Source: an uncultured Candidatus Rokubacteria bacterium
GTDB taxonomy: Bacteria > Methylomirabilota > Methylomirabilia > Rokubacteriales > CSP1-6
Direction of reading: 5' to 3'
NCBI GenBank assembly: GCA_963758635.1
Contig: CAVWWD010000004.1
Span: forward strand, 1-64,000
Length of the DNA stretch: 64,000 nt
This document shows positions 1 through 64,000 of this stretch, in pieces. The notes beneath the pieces are model-generated. The model was not told where the DNA came from and ran no database searches. It saw only the letters and a program-made list of their open reading frames with translations. Position 1 is the stretch's first letter. Each line of letters starts with the position of its first letter. Made by a program: the position numbers and the translations under genes.

Positions 1-74
1 TACTTTTCGTAGTAGAGAAACCAGCCGATCTCTTCCAGATAACGGGGATCCGTCAGATCGGGGATGTCGGCCAT
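1..74 (-). CDS. 5' end of an unidentified protein running off the window edge
   Basis: ATG at 74 on the minus strand reads MADIPDLTDPRYLEEIGWFLYYEK with no stop; too short to assign. Confidence 0.5.
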   Translation of the reverse strand, partial: MADIPDLTDPRYLEEIGWFLYYEK

Positions 75-492
75 CGTTTTCCTTTGGACAGCAGACACTC
101 CTCGTGAGCGGCTCGAGTGCTTTTTACCTCAGCACATTCTGCCCGCCGACCACTGAATCGTCCAGGCACGACGGTCTCTCCGCGCTCCGCACATTTCCGG
201 ACGGCGGCCGGCTCCCCCACTGCGCCGGCTCAGAATGCGTTGCGTCGCAGGTGAAACCACGTAGAGTTGGAACCGTCGAGCCGCAGGACTTCGACCGCCA
301 TCCTATCCCACTCCAAGGAGCGATGCCTCGCCGTTATGTCGCGGCTGCAGATGAACAGGCAGCACCTCCTCGCTGGCCATTTCCCGTGGCCATGCACGCC
401 CTTGCGCGATCATGACGAGCCCGTCGCCTTCCCCGTCGCTCCTGGCGCGAGGGGCGAGGCCAAGCGCTCCTGACGGCGAGAGCCCGGCAGCG

Positions 493-1653
493 ATGGCCCG
501 CATCGTCGTGAACACGTACATGGTGCGATACCCGTTGGGCGGAAGTCTCTCCTGGGCGCTGCAGTGGGTCATCGGCCTGGAACGACTCGGGCACGACGTG
601 TACATCGTCGAGAAAGGCGACTATCCCAACGCGTGCTTCGACCTGCCACGAGGGCTCATGACCGACGACTGCACGTACGGCGTCGCCACCGTTGACGCGC
701 TGCTGACGCGCTTCGGACTCCAAGATAGCTGGTGCTATGTCGACGCCGCCGGCGGGTATCACGGCCTGTCGCGGCAACGCGCGGAGGCGCTGGTCTCGTC
801 GGCGGATCTCTTCCTGGACATGGGAACGCACGGGTTGGGGGTGGAAGGGACCTGGCTGCACGAAGCCGCCAACGCTGGGCTGCGGGTGCTGGTGGCCACC
901 GAACCCGGCCTTACGCAAATGCGGATGGAACTCAAGCTTGCGGCCGGGGAGGCGCTGCCTCAGTACGACATTTACTACACGACCGGCCTGAACGTCGGTA
1001 CCGCAGCGAGCCCCGCACCCACGGCAGGACGGCAGTGGCGCCCAATCGTCGATCCGGTGGTCGTGGACCTGTTTGCCTGCCATCCGCGCCCGCGGCAGGC
1101 GGCATTCAGCACGGTGATGAACTGGCAGTCGATGCCTCCGGTGATCTTCGATGGGGTCCGGTATGGCCAGAAGGACGTGGAGCTTCCCAAGTTCATCGAC
1201 CTGCCCCGGCGTACCCGCGTCCCGCTCGAGCTCGCCATCGCGGGCAAGAACGCGCCCATCGAGCAGCTCCGGGCGGCCGGGTGGCAGATCCGTCACGCCC
1301 TTCAGGTCACCGCCTCGGTGGACAGGTACCTCGCTTACATCGCGGGCTCGCTAGGGGAATTCGGGGTGTGCAAGCACGCGTGTGTCGCGACCAACAACGG
1401 GTGGTTCAGCGAGCGCAGCGCCGCGTACCTGGCCAGCGGCCGGCCGGTGGTCATGCAAGACACGGGCTTCAGTCGCCATCTGCCATGTGGGCGTGGGCTC
1501 TTCGCCGTGCGCACCGTGGAAGAGGCCGCCGCCGCTATCGATGAGATCGACGCCGATTGGGAGCGTCATGCGCGTTGGGCCCGTGACCTGGCGCGCGAGT
1601 ATCTGGACGCCCGGAACGTGCTCGGGGGGATGCTGCAGGACCTGGCGCTGTAA
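493..1653 (+). CDS. Glycosyltransferase-like protein (GT-B type, uncharacterised)
   Basis: N-terminal RYPLGG..W...LERLGHDV and C-terminal GWFSERSAAYLASGRPVVMQDTGF..LP.G.GLF resemble GT-B nucleotide-sugar regions; the stop TAA lies inside the IS left end. Confidence 0.7.
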   Translation: MARIVVNTYMVRYPLGGSLSWALQWVIGLERLGHDVYIVEKGDYPNACFDLPRGLMTDDCTYGVATVDALLTRFGLQDSWCYVDAAGGYHGLSRQRAEALVSSADLFLDMGTHGLGVEGTWLHEAANAGLRVLVATEPGLTQMRMELKLAAGEALPQYDIYYTTGLNVGTAASPAPTAGRQWRPIVDPVVVDLFACHPRPRQAAFSTVMNWQSMPPVIFDGVRYGQKDVELPKFIDLPRRTRVPLELAIAGKNAPIEQLRAAGWQIRHALQVTASVDRYLAYIAGSLGEFGVCKHACVATNNGWFSERSAAYLASGRPVVMQDTGFSRHLPCGRGLFAVRTVEEAAAAIDEIDADWERHARWARDLAREYLDARNVLGGMLQDLAL

Positions 1654-1793
1654 CCTGGCGTGACGAAGCGGGCACGCTCGGGTTGGTCCCGGCGCGCCCG
1701 AACGCGCTGGAGGACGCCCCCCACCGGGGGTTCGCCGTCCCCTTGTCGGTCCCGAGCGTGCCGTGCTCCGGTCCAGCGTCGGGCGTGGCGGCC

Positions 1794-2171
1794 ATGAGCA
1801 AACGCAAGAAGGCGAGGCAGGCCCTGGCCGGGGCGGCGGCGGCCGCGGGCGCTGACAACGGACGGGAGCCGGGGCGCTTTTCGGCGCGGCGGAAGACGGA
1901 GACGATCCTGCGCCTGCTGCGGGGCGAGGCGCTCGACGGCGTGGCGCGCGAGCTCGGGGTGACGGCGGCGACGCTGGCGCAGTGGCGGGAGCAGTTCCTG
2001 GCGGGCGGGCAGAGCGCGCTGAAGAGCCGGCCGGCCGACGAGCGGGACGACGAGATCCAGCGGCTGCGGGCCAAGGTCGGCGAGATCACGATGAACAACG
2101 AGCTGCTCCTGGACCGGTGCCATCGGCTGGAGGGCGGCCTCCCTTTGGCGTGGCGGAGGCGGAGCGAATGA
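1794..2171 (+). CDS. IS3 transposase OrfA (HTH)
   Basis: RFSARRK...LLRGE...VARELGV....L.QWR HTH followed by a coiled coil; ATGA overlap with orfB. Confidence 0.85.
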   Translation: MSKRKKARQALAGAAAAAGADNGREPGRFSARRKTETILRLLRGEALDGVARELGVTAATLAQWREQFLAGGQSALKSRPADERDDEIQRLRAKVGEITMNNELLLDRCHRLEGGLPLAWRRRSE

Positions 2172-3056
2172 GCCAGACCCGCTCCCCCTCCACGCAGCAG
2201 GTCTACGGTCTGGCGCGGGTGTGCCGAGTGTGGGAGGTGGCGCGCTCGACGGTGTACGCCACGAAGGGCCGGGCGGCGGGGCCGGCGACGGCCCCGGGGC
2301 GGCGCGGCCCGAAGCCGCAGTGGAGCGACGAGACGTTGCTGAGCGAGATCCGGGCCGTGCTGGCGGCGGCGGTCTTCCTCGGCGAGGGGCATCGCAAGGT
2401 CTGGGCGCGGCTGCGGTGGCAGGGGGTGCGGACGTCGAAGGCGCGGGTGCTGCGGCTGATGCGGGAGGCGCACCTGCTGGCGCCCACGCGTGTGGGCCAC
2501 GCCCATGGGCCGAAGGCCCACGACGGGACGATCACCACGGAGCAGCCGGATCAGATGTGGGGGATGGATGCGACGAGTTGTCTGACCCGCGAGGGGACGG
2601 CCACGGTCTTCGTGGTGGTGGATCACTGCGCGGCCGAATGCATCGGGCTGCACGCGGCCAAGCCCGGGACCCGGTTCGAGGCGGTGGAGCCGCTGCGGCA
2701 AGGGGATCCACGCCCTGTTCGGCGGCTACGAGGCCGGCATCGCGGGCGGGCTGCAGGCGCGGCACGATCACGGCAGCCAGTACATGAGCGACTACTTCCA
2801 AGATGAGCTGAAGTTCCTGGGCATCGTGTCCAGCCCGGCGTTCGTGCGCGAGCCGGAAGGCAACGGCGTGGCGGAGCGGTTCATCCGCACGCTCAAGGAG
2901 CAGCTGCTCTGGGTCCGGAGCTTCGACACCGTGGAGGAGTTGCGCCACGCGCTCCTCGAGTTCAAGGCGCGGTACAACCGGGCGTGGCTCTGCGAACGCC
3001 ACGGGCATCAGACGCCGGCGCAGGTGCGCGCCCAGCTCCTGCCGAGGGCCGCGTGA
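2168..3056 (+). CDS. IS3 transposase OrfB (DDE/rve core), frameshift near 2701
   Basis: GHRKVWARL, WGMD, RHDHGSQY, NGVAERFIRTLKE and YN...H...TP motifs joined across two frames. Confidence 0.85.
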
Positions 3057-3484
3057 GGCTGCTGGGGCCCGCCCGACCGGAACGCGAGGGCCGTAGAGGC
3101 GCTACAAGGGGCCTTGGAGAGGAGGGCCGCTATCTTGGTATCCCCCCCACGGCGCCCGATCGAGTCAGTTACCATCACCTCGGTGTCCAGGAAACCGGGG
3201 GCGGAACAAGGCACAGCTCCTGCGGACGGTGCTGCATCGATGCCTGCACATCCTGCACATCCGCCGGACGTTGCGCCCTGGCGCTAGCACCACGAGGAGC
3301 GCGCCGGGCACGAATCCCTCGAGCGGCATGTCGTGCGGGTTGCCGAAAGTGAAGTCGGCGATGGCCGGATCGCCACGCCGCTCGCCGTAACGCGGTCGCG
3401 GAGTAGAAGTTCCTGACCGTCTCGAAGGCGCTGTTCGCCGCCGCGGTCCGTTGCGATACGATCATTGCCGGGCGGCGTCGCGTG

Positions 3485-4534
3485 TCAGGTTTTCAATTGA
3501 CCGCTTGGCGTCGAGCGCGAGATCGCGAGTTCTTCCTCCGTCATGTCCGCGGGAACGTCCGCAAAGAGCGGCGTGCTGAGATACCGCTCTGCCGTATCCG
3601 GCAGCATGCAGAGAATCGTCGAGCCTTTGTCGACTTCCGCAGCAAACTGGAGCGCGCCGGCCACGGCTGCGCCCGCAGTGATACCGACGAAGATACCTTC
3701 CTTCCTGGCCAGGTCTTTACTGCAGCGGATAGCTTCAGGGCCCGGGATTGTCAGAATGCGATCGACGACTTTCATGTCCACGGCGTCGCTCGTCAGTTTC
3801 GGAATGAAGTCCGGCGTCCAACCCTGCATCGGGTGCGGTTTGAAGCTCGGGTGCGGCGCGGCAGGCGTGCCGTCGGGCTTCCGCCCCTGTTCGATTCCGC
3901 TGCCGAGCAGTGGCGCGTCTTCCGGTTCGCAGACAATGATCCTGGTCTCGGGCCGCTCTTGTCTCAGTACTCGCGCGACTCCCTTCAGGGTGCCGCCCGT
4001 GCCATAGCCCGTTACCCAGTAGTCGAGCCGTTCGCCTGCGAAGCTGTCGACGATTTCGCGCGCGGTGGTGCGGGAATGATAGTCGGCATTAGCCTCGTTC
4101 TCGAACTGGCGAGTCATGAACCAGCCATTCGCGCTGGCAAGCTCCTCCATTTTCGTGACCATGCCGACGGCACGTTCGGCCGCAGGCGTTATCACGACCT
4201 TCGCCCCGAGAAAGCGCATGAGCTTGCGGCGCTCCACGCTGAACGGCTCCGCCATCACCAGGACAAGCGGATACCCCTTCGCCGCACACACCATCGCAAG
4301 GCCGATGCCCGTGTTTCCGCTGGTTGCCTCGATGACGGTCTGGCCGGGCTTCGGCGCTCCGGATTTCTCTGCCGCCTCGATCACGCCAATCGCAAGGCGG
4401 TCCTTCACCGAGCCGAGCGGGTTGAAGGCCTCTATCTTGACGAAGAGATTCACACCGGGCGGAGCCATGCGATTGATGCGCACGATCGGCGTGTTGCCAA
4501 TCGTTTCCAGGATGCTGCCATACGGTCTTGCCAT
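3485..4534 (-). CDS. cysK: Cysteine synthase A (PLP-dependent)
   Basis: NPLGSVKDR PLP lysine, TSGNTG, GTGGT, PDTAERYLST. Confidence 0.9.
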   Translation of the reverse strand: MARPYGSILETIGNTPIVRINRMAPPGVNLFVKIEAFNPLGSVKDRLAIGVIEAAEKSGAPKPGQTVIEATSGNTGIGLAMVCAAKGYPLVLVMAEPFSVERRKLMRFLGAKVVITPAAERAVGMVTKMEELASANGWFMTRQFENEANADYHSRTTAREIVDSFAGERLDYWVTGYGTGGTLKGVARVLRQERPETRIIVCEPEDAPLLGSGIEQGRKPDGTPAAPHPSFKPHPMQGWTPDFIPKLTSDAVDMKVVDRILTIPGPEAIRCSKDLARKEGIFVGITAGAAVAGALQFAAEVDKGSTILCMLPDTAERYLSTPLFADVPADMTEEELAISRSTPSGQLKT

Positions 4535-4778
4535 GAACGCACCTCCCTGAACAAGCCACGAATTGTTGAGCTGGAACTTTACCGAGGACAGTCAACACTA
4601 GCAGTTTCCGGCGGCGGTCGGCCCTCTCGTGGCCCCGTCCCCATGAGGTAATGACGCTTACGCTGAGCTCTCCCGAGAGGTCGGGCCTACTCGGGCGGCG
4701 CGGGACCTGTTTGACTTGGCGCGCGTGCTCTGGTTTTATGTCATGCATCCGCTCGACCTTTCCGAGGAAACGAGAGCC

Positions 4779-6552
4779 GTGACTGATATCGGCATGAGGC
4801 AGCGGCTCGCGGCGATCCTCGCCGCTGACGCGGTGGGGTATTCGCGCCTCATGGCCACGGACGAACGGGCGACCGTCGCGGCGCTTGACGCAGCGCGCGG
4901 CATCTTCCGCAGGCTGATCGAATCGAACCAGGGCCGCGTTGTCGACATGGCCGGTGACTCGGTGCTCGCAGTGTTCGAAACGGCGAGCGGCGCCGTGAGC
5001 GCCGCGCTCACGGTGCAGAAGGAGCTCGCGCAGGCGGCTGAACCCCTCCCCGAAGAACGCCGGATGCGGTTCCGGATCGGCGTGCATCTGGGCGACGTGA
5101 TCGAAAAGGCCGACGGCACTGTGTACGGTGATGGCGTCAACATCGCGGCGCGCTTGGAGGCGCTTGCCGAGCCGGGCGGCATCACGGTGTCGGACACCGT
5201 CCAGATGACGCAGCGCAACCGCAGCGCCGTGGCGTTCGAGGACCAGGGCGAGCACGCGGTGAAGAACATCGTGCATCCGGTGCGGGCTTTCGGCGTGCGA
5301 GGCGCAGACGAGGGCGCCGCGGCTGCCTCGATCTTTCGGGTCAAGCCGGCGCTCGCGTTGCCGGACAAGCCGTCGATTGCCGTTCTCCCGTTCGACAACA
5401 TGTCGGGCGACCCGGAGCAAGAGTTTTTCGCCGACAACGTGGTCGAGGCGATCACTGCGACACTCTCGCGCATCCGCTCGTTTTTCGTCATCGCGCGGAA
5501 TTCCGCCTTTCTCTACAAAGGGCAAACGGGTGGATGTGCAGCAGGTGGGCCACGACTTGGGCGTGCGCTATGTGCTGGAGGGCAGCGTGCAAAGGGCGGG
5601 GAGCCGCCTACGCATCAGCGTGCAGCTCATCGACACGGCCAACGGCGCGCATGTCTGGGCGGACCGTGTCGACGGCACGCTGGAGGACGTCTTCGACCTG
5701 CAGGATCGGATCACTGAGCGCGTGGCGGGCGCGCTCCAGCCCTCGATCCGGCTCGCGGAAATCGAGCGCGCGCGCCGCAAGCGGCCGCAGGACCTGGGCG
5801 CGTACGACTACACCATGCGCGCCATGCCTCTGGTCTGGGTGTTGGAAAAGAGTGCAAGTGGAGAGGCGCTGGAACTCCTCGCTCAAGCCCTCGCGATCGA
5901 ACCGGAGTATCCGCTTGCGCTGTCCCTTGCCGGCTGGTGCTACGCCCAGCGCTCGGTCTACAACTGGACCGACGATATCGACTCGGCGCGCAGCAACGCG
6001 CTGAGGCATGCGGAGAAGGCGGCTGAGCTGGGGAGCGACGATCCACTGATCCTTGCCGTTCTCGGCGCCGTGCACTGTTTCTTGCGCAACAACGGCACGG
6101 CGCGCGTCATGCTGGAACGCGCCGTGACCCTCGACCCCAACTCGGCGTGGGCCTGGAGCCGGCTCGGTTGGGTCGAAAACTACAGTGATCGGCCGGAGCG
6201 GGCGGTCGCCCACTTCGAGCGCGCCCTGCGACTGAGTCCACTCGACCCGATGAACTTCAACAACTATGTCGGCCTGGGGTCTGCCAGCGAAGTCGCCGAG
6301 CGTTACGACGATGCCGTCGCGTTCTATCGGCGTGCATTGCAGGAGCGGCCGCACGCCGATTGGATTCTGCGCGGCGTGGTGAGCGCCCTGGCCGGTGCCG
6401 GGCGCATGGATGAGGCGGCGGTCGAGCTCAAGCATTTGATGGCGGCCTATCCGGACCTGACGGTGACCAAGTACAAGAAGGCGATGGTCTTCTCGCCCGC
6501 GACACTGGACCGGCTGGGCGCAAACCTGAAGAAGGCCGGCCTGCCTGACTGA
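4779..6552 (+). CDS. Class III adenylate/guanylate cyclase with TolB-like and TPR domains, frameshift near 5520
   Basis: AILAADAVGYSRLM, GDSVL, RIGVHLGDV, GDGVNIAARLE, SIAVLPFDNMSGD, YVLEGSV, then TPR helices. Confidence 0.9.
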
Positions 6553-6853
6553 TCACAGCCGTTCGGTTCCGTAGAGCGCTAGAGGCCATATCGAATCGGC
6601 AGGGACGCACAAGGGCGACAGCGCCAGGCCATCGAAGACGAGTTTGAGGGCCCTCTCATCGTGGTCTGATCCCGCTGGGGCTACGAACCTTCCTCGGTCG
6701 TCACGCCGTGCCACGACGCGCACGACGCGCTCGGGTCCCAGGTGAGTTGGGCGCAATATCCCGCCGAAGCCGCTGGTCTTGGCAACGGGTTACACTGGCC
6801 CCCGCGGTCGCGCCTGCCGCGAGCCGTGACCCACCCAGGAGGAGATCGAGACC

Positions 6854-8050
6854 ATGACCAGAGCGCTCGAGGGCATCACGATCGTCGACCTCTCCCAGTA
6901 CGAGGCGGGGCCGTCCTGCACCCAGCTCCTGGCCTGGCTCGGCGCCGAGGTGATCAAGATCGAGCCGCTGGCCGGCGAGGCCAACCGCGTCGGGCTCACC
7001 GACCGGCCCGGCGTGGACAGCTGGGGGTTCCTCTTCTTCAACGCCAACAAGAAGAGCGTGACGCTGAACCTGAAGCACGCGCGCGGGCGCGCCGTCCTCG
7101 ACGACCTGCTGCGGCGGGCCGACGTCCTCGTGGAGAACTTCGGCCCCGGCGCCATGGACCGGCTGGGGCTCGGCTGGGAGACGCTCCATCGCCTGAACCC
7201 GCGGTTGATCGCCGCGTCGATCAAGGGCTTCGGCTCGAGCGGGCCGTACTCGGGCTACAAGAGCTTCGAGTTCGTGGCCCAGGCCATGGCCGGCGTCATG
7301 AGCCTGAACGGCGAGGTCGACGGGCCGCCGATGCGCGTGCCCGCGGGCCTGGGCGACACCGGCGCCGGGCTCCACCTGGCCGTGGGCATCCTCGCCGCCA
7401 TCGTGCACCGGCAGGCCACCGGCGTGGGGCAGCAGGTGGAAGTCGCGCAGCAGGACGCGGTGGCCAACCTGATCCGCGTGCACATTCGCGAGCAGTACAT
7501 GAACGGCGAGCCCGTGCCGCGACGGGGCAACCGCCAGTTCGGCAACGCACCCGTCAATGCGTACCGCTGCCGTCCCGGCGGGCCGAACGACTACCTGTTC
7601 GTGCACGGCGTGACGCCCGACATGTTCCAGGCCATCATGCGCGTCATCGGCCGGCCCGACCTCGCCGAGGACCCCACGCTTCAGACACGCGCGGGCCGCT
7701 TCGCGCGCGTGGACGAGATCGACGGCCTCATCGAGGCGTGGACGGGCAAGCACACCAAGCACGAGGCGATGGAGATCCTCGCCAAGGCCGGCGTGGCGTG
7801 CGGCGCCGTCCTCGACTCGGAAGAGGTGCTGGCCAACGAGCACCTGCGCGGGCGCGGCATGGTGGTGGACCTCGAGCATCCCGACCGCGGGCGCTTCCCG
7901 ATGCTCGGCAACCCCGTGCACCTGTCGGCCTCGCCCACCGAGGTCCGGCGCGCGCCGCTCCTCGGCGAGCACACCGCCGAGGTCCTGGGCGGCCGCCTCG
8001 GCCTGAGCGCGGAGGAGATCGCGCGGCTCAAGGAGGCGGGCGCGGTCTAG
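6854..8050 (+). CDS. CoA-transferase family III (CaiB/BaiF, formyl-CoA transferase-like)
   Basis: DLSQYEAGP, GAEVIKIEP, NANKKS, ADVLVENF, APLLGEHT; GGAG RBS upstream. Confidence 0.9.
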   Translation: MTRALEGITIVDLSQYEAGPSCTQLLAWLGAEVIKIEPLAGEANRVGLTDRPGVDSWGFLFFNANKKSVTLNLKHARGRAVLDDLLRRADVLVENFGPGAMDRLGLGWETLHRLNPRLIAASIKGFGSSGPYSGYKSFEFVAQAMAGVMSLNGEVDGPPMRVPAGLGDTGAGLHLAVGILAAIVHRQATGVGQQVEVAQQDAVANLIRVHIREQYMNGEPVPRRGNRQFGNAPVNAYRCRPGGPNDYLFVHGVTPDMFQAIMRVIGRPDLAEDPTLQTRAGRFARVDEIDGLIEAWTGKHTKHEAMEILAKAGVACGAVLDSEEVLANEHLRGRGMVVDLEHPDRGRFPMLGNPVHLSASPTEVRRAPLLGEHTAEVLGGRLGLSAEEIARLKEAGAV

Positions 8051-8101
8051 CGATTCCGCGCGATCGCACCATCCCCCGCGCCGGCGGCGGGGCGCCGCGC
8101 T

Positions 8102-11100
8102 TCAGAACTCCTGGGCGTTCAGCGACTCGACGAAGAAGTCGATCGCGTAGGAGCCATTGCTGCTGACCGCGGTGTTCCGGCCGATGCCCCACGCCGGCCG
8201 CGAACCGCGGCCGAAGTCCAGCGACACGGTGCCCAGGCTGTCGTCGGAGAAGGTGTCCTCGTCCCTCCCGCTCACCCGGATCTTCAGGGCGCCGCCAGCC
8301 GGGATCTCGACCTCGCGCGCCCACGACGACCCGCGGAGCGGGACGACGTTGCCGGTGTCCACGTCGACGTCGACGAAGCGGCCGACGGACGCGCCGTTGA
8401 CCTTCATGTCCAGCGTCCACTCGCCCGACCCGAAGGTGTCCTGGTCGTCCCGGGCGGTGACCGACTGGAAGGTGACGCGGAGGCGCACGGGCAGGTCGGC
8501 GACCTCGCGGGCGGCCGGCGCGGGGTCGGCGACGAGCCGGAGGTGGATCCGGAAGTCCTGGGCCTCGGCGGCGGTGAGGTTCTCCTGGGGATTGGCGCGG
8601 AGCTTGGCCTCTACCGCCGCCGGCCGCGTGGACTGCTCGATGCCGTGGTAGCCGGCGGGGTAGTCCACCTGGCTCGGGGAGCCGCAGAGATGCGCGTACT
8701 GCGGCCCGAGCGTGGCGAGGATGGCGGCCACGCTGTTCCAGAGTTGCCGGCACCGGGCGGGATTGGGGTTGGTCGGCCGGATGTCGGCGGCGATCCCCGC
8801 CTGGTGCTCGGCGAGGGGCGCCGCCTCGTTGATCACGCAGAGGGCGGGGGCGCCGTGCGCCTGGCACACGTGGCTGAGCGTCACGTCGATGCCCGCGTTG
8901 AAGTGCCGGCGGATGCGCTCCATCGCCTCGAGGAGCGCGTAGCTGAAGCGCGTCTCGGTGGGCGGCGTCGCGCCGGGGGCGTGGTTGCCGGGCTGGCCGC
9001 ACGCGATGTCGCGGCGGGTGAAGGTGTACGTGTCCGCGGCCATCGACACCTCGCTGGGGACGAGGCGCTCGTTGTCGGCCGCCGTCGCCGCGAACTGCGC
9101 GGGCGCGGGGGCATTCCGCCAGTCCACGAAGCGCGTGAGGAAACCGGACTCGTCGATCTCCACGTTCACGTCGTGGTTCTCCGACTCCCGGCTCTCCCAG
9201 TTCTCGCCGGCCACGAGCTGGTCGATGTGGTGCATGAACGTGATCGGATGGTAGTGCCAGAACATTCCGGCGGCGTCGCCGAGCTCGTTGGCCAGGCGCG
9301 GCAGCGCGGCCACCGCCTCCGCCACCCACGAGAACCGCCGGAAGTGCGGCCAGAGCACGCGCCGGCGGTCGGGGTGGGGGACGAGCGCCTCGATCTGCGA
9401 CTCCTGGGTCAAGGCCCACTCGCTCTTGTGAAAGGCCTTCACGGTCCGCAGGTCGGGCGCGGCGCGCAGGATGTCGGCGACATCCAGACCGTCGCCGCCC
9501 CGGTCGCGCAGGAACCGGTCCAGGGTGCGGACGTTGCAGATGACGTTCTGGTCGTCGTCGACCACGCGGCGCTGCGGATCGTTCCACGGCGCGCCGGTGA
9601 GCTCGCGGTTCCGATGGCTCAGGACCTCGAAGTGGAGCATGCGGCGGCCGCGGAAGTGCCCGCACGTCCCGAGGATGTCTCCCACCGCCACCATGACGTT
9701 CGGGGCGAAGACGCGTCCCTTGTCGCCGTCCATCCCGACGTCGACGCCCGGGTTCGCGGCGCGCCACTGGTTGAACCAGGGCGGGTTCTCGTCGTGCTCC
9801 GCGGCGGGGTCGCGCACGGGCAGGAGGTGCATGTAGAGCGAGAACACGAACGTCGGGTCGGCGTCGTAGTCGATGCGATCGCCCAGGCCCTGTGGGTCGC
9901 GCTGCACCGTGCGGTAGACGGCGTGGCGCAGCAGCACGAATCGCTGGCTGCCGAACTTCGGGTGCACGTCCGTCTCGCGATTGCTCGCCAGCCGCGCGGC
10001 AACGATCGTGCCCGACGCGGCCGCGTAGACGCAGGGGTTCGCGTCGGGAACCGACAGGTGCACGCCGCCGTGCCAGACGCGGTTCAGTCCCACGGGGAAC
10101 ATCCCGCCCTGCATGGTCTCGGTCAGCCGGTAGTACGCCTCGACCTGGTCCAGGTCGTAGCGGCTGCGCGTGTCGAGAAGCGCGTCCAGGTCCGCGTTCC
10201 GGTAGGGCACTCCTTCGATGCGACCCGCCGCCGTGAACCGGAAGTGACTGTTGCGGCCGGGCTGACCGGCCACGTGGGGCGGCGTCCGGAAGGGGCCCGA
10301 GTAGTACGGCCGGATCTGCCCCTCCGGCTCCACGGGCAGCCACCACTCGTCGGTGATCCCGCGGAACAGCCGGTTCCGGTTCACGATGCCCGGGCACACC
10401 TTGTCGGGATGGCAATTCCGGTGGGCGAGGATGCCGCGGAAGTGCATCACGCGGCTCCGGGACACGCGGCGCTCGATCGCCGTCCCGTCGTCGAGGTAGT
10501 GCCGAAAGATCTCCTCCCGGCTCGCCCCGAGGAACTTGCGCGGGATGCGGTGGCGGATGCACAGGTGGCGCAGCAGGAGGATGAGCGCCATGTACTGCTC
10601 GTCCTGGACCGACTGGTAGTCCTGGTGCCCTTCGATGGCCACCGGGCAGGTGGATGAGGCGGTTCACGTCGGCGGGACGCGCGTGGTTGCACACGAGGTT
10701 CGGCGCCGCCGCCGTGCCGATGTTGAGCGGCGCCGGGCAGGTCGCGAGCGGCACGTGCCGTCCGGCGACGCTGGGCTCGCTCGCCGCGGTCACGCCGAAC
10801 CAGGACCAGGCGGCGTTCGAGATCTCGATCCCGATCGACGAGTTGTTGAGCAGGCCGCCGTGGAACGAGCGCACCTCGTCATCGAGCACCCGCACCACGT
10901 CGACGATGCGGTCGTCGAGCTGGTCCGCCCGCCGGCCCCGCCCGGACGGGCGGCCTGGCCCACGGCCGTGCGCTCGACGACGTAGTGCGCGGAGGCCGCG
11001 GAGCTCGCGGGGTTGTTCCACCAGTCGATCACCTGCTCGGCGGTGCCGTTGCCCGCGGTGCCGTGGATGTACGATCTGGCTCTTCTGGTGCCGGCTCGGG

Positions 11101-11207
11101 TTGAAGTTGTCGGCGTTCAGGACGTGGTCGGTGGTGACGAGGTGGAACGCCCACGACTGGCCGAACACCCAGAGGCGCCGTCGGTTCGCGGCTGGCGCCT
11201 GCTTCAC
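8102..11207 (-). CDS. Multidomain peptidoglycan hydrolase: amidase_2 + M23-like + M15A-like + C2-like domain (~1035 aa, three frameshifts near 11070, 10950, 10645)
   Basis: Amidase: IV(I)HGTAG, SAHYVV, FHGG..N.SIGIE, ILAHRNCHPDKVCPG. M23-like: FPVGLNRVWHGGVHL, VYAAASGTIV, SLYMHL, VAVGDILG, LHFEV. M15A-like: FTRRDIAC, LLEAMERIRRHF, HQAGIAADI. C-terminal DEDTFSDDSLG. GTGA overlap with the upstream gene. Confidence 0.75.
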
Positions 11208-11797
11208 GGCGCGCGCCTCCGCGTGGCCTTGGCCACGAGCCCCACCGCCATGCCCCCCAGCGCGTTGCTCGCCGACGTGAACTCCAGCCCGTCGTCGCGG
11301 GCCGCGATGACCAGCCGTTCCTTCACTGTCTGTCCGTTCTGACGGCGCTCGCCGAGCAGCACGAGGGCACCGGCGCGGTCGATCCGGCCGGCAAACCGGA
11401 TCGCGCCGGCGGCGACGCTGTCGATCCACACCGCGGAATAGCGCTGCTCGTGCGGCTCCCAGCTGACGGTGAGGCGTGCCTCGATCGGCGCCGGGCCGGA
11501 TCCATGCTGGAGGACGGCCTCGAGGTGGGAGCCGCCGAGGATCTGCCGGACCGTCATGTGGAACGCCGACGCGGACCCGGAGCGGTGCGGCGTGGCGCGC
11601 ACCTCCGCGGTGCCCGTCCAGTCTCCGACCAGCGGGTCGAGCCGGGCCATCGCCGCGGCCGGGGTCTCCCGCGCCGCTGCCCGGGGCGCCTCCGGCTCCA
11701 CGGCATCGCCGGCCGGCACGCCCACGGCGGCGGCAACCACGACGGCGGCGACCCGGATGGCGGTCAGCGCGGCTGCGGTACGGACACCGGATGACAT
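11204..11797 (-). CDS. Exported DUF1579-like beta-barrel protein
   Basis: Hydrophobic signal-like N-terminus; LDPLVGDWTG and YSAVWIDS motifs. Confidence 0.6.
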   Translation of the reverse strand: MSSGVRTAAALTAIRVAAVVVAAAVGVPAGDAVEPEAPRAAARETPAAAMARLDPLVGDWTGTAEVRATPHRSGSASAFHMTVRQILGGSHLEAVLQHGSGPAPIEARLTVSWEPHEQRYSAVWIDSVAAGAIRFAGRIDRAGALVLLGERRQNGQTVKERLVIAARDDGLEFTSASNALGGMAVGLVAKATRRRAP

Positions 11798-11951
11798 CGC
11801 CCCGCCCTACACGGAGAACGGCCGCTCGCCGAAGAGGTCGATCGTGTTGAGCGTCTCGGCGCCGGGGAACGAGCGCGCCACGCGGAAGCGATTGACCCGG
11901 CGCGGGATGTCGGCCGCGAGGTCCGAATCGTCCGGGGCCGCGGCCGCGGTC

Positions 11952-12587
11952 TCAGCAGCCGTGCTTGGCGACGAGTCGCTCACGCGTGGCGGCGTCCGGC
12001 TCGCCGCTCTGGGACAGGCTGTTGGTTTCCTGGAAGGCGAGCAGCGCGCTCTTCGAGATCGGGCCGATCCGGCCGTCGATCGCGCCGCAGTAGTAGCCGA
12101 TGTTGTGCAGGCGGGCCTGGGCGCCCGTCGCCTCGCGCACGGGGTCGAGGCAGCCGATCTCGAGGTCGAGCCGCAGGTCGTCCTTTCCGAGGAAGAGGAC
12201 GCCGGCGGTGGCCTGGCCCGGGATCGGCTCGTCGAGCTTCCCGTCGCCGTCGGTCTTCCCCTGCTTCACGGTGCCTTCGACCTCGAGACGGTACTTCTCG
12301 TTCTTGACCGGCTTGCCCGCGGCGAGGATGCGGAGCCGGAGCCGGATCGGGCGTCCGAGCAGTACGAACCGGTGCCGCTGGTCCGTGGGTCGCGGCTCCT
12401 CGCGCGAGTCGCGCTCGGGCACGTGCAGGATGTCGCCGGGGAAGAGGAGGTTCGGGGTACGCTCGCGCAGCCGGAGCGGCTGGTTCTCCGCGAGGCTCCA
12501 GATGCGCCGCCACGAGACGCCGTAGCGCTCGGCGAGGCTCCCGAGGCACTCGCCCTGCTGCACGACGTGACGGATCAGGGCCGCCAT
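11952..12587 (-). CDS. LysM plus C-terminal peptidoglycan-binding (PG_binding_1) protein
   Basis: HVVQQGECLGSLAERYG...PNLLFPGDILHVP (LysM); QARLHNIGY..GAIDGRIGP.S.SALLAFQ....L...G.PD..T (PGBD). Confidence 0.85.
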   Translation of the reverse strand: MAALIRHVVQQGECLGSLAERYGVSWRRIWSLAENQPLRLRERTPNLLFPGDILHVPERDSREEPRPTDQRHRFVLLGRPIRLRLRILAAGKPVKNEKYRLEVEGTVKQGKTDGDGKLDEPIPGQATAGVLFLGKDDLRLDLEIGCLDPVREATGAQARLHNIGYYCGAIDGRIGPISKSALLAFQETNSLSQSGEPDAATRERLVAKHGC

Positions 12588-12735
12588 GACGGGGCCAGAT
12601 TGAAACACCAGGTCCGAGGGTGTCAAGGCGACGGGCCCCGAGCGCCGCGCGTCTTGCGTCTCGCACTCTCCGCCGCGCGAGATGCGCCTGCCAGCGGCCA
12701 GCTGGCGAGATCTGCCCGACCGCCAGTGTCCAGAA

Positions 12736-13326
12736 ATGGATACACTGGCGGTCGTGACGCCGGGACGGTTTCGCTTCGGCAGGATCTCGGTCGCAGCCTT
12801 CGTGGTGGCGCTGGCGCTGCTGTGCGTCGATGGAGCGAGCGCCCAGGACCTCCGAGGCAAGGTCGTCCGGGTGGCTGACGGCGATACCATCACCGTCTTG
12901 CTGGATCGCCATCCCATGCCTGTCCGACTGAACGGGATCGATGCGCCTGAGCAGGGCCAAGCCTTCGGAAGGAAGGCGCGAGAGTTCACTGCGAAGCTGG
13001 CCTTGCACAACGAGGTGACGATCCGTGGGTTTGGCCAAGATCGGTTTCGTCGGACCCTGGGAGAGGTCTATTTGCCCGACGGTAGGAGCCTGAATCACGA
13101 ACTGGTCCGTGCAGGCTATGCGTGGTGGTTCCGGCGCTACTCGAAGGATGGCATCCTGGCCGAGCTGGAATCTCAGGCGCGGGCGAAGCGGGTCGGACTA
13201 TGGGCGGATTCGCACCCGGTGCCGCCATGGGAGTGGAGGCAGCTCCATCAGGCCCGGGGCAGAGCGGCTTCTGCGGGCGGGCTCGAGCCAAGCCGGGGCA
13301 CCCTCGTCGCCGTGGGAGCTCTCTAG
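12736..13326 (+). CDS. Thermonuclease (SNase) family protein with signal peptide
   Basis: VVRVADGDTI, VRLNGIDAPE, DRFRRTLGEV, LNHELVRAGYAW, GLWAD..PVPPWEWR. Confidence 0.9.
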   Translation: MDTLAVVTPGRFRFGRISVAAFVVALALLCVDGASAQDLRGKVVRVADGDTITVLLDRHPMPVRLNGIDAPEQGQAFGRKAREFTAKLALHNEVTIRGFGQDRFRRTLGEVYLPDGRSLNHELVRAGYAWWFRRYSKDGILAELESQARAKRVGLWADSHPVPPWEWRQLHQARGRAASAGGLEPSRGTLVAVGAL

Positions 13327-13380
13327 CCAGGGCTGTTCAAGCGTCGACTCGCGCACGGCCTCGGCAGCAGCCTCCTTGCC

Positions 13381-13560
13381 TCACCTGGTGGCGCGCTCCC
13401 AGACCTTGTGGGTATAGGCCCCCGGGTCGGCCGGCTTCCGGATGACGCCGAAGGCGAGGGCGATCTTCGCCGTGCGGGCAAAGGCCGCGGGGTCCATCCG
13501 GCCCAACCGCGCCTTCGGCGCCGGCGGGCCCCAGATCAGCTTGTTGATGCCGCGTTCCTG
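13381..13560 (-). pseudogene. C-terminal fragment of an ABC substrate-binding protein (NMT1/THI5-like)
   Basis: INKLIWGPP...GRMDPAAFARTAKIALAFGVIRKPADPGAYTH.VW with no matching N-terminus. Confidence 0.45.
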
Positions 13561-13644
13561 GGGCCCGCCGTTCCGACTCCGAGTGCGGTTATCAAGCCGA
13601 TCGCGAGCTGCCGGACCCATCGTGAGCGCATCGCTCTCCTCGGC

Positions 13645-13784
13645 TCAGCCGCGCGCGGGCAGCTCGACCACGCCCCCGCCCACCACTGACAGCTCTCCGT
13701 CCTGGTTGCGCGCCTCTTGCTCGACCTCGACGAGGCGCCGGGCCCCTTCCGCCACTTGCGGGTGACGGTGCCGTCGATCCGGAG
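13645..13784 (-). pseudogene. Duplicated 3' end of the MaoC-like dehydratase gene
   Basis: LRIDGTVTRKW...RRLVEVEQEARNQDGELSVVGGGVVELPARG*, nearly the same peptide as 20011-20135. Confidence 0.8.
13661..13784. repeat. Left copy of ~125-bp diverged direct repeat
   Basis: Hand alignment with 20011-20135 gives roughly 80% identity, many differences synonymous. Confidence 0.85.
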
Positions 13785-13796
13785 GGCGCCCCGCGA

Positions 13797-14100
13797 TCAC
13801 GCCGTGAGGTCCGTCACCGCGCGCGCCGCTTCGGCGGTGCGTCTGGCCGCTAGCAGCGCGAGGACGAGTAGACGCCGGCCGCGCGGCGTGGCGTGCAGCC
13901 GAACCGCAGCGGCCGCCAGCTCGCACGCCTCCTGGTCCCGGCGGGCGGCGAGGGCGGCGCGCGCCGCCCGCCGCAGCTCCCAGGCGCGGGCGGCCACGCG
14001 CATGACCGGCCCCAGGTCCGTTCCACAGCGTGTACACGCCGTCGCGTCCCGCCAGGGCGCACGGCAGGTTGGGCAGCGCGGGGTGCTCGGTTAAAAGTGG

Positions 14101-14104
<4 letters not shown>
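13797..14104 (-). CDS. Small zinc-ribbon plus helical protein (frameshift in the T run near the start)
   Basis: ATGA overlap with the Hsp70 stop; RCPTCRAPW...CTRCGTDL (two CxxC pairs), then Ala-rich helices. Confidence 0.65.
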
Positions 14105-15982
<1,878 letters not shown>

Positions 15983-15990
<8 letters not shown>

Positions 15991-16749
15991 CGGAGTCTCC
16001 TGCGGCCGGCGGTGGTCCGCCGGCCGCCTTGACCTCGGCGAAACGGAGCACGCGACCATCGACGGTGTAGCCCGCGCGGAACACCTCGAGCACCGTCCCC
16101 GGGGGCGACGCGGCGCGTCCGCGACCTCGACGGCGCGCATCACCGGGGGTCGAAGGGCTTGCCTTGGGCGGGGATCTCGTGCACGTCGAGCCGCCGCAGG
16201 GTGTCGTCGAGCCGGTCGAGCGCCAGGGCGTTGCCGTCGACGAGCGCCTGCAGCACGGGGCGCTGGGCGAGGCGGGCGCGGAGCCGCGAAGGTTGTCGAG
16301 CCGGCCCGGGCCTCCGCCAGCCCGCGCGCGAGGCGATCGCGCGCCTCCAGCAGCTCGGCCACCAGCTCCAGCCGGGCCTCGCGCCGGGCCTCGGTGAGCC
16401 TCTTCGCGACGGTGTCCTGGCTGCGGGCGTGCTCCAGGCAGGCGGTTCAGCGCGTCGCCCAGCTCGGCGTGCAGGCGGTTGGTGGCCCGACCCTGGAGCT
16501 GCGTCTCGCGGGTCAGCGCGGCGAGCTGGGCGAGCACGGAGAAGAGGTCGGGGGCGCGGTCGGTGGCCGACGCCGCCTCGGCGGCGAGTCCCGCGGCGGC
16601 GGCTCGGGCTCGGCCAGCTCGTCGAGCCACGCCTCGATCGATGCCAGGAGCGCGCGGCGGCGCTCCGGATCGCGCAGCGCCTCGCCCGGCTCGGCCGCCG
16701 GCCGCACGGCCTCCGCGTCCGTCGACGGCCTGTCCATCGGCTCGCTCAC
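15983..16749 (-). CDS. grpE: GrpE-like nucleotide exchange factor (frameshifted)
   Basis: Helical N-terminus; C-terminal FDP..MRAVEV and PPGTVLEVFRAGYTVDGRVLRFAEVK. Confidence 0.75.
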
Positions 16750-17036
16750 GGCCGGTCACCGCGCAGAACGTTGAGCCAGGGCCCGGGGCCGACGAACCGG
16801 CGCTCGTCGGGCACCTCGTCGACGAGCGACTCCAGATGCTCGAGCGGGGCCGGGCCGAACAGCCGCAGCGCCAGGCGGCGCTCCTCGTCGCGCACGGCGT
16901 CGTAGGCCTCGCGGACGCGGCGGAATCCCTCCGGATCACGATCGGGGGGCGCGCGCCGGACCGCCGCCAGATACGCGGCGCGCACCGCCTCGTCGTCGGC
17001 CCTCGCGTCGATCCCGAGTACCTCGAAGGGGTTCAC
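16746..17036 (-). CDS. Small J-domain protein with non-canonical PPD motif
   Basis: NPFEVLGI...ADDEAVRAAY...VRRAPPDRDPEGFRRVREAYDAVRDEERR; GTGA overlaps at both ends. Confidence 0.8.
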   Translation of the reverse strand: MNPFEVLGIDARADDEAVRAAYLAAVRRAPPDRDPEGFRRVREAYDAVRDEERRLALRLFGPAPLEHLESLVDEVPDERRFVGPGPWLNVLRGDRP

Positions 17037-19480
17037 AGGCGTTCTTCTCCAGGGAAGGCGAGGAAGTCGTCGAACAGGTCTCGCTGCTTCCGCCGCGGGG
17101 CCCGCCGCCGCTTGCCGCGCGGTGCCTTGTCGGCGGCGAACACCGGGACCTCTCGGTGCGCACGCTCGGCGCGGAGGCACCGGGCAATCTCCTCCGGCGT
17201 GGTGGCTCCGGCGTCGGCGGCGAGCCTGCGCGGGACCCACGGAGCCGGCTCGGGCGAGAGCGCGAGGGCATCGAGCGCGGACGAGGCCTCGCGGACGGCG
17301 TCCATGTCGCGGGCGCGGCCGGCCACCTCGCGCGCGGCGCGCAGGCAGGGCCACGCGCGGTCGCGATCGCGACGCGACGCGGCGGCCGCGAGTGCGTGGC
17401 CCCGCGCGAGGAGGAAGCGGTGGAGCAACGGCCCGCCGACGGCGAGCCCCTGGCCGGAGGCGGCGTAGGTCAATGCCGGGCGGCCCATCGCGAGCCCGCC
17501 GAGGCACAGCGAGTGAAGATCGGCCGCCGATGTGCCGTCGAGATCGTGCTCCACCCGGGCCAGCAGGTCGGGGGGCGCCACGAGGGGGCGATCCAGCGCG
17601 CGGAACAGGTCGCACGCGCGAGCCAGGGCCTGGGCCGTCTCGGCCGGCGAGGCCTGTGTCCGGCGCGTCGGGGGGCTCGAGGCCGAACGTCTCGCCCACC
17701 GATGACAGGATCAGCCACAGCATGGTCGGGTTGCCGAGGCGCGAGGCCAGCTCCTCGTGCAGCCGCACGGCGCCCGGCCCATCGCCGTTCCTGCGCATCG
17801 CCACCGACCGGACCGCGCCGAGGTAGGCGAACGTGTCGCCAGCGGCCGTGACGGGCTCCTTGTCCAGGCGGTCCAAGTCCGCCAGGGAGAGGGCGAAGCG
17901 GCCTTCCTTGATCCTCCGCTCCGCGCCGGCGAGGAGCAGGCGAAAGCGACTCTGCCGCACGTCGGGATGCACCCGGTTGATCGCCTCGGCCTCGTCGAGC
18001 CGCTCGATCGCCTTTCGGTGGGCGCCGCGCCGCTCGGCGGCGCGCACCAGGTACAGCAACGGCTCCGGGTCGCGCGGATGCGCCTGGCGCCACCCCTCGG
18101 CCTCGGTCTCGGCCCGCCGCGGATCGCTCGCCTCCCAGTGGGCGACGAGCGCGCGGAACACGCGCGGATCGGGATCGGCCTGCCGCGCGCGGGCCAGGAG
18201 ACGGCCGCGGTCGGCGCACTCGGGAAGCTCGCCGTCCCGGATCAGGACGTCGCGCTCCTCCTCGGACTGAACGTCGAACGCATCGAGCGCCTCGTCGCGA
18301 TCGGCGGGGAACAGCTCGGCCATGTGCAGCAGCACATGCGACGCCTCGCGCCCGGTCAGCGGTGTGGCCCCGGCGCGGTTGGCGCCGGCGAGGTAGCCGT
18401 CCCAGAAGATGAGCGCCTGGTCCCACGCCCCGATGCGCTCGAGCGCCAGCGCGATCAGCCGCGCGGTGTCCCGCTGCCACTGGATGTCCCGCCGGTCCCG
18501 CTGCAAGGCCGCGACCAGGGGCCGCGGACTCAGGTTCCGATGCGCCACTCTTTCAGAACCGTGGCCGCGAAGATCTGCTTGACGGACGCGGACTCGCAAA
18601 GGGGCAAGATCCGCTCGACGGCGGCCACGGCTGTCGACGCATCCTTCTCTTCGAGCGCGTGGACCAGCTGCTCCAGGTGGTTGCGGAGCGCCGGCCGTCC
18701 GCCGCCGACGGCCTTGGCGAGGGCCCCGGCGGCGGGCGATCGCCGGTCGAGCGGCGCCGGCGCGCCCACCAGGTGGTGCAGGACGGGCACGAGTCGGGCC
18801 GGCGCCGAGTCGGGCGGGATCGCGTCGAGATTGGCGCGCACCGCGCCGTCCGCGCGCCGGTAGTAGGCGTCGAGGGCACGGATCAGGAGCTTCCAGGGCG
18901 CCAGCGGCGAATGACGGGAGATCCCGTCGAGGGCGGCGAGCGCGCCCGGGGCCAGCGGACCGCTCGTCACCGCGTCGAACAGCCCGCTCACCGCCTTCGC
19001 GGCGCACCGCAAGAGATCGCCGGCCGGCAGGGCCTCCTCGTCCGCCAGCTGGCGCGGGTCTCTCAGCTCCCGCGCCAGGATCGCCTCGATCTCGTGCCGT
19101 CGCAGTGGGGTGGCCGAGGCCAGCTCTACCAGCAGCGACCGTAGATCTCCGCTGGCGATCGCCTTGCGCTGCTTCACGAGCGGCACGATGCGTTGGCGGT
19201 GGGCCGGGAACCGCTCTCCGACCAGCATGGCCAGCGCGTCGGCTTCGTCGTACAGGCCCGTCGAGAGCATCGCGCCGATCCGGGCCTCGTAGGCGGCGAG
19301 GATGAGCGCCTCCGCGTCGGCGCTCCGCGTCTCCTTGAAGAGCTGCTTGGCGAGATCGAGCGCCTCGCGCGCCTTGCCGGCCGCGATCAACGACGACTCG
19401 ATCCGGACCCGTGACGCCTCGGGGTCCGTCGAGGGCTGCACCGGGCGGCGATCGGCGGCGCGCTTGTCCCGCATGCTCAT
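17033..19480 (-). CDS. Large alpha-helical/TPR-like protein (~810 aa, frameshifts near 18530 and 17655)
   Basis: Continuous helical coding across three frames (LIAAGKAREALDLAK, SPLAPWKLLIRAL, DPEPLLYL..AAERRGA..KA); first gene of the coupled operon. Confidence 0.65.
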
Positions 19481-19669
19481 TCAGGTTCCACGCTCACGCG
19501 GAGCGACCAGCCCGGAGATCCGGGATCGGCCGGCCGACGAGCTACCGGATTATGGAGGCGAGAGGGTCAGCCTGTCCACCGGGTTTGTGGGATTTCATCG
19601 AATCCGCGAGCCCTGCCCAGCTGCGGGATCGCGCGTCGGAGCGGGAGCGACTCGGGTCCACGTGTCCCC

Positions 19670-19816
19670 ATCGCCTCTGTGAAGAACGGGCAACTGCTGG
19701 TCCGACGCGCCCGGGTGCCCACACATTCGTTGCGTCTGCTCCTGCGAAGCGTGACTCGCCGCAACCTTCACGGAGAGGTCTCGATGGGGCGAGCGGTCGG
19801 TCGCGAGGTTTGGTGA
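19670..19816 (+). pseudogene. mazE: MazE antitoxin C-terminal remnant
   Basis: SVKNGQLLVRR...LLRSVTRRNLHGEVSMGRAVGREVW*; TGATG overlap with mazF; no start codon. Confidence 0.7.
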
Positions 19817-19935
19817 TGGCAACGTATGTCCCGCGGTGCGGCGATGTGGTCTGGCTTCAATTCGATCCGCAGGCCGGCCACGAGCAGGCAGGGCGTCGGC
19901 CGGCTCTGGTGATCTCTCCGAGCGCCTACAACTGA
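19816..19935 (+). pseudogene. mazF: Truncated MazF/PemK toxin
   Basis: MATYVPRCGDVVWLQFDPQAGHEQAGRRPALVISPSAYN* is the MazF N-terminus, stopping after 39 aa. Confidence 0.85.
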
Positions 19936-21138
19936 CGGGGCGCCCTAACGTCAGGATGGGCGCCCGAGTCAGGCGTGGTCATCCCTAGCGAACTTCCGCG
20001 CGGGAGGGGGAGCTCGATGGTGCCGCTGCCCACCACGGACAGGTCGCCGTCCTGGTTGCGGGCCTCCTGCTCGATCTCGACGAGGCGGCGGCCGTTTTCG
20101 GTCCACTTGCGCGTCACGGTGCCGTCGATGCGGAGCGTGTCGCCCTCGGGGTTGTGGCGGCGGATCTTGCAGCGCGCGCCGCGGAGGAAGCCGTCGTCGC
20201 CCATCCAGTCCGTCAGGTGGTGGGTGAGCCACGAGCAGCGCTCCGGGCCGTAGTCGTACGCGCCGGGCGCGCCGACCATCGTGGCCAGCTCGGGTTCCCA
20301 GTGCACGCGCTCCGGGCAGTCGGGGATGCCGAAGCGGTTCTTGATGCCGAGGCCGGGATGACGCTCGATCTGCTTCCACGCCAGCCGGTTGGCGCGGATG
20401 TAGAGCCCGCCCCAGCCCTGGGCGAAGGCGATGAAGCCGGTCACGGTCATCGGGCCCTTGGCCATGGTCGGCAGGCGCTCGCCCTCGCGCACGTCCTCCC
20501 AGTGGCGCGGGGTGGATCCTCGGATCTCTCTCGGCGGCGTACAGCGCGCGCGTCTCGGCCTGGTCGGCCTCGGTGTACCGGCGGGGCGGCCGCGCCTTGA
20601 CCTCCGTGTACTTCGTGCCCGACTCGCGCGCCTGGTCGCGGTCGGTGCGGAAGCACCAGCTGTCCGCGGCGGCCACGAGGTCGCCGTGCTGGTTGTGGAA
20701 GTCCACGTGGTAGATCTGCTGGATGGCGCGCCCGGCGAACGCCGTCTGGTGCTCGACCAGGTCCTTCAGCCACGCCTCCGTCGAGATCGTGTCGTTCCGG
20801 CGCACGGGCCGGTGCCACGTCCAGTCCGCGCCCGCCCACATGGCGTGGACGCCGGCGAGGCCGCCCACGTAGCCGGAGATGATCCGGCTCGTGGCGAAGA
20901 GAAAGCTCGGCGGCGCCACGATCCCGCCGAAGCGCGTGCCCGCGGCGTAGTCGGGGTCGCACCAGAGCGGGTTGTCGTCGCCGATGCCGTGGGCGTAGTG
21001 GCGGATGCTGTCGCGCGTGGCCTCGTGGCACCACGGCTCCAGCGTGTCGGTGATCCGCACGCCGATGCGCCGGCGCAGGGCCGCGAGGCCCTCGTCGGTG
21101 ATCTTCGGGAACAGCGGCGCGGTGGGCTCGGAGGGCAT
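19926..21138 (-). CDS. Double hot-dog MaoC/FAS1-like dehydratase (frameshift near 20520)
   Basis: IRHYAHGIGDDNPLW, APPSF, HWEPELA...G.PGAYDYGPER, TDWMGDDG. Confidence 0.8.
20011..20135. repeat. Right copy of ~125-bp diverged direct repeat
   Basis: Matches 13661-13784. Confidence 0.85.
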
Positions 21139-21153
21139 TGGGTTCGCTTCCTC

Positions 21154-22716
21154 TCAGGAGGTCCGTGTCAGCGCGCCCGCGGCCTCGGCCTCGCGGAGCG
21201 TCTTCCGGTTGACCTTCCCCGCGGGCGTCTTCGGCAGCTCGGCCACGAACGCGACCTGGCGCGGGTACTCGTGCTGGCTGAGCCGCGTGCGCACCCAGTC
21301 CTGGAGCTCGCGGGCGAACGCCTCGTCGCCGGCGCGCGCACTCACGACGAAGGCCTTCACCACCTGTCCGCGCAGGGGATCGGGCACGCCGATCACCGCC
21401 GCCTCCCGCACGTCGGCGTGCGCCAGCAGCACGTCCTCGATCTCGACCGCGCTCATCGTCCACCCCGCGGAGATGATGACGTCGTCGGCGCGCCCGGCGT
21501 GGAACACGTATCCGTCGGCGTCGGCGTGGCCGCGGTCCCGCGTGCTGATCCACCCGCCGCGGCGCCAGACGCGGATCTCGCCCACGTTGCCGGGCGGGCA
21601 GGGGCGGCCGTCCGGGGCCTGCACCTCCACGCGCACGCCCGGCACGGGCTTGCCCAGCGCGCCCGCGCGCACCGTGTGGTCCGGCGCGCCGGGGTAATCG
21701 GCGAGGATCACGCCCACCTCGGTGGTGCCGTACATGCTGCAGACGGGCGCGCCAAAGGCGTCCTCCACGAAGGCGCGCGTCGCGCTGTCCATGGGCTCGC
21801 CGGTGAAGGAGAGCTTGGCGATGTGCCGCCGCCCCGCCGTGCCCTGGCCGGACACGCGGAGCATGCGGTAGTGCGTGGCCGCCGCCGACAGCGCGGTGAT
21901 CTCGTAGTCGTCGAGGGCGCGCGCGAACCGCAGGGGATCGAAGCGCCCGGCCATGGTGCCCGTGGTCACGCCCATGGCCAGCGGGGCCATGGTGCCGTGC
22001 CAGAGCCCGTGTCCCCACGCCGGGGAGGACGGGCAGAAGAACCGGTCGCCCGGCCTGATCCCGGTGCCGTAGAGCGCGGCCACCATGAGCGTCACGATCG
22101 CACGGTGCGGGTGGCGGACGGCCTCGGGCAGCTCGCGCGTCGTGCCGGACGTGTACTGGAAGACCGCGAGGTCGTCCGCTCCCGTGCGCGCCTCGTAGCG
22201 CGCGGGGTGGTGGGCGAGGGCGCCGAGGAAGGCGTCGTCGGCCAGCACCACGTCGAGGCCGGCGATCGACCGCGCGGTCTCCGCCTTCTCGACGCTCGTG
22301 ACGAGCAGGCGCGGCGCGCAGTCCTCCACGCGGAGGCGGAGCCCCTCGGGGCCGAACAGCGTGAACAGCGGCACCGCGATGGCGCCGCGCTTGATCGCGC
22401 CGAAGAGCCCGGCGTAGAAGGGGAGCCCCGGCTCGAGCATGATCGCCACCCGGTCGCCCGGGCCCACTCCTCGCGCGGCCAGCCAGTGGGCGAAGCGCGC
22501 GGACCATTCCGACAGCTCCTGGAAGGTCAGCGTCTCGTCGCGCCCGTCGGCGTGGGCCACGCGGACCGCGGCGTGGCCGCTCGCCGCGTGCCGGTCCACG
22601 CACTCGTGCGCGATGTTGAGCGCCCCGCGGTCGCCGTCGAAGAGCGCCCAGAGCGCGGCAGGGGTGCAGTTGTGCTGGGCGTCGGCGTAGGTGGTCAGGT
22701 CGGTCAGCCTGGGCAT
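21154..22716 (-). CDS. Acyl-CoA synthetase (AMP-binding)
   Basis: YTSGTT, YGTTE, TRDRG, GRADDVI, LPKTPAGKV. Confidence 0.9.
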   Translation of the reverse strand: MPRLTDLTTYADAQHNCTPAALWALFDGDRGALNIAHECVDRHAASGHAAVRVAHADGRDETLTFQELSEWSARFAHWLAARGVGPGDRVAIMLEPGLPFYAGLFGAIKRGAIAVPLFTLFGPEGLRLRVEDCAPRLLVTSVEKAETARSIAGLDVVLADDAFLGALAHHPARYEARTGADDLAVFQYTSGTTRELPEAVRHPHRAIVTLMVAALYGTGIRPGDRFFCPSSPAWGHGLWHGTMAPLAMGVTTGTMAGRFDPLRFARALDDYEITALSAAATHYRMLRVSGQGTAGRRHIAKLSFTGEPMDSATRAFVEDAFGAPVCSMYGTTEVGVILADYPGAPDHTVRAGALGKPVPGVRVEVQAPDGRPCPPGNVGEIRVWRRGGWISTRDRGHADADGYVFHAGRADDVIISAGWTMSAVEIEDVLLAHADVREAAVIGVPDPLRGQVVKAFVVSARAGDEAFARELQDWVRTRLSQHEYPRQVAFVAELPKTPAGKVNRKTLREAEAAGALTRTS

Positions 22717-22793
22717 GGGATATCTGGGCGCCATCCAACCCCGAAAATCAGGAGTTGTCAATACGGCGCGCCCATTGTATACAGGCAATACCT

Positions 22794-23612
22794 ATGAGCA
22801 GCGAAGCCGTAGCCGAGCAGGCGGTCGCCGGGGTCCGTGCGCGCGGTGAGCGGACGGTGCGAGCCGTCCCCGCGGTCACGCGGGCGGTCGCCATCCTCAG
22901 GTTCCTCGGCGCCAGCCGGGAGCCCCTCGGCGTCAACGCCATCGCGCGCGGCCTGGGGCTGATCCCGAGCACGTGCCTGCACATCCTCCGCGTGCTGGTC
23001 GCCGAGGAGATGGTCGCGTTCGACCCGGCGACGAAGCGCTATCGGCTGGACGCCGGGCTCGTCACCATCGCCCGGAGCGCGCTCTCGCGCAACGGCTTCG
23101 CCGATCTCGCCCAGCCCGCCCTCGACCGCCTCGCCCGGCGCCGCGGCGTCACCGCCATCGGCGTGCAGGTGCTGGGGCTCGAGCACATCTACGTGGTGGC
23201 CATCTCCCGCCCCGACCAGACCGTGCGCTTGCACGTGGACATCGGCAGCCGCTTCCCCGCGCTCATCAGCGCCTCCGGCCAGTGCGTCGCCGCGTTCGGC
23301 GGCCATCCGTGGAGCGCCATCGAGCGCCACTTCCGGGCGCTGCGCTGGGACGACCCGCCGTCGTTCGAGGCGTGGCGGGCCGCGGTCGAGGCCACGCGGG
23401 AACGCGGCTACGGCCTGGACGAAGGCAGCCATCTCCGCGGCATCACCGTCCTCGCCGCGCCGGTGCGGAGCGGGGCGGAGCCGCCGGGCCACGTGGTCCT
23501 CGCGGTGGGCGTGAGCGAGCAGGTGCGGCGCATCGGCATCGAGCGGCTCGCGCTGGACCTGCGCGAGGCCGCGGACTCGTGCGCGCGCCATCTTCTGGCC
23601 GGCGGAGCCTAG
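22794..23612 (+). CDS. IclR-family transcriptional regulator
   Basis: VPAVTRAVAILRFL...IARGLGL..STCLHIL HTH; IGSRFP...SASG; divergent from the CoA ligase. Confidence 0.9.
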   Translation: MSSEAVAEQAVAGVRARGERTVRAVPAVTRAVAILRFLGASREPLGVNAIARGLGLIPSTCLHILRVLVAEEMVAFDPATKRYRLDAGLVTIARSALSRNGFADLAQPALDRLARRRGVTAIGVQVLGLEHIYVVAISRPDQTVRLHVDIGSRFPALISASGQCVAAFGGHPWSAIERHFRALRWDDPPSFEAWRAAVEATRERGYGLDEGSHLRGITVLAAPVRSGAEPPGHVVLAVGVSEQVRRIGIERLALDLREAADSCARHLLAGGA

Positions 23613-23620
23613 GCGGCACG

Positions 23621-23689
23621 ATGGACTTCCACGCGTTCATGTACGTCACGATCGGCCGCCGGCACGAGCTCGAGCGCGGCATGGCATGA
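23621..23689 (+). pseudogene. 22-codon stub resembling an LLM oxidoreductase N-terminus
   Basis: MDFHAFMYVTIGRRHELERGMA* abuts the RBS of the next gene. Confidence 0.4.
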
Positions 23690-23700
23690 GGAGATTTCCC

Positions 23701-24690
23701 ATGGACAACGGACACGTCATCGACATCCAGAACACCGCGTTCTTCCGCCACTTCTACGACGGCGACCAGCCCGAGATGCGGCGGCTATACGAGCAGGCGA
23801 AGCGGGACCAGTGGAACGCCGCCACCGACATCGACTGGAAGGGCGCGCTCGAGGGCGACGGCGGCCTCATCGCCGACGACCTGGTGGACATCCACGGCAC
23901 GCGGTTCTGGGACGCGCTCAGCCCGGACGACCGCATCGACCTGAACCGGCGCGTGAGCCAGTGGCGTCTGTCCACGCTCGTGCACGGCGAGCACGGCGCC
24001 ATGCTGGTGTGCAGCCAGATGGTGGAGAACGTCCACGGCCAGGACGCCAAGCTGTTCCAGGCCACGCAGGTCGTGGACGAGGCGCGGCACAACGAGGTGC
24101 TCCAGCGATATCTCGACCTCCGGCTCGACGGCCACACGTATCCGCTGGCCGGCAACGTGAAGGAGATCTTCGACACGCTGCTCGGCACGTCGTCGTGGCA
24201 CATGAAGACCATCGGGCTCCAGCTCGTGGCCGAGACGTTCGCGGTGTCGCTGTTCCGCATGCTCGCCGAGACCTCCAAGGACCCCGTGCTCCGCGAGGTC
24301 TGCCGGCGCATCCTCCAGGACGAGGCGCGTCACATGGGCTTCGGCATGCTCTCGCTGCCCGCGGTGGTCGCCGAGGCGAGCGAGCGCGAGCGGCACGAGA
24401 TGGAGGACTTCGCGGTGTGGGCGCTCGTCCGCACCCTCACCGGCATCTTCCCGCTCCTCGCGTACGAGGAGATGGGGTTCAGCCGGTCCGACATCGACGA
24501 GATCAAGCGACTCCGGCGTGACCGCGCGGCGGGCGGCGACGAGACCGCGTTCCGCAAGCTCTTCCGTCGCGACCTGCACACGTCGCTGGTCCGGAACCTG
24601 GAGCGCATCGGCCTCCTCACGCCGCGCGTGGCGCCCCAGCTGGAGTCGCTCGGGATCTCGCTCTCCTCGGTGGCGGCCGCCGCGTCCTGA
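23701..24690 (+). CDS. Ferritin-like diiron protein (AurF/desaturase-like fold)
   Basis: GEHGA, DEARH, AETFA, DEARH carboxylate/His pattern; LYEQAKRDQWN..TDIDW. Confidence 0.8.
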   Translation: MDNGHVIDIQNTAFFRHFYDGDQPEMRRLYEQAKRDQWNAATDIDWKGALEGDGGLIADDLVDIHGTRFWDALSPDDRIDLNRRVSQWRLSTLVHGEHGAMLVCSQMVENVHGQDAKLFQATQVVDEARHNEVLQRYLDLRLDGHTYPLAGNVKEIFDTLLGTSSWHMKTIGLQLVAETFAVSLFRMLAETSKDPVLREVCRRILQDEARHMGFGMLSLPAVVAEASERERHEMEDFAVWALVRTLTGIFPLLAYEEMGFSRSDIDEIKRLRRDRAAGGDETAFRKLFRRDLHTSLVRNLERIGLLTPRVAPQLESLGISLSSVAAAAS

Positions 24691-24707
24691 GGCGGGCGGC
24701 CGCGCCG

Positions 24708-25733
24708 ATGCGCGCCCTGCTCTGCCGCGCGTGGGGTGCCGTCGACGACCTGCGGGTCGAGGAGGTCCCGGCGCCCGTGCCGGCCCCGGCGAGGTGCTGA
24801 TCGCGGTGCGGGCCACCGCGGTGAACTACGCGGACAGCATCATGGTGGCGGGCCAGTACCAGACCCGCCCCGAGCTTCCCTTCAGCCCCGGGCTCGAGAC
24901 GGCGGGCGTCGTCGCCGCGTGCGGCGCAGGGCGTCACGCGCTTCGCTCCCGGCGATCGCGTCATGGCCATCCTCGCCCACGGCGGCCTCGCCGAGATGGC
25001 GGTGGCCGCCGAGCCCGACACGTTCGCGATTCCCTCCGGCATGGGCTTCGACGAGGCGGGGGCGTTTCCCGTCTCCTACATCTCGAGTCACGTGGCGATC
25101 CGCTGGATGGGCCGGCTCGAGGCGGGCGAGACGCTCCTGGTGCTGGGCGCGGGCGGCGGCGTCGGCCTCACCGCGGTCGAGATCGGCAAAGCCATGGGCG
25201 CGCGCGTCATCGCGGCGGCGAGCACGGAGGACAAGCTGGCGGCGGCCCGCGCGCGGGGCGCGGACGCCACGATCAACTACACGACCGACAAGCTGACCGA
25301 GGCCGTGATGGCGCTCACGGGCGGCGAGGGGGCCGACGTGTGCTTCGACCCCGTCGGCGGGCCGCTCTTCGACGCCGCGCTGTCCTCGCTGGGCTGGGGC
25401 GGGCGCATGCTCCTCATCGGCTTCGTGGGCGGCGTGCCGAAGATCCCCGCCAACCGGCTCCTCGTGAAGAACCGCTCCGCGCTGGGCTCGTCGCTCCGCT
25501 ACTTCCGCTGGCGCGCGCCCGAGAAGCTGCGCGCGTCGGTGGACGAGCTGGTGCGCTGGTACGGCGAGGGTCGCCTCGTCCCGTGCGTGACGCATCGGCT
25601 GCCGCTCGAGCGCGGCGTCGAGGCGATCCGGCTCCTCACCGATCGCGCGGCGCACGGCAAGGTGGTGGTGGTGCTGGACGGCGCCGCGGGCCGCGGATCG
25701 GGCGGCGGGCGGCGCGAGCAGGAGGCGCGGTGA
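24708..25733 (+). CDS. NADPH:quinone oxidoreductase (MDR family), frameshifted
   Basis: GEVLIAVRATAVNYAD, PFSPGLE, LVLGAGGGVG, GKVVV. Confidence 0.85.
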
Positions 25734-26491
25734 TGGAGATCCGGCTCACCCGACACGGCGCGCACGTGGCCGTGGTCACCATCGACCACCAGCCGCGGCG
25801 GAACGCGATGACGCGCGCGATGCTCGCCGACCTGGGCCGGCTCTGGGACCAGCTCGAGGCGGACGACGCGTGCCGGTGCATCGTGCTCACGGGAGCGGGC
25901 GAGCGCGCGTTCAGCGCCGGCGCCGACATCAGCGGCGACCTCTCCGCGCGCGAGGAGACGGCGCGGGTGGTGAGCCACGCGCTCCTCAAGGCCGATCCGT
26001 TCCCGAAGCCCATCGTGGCCGCGGTCAACGGCGACTGCGTCGGCGGCGGTGTCGAGCTGCTCCTGTCCACCGACGTGCGGGCCGCCGCGCCCCACGCGCG
26101 GTTCGGCCTGCCCGAGGTGCGCTGGTCGATCTATCCGTTCGGCGGGGCCACGATCAAGCTGATCCAGCAGATCGGCCACGTGCACGCGATGGACCTCCTG
26201 CTGAGCGGCCGGCTCATCGACGCCGAGGAGGCCGCGCGGCTCGGCCTGGTCAACCGGGTGGTGCCGGCGTCCGAGGTGATGCCGTGGGCGCTCGCCACCG
26301 CGGAGACCATCGCCGCCAACAGCCCGAGCGCGGTCCAGGCGGTCAAGCGGCAGATCAGCGCGACCATCGCCGACCACGCCCGCTCGCGCGAGGCCCTCGA
26401 GCAGGAGCTGGGCGACCGCGTGCGCGCGAGCCCCCACTTCGCCGAGGGCGTCGCCGCGTTCCGCGAGAAGCGCGCCCCCCGCTACCAGTGA
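25733..26491 (+). CDS. Enoyl-CoA hydratase/isomerase
   Basis: AFSAGADI, KPIVAAVNG.CVGGG.EL, FGLPEV, EGVAAFREKR.P. Confidence 0.9.
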   Translation: MEIRLTRHGAHVAVVTIDHQPRRNAMTRAMLADLGRLWDQLEADDACRCIVLTGAGERAFSAGADISGDLSAREETARVVSHALLKADPFPKPIVAAVNGDCVGGGVELLLSTDVRAAAPHARFGLPEVRWSIYPFGGATIKLIQQIGHVHAMDLLLSGRLIDAEEAARLGLVNRVVPASEVMPWALATAETIAANSPSAVQAVKRQISATIADHARSREALEQELGDRVRASPHFAEGVAAFREKRAPRYQ

Positions 26492-28113
26492 GCGCGGCCG
26501 TGCGCCCCGCGAGCCGTACGCTCGGCGGCCTGATCGACGAGCTGGCGGCGGCCCGGCCCGACGCGGAGGTCCTGGTGGCGGGCGATCGGCGCGCTGACCC
26601 GCGCCGAGCTCGCCGCGCGCGTCGACGCGTGCGCCCGCGGGCTCCTCGCCGCCGGCGTGGGCCGGGGCGACCGCGTCGCCATCCTCCTGCCGAACCGCCT
26701 CGAGTGGGTCGTGGCCGCGCTCGCCACGGGCAAGATCGGCGCCGTCCTGGCCGCGATCAGCACGTTCTCGACGCCGCGGGAGCTCGCGTGGGCGCTCGAG
26801 CCACTCGGGCGCCACGGCGCTCGTCACCGTGCCCGAGTTCCGCGGTCGCCGCTTCCTCGATCCGCTCGTCGAGCTGTGCCCCGAGATCGCCGCGCGCCGG
26901 TCCGCTCCAGAGCGCGGCGCTGCCGCGGCTCCGCGCCGTGGTCACGGTGGGCGCGCGGACGCATCCGGGCGTGCTCGCCTGGGACGATCTCCTCGCGCTC
27001 GGCGAGGGGATCCGCACGCCGGCGCTCGACGCGGCGGCGCGCGCGGTGTCGCCGGCCGACGTCGCGTACATCCTCTACACGTCGGGATCGACGGCGACAC
27101 CGAAGGGGGTGCAGCTCGCCCACGGCGGCCTCGTCGCCAACGGGTTCGACATCGGCGAGCGACAGCGCCTCGGCCCGGCCGACCGGCTCTGGCTCGCCGT
27201 GCCGCTCTTCTGGTCGTTCGGCTCCGCCAACGCGCTCGTCGCGATCCTGACCCACGGCGGGTGCGTCGTGCTCCAGGAGAGCTTCGAGGCCGGCGAGGCG
27301 CTCGAGCTGCTCGAGCGCGAGCGCTGCACGGTCTACTACGGCATGGCGAACATGGCGCGCGCCATGCTGGAGCATCCCGACCGGCGCCGGCGTCGCCTCG
27401 ACGCGATGCGGACCGGCCTCACCATCGGCCTGCCCGAGGACATCGAGATGACCATGGAGGCGGTCGGCGCGCGGGAGCTCTGCAACGTCTACGGCTCGAC
27501 CGAGACCTATGGGAACTGCGCGGTGACCGACGCCCACGATCCGCGCGACGTGCGGCTGCACACCCAGGGGATGCCGCTGCCCGGGATGGAGATCCGCGTG
27601 GTGCATCCGGAGTCGCGGCAGGCCCTGCCGCGCGGGGAAGTGGGGGAGCTGTGCGTCCGGGGCCACGTCACGCCCGGCTACTACGCCGCGCCGGAGCAGG
27701 ACGCGGCGGCCTTCGACGCGGACGGCTGGTTCCTGACCGGCGACCTCGGCCTGCTCGACGCCGACGGCCGCGTCCGCTTCCGGGGGCGGCTCAAGGAGAT
27801 GATCAAGACGGCGGGCGTCAACGTGTCGCCGCTCGAGGTGGAGCAGGTGCTGCTCTCGCATCCCGACGTGAAGCAGGCCTACGTGGTGGGCGTGCCCGAC
27901 CGCGACCGCGGCGAGCTCGTCGTGGCCGCCCTCGAGCTGTCCCCGGGCGCCGCGTCGGACGCCGCCGCCCTCACCGCGTTCTGCCGCGAGCGCCTCGCCA
28001 GCTACAAGGTGCCCGTCCGCCTCGCCTTCCGCGCCGCCGACCAGTTCCCCCGCACGCCCACGGGCAAGATCCACAAGCCCGGCCTCCGCGCCGAGCTGTC
28101 GGCCGGGCCGTGA
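26488..28113 (+). CDS. Acyl-CoA synthetase (frameshifted)
   Basis: YTSGSTATPKG, YGSTE, WFLTGDLG, GRLKEMIK, PRTPTGKI. Confidence 0.9.
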   Translation: MSAAVRPASRTLGGLIDELAAARPDAEVLVAGDRRADPRRARRARRRVRPRAPRRRRGPGRPRRHPPAEPPRVGRGRARHGQDRRRPGRDQHVLDAAGARVGARATRAPRRSSPCPSSAVAASSIRSSSCAPRSPRAGPLQSAALPRLRAVVTVGARTHPGVLAWDDLLALGEGIRTPALDAAARAVSPADVAYILYTSGSTATPKGVQLAHGGLVANGFDIGERQRLGPADRLWLAVPLFWSFGSANALVAILTHGGCVVLQESFEAGEALELLERERCTVYYGMANMARAMLEHPDRRRRRLDAMRTGLTIGLPEDIEMTMEAVGARELCNVYGSTETYGNCAVTDAHDPRDVRLHTQGMPLPGMEIRVVHPESRQALPRGEVGELCVRGHVTPGYYAAPEQDAAAFDADGWFLTGDLGLLDADGRVRFRGRLKEMIKTAGVNVSPLEVEQVLLSHPDVKQAYVVGVPDRDRGELVVAALELSPGAASDAAALTAFCRERLASYKVPVRLAFRAADQFPRTPTGKIHKPGLRAELSAGP

Positions 28114-28180
28114 ATGAGCAGGTGGCCCGGCCGGAGCAGCGTTCGACGAGCTCGGGCGAACCCACGGGCCATCCCTCCGA

Positions 28181-28209
28181 TACACATCCTCGTGATAGTG
28201 TGTACACAT
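28181..28209 (+). promoter_or_regulatory. Probable vapBC autoregulatory operator
   Basis: TACACA...TGTGTA inverted pair and the perfect palindrome TGTGTACACA just upstream of the antitoxin. Confidence 0.55.
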
Positions 28210-28234
28210 CGATCGGTACCCGGGAGGATCAGGC

Positions 28235-28435
28235 ATGCGGACCAACATCGTGATCGATGACCGCCTGATGCGCGAAGCCCAGAAGGCAACCGGCCTGGGC
28301 ACGAAGCGAGCCGTGGTCGAAGCGGGCCTCCGGTTGCTCGCCCAACTCCGGGCCCAGGGGGAGGTCCGGAAGCTCCGCGGGAAGTTCGCTTGGAAGGGAA
28401 GCCTGCGTCGGATGCGTGCCCGCCGCGTCAAGTAG
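28235..28435 (+). CDS. vapB: VapB-family antitoxin
   Basis: MRTNIVIDDRLM.EA....G..TKRAVVE.GL. Confidence 0.9.
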   Translation: MRTNIVIDDRLMREAQKATGLGTKRAVVEAGLRLLAQLRAQGEVRKLRGKFAWKGSLRRMRARRVK

Positions 28436-28441
28436 CACGGG

Positions 28442-28837
28442 GTGGTCATCGTGGACAGCACGGTCTGGATCGACTACCTGAACGGCCGCTCGACCCGGCA
28501 AACTATCTGGCTGGACCGCGAGCTGGACCGTCAACGCCTCGGCATCACGGATCTCATCCTGTGCGAGGTGCTGCAGGGGCTCAGGGGTGAAGCACGGGTG
28601 GCCGAGGTGAAGGCCAGGCTCCTGTCCCTGGAGATCTACTCGACGGGCGGCACCGAGCTGGCGCTGGCCGCGGCGGACAACTATCGTGCTCTCCGGCGCC
28701 GCGGGCGAACGCCTCGGACGACGATCGACGGGCTGATTGCCACGTTCTGCCTGGTGAATGGGCACGAATTGCTTCACAACGACCGGGACTACGACTCGTA
28801 CGAGGATCTGTTGGGGCTGCGGGTCGTGCACCCGTAG
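28442..28837 (+). CDS. vapC: VapC PIN-domain toxin
   Basis: IVDSTVWID, EVLQG, TIDGLIA, LLHNDRDY. Confidence 0.9.
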   Translation: MVIVDSTVWIDYLNGRSTRQTIWLDRELDRQRLGITDLILCEVLQGLRGEARVAEVKARLLSLEIYSTGGTELALAAADNYRALRRRGRTPRTTIDGLIATFCLVNGHELLHNDRDYDSYEDLLGLRVVHP

Positions 28838-28851
28838 CTCACTTGGCTTGC

Positions 28852-29397
28852 ATGACGGAGGAACTGGAGGTCCTGGCTGTGGTGACGGGCCGGCTGGAGG
28901 CGGCCGGCATCGCCTACATGGTGACGGGATCGGTGGCCGCGAACTGCTACGCCGTGCCGCGCATGACGCGCGACATCGACATCGTGGTCGACCTCGCGGC
29001 AGCCGACGCAGACCGGGTGCTGGAGCTGTTCCGGGCGGACTTCTACGTCGATCCCGGCGCGGTGCGCGAGGCCGTGGCGGCCAGGGGCGCGGTCAACCTG
29101 ATCCACCAGGACTTCGTACTCAAGGTGGACCTGATCGTTCGCAAGGACACCGAGTACCGGCGCACGGAGTTCGCGCGGCGCCGGCGCGCCCGCCTGGGCG
29201 TGGTGGACGTGGTCATCGTGGCGCCCGAGGATCTCATCATTTCCAAGCTGGACTGGGCGCGCGATACGCGCTCGGAGATGCAGCTCGGAGACGTCCGCAA
29301 CTTGCTCCGCTCGGTGCCCGATCTCGACCGCGACTACCTCGCCCGCTGGACCGCGCACCTCGGGCTGGGCGAGGCCTATCGCGAGGCCGAGCCATGA
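28852..29397 (+). CDS. Nucleotidyltransferase-superfamily protein
   Basis: YMVTGSVAA..Y..PRMTRDIDIVV (GS and DxD), APEDLIISKL. Confidence 0.8.
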   Translation: MTEELEVLAVVTGRLEAAGIAYMVTGSVAANCYAVPRMTRDIDIVVDLAAADADRVLELFRADFYVDPGAVREAVAARGAVNLIHQDFVLKVDLIVRKDTEYRRTEFARRRRARLGVVDVVIVAPEDLIISKLDWARDTRSEMQLGDVRNLLRSVPDLDRDYLARWTAHLGLGEAYREAEP

Positions 29398-29661
29398 CCG
29401 ACACGCCCCCCGAAGTGGAGCGGCGCTACCGGGCGCTCCTGATGGCCCTGCCGGCCGAGCGGCGCCTCCGGATGGGGGCGTCCATGAACGCTACCGCGCG
29501 AGCCCTGGTGCGTGGCTCCGATCCTGGCCCGGCGCCCGGACGCCACGGAGGCGGAGCTGCGCCAGGCCCTCTTCCTGCGCTTCTACGGCGACGACTTCGC
29601 GTCGCCCCAGCGCGAGCGCATCCTGGCCTGGCTGGCCGAGAAAGCCTCGGCGGCGAGATGA
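29394..29661 (+). CDS. Small conserved-looking partner of the nucleotidyltransferase (frameshift near 29520)
   Basis: MTDTPPEVERRYRALLM....RRLRMG.SM...AR / ELRQALFLRFYGDDF; ATGA overlaps at both ends. Confidence 0.6.
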
Positions 29662-31033
29662 GCGTGGCCCCTGGCCGCAACGACCCCTGCCCTTGCGGCA
29701 GCGGCAAGAAGTACAAGCGGTGCTGCCTGCTCCGGGAGGCTGCCGCCGCCGCGGCCGGCGCCTACACCCGCGCCGAGCGTGACAGCGCCTGGGCTGCCGT
29801 TGGCCGTTTCGCCGGGCGCCCCGCCTTCGCCCACGAACGTCGCTCGCGCCGAGGCGGACTTCTTCATGCCGCTCGCCGCGGTGCCGCTTCCCGAGCAAGC
29901 CCGCCAGCTCCGCGCCGAGGCGCAGCCCTTCTACGAGGACTGGCTCCTCTGCGACTTCCGCCTGCGCGACGAGCGAAGCGCGGTCGACCTGTTCCTCGAT
30001 CGCGAGGGGGCGAGCCTGCGCTCGGGCGAGCGCCGCTACCTCGAGCGCATCCGCCAGGCCTCGCTGCGTCCCTATGAGGTGGCGGCGATCCGGCCCGACG
30101 AGGGCCTCGACCTCGTGGACCTCTGGACCAAGCAGCGCATTCGGGTCCGCGAGCGCGCGGCTACGCGCCAGCTCGCTTCCTGGGACGTGCTCGCCGCGCG
30201 CATCATCCTGGGCGGCGAGGGCGTGCCGGTGATCGAGGGTAGCGCGTACCTCTTCCCCCAGGATGCCCGCGAGCCGTTGCTGAAGGATCTGCGCCGGGCC
30301 CACCGGCGCTTCCGGCGCGGCGGCGCCGACATCCCGCTGCCCGACTTCTTCCGCCGGATGGGGCGCATGTTCTACGGCTGGTGGCTGGTCCACGTGGCGC
30401 TGCGCCCTGGGCCACGCGCCGTCACGCCGAAGGCGACGACGTGTTGCTCGCCCGCGCGACCTTCGACATCGCCGACCCCGGCGCTCTCACGGTGGCGCTG
30501 GCCGGGAGCACCCACTTCGAGCCGGAGGACGACGGCAGCTTCCGTTGGATCGAGGAGGGCGGCTCCGACGACTTCCAGCGAACCCTCGGCACGGTGCGCG
30601 TCGAGGGGGCCCGGCTCGTCCTCGAGGCCATGTCCGAGCCCCGCGCCGTGCGCGGGCGCGCCGTGCTCGAAGCGCTGGCGGGGAGCGCCATCGCCCACCG
30701 CGCCACCAGCCTCGAGGGCATAGAGCAAGCGGCAGCCCGCGAGCGAGCGCATCCACGGCGGCACGTCGCGGCTCCCGACATCCCCCCCGAGGTCCAGGCC
30801 GAGCTGGTCGGCCGGTTCTACGAGGAACATTACCGGGGCTGGCTCGACGAGCCGCTTCCCGCGCTGGACGGCCGCACCCCACGCGAGGCCGCCGGGCTCA
30901 AGTCCCTGCGCCCCCGCCTCGTGTCCCTGCTCAAGAGCATGGAGAGCATGTCAGCCCGCCAGCGACAGGCCGGGAGACGGCATACGACTTCGGCTGGATG
31001 TGGGGGGAGCTGGGGCTGCCACGGCCGGGGTAG
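29658..31033 (+). CDS. SEC-C metal-binding protein with C-terminal MbcA/ParS-like motif (frameshifted)
   Basis: GRNDPCPCGSGKKYKRCC; WLDEPLPALDGRTPREAA; YDFGWMWGELGL. Confidence 0.75.
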
Positions 31034-31187
31034 GGGGAAAACTTCTCGCCGCGGGAGCGCGCTCACATCCTGGCCTGGCTGGCCGGCCGGGCCCCGTGAA
31101 CGCGGTCTGGCTCTCGCTGGTTCGAGACGCCGACGAACGTGAGCCACCGCGAGAAGAACGTCCGCGCCGGTGCGGCCGCGTCAGCCG

Positions 31188-33213
31188 TCATCCGGAGATG
31201 AGGATGTTCACCGGCGCCTCGGAGGCGCGGCAGTTGTCGGTCTCGCTGGTCTCCGGCACCGCGTTGGTGTCGTCGGCGCAGGCCAGGAGGTAAACGCTGC
31301 CGCCGGGAGCGGCGAGGGGAACCGCGACCGTGACCGTGCCCGTCGAGGTGGACGACGCGGCCAGGCCGGGAACGGCGCGGCCGCCACCCAGCCGGAGGTC
31401 GCCGCCGTCGCGAAGGGTGTCGCGCGACAGGTAGTATCGCGTCGTCGAGGCCGCCGCCGCGACGCTGCCCTGGTTCCGAACGGTCTCCGTCACCGAGAAC
31501 GTGCCGCCCGGCAGCGCCGTGGCCGGTGGGTTGCTGACCGCCGTCACCACGAGATCCGCGCCGGCCACCTTCACCCGCCGTGCCGACGCCAGGCAGTTGT
31601 TGCCCTCGTCGCTCTCTGCGATCCTCGCGGTGTCGTCCGCGCAGGCGATCAGATAGTAGTTCCCGGCCGGGACGGAAGGCACCGTGACCGTCTTCGTGTC
31701 TTCCGACGCCGCGCCCGGGGCGAGGCCGGGCACGGCTCGCGTGCCGGTCAGCGGCCGATCGCCGCTGCTCTTCGTCTGATCGAGGGAGAGATAGTACCGG
31801 GTGCTCGAGCTCCCGGCAGCCAGGTTGCCTCGGTTCAGGACCTTGTCCCCGGCCACGAACGTGCTCCCCACGAGCGCGACCGGAGGCGGATCGTCGACCT
31901 TCAGCTGCACGAGGTCGGGCGCGCGCACCTCGACCTGGCCCACCGAGGCGCGACAGTTGTTCGAGTTCCAGCGCTCGGCGACGACGTCGTCGGCGTCCGC
32001 GCAGGCCAGCAGATGATAGGTCCCCGGTGGCGTTCTCGAATCCACCAAGACGGTCACGGCGCCCGTGGAGGCCGCGCCACCGGCCAGCCGGGGACAGCGC
32101 GCGGCTCCCGACGAGGGGCACGTCATCCGGGCTCCTGACCGTGTCGGGTGACAGGTAGTAGCGGACCGTCGAGGCGCCGGCGCCGATCGAGCCCTGGTTC
32201 TGGATCGTGTCGGTCACCGAGAACCGATCGCCGAGCAGGACCGTGAGCGGAGGGTCGGTGATGGCGGTCGCCGCGAGATCGGGCAGGACCACCGCCACCG
32301 CCCAGACGGAGAAGACCGACCCGCCGGTGGCGCTGACCAGCGTCTGGGCGCCGGTCACCGCGTCCACACGAACGATGCCCTCGCCCCACTCGGCGATGAT
32401 GATGCGGCCGGCCGCGTCGAGGGACTTTCCGAGCGCCTGTCTGATCAGGCCGCCCGAGCTGATCGCCGTCTGTGCCCCGGTGTCCGGATCCATGCGAACG
32501 AGATCGCCGAGCTGGTTGGTCACGATGATCGAGCCGGCATCGTCGATCTCGATGCCGGTTCGCGGTCCGTACACCTCGGAGCTGACCAGGGTCTGGGCCC
32601 CCGTGGCGGGATCGATGCGAACGACGCGGCTGCCCTCGAGCTCCGAGGCGTCGTCGACCACGATCCGCCCGCTCGCGTCGATGCCGATGTCCGTGGGCCC
32701 GCGCAGGAGACCGTCCGCGCTGATCGACGTCTGGATGCCCGTGACGGGATCGACGCGGACGATGGCATTGCTCGCGGGGTCGCCGACGAGGATCTGCCCC
32801 GTCGGCTCGATGGCGACGCCGTACGGCGCGATCAGCAGGCCCCCCGAGCTGATGAGCGTCTGGTTGCCCGTGGACGGATCGACGCGGATGAGGCCGGGGG
32901 TCGGGTCCACCACGATGATCTGGCCGGCACTGTCGATCGCCAGGCCCTGGGGGCTGTCGAGGAGACCGCCCGAGCTGATGTTGGTCATGGCGCCGGTGAC
33001 GGGGTCCACGCGGACGACCAAGAAGGCGCCGGTGTAGTCAGTGGCCACGACGACGATGTCACCAGCTTGGAGGACAACGGCCTCGGCAGATCGGAACGGC
33101 GCCAGACCCGCGAGGAGGATCACCGCGAGCACGGTCCACCCCCGACAGCCGGATATGAGGATGGTCAGCGGCGCGCGACTCCCTGCAGCGAGCGAGCGTA
33201 TTCCTGTCCGCAT
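31188..33213 (-). CDS. Secreted beta-propeller repeat protein with three CARDB domains (frameshift near 32100)
   Basis: Signal-like hydrophobic stretch; about six RVDP.TG.QT.IS.GG repeats; three DL.V......TV.NQG...A.AST.RYYLS.D units, two or three with YL.ACADD....E..E.NNC. Confidence 0.8.
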
Positions 33214-33262
33214 TGTGGCCTCCCACCGCCGGGCCAGGCATGTCGTCTGCACTGGCAACCCG

Positions 33263-33277
33263 GCAAGTGGCGTGCCA
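33263..33277 (-). promoter_or_regulatory. Sigma54 (-24/-12) promoter
   Basis: Minus strand TGGCACGCCACTTGC fits TGGCAC-N5-TTGC, about 50 bp before the ATG at 33213 with a GGGAGG RBS. Confidence 0.7.
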
Positions 33278-33456
33278 CTTCCTGATGCGCGGAAACACGC
33301 GGCAACGAAATGAGGGGTGGCGCGAACCCGCGGGCATTCCGCCCGAAGGGAAACCGCGCCGGGGCGCGCGCGCCCGCTCGCTGGCGTTCCGTATCGCCTC
33401 CCCGGTTCGGACGGCGACACGAGGACAGGGCGCGCCGGAAGCCTGGCCGCTAGATG

Positions 33457-34665
33457 TCAACGATCCGAGGGCGGAAGCGGCCCGGGCGAGGCCGCGTCGT
33501 GCGCGTAGAGCCAGGCGATGGCCTCGATCGAGCGGTCGCCGCGCGTGGCCATCTCCTCGTCCCGCGCCCGCTGGGCGGCGCCGTCGGGGAGATGGAAGCG
33601 CGTCTTGTTGACGCGCGACAGCTCCTGCAGGCGCGTGGCGCGCGGGCGACGGAGCGCCTCGTAGCGGAGGAGCGCCGCGGGCTCGTCGCCCGGGCCGGCG
33701 GCGGAGAGGCACGCGGTGAGGGTGGCGCCGTCCTCGATGGCCTGCGCCGCGCCCTGGGCCATGAACGGCAGCATCGCGTGGCACGCGTCGCCCAGCAGCG
33801 TGACCCGGCCCATCGTCCAGCGCGGAAGCGGCTCGCGGTCGAAGAGCGCCCACACGTACGTCTCGTCCACCGCGGCGATGATCTCTCGCACCTGCGGATG
33901 CCAGCCGTCGAACGCGGCGAGCGCGTCGGCCACCTCCCCGCGATCCGTCCACGACTCGCGCATCCAGGTGTCGCGCTCGTTGACGCCCACGAAGTTCAGG
34001 AGCCGGCCTCCCGCCACGAAGTAGTGCACGAAGTGACCGTGCGGGCCCATCCAGTTGCTGGACACCACCTCCACGCCGAGGTGGGCGATCCGCTCGGCGG
34101 GGACGAGCCCGCGGTACGCGATACAGCCCGTGAAGCGCGGGTGCTCGGGACCGAAGAGCGCGGCGCGCACGGTGGAGTGGATCCCGTCGGCGCCGACGAG
34201 CACGCCGGCCACGGCGCGCGCGCCGTGCTCGAACGTGAGCTCGACGCGGTCGCCCCGGTCCCCGAAGCCGGCGAGCCGATGCCCGGCGTGGAGCCGCTCG
34301 GGCGGGAGCGCGTCGACCAGGGCCTGCAGGAGGTCCGCGCGATGGAAGTGGTAGTACGGCGCGCCGAAGGCCGCGGCGACCTCGGGTCCGAGCGGCGCGC
34401 GCTGGAGCGTGCGGCCGTCGTCCCAGCGGCGCTGGTGGACGGCCACGGGACGCACGCCGGCGCGGTCCAGAGCCTCGCCCAGCCCGAACCCGTGCAGGAG
34501 GCGCGAGGCGTTCGGGCTGATCTGGATGCCCGCGCCCACCTCCTTGAAGGCCGCGGCCTGCTCGAACACGTGCACGTCGAAGCCGGCGCGCAGGAGCGCG
34601 AGAGCGGCGGCGAGACCTCCGATGCCGCCGCCGACGATGGCGACGGAGCGATCGTGCGCAAGCAT
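33457..34665 (-). CDS. FAD-dependent monooxygenase (salicylate hydroxylase-like, class A)
   Basis: GGGIGG, EVGAGIQ, VGADGIHS, LLGDACHAMLPFMAQGAAQAIED. Confidence 0.9.
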   Translation of the reverse strand: MLAHDRSVAIVGGGIGGLAAALALLRAGFDVHVFEQAAAFKEVGAGIQISPNASRLLHGFGLGEALDRAGVRPVAVHQRRWDDGRTLQRAPLGPEVAAAFGAPYYHFHRADLLQALVDALPPERLHAGHRLAGFGDRGDRVELTFEHGARAVAGVLVGADGIHSTVRAALFGPEHPRFTGCIAYRGLVPAERIAHLGVEVVSSNWMGPHGHFVHYFVAGGRLLNFVGVNERDTWMRESWTDRGEVADALAAFDGWHPQVREIIAAVDETYVWALFDREPLPRWTMGRVTLLGDACHAMLPFMAQGAAQAIEDGATLTACLSAAGPGDEPAALLRYEALRRPRATRLQELSRVNKTRFHLPDGAAQRARDEEMATRGDRSIEAIAWLYAHDAASPGPLPPSDR

Positions 34666-34672
34666 GGCGGGG

Positions 34673-35136
34673 CTACGGGCCGACGAGGTCCGTGGTGTCG
34701 GCGACCGCGCCCCTCGCCGCGCCCGGAATGCACGCCGACCGGCCCCGTCCCGCGTCGCGCCGCTCGCCGCGCGGCGCGCCGGCTGCACGCTCCGGATCTG
34801 CCTGAGCCCGTCCTGGACGAGACCGAACACCACCATCCATCCCACGAAGCCAATGGCGAGGTGCCGCGCGTAGAGCGGTGAGGGCAGAGGGGCGTTCCAG
34901 ATCATGTGGAGCACCACCGGGATGCAGAAGGGCTTCAGGAAGCGCGGATCCACCAGCATCTTCACGCCGAGCGGGCGGTCGCCCTTGACCTTCCAGAGGG
35001 CGCCGGCGGCGATGGCCGTCCACGCCACGTGCCCGAACGGACTCAGGAACGCGCGGAGGTGGATCACGCCGGTGGCGGCGTCGAGCGTGCGCTCGCGCAT
35101 CAGCGTGTTGATCGATCCCGCCTCCCCTCGTGACAC
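34673..35136 (-). pseudogene. C-terminal fragment of a PrsW-family intramembrane protease
   Basis: LRAFLSPFGHVAWTA...LHMIWN transmembrane motifs; the N-terminal EE motif is absent. Confidence 0.6.
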
Positions 35137-35317
35137 CCCACGACACCGCGAGGTCGCGCGCCGCGGCGACCCTTCGCCGCCGGCGCATCGGAGCTTATTG
35201 CCGGGCTCGCCGTCGCGTCAAGGCGCGGGAGCCCCGCGTCACGGCGCCGGCCGTGGCGTCACGGCGCGGGCCGATCTGGTAGAGTGTCCGGCATCTCGAC
35301 CGACGCGAGGTGACGAC

Positions 35318-36484
35318 ATGGCGTTGAAGTTCGGGGTGTTCGACCACATCGAGCCGGTGCCGGGGCTGCGTCTGGACCGCATCTATCGCGAGCGTCTCGT
35401 CCAGATCGAGCGGCTCGACGCCCACGGCTTCTACGCCTACCACCTGGCCGAGCACCACACGCCGGCCATTCACAGCCTGGCCCCCTCCCAGAACGTGTTC
35501 CTGGCCAGCGTGGCCCAGCGCACGCGCCGGCTTCGCTTCGGCCCCTGCGTGTACGTGCTGCCGCTGCACCATCCGCTCCGCCTGATCGAAGAGATCAGCA
35601 TGCTCGACAACCTGAGCGACGGCCGGCTCGAGATCGGGGTGGGCCGCGGCGGCGTGATGGAGGCGTACTTCTGGGGGCAGGAGGCCGACCCCGAGACGAA
35701 CTACGCCCGCTACTGCGAGACCCTCGACATCCTCCGCGAGGGCCTGAGCCACGACCGGCTGAGCTACTCCGGTCGCTTCCACAGCTTCGAGGACCTGCCC
35801 ATGTACCTCGCGCCGCTCCAGAAGCCGTACCCGCCGCTCTGGTACATGCGCAACGCGGTGACCGCGGCGATGGAGGGCATGCACACCATCCTGGTCGGCT
35901 CGCTCGACAGCCTGAAGGCCGAGGTCCCGCGGTATCACGCCGCCTGGCAGGAGCACCAGGGGACGGGCGCGCTCACCGTGCAGGGCGAGGAGCCGATGAT
36001 CGGCCTCGTCGTCCACCTGGTGGTGGCGGAGTCCGACGACGAGGCCATCCGGCTGGCCACGCCGGCCTGGGAGAAGTACCGCTGGAACCTGGCCGCGCCG
36101 CGCCGGCTCGAGGCCGAGCGCCGCGGGCTCACCCAGTTCATGCAGACCAAGGACGGATCGTTCGGCTTCGTCGGCGAACGCCCCGCGGGCCTGCCCGCCC
36201 GCGAGATGCGCCGCGACATCAGCGCGGAGATCGAGCGCTTCGACCACCAGGCCCGGCGCGAGCACCCGAATCGGCTCGGCGGGGTGGCGCTTGCCGGCTC
36301 GCCCACCGCGGTGCGCGAGTACATGGACGAGTACCTCGCCACGGGCGCGAACTACTTCGTGTGCTCCTTCCAGTGGGGCGACCTCGGGCACGACACGGCC
36401 ATGCGCTCGATCGAGCTGTTCGCCTCCGAGGTGATGCCGCACTACGCGGCCCGCCCGGAAACGGGCGCGCCCGTCACACGCTGA
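35318..36484 (+). CDS. LLM-class flavin-dependent oxidoreductase
   Basis: MALKFGVFD, AEHH, HPLRLIEEISMLDNLSDGRLEIGVGRG, FASEVMP. Confidence 0.9.
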   Translation: MALKFGVFDHIEPVPGLRLDRIYRERLVQIERLDAHGFYAYHLAEHHTPAIHSLAPSQNVFLASVAQRTRRLRFGPCVYVLPLHHPLRLIEEISMLDNLSDGRLEIGVGRGGVMEAYFWGQEADPETNYARYCETLDILREGLSHDRLSYSGRFHSFEDLPMYLAPLQKPYPPLWYMRNAVTAAMEGMHTILVGSLDSLKAEVPRYHAAWQEHQGTGALTVQGEEPMIGLVVHLVVAESDDEAIRLATPAWEKYRWNLAAPRRLEAERRGLTQFMQTKDGSFGFVGERPAGLPAREMRRDISAEIERFDHQARREHPNRLGGVALAGSPTAVREYMDEYLATGANYFVCSFQWGDLGHDTAMRSIELFASEVMPHYAARPETGAPVTR

Positions 36485-37620
36485 AGCGGAGTCCCCGCCG
36501 GAAGAGCGGCCACGCCAGGAGCGTCCACACCAGGCACGTTGCCGGCCGCCCAGGCCAGCGAGGCCAGCGCGGGCGACGGGAACCCGCCGGCGACGGCGTC
36601 GAAGAGCACGGCCTGGAGCGGACGCGGGCGCCCGGCGTCCATCACCTTGGTGACCACGAGCATCCGCGCGGCGAGCGTCGAGAGGAAGAAGATCCCGAGC
36701 GCGTTCACGCCGAGCGCGGCGAGGGGCGGCGTCCACCAGCGCGAGCCGCGCACCTCGATCACCCAGTAGCAGGCGGCCAGCGCGATCAGCGCCGCGCCCG
36801 CCGTGAACAGCACGTAGGACCCGGTCCACAGCGACTTGTTGATCGGGTGCGAGAGGCCCCAGGCGAGGCCGAGGACGCCGCTCGCGACGCCGGCGCCCGC
36901 GAGCCCCGCCATCATCCGGCCGGCCGACCCCGCGCCGCGCATCCACTGCCCGGCGAGGGCGCCGGCGAGCGTGGTGGCGATCGCCGGCACCGTGCTCAGG
37001 ATGCCCTCGGGGTCGTAGACCCGCCCCACGCGCCAGATGTGCGGCCCGAGCACCGTCCGGTCGATCCACGCCGCGAGGTTGCCTTCCTTCCCCAGGTCGC
37101 CCGCGCCGAACCCCGGCACCGGCACCAGCGTGAGCGCGGCCCAGTAGCCGGCGAGCGCGGCGCACGCCACCACGAGCTGACCGCGCCAGCCCGCCCGGAG
37201 GAAGACGAGCGCGGCGGCCAGGTAGCAGACGGCGATCCGCTGGAGCACCCCGGGGATGCGGATCGTCGAGAAGTCGAACGACGGGATGGCGTGCAGCAAG
37301 AGGCCCAGCGCGAAGATCACCGTGGCCCGCCGGAGCGCGCGCGCCGCGAGGGTCGAGCGCGCCTCGCCCGCCTCGCGGCGCCGGCCCAGCGCGAAGGCGA
37401 TCGACACGCCGACGATGAACAGGAAGAAGGGGAAGACCAGGTCCGTGGGCGTCCAGCCGTGCCAGTCGGCGTGCTGGAGCGGCGGATACACGTGCCGCCA
37501 CGAGCCCGGGTTGTTCACCAGCACCATGCCCGCGACGGTGGCGCCGCGGAAGACGTCGAGTGACAGGAGCCGCGGGGCGGCCGGGGCGCTCCGACCCGCT
37601 TCGCCTCCGGCCGTCACCAC
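36442..37620 (-). CDS. HGSNAT-like membrane acyltransferase (C-terminus probably frameshifted)
   Basis: RLLSLDVFRG, VNNPG, HADWHG.TPTDLVFPFF, PGVLQRIA, DPEGILST, PINKSLWT. Confidence 0.85.
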   Translation of the reverse strand: MVTAGGEAGRSAPAAPRLLSLDVFRGATVAGMVLVNNPGSWRHVYPPLQHADWHGWTPTDLVFPFFLFIVGVSIAFALGRRREAGEARSTLAARALRRATVIFALGLLLHAIPSFDFSTIRIPGVLQRIAVCYLAAALVFLRAGWRGQLVVACAALAGYWAALTLVPVPGFGAGDLGKEGNLAAWIDRTVLGPHIWRVGRVYDPEGILSTVPAIATTLAGALAGQWMRGAGSAGRMMAGLAGAGVASGVLGLAWGLSHPINKSLWTGSYVLFTAGAALIALAACYWVIEVRGSRWWTPPLAALGVNALGIFFLSTLAARMLVVTKVMDAGRPRPLQAVLFDAVAGGFPSPALASLAWAAGNVPGVDAPGVAALPAGTPLQRVTGAPVSGRAA

Positions 37621-37642
37621 CGGCGCCCGGCTCCCGGCGCGC

Positions 37643-38689
37643 TCAGGTCGTCGGGCGCGTCCCGGCGAGGTCGGCCATCAGCTCGACGGCCTCCGCCTGC
37701 TGCGTGGAGACCGACATGCCGGTGATGCCGCAGTCGGCCCACGCGCGGTAGCGCTCGCGGATGCGCGCGGCCGGCCCGACCAGCGCGCCCTCGTCCACGA
37801 ACTCGTCGGGCACCGCGGCGACCGCCTCGTCCTTCCGGCCCGCGAGGTAGAGCTCCTGGATGCGCGCGGCGGCGTCGCCGTAGCCGCGCTCGACCATCAT
37901 GTCGTTGTGGAAGTTCTTCGACCGGTGGCCCATGCCGCCCACGTAGAGCGCCACGCGCGGCTTGAGCGAGGCCAGCGCGCCGCGCACGTCGTCGGTGATC
38001 ATCACGGCCACGCCGGGCTGGATCTCGAGGTCGCGGATCGACTTGCCGCCGCCCGCGCGCCGGAGGCCCTCGTCGAGCAGCGGCCGGAGCTTCGGCATCC
38101 GGGCGGGGGTGAACCCGAGCGGCAGCCAGCCGTCCGCGACCTGCGCGGTCAGCCGGATGTTGGCCGGCGTGCCGGTCCCGAGCCAGATCGGGATGTTCGG
38201 GCCCATGTGCAGGATGGAAGTCAGCGGCTTGCCGAGCCCGGTGGCGCCCGGCCCGGAGTAGGGGAGCGAGATCTCCTGGCCCTCGTGGCTCACCGGGCCC
38301 TTGCGCTCGAAGATCTTCCGCATGATCGCCACGTAGTCGTGGAGCCGCCAGTGCGGCCGGCCCCACGGCTGCCCGTACCAGCCCTCGACGATCTGCGGCC
38401 CGGAGACGCCGAGGCCGGCGATGGCGCGGCCGCCACCGGCGAGCGCGTCCAGCGTGCCGATGGCCATGGCCGCGGCCGCCGGCGTGCGCGCGGCGAGCTG
38501 CATGATGCCCGTGCCGAGGCGGATGCGCGTGGTCCGCGCGGCCAGGTAGGCGAGCGGCGTGATCGCGTCCGACCCGTAGGCCTCCGCCGTCCACACGGAG
38601 TCGTAGCCGAGCCGCTCCGCGAGCAGGACGCGTTCCAGCGGCAGGCGCATCTGCGCGCCCGAGTAGCCGATGCTGAGACCGAGCTTCAT
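37643..38689 (-). CDS. LLM-class F420-type oxidoreductase
   Basis: AERLGYDSVWTAEAYGSDA, ARTPA, GLGVSGPQIVEGWYG, LYLAGRKDEA. Confidence 0.9.
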   Translation of the reverse strand: MKLGLSIGYSGAQMRLPLERVLLAERLGYDSVWTAEAYGSDAITPLAYLAARTTRIRLGTGIMQLAARTPAAAAMAIGTLDALAGGGRAIAGLGVSGPQIVEGWYGQPWGRPHWRLHDYVAIMRKIFERKGPVSHEGQEISLPYSGPGATGLGKPLTSILHMGPNIPIWLGTGTPANIRLTAQVADGWLPLGFTPARMPKLRPLLDEGLRRAGGGKSIRDLEIQPGVAVMITDDVRGALASLKPRVALYVGGMGHRSKNFHNDMMVERGYGDAAARIQELYLAGRKDEAVAAVPDEFVDEGALVGPAARIRERYRAWADCGITGMSVSTQQAEAVELMADLAGTRPTT

Positions 38690-38747
38690 CGTTGTCTCCT
38701 TTTCCGTGTCCTGGTGTCGAACGTGATGTGCGGCGTCAAGTCGGCGC

Positions 38748-38820
38748 CTATCTGTAGGCGTCGCTCCGGTGTCGTACGATCCCGGATGTCGACAACGCGC
38801 GCATTGTCGTCGTCAGCCAC
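38748..38820 (-). pseudogene. Internally deleted RelE/ParE-like toxin remnant
   Basis: GTG start (VAD) runs into DDNARVVDI and, after one frameshift, IVRHRSDAYR*, a RelE-type C-terminus. Confidence 0.55.
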
Positions 38821-39006
38821 GCCGCCGCCGGCGTCCGAGCACACGCCGCTTCACCGCCTCTAGGCGCTCGCGGGGCTCAGAGGCTCGCTGCTCGGCCAGA
38901 GCGCGATCGTAAAAGTCTTCCCAGAGCCGCGCCTGCTCTTGAGATCGATCTGGACCGCAGTCTTGCGGCCAGTGCCATCCACGAGAAACCGGACCCCTCG
39001 AACCAT
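38813..39006 (-). CDS. Small putative antitoxin (one frameshift)
   Basis: MVRGVRFLVDGTGRKTAVQIDLK / QARLWEDFYDRALAEQRASEPRERLEAVKRR; overlaps the RelE remnant. Confidence 0.6.
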
Positions 39007-39372
39007 GCTCTAGGCCTCCCTGCTTCGACGCTGAATGCGCACGTTCACCTACGACGGACCGAGTGACCGAAGGGAACGAGGCTCAGAGTCAGGTGCGAAC
39101 GACCTCGTTCGGCCGGCGAATTGAGGCATGGTCGATCGAGCCCGTGGAAGTTGGGCGGGTGTTGCGATCTCCTGGATCGTCTCGCACCGGTAACGCGGAT
39201 CCTGCGTCCGTGTGCTCGCCGTCGTCCCAGGTATGTCTCACCGCGAGGCATTTGATGAAGATTTCCATCACTGGCTCGCAGCCTAACGTTCAGGCCTTTG
39301 TCCGTCGTGCGTCGAGCATGGCGGATGAAACCAGTTGTACGTAAACCCGTCGCTGCATGGCGTACGAGGATT

Positions 39373-39625
39373 CTACATGCAGCAGCCGCAGATATGGATG
39401 GTCATCCGGTCGACGTCGAGATCGGCCACCTTGAGGGCGACGAGCCGCTGACGCGGCGGCCGGCAGCGCAGGTGGTGGCGAGCACGAGTGATCGCGGGGA
39501 TGGGAGCAGCGTTGGGCAGGCGCCAGACTTCCTCCCGACGCAGGATGTCCGGCAGCTTCGGCTGCTTGGGCGCCGGGACGTGGAACGCGTCTTCTCGCGC
39601 CCGAGCGTCACGTGGTAGACCGCCG
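39373..39625 (-). pseudogene. Tyrosine recombinase fragment
   Basis: YHVTLGR, FHVPAPKQPKLPDILRREEVWRL, LVALKVADLDVDRMTIHI across frames. Confidence 0.65.
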
Positions 39626-39836
39626 TTGCAGCATATCCGGCCGCATGTACCTGGGACGTAGCAAAGCGGCTCAGCATCCAGGCCGGCCGGGGCGCGCACG
39701 GTGACGGGCCGAGATTGAGAACGTGCGTGCGAATCATCCAGATCAGGCGCTTCTGGGCGCCCGCGCGCGAGGCGTCGTCGAGCTCGCCCGACTCCGGGCG
39801 CGCGGCGCGCCTGGCTCGCGGGCGATGGCGCACCCG

Positions 39837-39866
39837 TTGACACGCGGCGGGCGCGGCCCGTACCCT
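39837..39866 (+). promoter_or_regulatory. Sigma70-type promoter
   Basis: TTGACA-18 bp-TACCCT ending 8 bp before the ATG at 39875. Confidence 0.5.
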
Positions 39867-39874
39867 TGGGGCCC

Positions 39875-41121
39875 ATGAAGATCAGCGCGTTCCACCTCAT
39901 GCCGCATCGCGAGCTGCCGGCCGACTTCGAGAAGCGCTACGAGTCCGTGTGGGTCACGCCACCGTGGTGGGAGCTGGCCGACGCGCGCCGGGTGGGCCAG
40001 TACTACAACTGGACGCTCGACGAGCTGCTCCACGCCGCGCACAGCGGGTTCGACGGCGTCTGCACCAACGAGCACCACCAGAACGCGTACGGGTTCATGC
40101 CGAGCCCGAACCTCATGGGCAGCGTGCTCGCCAAGGCCACCAACGGCATGCCGGTGGCCATCGTGCAGATGGGCGCGACCCTGCCGACCTCGAACCCGCC
40201 GATCCGCGTGGCCGAGGAATACGCCATGCTCGACTGCATCAGCGGCGGCCGTCTCGTGGCCGGCCTGCCGCTCGGCAGCCCCATGGACGTGAACCTCTGC
40301 TACGGCATCACGCCGATGGAGCACCGCGAGCGCTATCGCGAGGCGTTCGCGCTCACGCTCAAGGCGTGGCAGGCGCGCGAGATCTTCACGTGGAACGGCC
40401 GCTACCAGCAGCTCGCCACCGTGAACCTCTGGCCGCGGCCCGTGCAGCAGCCGCACCCGCCGGTGTGGGTGCCGGGCTCCGGCAGCATCAGCACCTTCGA
40501 CTTCGCGGTGGACCACGACGTCTGCTACTGCTTCCTGAGCTACTCCGGCGCGCGGTCGGCCAAGTCGATGATGGACGCGTACTGGGACGTGGTGGCGCGC
40601 AAGGGGCGGGAGACGAATCCGTACCGCGCGGGCTTCCTCCAGCTCGTGGCCGTATCGGAGACCGACGCGCAGGCCGAGAAGGACTACGCGTCGCACGTCG
40701 AGTACTTCTACCACAAGTGCCTGCACGTGCCGGCGCCGTGGTTCTCGCCGCCCGGCAACCAGGACTACCGGAGCCTCGTCGCCAGCATGAAGAACCCGGT
40801 GCGGCGGCCCGAGAACCCCAAGGAGCTCCGCTACCGCGACTTCGTGGACAAGGGCTACGTCATCGCGGGAGCCCCGCCACCGTGCGCGAGCGGCTCGAGC
40901 ACGAGGTGGTCCGGAGCCTCAACGTCGGCAACCTGATGCTGCTGATCCAGATCGGCTCCATGCCGCACGAGCTCGCCCTGAAGAACACCACACTCCTCGG
41001 GCAGGAGGTGCTGCCGCATCTCCGCGGGATCTGGGAGGACGAGGGCTGGGTGAACCACTGGTGGCCGGAGAGCCTGCGCACGCGTCAGGCCACGCCGGAG
41101 CCGGTGGGCGCGCGCGCCTGA
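39875..41121 (+). CDS. LLM-class flavin-dependent oxidoreductase (frameshift near 40870)
   Basis: GFDGVCTNEHHQ, PIRVAEEYAMLD.ISGGRL, PVQQPHPPVW, GSPATVRE. Confidence 0.9.
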
Positions 41122-41144
41122 CCGGAGTCGTCCCATCGACGCGC

Positions 41145-41927
41145 GCGAGCAGGTCGTTCCCGTCTGGCGGGGCCAGGTCCGCCTGCGGGTCCTCTCGAAA
41201 GGCAGCGGCCCCGACGTGGTCTTCTTCCACGGCCCGTGGGGCCTCCGCTGGGATCCGTTCCTCGACGCCCTCGCCCGGAGCTTCACCGTCCACGCGCCCG
41301 AGCACCCGGGGACGAGCCCGGGCCAGCCTGGCGACATCGGGCACCTCGACGGCCTGTGGGATCTCGTCCTCTGCTACCAGGAGATGCTCGACGGGCTCGG
41401 CCTCCAGCGCGCCGCCCTCGTCGGCCATTCCTTCGGCGGCATGGTCGCGTGCGAGCTGGCCGCCGCCTACCCCGACCGCGTCAGCCGCCTGGCCCTCGTG
41501 GACGCGCTCGGGCTCTGGCGCGACGACGCCCCGATCACGAACTGGGCGCTCTTCGGCCTCGACCAGATCCCGGGCATGGTCTTCCGTGACGGCAAGGGAG
41601 AGGCCGCGGGCCAGCTCTTCGGGTCGGCGCCGGACGGCGAGGCGCGGGTCATGGAGCGCGTGCAGGTGATGTGGGCGATGGGCGCCACCGGGAAGTTCAT
41701 CTGGCCCATCCCCGACAAGGGCCTGGAAAGCGCATCCACCGCGTCAAGGCGCCCGCGCTGATTGTGTGGGGGAAGGACGACCGCCTCGTCCCGCCGCTCT
41801 ACGCCGACGAGTTCGCCAGCCGGCTGCCGGCGCCCGCGTGGAGACGGTGGCGGGCGCCGGCCACGCGCCGCACCTCGAGCAGCCGGACGCGGTGGCCGGG
41901 CTGATCCGGGACTTCCTCAGCCGCTGA
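41145..41927 (+). CDS. Alpha/beta hydrolase (start uncertain, frameshifts)
   Basis: FFHG, GHSFGG nucleophile elbow, WGKDD, AGHAPHLEQP. Confidence 0.85.
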
Positions 41928-42180
41928 CCGCGCCGCTCCGCCCGGAGAGGCGCCGCCGCACGACGTACCGTCACACGACGCTCCATGCCAGGATCGCGGC
42001 GAGGGTCGCGCGCGTGCCTGACATCGTCCCGCGCCAGAGCACCCGCGAGAGGGACTCGGTGGCAGTGCGAGGCGAGCCCGAAGGGCGAGGTGAGCGTATA
42101 TGGGGATGCAGTGGAAGCGACCGCAGCGCCATCGGAAGCGCGTAGAAGGGAATGTGGCAGCAACCGAAGCGCCCAGGGTA

Positions 42181-42209
42181 TTGACAAGCCCCCGGCCCCG
42201 GCGTAGCGT
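42181..42209 (+). promoter_or_regulatory. Sigma70-type promoter for the ABC/ligase operon
   Basis: TTGACA-17 bp-TAGCGT. Confidence 0.6.
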
Positions 42210-42360
42210 CCGCTCACTCGTGCAGTGATCCGTCCGGCCCTGCGGGGGGAACATGCCCTGGATCGGGTTTCTGGATCGCTCCCCGTCCCTGTTTCCGGTC
42301 CCCGCGGCCGCCGCCGGCGCGCCGCGCCCTGTCCCGCGCCGCCCCCGCGGCCCTGACCCG

Positions 42361-43137
42361 ATGGCGCTGCTCGCCCTCGAGGATCTGCACCTCCATTTCG
42401 GTGGCGTCGCGGCCCTCGGCGGGGTGAGCCTCGAGGTCCAGCCCCACCAGTTCTTCGCCATCATCGGCCCGAACGGCGCGGGCAAGACCAGCATCTTCAA
42501 CTGCATCAGCGGCATCTACGCGCCGACGCGCGGGCGCATCCGCTTCGACGGGCGGGACATCACCGCGCTGCCGCCGCATCGCCGCGCCCAGCTCCGGATC
42601 GCGCGGACGTTCCAGAACATCGCGCTGTTCAAGGGCATGACCGTGCTCGACAACGTGAAGATCGGCCGGCACATCCACCTGCGCGCCGGCCTCCTCGCGT
42701 GCGGGCTCTACTGGGGCAAGGCCGCGCGTGAGGAGCTGGCGCACCGCGCGGCCATCGAGCGCGACATCATCGACCTCCTCGAGCTGCAGGACATCCGCCA
42801 CAAGATCGTGGGCACCCTGCCGTACGGGCTCCAGAAGCGCGTGGAGCTGGCGCGCGCCCTCGCGCTCGATCCCGTGGTGCTCCTCCTCGACGAGCCCACC
42901 GCGGGCATGAACGCCGAGGAGACCGAAGACATGGTGCGCTTCGTGCGCTACGTCACGAAGGTGAAGAAGCTCACCGTGGTGATGATCGAGCACGACATGG
43001 GCGTGGTGATGGACATCTCCGACCGCGTGGCCGTGCTCGACTTCGGGCAGAAGATCGCCGAGGGCACGCCGGCGGAGGTGCAGCGCGACCCCGTGGTGGT
43101 GAAGGCCTACCTCGGCGAGGACTTCGAGGTCGCGTGA
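42361..43137 (+). CDS. Liv-type ABC ATP-binding protein (LivG-like)
   Basis: GPNGAGKT, RTFQN, LLLDEP, IEHDM. Confidence 0.9.
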   Translation: MALLALEDLHLHFGGVAALGGVSLEVQPHQFFAIIGPNGAGKTSIFNCISGIYAPTRGRIRFDGRDITALPPHRRAQLRIARTFQNIALFKGMTVLDNVKIGRHIHLRAGLLACGLYWGKAAREELAHRAAIERDIIDLLELQDIRHKIVGTLPYGLQKRVELARALALDPVVLLLDEPTAGMNAEETEDMVRFVRYVTKVKKLTVVMIEHDMGVVMDISDRVAVLDFGQKIAEGTPAEVQRDPVVVKAYLGEDFEVA

Positions 43138-44999
43138 GCGCGTCGCCCGCCGCCGCGGATGGGGGGACCTTCCCGCGCGTGCTCGCCGCCCAGGCGCGGC
43201 GGCTCGGCGCCCGACACGTCGCGCTGCGCGAGAAGCGCTTCGGGATCTGGCAGGAGGTCACCTGGGAGAGCTACGCCGCCCACGTGCGCGCGGTGAGCCT
43301 CGGCCTGGTGTCCCTCGGGATCCAGCGCGGCGACACGGTGGCGGTGCTCTCCGGCAACCGGCCGGCCTGGCTCTACGCGGAGCTCGCCGCGCAGGCCGCG
43401 GGCGCCATCCCCCTCGGCGTCTACGTGGACAGCCTGCCCGAGCAGGTCCAGCGCATCCTCGAGCACAGCGAGGCGTGCGTGGCGTTCGTGGAGGACCAGG
43501 AGCAGGCCGACAAGGTCCTGGCCGCGCGCGGCGCGGCGCCGCGCCTCCGGCACATCGTCGTGGAGGACACGCGCGGGCTCGAGGACGAGCGCGACCCGAT
43601 GCTCGTGAGCCTGGACGCGGTGGAGGCGGCGGGCCGCGAGCTGGACGCGCGCGAGCCCGGCCGCTACGAGGCGCTGCTCGCCGCCGCCGATCCCGGCGAC
43701 GTGGCCCTGCTCGCCTACACCTCGGGCACCACGGGCGCGGCCAAGGCCGCGATGATCAGCCACCGGAACCTCCTCGCGATGGCGGCGAGCGTGACCCAGG
43801 TGGACCGGGTGGGCGAGGGCGACGAGATCGTCTCGTTCCTGCCCTTCGCGTGGGTGGGCGAGCAGCTCCTGAGCGTGGGCATCGGGCTCCACACGGGCGC
43901 CACCGTGAACTTCCCCGAGGAGCCGGAGACGGTGCGCGACGACCTGCGCGAGATCGGCCCCCACGTGATGATCGCGCCGCCGCGGTTCTGGGAGGCGATG
44001 TGCTCCGAGTACCAGGTGAAGATCGCCGACGCGGGCTGGCTCAAGCGCGCGGCCACGCGCGCGGCCCTGGCCCTCGGCGAGCAGGTGGCCGCGCGCGAGC
44101 TCGCCGGCCGACCCGCCGGCCTCGGCGACCGTGCGCGGCGCGCGCTGGCCGGGCTCCTGGCGTTCCGGACGCTGCTCGACAAGTTCGGGCTCTCGCGCGT
44201 CCGCTACGCCTACACCGGCGGCGCGCCGCTCGGGCCGGAGATCTTCCGCTTCTTCCGGGCCGTGGGACTCAACCTCAAGCAGGTATACGGGCAGACGGAG
44301 TCCTCCGGCATCTGCGTGCTGCATCCGGACGGCGACGTGCGGGCGGAGACGCTGGGGAAGCCGACGCCGGGCACCCAGCTCCGCATCTCCGAGGACGGCG
44401 AGATCCTCATCGCGGGCGATAGCGTCTTCGTGGGCTACTACAAGAACGCGGAGGCGACGGCAAGCGCCAAGGACGGCGCGTGGCTCCGGACCGGCGACGC
44501 CGGCGTCATCGACGAGCGCGGCCACCTCGTGATGATCGACCGGCTCACCGACGTGCTCCGCCTCGCCGACGGCTCGCGCTTCTCCCCGGCCCTCATCGAG
44601 AACAAGCTGAAGTTCAGCCCCTACGTGCGCGAGGCGGTGGCGATCGGCGAGGGGCGGCCCCACGTGGTGGCCCTCGTCCTGATCGACATGGGCAACGTGG
44701 CGAGCTGGGCCGAGGCCCACCGCGTGCCCTTCACCACCTTCCAGGACCTCTCCCGCAAGCCCGAGGTCGCCGCCCTCGTCGGCGAGGCGGTGAGCCGCGT
44801 CAACCAGGACCTGCCCGCGGCCGCGCGCATCCAGGCCTTCGACCTCTTCGACAAGGAGCTGGACGCCGACGACGGCGAGCTCACGCGGACGCAGAAGGTG
44901 CGCCGGTCCGCCATCCTCACGCGGTACGCGGCGATGATCGACACCCTGTACGCGCGGCCAGGCGCGCCGGCGGCCGAGGCCCTCGCGGGGAGACGCTGA
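43134..44999 (+). CDS. Long-chain acyl-CoA synthetase
   Basis: YTSGTTG..K, YGQTE, WLRTGDAG, ELTRTQKVRR. Confidence 0.9.
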   Translation: MSASPAAADGGTFPRVLAAQARRLGARHVALREKRFGIWQEVTWESYAAHVRAVSLGLVSLGIQRGDTVAVLSGNRPAWLYAELAAQAAGAIPLGVYVDSLPEQVQRILEHSEACVAFVEDQEQADKVLAARGAAPRLRHIVVEDTRGLEDERDPMLVSLDAVEAAGRELDAREPGRYEALLAAADPGDVALLAYTSGTTGAAKAAMISHRNLLAMAASVTQVDRVGEGDEIVSFLPFAWVGEQLLSVGIGLHTGATVNFPEEPETVRDDLREIGPHVMIAPPRFWEAMCSEYQVKIADAGWLKRAATRAALALGEQVAARELAGRPAGLGDRARRALAGLLAFRTLLDKFGLSRVRYAYTGGAPLGPEIFRFFRAVGLNLKQVYGQTESSGICVLHPDGDVRAETLGKPTPGTQLRISEDGEILIAGDSVFVGYYKNAEATASAKDGAWLRTGDAGVIDERGHLVMIDRLTDVLRLADGSRFSPALIENKLKFSPYVREAVAIGEGRPHVVALVLIDMGNVASWAEAHRVPFTTFQDLSRKPEVAALVGEAVSRVNQDLPAAARIQAFDLFDKELDADDGELTRTQKVRRSAILTRYAAMIDTLYARPGAPAAEALAGRR

Positions 45000-45904
45000 T
45001 GGGCGACGACGTGGTCTTCATGCTCCAGCTCGTCATCACCGGCATCGCGGTGGGCGGCGTGTACTCGCTGATGGCGCTGGGCTTCGTGCTGATCTTCAAG
45101 GCCTCGGCGGTGGTGAACTTCGGTCCGGGGGAGCTGGTGCTGTTCGGCGCCTACGTGGCGTGGGCGACCATCCTGCACATGAAGATGCCGCTCTATGTGG
45201 CGCTGCCCGTGACCCTCGTCGTGGCCATCGCCCTCGGCCTCGTCATCGAGCGCGGGGTGCTCCGGCCTCTCATCGGACACCCGATCATCTCGGTCATCAT
45301 GGTGACGTTCGGGGTGGCGAGCGTGATCCGCGGGGTCCTCAACATGGCGTGGGGAAGCGACACCCGCCCGTTCCCCGTGCTCTTCTCTCAGCAACCCTTC
45401 CACCTCGGCCCGGTGCCGGTGTCCCCCGTGCACCTCTGGAGCTTCGTCGGGGTGCTCGGCCTCCTCGCGGCCTTTTCGATCTTCTTCCGCTTCTCTCTCA
45501 CCGGGATGGCGATGCGGGCGACCGCGGACAACCAGCAGGTCGCCCAATCGCTGGGCGTGAGCGTGAAGTGGATCTTCGCGCTCTCGTGGTGCATCGCCAC
45601 CGTGGTCTCGACGCTCGGCGGCATCATCCTCGGCAGCGTGCGCGGCGGCGTGGACTTCTCGCTCGCCGACCTTGGCCTCAAGGTGTTTCCCGTGGTCATC
45701 CTCGGCGGGCTCGATAGCGTGGCCGGGGCCATCATCGGCGGGGTGCTCATCGGGGTGCTCGAGAACCTCTCCGGCGGCTACCTCGACCCGATCTTCGGCG
45801 GCGGCGTGAAGGAGGTGGCGCCCTTCGTGGCGCTGGTGATCATCCTGATGATCCGGCCCTACGGCCTCTTCGGCAAGCCGATCAGTGATCGAGCGCGATC
45901 ATGA
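44999..45904 (+). CDS. Liv-type ABC permease (LivH-like)
   Basis: YSLMALGFVLIFK...VVNF, GMAMRATADN, ILGGLDS. Confidence 0.9.
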   Translation: MGDDVVFMLQLVITGIAVGGVYSLMALGFVLIFKASAVVNFGPGELVLFGAYVAWATILHMKMPLYVALPVTLVVAIALGLVIERGVLRPLIGHPIISVIMVTFGVASVIRGVLNMAWGSDTRPFPVLFSQQPFHLGPVPVSPVHLWSFVGVLGLLAAFSIFFRFSLTGMAMRATADNQQVAQSLGVSVKWIFALSWCIATVVSTLGGIILGSVRGGVDFSLADLGLKVFPVVILGGLDSVAGAIIGGVLIGVLENLSGGYLDPIFGGGVKEVAPFVALVIILMIRPYGLFGKPISDRARS

Positions 45905-45915
45905 GGGCGGGCGCG

Positions 45916-46964
45916 ATGAAGTGCGGCAGGGTTCCGGATCACGCTACGCGCGGGTCGACGAGCGCATCTTCGACACCGTGGTCCCCATCGTGGGGCTCGT
46001 CCTCCTCCTGCTCGCCCTCGCCGCGGTGCCGCGCTTCGCCACCACCTACTGGCTCGACGTGCTGAACCGGATCGGTATCGCTGTCATCGGCGCGATCGGC
46101 CTCAACATCCTCGTGGGCTACACGGGCCAGATCTCGATCGGCCACGCCGCCTTCCTCGCCGTGGGCGCGTACTCCACCGCCATCCTCGAGGTCAACGTGG
46201 GCCTGCCGTTCTTCCTCGCCATTCCGCTCGGCGCCGTGATCACCTCGGGAATCGGACTTGTCTTCGGCATCCCATCCCTGCGCCTCAGGGGCCTGTACCT
46301 CGCCATCGCCACCCTGGCCGCCTACTTCATCACCACCTACGTCATCGTCCACTGGGAGAGCATGACCAAGGGCGTGCTCGGCCTCTCCGTGCCGCCGGCG
46401 ATGGTGTTCGGCCTGCCGCTCGACTCCGACGCCCGCGTGTTCTACCTGATCTTCGCCCTCGTCGTCCCGGCCACGCTGTTCGCCAAGAACCTCTTCCGGA
46501 CCCGGGTGGGGCGAGCGTTCATCGCCATCCGCGACCGTGACGTGGCGGCGAGCGTCATGGGCGTGAGCCTGCTCCGCTACAAGCTCCTCGCCTTCCTCAT
46601 CAGCTCGTTCTACGCCGGGGTGGCGGGCGGGCTCATGGCCCATCACTCGCGCATCCTGTTTCCCGACGCCTTCACGCTGCTCGTGTCCATCGACTACCTC
46701 GCGATGGTCATCATCGGGGGGATGGGCAGCATCCTCGGCTCCATCTTCGGGGCCGTCTTCATGACCCTCCTGCCCGAGGTGCTCAAGCTGAGCGCCACGT
46801 CGCTGACCGGGGTGTACCCACAGGCCTTCGGGCTGATCGCCTCAACGCGCGACGTGGTCTTCGGCCTCGCCGTCATCCTGTTCCTGATGTACGAGCCCCA
46901 GGGGCTCGCGCGCATCTGGGTGCGGTTCCGCAGCTACTGGCAGCTGTGGCCGTACTCGTACTGA
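45916..46964 (+). CDS. Liv-type ABC permease (LivM-like; start frameshifted)
   Basis: GYTGQISIGHAAF, LRGLYLAIATL, AIRDRDVAA, IIGGMGS. Confidence 0.9.
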
Positions 46965-47002
46965 CCGTGGGTCAACGTCGAACCCGTGAGAAGGAGAGCG
47001 CT

Positions 47003-48208
47003 ATGAGCCGCTCGCATGGCCCCCTCGTTCGGCTCGTCCTCGTCGCCCTGCTCGTCGCCGGCCTCGGCGTCGCGACGGCGGAGGCCCAGGCCCCCCAGGC
47101 CCCGATCAAGATCGGCAACCTCGTGGACCTGACCGGCCCCACATCCGACCAGGGCAAGGACATCGCCCAGGGCCGCACCGACGCCGTGCAGTATTTCAAC
47201 GAGAAGGGCGGCGTCGGCGGCCGGAAGCTCGAGCTGGTGAGCGTGGAGTACGGCTTCCAGCCCCCACGCGCCGTGGCCGCGTACAAGAAGTTCGTCGAGG
47301 AGGACAAGGTGCTCCTGGTGCTGGGTTACGGGACGCCGGACACCGAGGCCCTCCGCCCCTTCATCACCAAGGACAAGGTGCCGTACATCTCGGGCTCGTA
47401 CTCCGGGCACCTCACCGATCCCAAGCAGACGCCCTACAACTTCCCCGGGGGCATCGATTACACGAGCCAGATCCGCATCTTCCTGAACTACGTCAAGGAG
47501 ACGTGGACGGACAAGAGCCGCAAGCCGCGGGTGGCGTTCATCTACGCGGACAACGCCTACGGCCGCGCGCCCATCGAGTCGGGACGCGCGTACGCGAAGG
47601 AGATCGGCGTCGACCTCGTGGACGAGGAGATCATCCCCACCGTCCTCACCGACGCCACGTCGCAGCTCCTGACCATGAAGAAGAAGGATCCCGACTTCGT
47701 CTACATCAACACCAACACGCAGTGGGTGCCGGTGGTGCTGAAGGACTCGTACAAGCTCGGCCTCAAGGTGAAGTACGTGGTCAACAACTACGGCATCGAC
47801 GAGCGCACCCCCGGCCTGGCCGGGGACTCCGCCGAGGGCGTGATGGGCATCCAGGACGTCGCGTACTGGGGCGAGAACGTGCCGGGCATGAAGACCCTGA
47901 TGGAGTTCAACAAGAAGCAGCACGGGGACGTCCAGCGCGCGTCGCCGTACATGCGCGGATGGCTCACCGTCATCGTGGCCGTCGAGGCCATGAAGCGGGC
48001 GGGCGGCACCCTGACGGGCGAGACGGTGAAGAAGGGGCTCGAGAGCCTGAAGGAGTTCGACACGTGGGGGATCACCCCGCCCTTCACGTACACGAGCGAG
48101 GACCATCGGCCCACCAACCGCGCCCGGCTCGTCACCATCAAGGGCGGCAAGATCGTGCAGCTCCGCGAGGTGTCGGTCGACCGCGACATGAAGTGGATCG
48201 GGAAGTAG
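47003..48208 (+). CDS. Liv-type ABC substrate-binding protein
   Basis: Signal peptide; IKIG.L.DLTGP, N..GG..GRKLEL. Confidence 0.9.
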   Translation: MSRSHGPLVRLVLVALLVAGLGVATAEAQAPQAPIKIGNLVDLTGPTSDQGKDIAQGRTDAVQYFNEKGGVGGRKLELVSVEYGFQPPRAVAAYKKFVEEDKVLLVLGYGTPDTEALRPFITKDKVPYISGSYSGHLTDPKQTPYNFPGGIDYTSQIRIFLNYVKETWTDKSRKPRVAFIYADNAYGRAPIESGRAYAKEIGVDLVDEEIIPTVLTDATSQLLTMKKKDPDFVYINTNTQWVPVVLKDSYKLGLKVKYVVNNYGIDERTPGLAGDSAEGVMGIQDVAYWGENVPGMKTLMEFNKKQHGDVQRASPYMRGWLTVIVAVEAMKRAGGTLTGETVKKGLESLKEFDTWGITPPFTYTSEDHRPTNRARLVTIKGGKIVQLREVSVDRDMKWIGK

Positions 48209-48251
48209 GCCGAGAGGACACGTCGTGAGCCCGACGCCAAACCCTCCGAAG

Positions 48252-48290
48252 CCCTCTCCCCGCCCGGGGGAGAGGGTTGGGTGAGGGGGG
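48252..48290. repeat. REP-like palindromic element
   Basis: CCCTCTCCCC-GCCCG-GGGGAGAGGG hairpin followed by TTGGGTGAGGGG, between the SBP and ATPase genes. Confidence 0.65.
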
Positions 48291-48327
48291 AGATGATCAA
48301 GCAGTGGAAGGAACCGCAACCCGACCG

Positions 48328-49122
48328 ATGCTGCGGCTGAACAACGTCCAGGTCATCTACAGCGACGTGATCCTGGTCCTCAAGGGCCTGTCCCTCGAGG
48401 TGCCGGAGGGGCAGATCGTGGCGCTCCTCGGCGCCAACGGGGCAGGGAAGACCACGACGCTCAAGGCCATCTCCGGGCTGCTCAAGACCGAGGACGGCAA
48501 GGTGACGGACGGCAGCATCGAGCTCGAGGGGCGGCGGATCGACGGCCGGGACCCGGAGGACATCTGCCGCCTCGGCATCGTGCAGGTCATGGAAGGCCGA
48601 AAGGTGCTGGAGAGCCTCACCGTCGAGGAGAACCTGCGGATCGGCGCCTACACGCGCCGGGACCCCGACGGGGTGCGGCAGGACATGCAGACGATCTTCG
48701 ACTACTTCCCCCGGCTGGTGGAGCGGCGCGCCCAGCTCGCGGGGTACCTCTCGGGCGGCGAGCAGCAGATGCTGGTGATCGGGCGCGCGCTCATGGCCAA
48801 GCCCCGCCTGCTGCTGCTCGACGAGCCCTCCCTCGGCCTCGCCCCCCTGCTCGTGCGCGAGATCTTCGAGATCATCCAGAAGATCAACGCCGAGCGGGGG
48901 ACGACGTTCCTCCTCGTGGAGCAGAACGCCCAGATCGCGCTCGGCATCGCCTCCTACGGCTACATCATGGAGAACGGCCGCATCGTCTTCGACGGCCCCG
49001 CCGAGAAGCTCCGCGGCAACGACGACGTGCGCGAGTTCTACCTGGGCCTCTCCGAGGCGGGCCGGCGCAAGAGCTTCAAGGACCTGAAGTTCTACAAGCG
49101 CCGCAAGCGCTGGGTGTTCTGA
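48328..49122 (+). CDS. Liv-type ABC ATP-binding protein (LivF-like)
   Basis: GANGAGKT, LSGGEQQM, LDEPSLGLAP, VEQN. Confidence 0.9.
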   Translation: MLRLNNVQVIYSDVILVLKGLSLEVPEGQIVALLGANGAGKTTTLKAISGLLKTEDGKVTDGSIELEGRRIDGRDPEDICRLGIVQVMEGRKVLESLTVEENLRIGAYTRRDPDGVRQDMQTIFDYFPRLVERRAQLAGYLSGGEQQMLVIGRALMAKPRLLLLDEPSLGLAPLLVREIFEIIQKINAERGTTFLLVEQNAQIALGIASYGYIMENGRIVFDGPAEKLRGNDDVREFYLGLSEAGRRKSFKDLKFYKRRKRWVF

Positions 49123-49205
49123 GCCGGCCGCGACACCGGCCGTGCTCCCGCATCACCCTCCGCCCCCACGGCCTCGCCCGCAGCACGCATTGGAGTGAGA
49201 CCCTC

Positions 49206-49793
49206 ATGGGAACGACGTTGATGAACGACTGTCGGGAACCAGGCAAGATCATCCTGATCAACGGTGCGTCGAGCGCAGGGAAATCGACACTCGCGCGCTC
49301 GCTGCAGCAGCAGTTGCCCGAACCGGTCCTGCATTGGTCGTTCGATCATCTGCGCGCGTCCGACGCGTTGCCCATGGCGCGTATTCGGAGCGGCGAGCTC
49401 GACTGGGCACGCATGCGCCCTGCTGTCTTCGACGGGTTCCATCGCTGTCTGCCCGCCGTCGCCAGGCCGGCAACAACCTGATCGTGGATCACATCATCGA
49501 GCAGGAGCAGTGGCTGGCCGATCTGATCGAGCTGCTGGCGCCATTTGACGTGTTCCTTGTCGGGGTGCACTGCCCGTTGCCAGAGCTGGAACGTCGGGAA
49601 CGGCGACGGGGCGACCGGCGCCCCGGAGAGACTCGCAGGGACTTTCACACCGTGCGATCGTTTCACGGAGTACGATCTCGCCATCGATGCGACCCAGCCG
49701 ACCGAGGGCAACGTGGCAAGGCTGATCACGGCGTGGCAAGCCGGCGGAGCCGCCCGACGGCATTTGAGCAGCATGGCGACATATGAGCATTGA
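49206..49793 (+). CDS. Chloramphenicol phosphotransferase-like P-loop kinase (frameshifted)
   Basis: IILINGASSAGKST, GNNLIVDH, VGVHCPL.EL.RRE..RGDR, YDLAIDAT. Confidence 0.8.
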
Positions 49794-49972
49794 CACTCGC
49801 AGGCCGCTGGAGGAATCGGCGTATGACGATTCGGCGGTGATCACCGTGTCTTCTGTGGAACGGATACGGCGGGCAGCGCGTGCGCATCAGGTCATCGAAT
49901 GAGGAAGGGGGCGAGCAGGAGCGTCGAGCGTGAGCCGCAAGAGACAGAAGGGGCGGAAGGAGCGGAAGCCCC

Positions 49973-50374
49973 ATGAGGAAGAGCGGGTCTCCTCAGACGG
50001 GAACGTCTCCCTCTCGGATGATCGACGAGAGGATCAAGGAGCTGGGAGACTGGCGGGGCAAGATGCTCTCCCGGCTTCGCGCCGTGATCAAGCAAGCCGA
50101 CCCCGAGGTGGGCGAAGAGTGGAAGTGGAGAGGGGTTCCGGTATGGTCTCACGACGGATTGATCTGCACCGGCGAGACGTACAAGAACGTCGTGAAGATG
50201 ACTTTTTCCAAGGGGGCCGCACTCGAGGACCCCGCGGGCCTCTTCAATGCCAGTCTCGATGGCAACACCAGGCGCGCCATCGACTTCCACGAGGGCGAGA
50301 AGATCGACGAGGGGGCATTGAAGGCGCTTGTTCGCGCGGCCGTGACGCTGAACACGTCCCGCGCCCACGGCTGA
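49973..50374 (+). CDS. DUF1801 (YdhG-like) protein
   Basis: LGDWRG, EEWKW.GVPVW, KGAALEDP.GLFN..L.GN.RRAID. Confidence 0.85.
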   Translation: MRKSGSPQTGTSPSRMIDERIKELGDWRGKMLSRLRAVIKQADPEVGEEWKWRGVPVWSHDGLICTGETYKNVVKMTFSKGAALEDPAGLFNASLDGNTRRAIDFHEGEKIDEGALKALVRAAVTLNTSRAHG

Positions 50375-50418
50375 TCGAGCGCCCCGCCGCTCCCCGCCGC
50401 GGTGCTACACTGCCGACC

Positions 50419-50953
50419 ATGCCGTGGCGCCTCGCGCTGCTCCTGCTCGTCCTGCTCGTCGCTGCCGGCCGGCGTCGGCGCGCAGGAGCTCTCGCCCGGC
50501 GCCCGCGCTCCCGAGTTCAGCCTGGCCGGCTCGGACGGCCGCGAGTATCGCCTCTCCGACCTCGTGGGCAAGCGCGGGGTAGTCCTCGCCTGGTTCCCGA
50601 AGGCCTTCACCGCGGGCTGAACGCAGGAGCTCAGTGCGCTGCGGGACAGCGCCGACGAGCTCGCCCGGTTCGACGTGGCCACGTTCATGGTGAGCATGGA
50701 CAAGCCGGACCGGAACCGCGAGTTCGCCGAGTCCCTCGGGGCCAAGCACGTGCTCCTGTCCGATCCCTCGGGGGCGGTCGCCAGCGCGTACGGCGTGCGC
50801 GCCCTCGGCGGCCTCGTCGCCCGCCGCTGGACGTATTACATCGACCGCGACGGCATCATCCGGTTCGTCGACAAGCAGGTGAACGTGGAGCGCGCCGGCC
50901 AGGACATCGCGCGACGGCTCGCCGAGCTGGGGTTCCCCCGCCGTTCGCCGTAG
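50419..50953 (+). CDS. Peroxiredoxin (AhpC/TSA, BCP-like), probable selenoprotein, with signal peptide
   Basis: APEFSL..SDG, WFPKAFTAG-TGA-TQEL with UGA (50618-50620) at the peroxidatic Cys position; frame continues to VSMD, LLSD, RWTYYID.DG; one frameshift in the leader. Confidence 0.85.
50627..50662 (+). promoter_or_regulatory. Bacterial SECIS-like hairpin
   Basis: GAGCTC-AGT-GCGCTG-CGGGA-CAGCGC-CGAC-GAGCTC; the G-containing loop starts about 21 nt after the UGA. Confidence 0.75.
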
Positions 50954-50996
50954 CCAGCCACGCGTCCGTTCCCGTCACGCTCGAAGGAGATCCATC

Positions 50997-51897
50997 ATGC
51001 GCATCGGATTCATCGGGCTCGGCAACATGGGCGGGCCGATGGCCCTGAACCTCATCAAGGCCGGCCATGCCCTCGTCGTCCACGAACGTCCGTCGCGAGG
51101 CAGCGAAGCCGCACCTCGCCGAGGGCGCGACGTGGGCGGACAGCCCCCGCGCCGCGGCCACGGGCGCGGAGCTTATCCTCACGTCGCTCCCCGGCCCGCA
51201 CGAGGTGGAGGACGTCGCGCTGGGCCCGAACGGCATCGTCCACGGCGCGTCGGGCGGCGCCGTCTTCGCCGAGCTGTCCACCGGCTCGGCCACGCTGATG
51301 CGGAAGATCCACGACGAGATGAAGGCGCGCGGCGTCACCGTGCTGGACGCGCCGGTGTCGGGCGGCGTGCGGGGTGCGCAGCGCGGCACGCTCCAGGTCA
51401 TGGTGGGCGGCGACGAGGAGGCGTTCCATCGCCTCAAGCCCGTCTTCGGCGCCATCGGCGACAAGGTCGGTTGGATGGGCCCGATCGGGGCGGGGACCAT
51501 CGCCAAGCTCGTCCACAACATGGTCGGTGTGGTCACGCGCGCCGCCGTCGCCGAGGGCTTCACGCTGGGCGTGAAGGCGGGCGTCAGCCCCGAGGCGCTG
51601 CTGGAGGCCCTCCGCGGCGGATCGTTCGGGCAGGGGCTCACGCTCTCGCAGGTCGTGCCCGACTTCGTGATGACGGGCGACTTCGACACGGTGCGCTTCC
51701 CCTGGCGGGGCGTCCGCAAGGACCTGGGGCTGGCCACCTCGCTCGCGCGCGAGTACGAGGTGCCGCTCCCGCTGGCTTCCGTCGCCGAGCAGGACCTGAT
51801 CCACGGCCTGGCGCGCGGCTGGGGCGAGCGGGACTTCTGCGCTCCCTGGCTCCTGCAGGAGGAGCGCGCGAGCGTGCAGGTGCGCAAAACGCGGTGA
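50997..51897 (+). CDS. 3-hydroxyisobutyrate dehydrogenase-family oxidoreductase (frameshift near 51083)
   Basis: IGFIGLGNMG.PMA.NL, DAPVSGG, AKLVHN, KDLGLA. Confidence 0.9.
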
Positions 51898-51952
51898 CGG
51901 CTGGGCCCGGCCCGGACGACGCGGTGCCCGCGGGCTCCGCGAGGAGGGCGCG

Positions 51953-53269
51953 ATGCTGACGAGAGAAGACAACGAGCTCCTGTGTCGCGTGGGCCCCGGC
52001 ACGCAGATGGGAGCGCTGCTGCGGCAGTACTGGATTCCCGCCCTCCTGTCGCGCGAGCTGCCCGAGCCCGATGGCCCGCCGATCCGCGTCCGCCTCCTCG
52101 GCGAGAACCTGATCGCCTTCCGCGTGACCTCGGGCGCCGTTGGCCTCTTGCCCAATCACTGCCCGCACCGCGGAGCCTCGCTCTTCTTCGGCCGGAACGA
52201 GGAGGACGGCCTCCGCTGCGCGTATCACGGCTGGAAGTTCGACCACGCCGGCCGGTGCGTGGACATGCCGAGCGAGCCGGAGGAGAGCGACTTCAAGTCC
52301 AAGGTGCGGGCGCGAGCCTACCCGTGCGTCGAGAGGAACGGCGTGGTCTGGGCGTACATGGGACCGCGGGCGGCTCCGCCGCCGCTGCCGGACCTGGAGC
52401 CGAACCTCTCGCCGGTGGGCCAGTCCACCGTCCAGAAGGTGTTTCGCGAGTGCAGCTGGTTCCAGGGACTGGAGGGTGACATCGACACCGCGCACGTGGG
52501 GTTCCTCCACCTGGGCGGCGTGAAGCCGGAGGACACCGCGCCCGGCACGTTCGACTACTACAACGTGGCTCGGCGGGCCCCGCGCTACGAGGTGGTCGAC
52601 ACGGACTTCGGCACGTCGTATGGCGCCTACCGGCCGGCGGAGGCCGACACGTACTACTGGCGGATCGCGCACTTCCTCTTCCCGTTCTTCACCATGATCC
52701 CGACCGGGCTCCTCGGCACGCAGGTCCTGGCGCGTGCCTGGGTGCCCGTGGACGACGAGCATCTGATGTTCTGGAGCATGGCCGTCCCGAGCACGCAGCA
52801 AGGCCGCGGCGGCGCTGGGAGCGCGGCGGCCATGACCGCGGGCGGCCGGCCGGTCGCGGCGGCGGGAGCGCGGGCCGGCGGCTTCGAGTTCCTGCCCGAC
52901 ACCGCCGACTGGCTCGGCAAGTTCCGGCTCGCCCAGCATCGGGGCAACGACTACCTGATCGACCGCGACGCCCAGCGCGCCAGTAGCTTCACCGGCATCG
53001 CGGGCATCCATCAGCAAGACACGGCCGTCACCGAGAGCATGGGCCCGATCATCGATCGCACGCAGGAGCACCTGGGCAGCTCGGACGCCATGGTGATCCG
53101 GACCCGGCGCCGGGTGCTCCACGCCGCCCGCGCCCTGCGGGACAGTGGCGTGGTGCCGCCCGGAGTCGACACGCCCGAGGTGTACCGGTGCCGCTCCGGC
53201 GGCATCGTCCTGCCTCGCGCGGCCCACTGGCTCGAGGCCACGCGAGAGCTCCGCCAGGGATCGACCTGA
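51953..53269 (+). CDS. Rieske non-heme iron oxygenase subunit (phthalate 4,5-dioxygenase/LigX-like)
   Basis: CPHRG, CAYHGW, EG.IDTAH..FLH, QD.AVTESMG.I.DRT.EHLG.SD. Confidence 0.9.
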   Translation: MLTREDNELLCRVGPGTQMGALLRQYWIPALLSRELPEPDGPPIRVRLLGENLIAFRVTSGAVGLLPNHCPHRGASLFFGRNEEDGLRCAYHGWKFDHAGRCVDMPSEPEESDFKSKVRARAYPCVERNGVVWAYMGPRAAPPPLPDLEPNLSPVGQSTVQKVFRECSWFQGLEGDIDTAHVGFLHLGGVKPEDTAPGTFDYYNVARRAPRYEVVDTDFGTSYGAYRPAEADTYYWRIAHFLFPFFTMIPTGLLGTQVLARAWVPVDDEHLMFWSMAVPSTQQGRGGAGSAAAMTAGGRPVAAAGARAGGFEFLPDTADWLGKFRLAQHRGNDYLIDRDAQRASSFTGIAGIHQQDTAVTESMGPIIDRTQEHLGSSDAMVIRTRRRVLHAARALRDSGVVPPGVDTPEVYRCRSGGIVLPRAAHWLEATRELRQGST

Positions 53270-53288
53270 TCACGCCGAGGAGAACCCG

Positions 53289-54398
53289 ATGACCCAGCAC
53301 GCCACGACCACGGCCGTCGCCCAGGATTTCCACGACCGCATGCACGCCGCGCGCATCTACGGGCTCTGGGAGCTGGCGAGCCAGATGACGCGGCACCCGG
53401 AGCCGCAGGCGATCCCGTACATGTGGCCGGCCGCGCTGCTCGACGCCATGGTGAGCGAGGCGGCGGAGGTGGTGCCGGTGGGTGAAGAGCGGCGGGCGCT
53501 CCAGCTCTTCAACCCCGGGCTGGACGGCCGCTGGGCCACGACCAACACGATGATCGCCGCGGTGCAGATCCTCCTGCCCGGCGAGACGGCGCGCGCGCAC
53601 CGTCATACGCCCACCGCCATCCGCTTCATCATGGAAGGCGAGGGCGCCTACACCGCGGTCGACGGCGAGCGCGTCTACATGGCGCCCGGCGACCTCGTGC
53701 TCACGCCGAGCTGGGCGTGGCACGATCACGGCAACGAGACCGACCGCCGCGTGGTCTGGATGGACGGCCTCGACGTGCCGCTGGTCCAGGCCGTCAACGC
53801 CATGTTCTTCCAGATGTACGAGGAGCGGCAGGTGCCGCTCGACAAGGCGAACAATGCCTCCGCCGGCCTGCACGGCCATGCGGGCCTGCACCCCACGTGG
53901 GTGAAGGAGCGCCCGCGGTCGTCGCCGCTGCTGCTCTACTCGTGGGAGAAGACGTGGGCGGCGCTCCAGGAGCTCCGCGACGCCGCCGGCGACCCGCACG
54001 ACGGCGTGGCCCTCGAGTACACGCATCCGCAGACCGGACGATCGCTGCTGCCGACGATGGCGTGCTGGATCCAGATGCTGCGGCCGGGCGAGCGCCTCCG
54101 CGCCCATCGGCACACGGGCAGCGCCGTGTACTTCGTGGTCCGCGGCGAGGGCGAGACGGTCATCGACGGTTGCCGCTACGCGTGGGGTCCGGGCGACATC
54201 ATCACGCTGCCGTCGTGGGCCCTCCACGAGCACGCCAACCCCGGCCGCGAGCCCGCCGTGCTGTTCTCGATCCAGGATCGGCCGGTGCTGGAGGCGCTCG
54301 GCCTTCACCGCGAGGAGGCGACGGGGACGAGGCGGCCACCAGACCGTCACGTCCACGTTCAAGGCGTAGCGCGGACGCCGGCGAGCCGCGAAGGATGA
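53289..54398 (+). CDS. Gentisate 1,2-dioxygenase-family bicupin
   Basis: ERRAL.L.NPGL, AHRHTP.AIRF, WHDHGN, WMDGLDVPL, AHRHTGS. Confidence 0.85.
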   Translation: MTQHATTTAVAQDFHDRMHAARIYGLWELASQMTRHPEPQAIPYMWPAALLDAMVSEAAEVVPVGEERRALQLFNPGLDGRWATTNTMIAAVQILLPGETARAHRHTPTAIRFIMEGEGAYTAVDGERVYMAPGDLVLTPSWAWHDHGNETDRRVVWMDGLDVPLVQAVNAMFFQMYEERQVPLDKANNASAGLHGHAGLHPTWVKERPRSSPLLLYSWEKTWAALQELRDAAGDPHDGVALEYTHPQTGRSLLPTMACWIQMLRPGERLRAHRHTGSAVYFVVRGEGETVIDGCRYAWGPGDIITLPSWALHEHANPGREPAVLFSIQDRPVLEALGLHREEATGTRRPPDRHVHVQGVARTPASREG

Positions 54399-55360
54399 AG
54401 TTCGGGTTCTCGCCGGTCCAGTCCGCGCGGACCTTCGAGTCGATGCGGGTCCAGGCCGAGCTGGCCGACGCGCTCGGCTTCGATACGCTGTGGATGCACG
54501 AGCACCACTCGGGCGCCACCCTCTACCCGTGCCCACTGACCGCGCTGGCCGCCGTCGCCGATCGGACACGCCGCATCCGCCTCGGCACCAACATGCTGCT
54601 GCTCCCGCTGGCCCATCCTGTGCGCGTTGCCCAGCAAGCGGCCATGCTGGACGTGCTGTCCGGCGGCCGGCTCGTTCTGGGGGTGAGCGCGGGCTACGCG
54701 GCCGACGAGTTCGCGGCGTTCGGCGCGAGCCTGAAGGAGCGCGGGCGGCGGATGGAAGAGGGCGTGGCGCTGATCCGCGCGCTCTGGACGCAGCCGGCCG
54801 TCACCGCGGACGGCCCGGGGTTCTCACTCCGCGATTTCGCGCTGTTCCCGCGCCCGTTCCAGCAGCCCCCTCCCATCTACATGGGCGCGGTGTCCAAGGC
54901 CGCGGTCCAGCGCGCGGCGCGGCTCGCCGACGGCTTCGTCCTCGGCGCGCCCACTCCACGGAGCGAGGTGCGCGCCCGGGTGGAGATGTACCGGCGTGAG
55001 CGTCCCGTGGGCGCGCCGCCGGGAGAGGTGGTTCTGAACCGCTTGGTCCAGGTAGTGCGTGACCGGCCGGCGAAGGTGGCGGCGGAGCGCTTCTTCACGG
55101 AGCGCTTCGTGCACTTCTATGGGCACTGGGGCCACGACGAGGTGCGAGACCTGGATGCGCCTGCCCGGGCGCCCGAGACCGCGGCTCGCGAGCACTTCGT
55201 CATCGGCGAGCCCGAGGAGTGCGCGGAGAGGATCCAGGAGTACGTCTCGATGGGCGTGTCCCACGTCGCGTGCCTGATGAACTTTGGCGGCCCCGACGTG
55301 GCCGCCGTCGATGCCTCGATGCGCCTCTTCGTCGAGCGAGTGATGCCACGTCTCGGATAG
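54395..55360 (+). CDS. LLM-class flavin-dependent oxidoreductase
   Basis: MKFG, HEHH, IRLGT...LPL.HPVRVA, LDVLSGGRL. Confidence 0.9.
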   Translation: MKFGFSPVQSARTFESMRVQAELADALGFDTLWMHEHHSGATLYPCPLTALAAVADRTRRIRLGTNMLLLPLAHPVRVAQQAAMLDVLSGGRLVLGVSAGYAADEFAAFGASLKERGRRMEEGVALIRALWTQPAVTADGPGFSLRDFALFPRPFQQPPPIYMGAVSKAAVQRAARLADGFVLGAPTPRSEVRARVEMYRRERPVGAPPGEVVLNRLVQVVRDRPAKVAAERFFTERFVHFYGHWGHDEVRDLDAPARAPETAAREHFVIGEPEECAERIQEYVSMGVSHVACLMNFGGPDVAAVDASMRLFVERVMPRLG

Positions 55361-55451
55361 CAAGCTTCAACGGCACCCCGGAGAACAACGGCATCATCTT
55401 CGTTCTCCGCGAGACGGACAGGTGACCGTAAGCCGGCAGAACTACCAGTCC

Positions 55452-55865
55452 CTACCCACCCGCAGCCTTGTCGGTAAAACCCTGGTCCAGTTCGGACAGG
55501 GTCTCGGCGAGCAACGCCTGGACCTCTGGCCTCTGTCCCGCGGCCATCTTCTCTCGAATGAGCGGGCGGCTGTCCCCGAGGTTCGCCAGGACCGTGCAGA
55601 GGGCGTCGACGTAGGCCAGTGGGTCGGGAGACCAGTTCGCCCGGATGCCGCTGATCACCTCACGGGCCAACGCCGGATCGAGGGACGAGTGCATGTCCGA
55701 CAGCCGCGTTGCGATGAGGTCGACCAGGGCCTCGGCCACCTCGACCCCCCAGGTCCGGTTGGCGTTCGCGTAATCGAGCAATTCCCGCACGAACGCGTGG
55801 ACCGTCTGCGGGTCGAGGATCGTCGGCTCGCGGCTGTAGTCCCTGGGTAGTCGATTCACAGGCAT
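55452..55865 (-). CDS. Hypothetical small helical protein
   Basis: Open 137-aa ORF with AGAGG RBS; no recognised family. Confidence 0.55.
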   Translation of the reverse strand: MPVNRLPRDYSREPTILDPQTVHAFVRELLDYANANRTWGVEVAEALVDLIATRLSDMHSSLDPALAREVISGIRANWSPDPLAYVDALCTVLANLGDSRPLIREKMAAGQRPEVQALLAETLSELDQGFTDKAAGG

Positions 55866-56123
55866 CAAGCACCTCTATTGGGAGCCGTGTAGCACCGCGC
55901 CTTGGTGTAGGATAGGGCGCCTTGGCCAGGCTTCGAGGGCTCCCGAGACAGTTCCGAGGAGAGGCCCATGAGCGAGCTCGGCTCCCACCGTAGGCATTCC
56001 GGCCTCACGAGGTACCGCCTCCCGGGCTTCCCCCGCTCGCTGCCCGCGCCCACGTCCACCGAAACGCACGCCACGCCCGTCGCCGGAGAGCACCGCCCGA
56101 GCGCAGTCCCGAGGAGGACCGCC

Positions 56124-57731
56124 ATGAGAGGACGGCTTTGGTTCGGTGCGCTGATCGTCGCGATGGCGGCCACCGCGCTCGGCCCGGCGCCCGAGGCCGC
56201 GGCCCGCCCGGAAGGGACGCTCACCGTCGCGGTGGCCACCTTCGGCAACGAGCGCTGGCTGCCGCACCTCTACGTCGGCGCCGAGGACGTGGTCCTCAAG
56301 CCCATGTACGAGAACCTCCTCACGCGCGACCAGAAGGGCGAGCTCGCCCCGATGCTCGCCGAGCGCTGGCAGGTGCTTGACGGCGGGAAGACGTGGCGGT
56401 TCCACCTGCGCAAGGGCGTCCAGTTCCACGGCGGCCGCGGCGAGCTGACGGCCGAGGACGTCCGGTTCACCTTCGCGTCCATCGCCAAGGACGGCTCGGC
56501 CAACTCGCTGGCCACGGAGTTCCGCCTGATCAAGAGCATGGAGGTCGAGGGTCCGCACACCCTCACGGTGCGCTTCGAGCAGCCGTCGGTCGTGTTCGGC
56601 AACAAGGTGACCCAGGGCCTCTTCGCCTCCTCCGCCTTCATCCAGTCCAAGCGCCACGTCGAGGCGGGCGAGCAAGGCGCCGAGCGCCAGCCCACGGGGA
56701 CGGGCCCGTGGAAGTTCGTGGAGCACGTGCGCGGCGACCGCATCGTGTACGAGGCGGTCGAGGGGCACTGGCGGGCCACGCCCCACTGGAAGCGTCTCGT
56801 GTTCATCAAGGTGCCCGAGCCGGCCACGCGGATGGCCATGCTGCGGGCGGGCAGCGTGGACGTGATCGAGGTCGGCGGCGAGTACGTCGACGAGCTCAAG
56901 AAGGTCGGGGTGCGGACGATCCTCATGCCCAACGTGTCGTGGGTGTACATCATCCTCGGCGGGCAGTGGGCGACCAAGCCCACCTACGATCCCAAGGTGC
57001 CGTGGGCGCAGCCCGACGCCGAAAAGGCGCGAAAGGTCCGGCTTGCCCTCAACCTGGCCGTGGACAAGCAGGCGATCATGCAGCGGGTGATGGGCGGCCT
57101 GGGCACGGTCGTGGGCTCGTGGCTGGCCTACCCCAACGACCCGTGGGCCTCGGACGCCCTGAAGAAGCCCATCCCCTACGACCCCGCGCGGGCCAAGGCG
57201 CTGCTCGCGGAGGCAGGGTATCCCAGCGGCTTCGACGTGACCATGAACCTGACGGCGTGGCCAGGCCGCGGGTACCTCCCCGACGTGGGCGAGGCCGTGG
57301 CGACCTACTGGGAGAGAGTGGGCCTCCGGGTGAAGCGCCGTCCGGTGGACCGGGCCGTGTTCTCCGCGGACTTCCGCGCCCGGGCCTACTCGGGCGTGGC
57401 CCTGGCCTACGCCGCGCCGCTGGTGGCCCCCGAGAGCTGGGAGGTCATGATCCGCGCAGCCCACACCAAGGCCGCGCTCAGCCTGTTCATGGAGCACCCC
57501 AAGCTCGACGAGTTCCTCGACCGGCTCGCCACGCAGGCGAGCTACCAGGAGCGGGTGCGCATCATGCGCGACGAGATGGGCCCCTGGCTCCACGACTACA
57601 TCCCCGGGGTCGCGATCGGCGCGGCCCACGCCATTGCCGGCGTCGGGGCGAAGGTGGGGGAGTGGCCGCTCATTCCCGGCCACATGGGCTTCCACAACTG
57701 GGAATACGTCACCCGCGCGGCCGCCCGGTGA
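56124..57731 (+). CDS. ABC substrate-binding protein family 5 (DppA/OppA-like), copy 1
   Basis: Signal peptide; PMLAERW, FHLRKGV.FH, TAEDV.F, GTGPWKF, YDP.RAKALL.EAGY. Confidence 0.9.
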   Translation: MRGRLWFGALIVAMAATALGPAPEAAARPEGTLTVAVATFGNERWLPHLYVGAEDVVLKPMYENLLTRDQKGELAPMLAERWQVLDGGKTWRFHLRKGVQFHGGRGELTAEDVRFTFASIAKDGSANSLATEFRLIKSMEVEGPHTLTVRFEQPSVVFGNKVTQGLFASSAFIQSKRHVEAGEQGAERQPTGTGPWKFVEHVRGDRIVYEAVEGHWRATPHWKRLVFIKVPEPATRMAMLRAGSVDVIEVGGEYVDELKKVGVRTILMPNVSWVYIILGGQWATKPTYDPKVPWAQPDAEKARKVRLALNLAVDKQAIMQRVMGGLGTVVGSWLAYPNDPWASDALKKPIPYDPARAKALLAEAGYPSGFDVTMNLTAWPGRGYLPDVGEAVATYWERVGLRVKRRPVDRAVFSADFRARAYSGVALAYAAPLVAPESWEVMIRAAHTKAALSLFMEHPKLDEFLDRLATQASYQERVRIMRDEMGPWLHDYIPGVAIGAAHAIAGVGAKVGEWPLIPGHMGFHNWEYVTRAAAR

Positions 57732-57759
57732 GAGCGGCCGCGGCGGAAAGGAGGAGGAC

Positions 57760-59359
57760 ATGAGGCGGCGACTGTTCTTCGTGGTGGCGCTCGCGATCGC
57801 GTTCGGCTTGACGCTGGCCGCGGGGCCCGCCGCCGCCGCGCGGCCGGAAGGGACGCTGACCGTTGCCGTGGCGACCTTCGGCAACGAGCGCTGGCTGCCG
57901 CACCTGTACGTCGGGGCGGAAGACGTCGTCCTCAAGCCGCTGTGGGAGAACCTCCTCAACCGCGACACCAAGGGCAACCTCACGCCGATGCTCGCCGAGC
58001 GCTGGGAGATGACGGACGGCGGCCGCACGTGGAAGTTCCACCTGCGCAAGGGCGTCCGCTTCCACAACGGCGCCGAGATGACGGCCGAGGACGTGAAGTT
58101 CACCTTCACCATGATGGCGCGGGACGGCTCGGCCAACTCGCTCGCCCCCGAGTTCCGCCTCATCAAGAGCATGGAGGTCGAGGGCCCGCACGTCATCAGC
58201 ATCCGCTTCGAGAAGCCCTTCGTGACCTTCGGCAACCGGATCACCCACGGCCTCTTCTCCTCGATGGCGTACGTCCAGTCGAAGAAGCACATCGAGGCGG
58301 GTGAAGACGGCGCCGAGCGGCTGCCCATCGGCACCGGGCCCTGGAAGTTCGTGGAGCACGTGCGCGGCGATCGCATCGTGTACGAGGCGGTGGAGAACCA
58401 CTGGCGGGCCACGCCGAACTGGAAGCGGCTCGTCTTCGTGAAGGTGCCGGAGCCGGCCACGCGGATGGCCATGCTGCGGGCGGGCAGCGTCGACGTGATC
58501 GAGGTCGGCGGGGAGTACGTGGCCGAGCTGAAGGCCGTGGGGCTCCGCACGATCACGATGCCCAACGTGTCCGCGGTGTGGGTGATCTTCGGCGGCCAGT
58601 GGCCCACGAAGCCGACCTACGATCCGAAGGTGCCGTGGGCCCAGCCCGACGCCGAGCGCGCGCGGAAGGTGCGGCTGGCCCTCAACCTCGCGGTGGACAA
58701 GAGGGCCATCGTCCAGCAGGTGCTGGGCGGCCTCGGCGCCGCCGTCGGCACCGTGAACTACTACCCGACCGACCCGTGGGCGACGGAGGCCCTGCTCCGG
58801 CCGATCCCCTACGACCCCGCGCGAGCGAAGGCCCTCCTCGCCGAGGCCGGCTATCCCGCCGGCTTCGAGCATCACCATGAACCTGACGGCGTGGCCCGGC
58901 CGCGGGTTCCTGCCCGACGTCGGCGAGGCGGTGGCGACCTACTGGGAAAAGATCGGGCTGAAGGTGAAGCGGCGCCCCGTCGACCGCGCCGTCTTCGCCG
59001 GCGACTTCCGGAAGCGCTCGTACCCGGGCGTGGCCCTCGCGTACGCGGGCCCCATCATCGCCCCCGAGCCGTGGGAGCTGTTCGCGCGCATCGCCCACTC
59101 GAAGGCCGCCGTGCACCTGCTCTTCGAGCATCCGAAGATGGACGCCTTCCTCGATCGCCTGGGCGCCGAGCCGAGCGCGGCGGAGCGGACGCGGATCATG
59201 CGCGAGGAGATGGGCCCGTGGCTGCACGAGCACATGCCCGCCATCAGCATCGCCGCGACCCACTCGATCGCCGGCGTCGGGCCGAAGGTCGGCGAGTGGC
59301 CGCTGATCCCCGGGCACATGGGCCTGCACAACTGGGAATACGTGGCGCGGGGCAAGTAA
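57760..59359 (+). CDS. ABC substrate-binding protein family 5, copy 2 (frameshift near 58870)
   Basis: Close paralog of 56124-57731 with long identical peptide blocks. Confidence 0.9.
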
Positions 59360-59368
59360 GCGTCGATC

Positions 59369-60289
59369 ATGTGGCTCTACCTCGCGGGGCGGCTCGGGCA
59401 GACGCTGGTGAGCATGCTCGTGGTCATCAGCATCGTCTTCGTGCTCACGCGGATGTCGGGCAACCCCATCCACCTCCTCCTCAACGTCAACGCCACCGAG
59501 CGCGACCAGGAGATCCTCACGCGCCACCTCGGCCTCGACAAGCCGTTGCCCGTCCAGTACGTCATCTACGTCAAGAACATCGCGCGTGGTGACTTCGGCA
59601 ACTCCGTCCTCACACGCCGCCCCGTCCTCGAGCACCTCTGGGAGCGCTTGCCCGCCACCATCGAGCTAGGCTTCTGCGCGATGTTCCTGAGCGTGCTCAT
59701 CGGCGTCCCCCTCGGCATGTACTCCGCGGTCCGCCGGGGCGGGATCATGGACATGGCCGCGCGCACCTTCGCCGTGCTCGGCCAGTCCATGCCCGCGTTC
59801 TGGCTGGGGCTCATGCTCATCCTGCTGTTCGGCGTGGTGCTGGGGGTGCTGCCCGCGGGCGGGCGAGGGGACATCCAGCACCTGGTCCTGCCCGCCTTCA
59901 CGCTCGGCTACTTCACCTCGGCGGCCATCCTGCGCCTCACCCGCTCCAGCATGCTCGAGGTGCTCGGCTCCGACTACATCAAGTTCGCGCGGCTCAAGGG
60001 GCTGCACGAGCAGGTGGTGCTCTGGAAGCACGGGCTGAAGAACGCGCTGCTCCCCGTGATCACCTTCGCGGTCCTGCTCTTCGTGCAGTTCCTCGGGGGG
60101 GCGGTGGTCACCGAGACGGTGTTCGCCTGGCCGGGGCTCGGGCGCCTCATTTTGGAGTCCGTCACCACGCGGGACTACCCGATCGTGCAGGCCGGCGTGC
60201 TGGTGCTCAGCTCGCTCTACCTGTTCGGCAACCTCTGCGTGGACCTCCTCTACAGCTACCTGAACCCGAGGATCCGCCGTGCGGGGTAG
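59369..60289 (+). CDS. Dpp/Opp-type ABC permease (DppB-like)
   Basis: GLDKPL.VQY, RLTRSSMLEVL.SDYI.FAR.KGL, ETVFAWPGLG, LNPRIR. Confidence 0.9.
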   Translation: MWLYLAGRLGQTLVSMLVVISIVFVLTRMSGNPIHLLLNVNATERDQEILTRHLGLDKPLPVQYVIYVKNIARGDFGNSVLTRRPVLEHLWERLPATIELGFCAMFLSVLIGVPLGMYSAVRRGGIMDMAARTFAVLGQSMPAFWLGLMLILLFGVVLGVLPAGGRGDIQHLVLPAFTLGYFTSAAILRLTRSSMLEVLGSDYIKFARLKGLHEQVVLWKHGLKNALLPVITFAVLLFVQFLGGAVVTETVFAWPGLGRLILESVTTRDYPIVQAGVLVLSSLYLFGNLCVDLLYSYLNPRIRRAG

Positions 60290-61202
60290 ACAGCTCCCCT
60301 GGTTCGCCGGCAGCATCCTGCTCGCCCTCGTCCTGACCGCGGCCTTCGCCAACGTCCTCGCCCCCCGAAGCCCCACGGACGGCGACATCAGCACCAAGCT
60401 GATCCCGCCCGTCTGGATGGAGCGAGGCACGTGGGAGCATCCGCTCGGGAGCGACCGCTTCGGGCGCGACGTGCTGAGCCGCATCATCTACGGCAGCCGG
60501 ATCTCGCTCGCCGTGTCGCTCATCGCCATCGGGGTGGCGGGCACGTTCGGCACCCTCCTCGGGCTGATCTCCGGCTACCGGGGCGGCCTCACCGACGCCC
60601 TCCTCATGCGGCTGACCGACATCGGCCTCTCGCTGCCGACGATCCTGATCGCCGTGGTGCTCGTGGCGGTGTCCGAGCCGAGCTTCCGGAACGTCATCCT
60701 GGTGATCGCGCTCCTGCTCTGGCCGCGCTTCGCGCGCCAGGTGCGCGGGGAGACGCTCGGGATCAAGGAGCAGGACTTCGTGGCGCTCGCGGTGGTGGCC
60801 GGGCGGTCGAGCGCCTGGATCATCCGGCGCCACATCTTCCCCAACGTGGTGCCGACGCTCCTCGTGATCTCGACGCTGCAGGTGGGCTACGTGGTCCTCC
60901 TCGAGGGCACCCTGTCCTTCCTCGGCGTGGGCGTCCCGCCGCCGAATCCGGCCTGGGGGCTGATGATCGCGGACGGGCGCGGATTCCTCGCCACCGCGTG
61001 GTGGATCACGCTGTTCCCGGGCCTGGCGATGCTCCTCACCGTGCTCGCGGTGAACCTCATGGGCGACTGGCTGCGCGACCACCTGGATCCCAAGCTCCGC
61101 CAGCTCGGCGCCCGCGCCACGGTGCTGGAGGCGCCGACCTCGGCCGCCATCGGACCCGCGGTGACCGAGGCGCCGGCGCGGGGCGCCCTCTCGGGCGATT
61201 GA
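60279..61202 (+). CDS. Dpp/Opp-type ABC permease (DppC-like)
   Basis: HPLGSD..GRDVLSR..YG.RISL, HIFPNV, LSFLGVG, GDWLRD.LDPK. Confidence 0.9.
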   Translation: MRGRQLPWFAGSILLALVLTAAFANVLAPRSPTDGDISTKLIPPVWMERGTWEHPLGSDRFGRDVLSRIIYGSRISLAVSLIAIGVAGTFGTLLGLISGYRGGLTDALLMRLTDIGLSLPTILIAVVLVAVSEPSFRNVILVIALLLWPRFARQVRGETLGIKEQDFVALAVVAGRSSAWIIRRHIFPNVVPTLLVISTLQVGYVVLLEGTLSFLGVGVPPPNPAWGLMIADGRGFLATAWWITLFPGLAMLLTVLAVNLMGDWLRDHLDPKLRQLGARATVLEAPTSAAIGPAVTEAPARGALSGD

Positions 61203-61228
61203 CCGCCCCGGTAGCGATTGTCTTGGGT

Positions 61229-61618
61229 TCAGCCTCGGAGGTAGACGCTCGGCGGAAGGATGAGCACTCCGGCGATGGTCCGACCGTAGTAGGGCCCGAA
61301 GTGGGTTCGATCACCAGTCAGGAGATGCGTGGCCTGCGCGGCCATCGCCGCCAGGAAGATCACCTGGTCGTCCGGCGGCAGCACCAGCCCCTCGGGCACG
61401 AGGGCAGCGGCCGGGCTCGGGACGAGCTCGCACCTGCGCACCAGCGCCTCCAGTCGCTGGCGCTGATCGTCCTCGGACAGATTGCGCCGCGCCTCGTCCA
61501 CCGCGTACGCGGAGGTGAGGAGGGCCGCGCCGGGGCGGCGCCACAAGACGACGAGACCGGCATCGGGGCGATAGGCGGCCGAGAACAGCACATTGGCATC
61601 GAGAAAGACCCGATCCAC
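61229..61618 (-). CDS. PIN-domain toxin
   Basis: VFLDANVLFSA, EARRNL, DD..I..AA, LLTGD..HF. Confidence 0.85.
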   Translation of the reverse strand: MDRVFLDANVLFSAAYRPDAGLVVLWRRPGAALLTSAYAVDEARRNLSEDDQRQRLEALVRRCELVPSPAAALVPEGLVLPPDDQVIFLAAMAAQATHLLTGDRTHFGPYYGRTIAGVLILPPSVYLRG

Positions 61619-61633
61619 CGCGCGCGACGGGCG

Positions 61634-61966
61634 TCAGCGCGGGCGCGGTCGCTGGTGAGCGATGGTCCGGGGATCGATGCCGAGCTTCCTGACGGCCAGG
61701 ACGGCTTTGCGGTAGTCTCGCGCATTCACAGCGTTCGAAAGGAGGAACTCGGCGACGCGGGCCGGCGTGTAGATCTCGACCGGCACGGCGACGGCCGGGC
61801 GAATGAGGATACCGTCGTCACGCTCCTCGGCTATGACCAACGAGCCCTCCTCGATCCCGAACTTGCGTCGCATCCGGGCGGGGACGACGATGGCGCCACG
61901 CTTGCCGACCCGGCTCGTCTCGGCCCGGGCCGTGGCCGGCTTTCTGACTGTCGGATTGTCGGGCAT
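61634..61966 (-). CDS. AbrB/MazE-family antitoxin
   Basis: RVGKRGAIVVPARMRRKFGIEEG; VEIYTP.R.AEFLLSNA; exact start uncertain. Confidence 0.85.
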   Translation of the reverse strand: MPDNPTVRKPATARAETSRVGKRGAIVVPARMRRKFGIEEGSLVIAEERDDGILIRPAVAVPVEIYTPARVAEFLLSNAVNARDYRKAVLAVRKLGIDPRTIAHQRPRPR

Positions 61967-62200
61967 CGAGCCCAGTGTAGCGGCGCGGCGCCGACCGGGC
62001 AAGGTGAGACCGGGGATCCGCGCCGGCTCCGGGAGTGTGAGACGAGGCGCGGCGCCCGGGGGACCGCGCGGTCGAACTGCCTCCGTGTCACCCTGGGTTC
62101 GCGGCGCATGCGCTGCACCTGCTCGGCAACGTCGCGAACCATCTCGGAACTCAGGCATCACGTGTGGCCGTTCGCACGAGGAGCGGCCGATCGGAAGGGG

Positions 62201-62422
62201 CTACGGACTCGTGGTTTCGAGCGGGAGCCTCTGGATGATGATACTGGAGAGGTCAGAGGGGCTGAGTCGCTTGCTAGCGTCGAGAATCTCGAGACCGACG
62301 ATGTGCCGGTTCTCGTCGACGTCCACCGTGACGCCGTCCTCGATGTCGATGTTGTCGTCGACGCGAGCCTCACGGATCAGGATGTACAGCGCGTCGGCCT
62401 CGGGGTCGTACTCGATTCTCAT
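62201..62422 (-). CDS. DUF2283 protein
   Basis: MRIEYDPEADALYI...D.D...IVGLEILDASKR. Confidence 0.85.
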   Translation of the reverse strand: MRIEYDPEADALYILIREARVDDNIDIEDGVTVDVDENRHIVGLEILDASKRLSPSDLSSIIIQRLPLETTSP

Positions 62423-62667
62423 GCCTGCCCCATCCTCCCCGGAGGTCTCCGCTTGAAGACAGCGGAGATCACGATGATGCGCTCCAGCTCCTCCCTGTAC
62501 GTCACTCGAAGGAACCGATCCGCGACTTGCTTCCAGCGATTCATCCGGCCCGCCACTGACGGGTCTTCCCAGTCGGGAGCCTGTAGCGTCGTGTGGATGA
62601 GATCCTCGCTGATCTGGTGCCACCGCATCCGGTTGCGCGCGTGCCGCGTGAGCCGGATCGCTTTCAC
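62419..62667 (-). CDS. DUF4258-like putative toxin
   Basis: IRLTRHARNRM...IS, LRVTY, IIVISA; ATGA overlap with DUF2283. Confidence 0.75.
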   Translation of the reverse strand: MKAIRLTRHARNRMRWHQISEDLIHTTLQAPDWEDPSVAGRMNRWKQVADRFLRVTYREELERIIVISAVFKRRPPGRMGQA

Positions 62668-62734
62668 TGCGGAAGTATATCGGCAATTCGAGACCGCGCC
62701 AAGCGGCAGCGGGCTGAAGCCGGCAAACGTGAAG

Positions 62735-62880
62735 AAGGGGTTCATCGCCGTGAAGGCACTGGGCCCTGTGCCGGCGAAAGGGCTTGGCAATCCGGTGGCG
62801 GTCAACGAGGCTACGGGCGCGGGCCCGGCGAGAACGCGCCTGCTGGCGGCGGCCGCGGGGGCTGACGCGCTTCGTCTGGC
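62735..62880 (+). pseudogene. Fragment of an adenylate cyclase/AAA-ATPase gene
   Basis: GFIAVKALGPVP.KGL..PV.V.E.TGAGPARTRL.AAA / GLTRFV. Confidence 0.55.
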
Positions 62881-62946
62881 GCAGGAGTTCGCGGGCAGCG
62901 GTCACGGTCAGGTGGCGCGGGGTGATGTGAATGCGGGGGGCGGAGC

Positions 62947-63573
62947 ATGAGCACGCGACGGCTCGATCCCGATCGCGAGGCGCGATTCTGGGATGGAGCG
63001 GCACACGCGACAAGGTTCTTCATGGGTGAGGCGGACGTCCAGAGAGCCCTCGACAAGATCACGCGCCTCCTCGACGGTGCCCGGATCCCGTACGCCATCG
63101 TCGGCGCCATGGCGCTCAACGAGTATGGCTATCGGCGCGCGACGGTCAACGTCGACCTCCTGCTGACACTGCAGGGGCTCGAATCGCTCAGGGCCCTGGC
63201 GCTCGGCCATGGCTACACGGAGCAATTCCCGGGCAGTCGAGGGTTGCGCGACGTCGAGCATGGGGTCCCGATCGACGTCCTCGTTACGGGTGAGTATCCG
63301 GGCGACGGCCGGCCCAAGTCCGTGAAGTTTCCGGATCCGGCCGAGGTGGCCATTCGTGGTGTTCGTGCCGCGCTCCTGCCCCTGCCACGACTCGTGGATC
63401 TCAAGCTCGCGTCGGGGATCAGCGCGGCCCATCGCCTGCGTGACCTTGCCGACGTGCTCGAGCTCATCCGCGCCGCCGGCCTGCCCGCCGAACTGGCCAA
63501 TGAGCTGGACCCATCCGTCCGAGAGAAGTACCTCGAGCTCTGGCGTGCGGCCCAGACGGCCGATCGCCACTGA
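62947..63573 (+). CDS. Nucleotidyltransferase-superfamily protein
   Basis: IPYAIVGAMAL..YG..RAT.NVDLL, L.DLKLASG, RDLADV.ELI. Confidence 0.75.
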   Translation: MSTRRLDPDREARFWDGAAHATRFFMGEADVQRALDKITRLLDGARIPYAIVGAMALNEYGYRRATVNVDLLLTLQGLESLRALALGHGYTEQFPGSRGLRDVEHGVPIDVLVTGEYPGDGRPKSVKFPDPAEVAIRGVRAALLPLPRLVDLKLASGISAAHRLRDLADVLELIRAAGLPAELANELDPSVREKYLELWRAAQTADRH

Positions 63574-63597
63574 CGCGGAAAGAGAGGAGACACCACC

Positions 63598-64000
63598 ATG
63601 GCGGTGACGAAGACCCCGCTGTCCGAGATCATCTCCCTCGGCGACCTCGCGTGGCAGGAGCGGCAGCCCGGGGTGCGGATGAAGCAGATCTGGGAGCATG
63701 CGGAGACGAAGCGACGGGCGGTCCTGACGCGCATCGAGCCCGACGCCAAGCTCCCGCTTCACCGGCACGTCGGCGACGAGCTGGTCTTCGTGATCGAGGG
63801 CGCGATCGCCGACGAGTTCGGCGCCGTCACCGCGGGCAACGTGGGCTACCGGCCGAACGGCTGCGTGCACACGGTCTCCACGAAGAACGGCGCCACCGTG
63901 CTGGCGATCCTGACCGGCGGCGTCGAGCCGGCGACGGCGAGGGACGGGGCTCCGCCCTCCCGGGTTGTCACCGTCAGCGACCTCCCGTGGATGGAGACGC
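63598..64000 (+). CDS. ChrR-like cupin protein (runs off the window)
   Basis: LPLHRH.GDE..FVIEG, G..GYRPNG..H.V; GGAG RBS. Confidence 0.8.
   Translation, partial: MAVTKTPLSEIISLGDLAWQERQPGVRMKQIWEHAETKRRAVLTRIEPDAKLPLHRHVGDELVFVIEGAIADEFGAVTAGNVGYRPNGCVHTVSTKNGATVLAILTGGVEPATARDGAPPSRVVTVSDLPWMET

Follow-up and report, generated by a model that had tools for sequence, protein, structure and literature searches.

A predicted WHIX-type effector of type VI secretion with amidase and M15-like domains in an uncultured Rokubacteria genome

A gene on the reverse strand of an uncultured Candidatus Rokubacteria contig, running from a GTG start at position 11207 to a stop at 8102, is predicted to encode a protein of about 1034 amino acids. 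All positions refer to the 64,000-nucleotide stretch of DNA analysed here (the window). With a probability of roughly 0.8, the product is one four-domain protein, consisting of an Amidase_2 domain, a WHIX domain, an M15-like domain and an Asp-rich tail, and serves as an amidase-driven subclass II WHIX cargo effector of a type VI secretion system (T6SS), by which it would be injected into rival bacteria. The initial annotation had counted three peptidoglycan-cutting domains, a count that is not supported, as the M23 part is without two of five active-site residues and a conserved arginine of the M15 domain is present in none of 67 homologues; there is probably one working cutter rather than three. 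The effector is a variant of the known WHIX effectors, not a new kind of system. It widens the range of these effectors to uncultured phyla of soil and sediment, with a family of 67 or more full-length proteins, and a complete T6SS is indicated in a Rokubacteria genome. Testable roles are offered for the DUF1579 and LysM/PG-binding families, and a link between WHIX and M23 gives a handle on WHIX loading and on possible action after delivery.

Homologues and their hosts

A first homologue search gave 54 matches among 7997 candidates scored; when the central region served as the query, the count was 132 among 8000. The comparisons below use a set of 67 proteins of 850-1150 amino acids in which a WHGGxH-like and a DEWW-like motif were required, so that the first two WHIX histidines are conserved in this set by construction. 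The amidase and central regions are matched in all 67 homologues and the M15-like region in 64. Intact homologues do exist, with lengths of 934-1111 amino acids. Named hosts include Acidobacteriota, Fibrobacterota, Bdellovibrionota and one gammaproteobacterium. An S12 protein of the window's host falls into one 90% cluster with a protein from Rokubacteria, while a 16S search in plasmids told nothing about lineage. Among 251 genomes the gene occurs in this one and was found in none of the 250 others of the class. A metagenome scan with the single protein gave no match, while a scan with an alignment gave 30 loci; the 38 effector loci in all collapse to 33 distinct ones. In a quick tree, the protein belongs to a clade of seven rows with a support of 100.

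The central region matches the WHIX domain

WHIX is a domain of two parts with WHxxxH as its defining motif (Fridman et al. 2025, PMC12135965). As described there, the domain alone suffices for secretion by the T6SS, is non-toxic in the periplasm of E. coli and binds the C-terminal tail of VgrG4, and its authors leave room for a role after delivery (PMC12135965). Judged by its motifs, the region at positions 9233-10108 (reverse strand), previously read as M23, is this published T6SS delivery domain in a compact form. The earlier suggestion that the altered M23 part may be a carrier rather than an enzyme was therefore borne out, given that WHIX is sufficient for secretion and non-toxic by itself (PMC12135965). 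The motifs of the window protein are WHGGVH (10075), YMH (His at 9829), LHFE (His at 9634), HKSEW and WHYHP (9259). Compared by eye, the two WHIX regions share nine motif blocks, in the same order, with the first 575 residues of the founder protein, WP_005373349.1. In region 1 (founder residues 31-126), WHGGVH, G.IVAARL, FVLLRH and LYMHL correspond to W41/H42/H46, G67, H99 and H119, and these motifs are invariant columns in the broad alignment. In region 2 (founder residues 271-476), V..GD.LG, HFE, H.SEW, FSW and WHYHP correspond, again by eye, to G274/G278, H300/E302, H387/W391, W454 and W471/P475. The gap between the two regions is about 45 amino acids in the window protein, compared with 144 in the founder. 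Furthermore, a Burkholderia protein with WHIX and GH19 domains was matched at E 1.5e-4 (5e-13 in a pairwise comparison) and aligned over both regions, as part of an alignment with proteobacterial proteins of WHIX type. Scans against NCBIfam and Pfam gave no match to a WHIX model, and nothing significant came from PDB sequences searched with profiles of WHIX and M15. The published family was drawn from RefSeq genomes with a PSSM criterion of E<=1e-6 and 70% coverage (PMC12135965).

The WHIX domain is likely a degenerate M23 domain. Of 20 distant relatives, 19 have a match to the Pfam M23 model (PF01551) in their WHIX region at E<0.1, nine of them above the cut-off, while the window protein alone falls below it. 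The active site of M23/LytM peptidases consists of an HxxxD motif, an HxH motif and one more histidine (PMC8269130, PMC5053510). Three of these five key residues are kept in WHIX. The aspartate is replaced by histidine (HGGVH), and the first histidine of HxH is lost from all 67 homologues, with methionine or another residue in its place, whereas the second, in HFE, is found in 66 of 67 and the histidine of YMH in 67 of 67. In this respect, one detail had been misassigned earlier: the intact YMH holds the extra M23 histidine, while the HxH that is altered corresponds to M-L-H in MLHFE. The domain may still bind a metal through three histidines. In addition, the WHIX fold differs from M23/LytM in being interrupted and extended, and it resembles degenerate LytM domains that serve as binding modules. 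The main text of the WHIX paper mentions M23 three times, each time as an N-terminal toxin domain (PMC12135965), and a literature search combining WHIX and M23 found no paper beyond this one and its preprint.

Two further kinds of WHIX-type gene were seen. A second one (L024:3617-7564, 1316 amino acids) lies two genes downstream of an amidase-WHIX-M15 gene. A second large group with Amidase_2 and WHIX but without M15 (P0105-P0123) includes several members with EF-hand-like matches inside WHIX and one member named from Kofleriaceae.

Relation to known T6SS effectors

The effector most closely parallels the subclass II 'double-blade' WHIX effectors of the type of Awe1 from Aeromonas jandaei (PMC12135965). 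In both, the motifs of the two WHIX regions keep their order, WHIX is flanked on each side by peptidoglycan-enzyme domains, the hosts are T6SS-positive, an exported protein adjoins and relatives lie behind vgrG or PAAR genes. Subclass II is defined by an N-terminal extension of more than 99 amino acids with a peptidoglycan enzyme, and here the extension is about 365 amino acids long and carries Amidase_2. The window effector differs from the Awe1 type in its compact WHIX domain, swappable fourth domain, LysM partner and single candidate immunity gene instead of two, and in that its homologues are hosted by Rokubacteria, Acidobacteriota, Fibrobacterota and Bdellovibrionota. In Table 2 of the WHIX paper, an N-terminal Amidase_2 is recorded only twice (one AmpD-like, one PGRP), and the C-termini of Table 1 name neither M15 nor a C2-like tail, with 145 'others' not itemised (PMC12135965). 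The amidase-WHIX-M15-tail architecture is thus absent from these two tables. Another multidomain cargo effector with an amidase is Tae17, a bifunctional T6SS hydrolase of Acinetobacter baumannii (PMC11796386). As described there, Tae17 is loaded on VgrG's C-terminus, and its second activity is that of a lytic transglycosylase, with no WHIX or M15 domain named in the abstract (PMC11796386).

The amidase as the likely warhead

The N-terminal domain (positions 10334-11207, reverse strand) is of the Amidase_2 (AmpD/T7-lysozyme) type, as the initial annotation had recognised. The Pfam model PF01510 lies above its cut-off in all eight intact homologues scanned, though the fragments of the window protein alone fall below it, and AmpDh3 is the best PDB sequence match, at E 0.0025. 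An NCBIfam scan of the effector gave only a weak AmpD match and a chance match to GlmU. The zinc ligands are assigned to His (11065), His (10423) and Cys (10396), and the catalytic residue to the Glu of SIGIE (10826). In the order His, Glu, His and Cys, these residues are kept in 65, 67, 67 and 67 of the 67 homologues. The same His/His/Cys ligand pattern with a glutamate is found in PlyN74 (PMC5977269). This conservation suggests that the amidase is likely an active warhead.

The M15-like domain and the number of working cutters

The third domain (positions 8531-9031, reverse strand) resembles Peptidase_M15_3. The window protein alone has no Pfam M15 match, and fused M15 domains from three proteins fall below the PF08291 cut-off (E 0.008-0.23). 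A profile built from eight copies of the domain and run against 1.84 billion proteins gave 70 matches; a repetitive protein of 1722 amino acids among them was set aside. Of the 27 weakest matches, 26 are Peptidase_M15_3 proteins (PF08291) above the cut-off, and the His-x6-Asp...His zinc triad is aligned (His 8806, Asp 8785 and His 8545 in the window), which upholds the M15 homology claimed earlier. The domain departs from its free-standing relatives at an arginine in the SGYRC stretch that 15 of 16 free M15_3 proteins have and none of the 67 fused domains has; in the window, Val (8869) takes its place. It also carries an extra conserved Cys/Cys/His/Cys set. The arginine appears to be the equivalent of one in VanX and ChiX that aids substrate binding (PMC5778951), and activity of the M15-like domain as a peptidase is accordingly doubtful on present sequence comparisons.

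The same T6SS delivery with two or three working cutters, in which M15 is active with a changed specificity and WHIX perhaps cuts after delivery, is possible but rather unlikely. The triad of the M15-like domain is kept in 64-65 of the 67 homologues, with gaps in the rest, and as it is fully kept, the reading of one working cutter may be wrong. A glutamate two residues past the third histidine is likewise found in 44 of 67, and WHIX retains four histidines, including those of YMH and HFE. Against this stand the missing arginine, an arginine in the window at the position of that glutamate, the loss of the first HxH histidine throughout the family, and the finding that the WHIX domain of Awe1 is non-toxic alone (PMC12135965). 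An effector with the amidase as its one main warhead remains the preferred reading.

The Asp-rich tail

The protein ends in an Asp-rich beta domain (positions 8105-8500, reverse strand), possibly C2-like, that is swappable within the family. Tails like that of the window are found in 20 of the 67 homologues, 34 have a different short tail and 13 have neither, several of the last stopping directly after the M15 domain. The spacing of the Asp clusters is, we presume, that of C2 calcium loops. ESM features place the tail at 0.89 to a cluster with 30% PF00168, at rank 22 and below unnamed clusters. A tail profile run against PDB found the C2 protein 3W56 at E 0.49, over its second loop and below two unrelated matches, while the Pfam C2 model (PF00168) matched none of six tails. 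A search with the tail only recovered just the same family (two matches among 668 candidates), and a literature search that paired C2 domains with T6SS wall effectors found nothing on the topic. A calcium-binding, membrane-targeting C2 domain is thus a lead only. An apparent association between the C2-like tail and loss of the downstream exported-protein gene that the other clade carries was discarded, as it traces to a single clade in the quick tree and is not independent evidence.

Type VI secretion in the host and its relatives

The T6SS core set is complete in the host genome, with TssA to TssG and TssJ to TssM (11 of 11) and one VgrG on contig C6, away from the effector contig. The WHIX paper required at least nine of 11 in a host. 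The cluster lies at C6:123000-151300. Its VgrG ends in a small domain that we take to be transthyretin-like, and one PAAR gene is found on contig C3 of the same genome. In the kin set of 61 genomes, TssF was detected in only three, counting this one. T6SS genes are also present in all eight other host genomes examined: among the eight genome loci, three (L001, L003 and L005) adjoin VgrG and other T6SS genes, and TssC and TssF were found in all five remaining genomes. Over the 33 distinct loci, T6SS core or spike genes lie at 11, and at nine of the 15 loci of at least 9 kb, with some relatives directly behind vgrG or PAAR genes. All of these adjacent loci belong to the other clade; in the seven-row clade of the window, no T6SS structural gene was found in the DNA near any locus. 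Together, the WHIX motifs, the full T6SS set of the host and the T6SS-positive relatives support the link to type VI secretion that the initial annotation had drawn from motifs. A query with the T4-gp19 tube of eCIS had no match in the genome, but nor did the control query match anywhere, so that this is no evidence against eCIS delivery. A literature search for type VI secretion in Rokubacteria found nothing on the topic. At one vgrG locus of a relative, a gene with a protein-arginine deiminase domain lies directly behind PAAR (L003:4751-7207) and is a possible T6SS effector.

Candidate immunity and loading genes

The gene directly upstream of the effector (positions 11204-11797, reverse strand) encodes a DUF1579 protein (PF07617) with a signal-peptide-like N-terminus, as judged by eye, and its stop overlaps the effector start codon. 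It is a candidate immunity protein that may protect its owner. It is a single copy in the genome and occurs at only two of the 33 other loci (L016 and L039), where the order LysM gene, DUF1579 gene, effector recurs. A search of the literature on DUF1579 found no paper. No immunity gene lies downstream of the effector in the window, and L017 has no upstream candidate. In the other clade, a conserved exported protein is encoded directly downstream at 14 of 33 loci (e.g., L003:13070-13918) and is a candidate new immunity family. Five members scanned had no Pfam match; this genome lacks a match to the family, and the upstream proteins of L007 and L034 share no homology with it. At the loci inspected, a single candidate immunity gene is seen in place of a pair on either side, which we infer to fit one main warhead. 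Exported immunity proteins on both sides are typical of subclass II but lie outside the definition of the subclass given in the paper (PMC12135965).

Further upstream (positions 11952-12587, reverse strand), a gene encodes a LysM domain, a small beta domain and a PG_binding_1 domain, with a protein end in HGC; it is a candidate loading adaptor or co-effector. The small beta domain is presumably transthyretin-like. The gene is found at 16 of 33 loci. The genome holds six matches (C7:283988, C9:356407, C9:118676, C2:142328, C8:961216 and the window gene), most ending in HGC or HGS and each beside a large candidate cargo gene. The large neighbours are three OmpA-like genes (by eye), one gene of 704 amino acids with a lipoprotein, one WD40-like gene and the effector, and such pairs are possible orphan T6SS cargo cassettes. 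Since the matches adjoin unrelated large genes, the LysM gene is not specific to WHIX. Among 60 relatives it was found only in the TssF-positive G017 (seven matches), and it is missing from another TssF-positive genome, G006. LysM proteins can bridge VgrG and an effector, and in Ketobacter and Burkholderia, as here, a LysM gene lies beside an effector and an immunity gene (PMC10673891). In that system, LysM is stand-alone, with PG_binding_1 also enriched at vgrG loci (PMC10673891). Compared by description, the case here differs in that both domains lie in one protein of about 210 amino acids with a conserved HGC end, and that its six matches are located away from vgrG. In L005, what looked like a VgrG-LysM fusion was rejected as a wrong-frame read-through.

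A proposed route of action

In the proposed mechanism, the WHIX groove, a degenerate M23 site perhaps with a three-His metal, would dock on a C-terminal tail carried by the spike, in the way that Awe1 docks on VgrG4. The upstream LysM/PG-binding protein would help in loading, which is likely because the effector gene is far from the single vgrG. The amidase would then cut the MurNAc-L-Ala bond in the prey periplasm, while the M15-like domain would more likely bind stem peptides or cut weakly than serve as a second complete blade. For the tail, binding to a surface or to calcium is possible, and the exported DUF1579 protein likely shields the owner.

A more elaborate version of this scheme is improbable as a whole. 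In it, WHIX would be an M23 peptidase put to a new use, its three-His metal site holding the C-terminal tail of the carrier like a substrate. In these uncultured phyla, a dispersed LysM/PG-binding adaptor would be the carrier, docking through its terminal HGC and bringing six orphan cargoes to one VgrG spike. The cargo encoded in the window would be a wall toxin of three modules, an amidase, an M15 enzyme that lacks the Arg and has a new specificity, and a C2 anchor that binds calcium, and DUF1579 would block it as a new family of amidase immunity.

It is more improbable still that the protein acts on the wall of its owner (e.g., opening peptidoglycan for T6SS assembly) or is a released or predatory lysin. 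The distance of the gene from the T6SS cluster, the LysM and PG_binding_1 domains of the neighbours and homologues in a Bdellovibrionales genome would suit such a role. However, no signal peptide is evident by eye, as the initial annotation had noted, WHIX has been shown to act as a secretion domain, both the tail and the flanking exported genes are polymorphic, and relatives lie directly behind vgrG or PAAR genes.

Three breaks in the reading frame

The assembly interrupts the gene by single-base breaks near 11070, 10927 and 10644, all within the amidase part. One frame of 846 codons (10642-8105) covers the last three domains together with the amidase end, with the remaining amidase coding sequence scattered over three segments. 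With an X at each of the three breaks, a read-through of 1034 amino acids without stops is obtained, with 62% identity to the intact homologue P0004 over 1026 columns, and the single four-domain protein of about 1035 amino acids that had been proposed after frameshift repair was confirmed in this form. Its listed motifs are likewise all present and in order, the sole exception being the first, which is IHGT at a break (IVLH.T in homologues). Contigs from four public runs were compared with the gene; they come from relatives about 97-98.5% alike and not from the source sample. A short-read contig of one such relative (X1/8) aligns over 10102-11100 (998 nt, 15 substitutions and three gaps) with a one-base difference at each of the three breaks. 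Over the four runs, the 10644 indel was seen in all, that at 11068/11070 in two (X1 and X2) and that at 10927 is listed in X1 only. Similar breaks occur in many neighbouring genes, including vgrG and DnaK-like genes. As the contig of the relative is without all three breaks and neighbouring genes are similarly broken, the breaks are likely assembly errors in a real gene, as we would expect of an unpolished long-read assembly. Genuine breaks in a pseudogene of this strain are very improbable, for although the compared contigs belong to relatives and no run contained half of the words, one relative is free of all three indels, the neighbours are broken in the same manner and 1034 codons run without an in-frame stop. 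No promoter or terminator consensus was found. An RNA run (X8) gave contigs over parts of the gene, which are no proof of transcription.

Other genes in the window include an extra DnaK/GrpE/DnaJ-like cluster (14091-19480, reverse strand) and an IS3-like transposase (1683-3056), both frameshifted and recognised by eye, and a divergent gene of the thermonuclease family with a signal-like N-terminus (12682-13326, forward strand).
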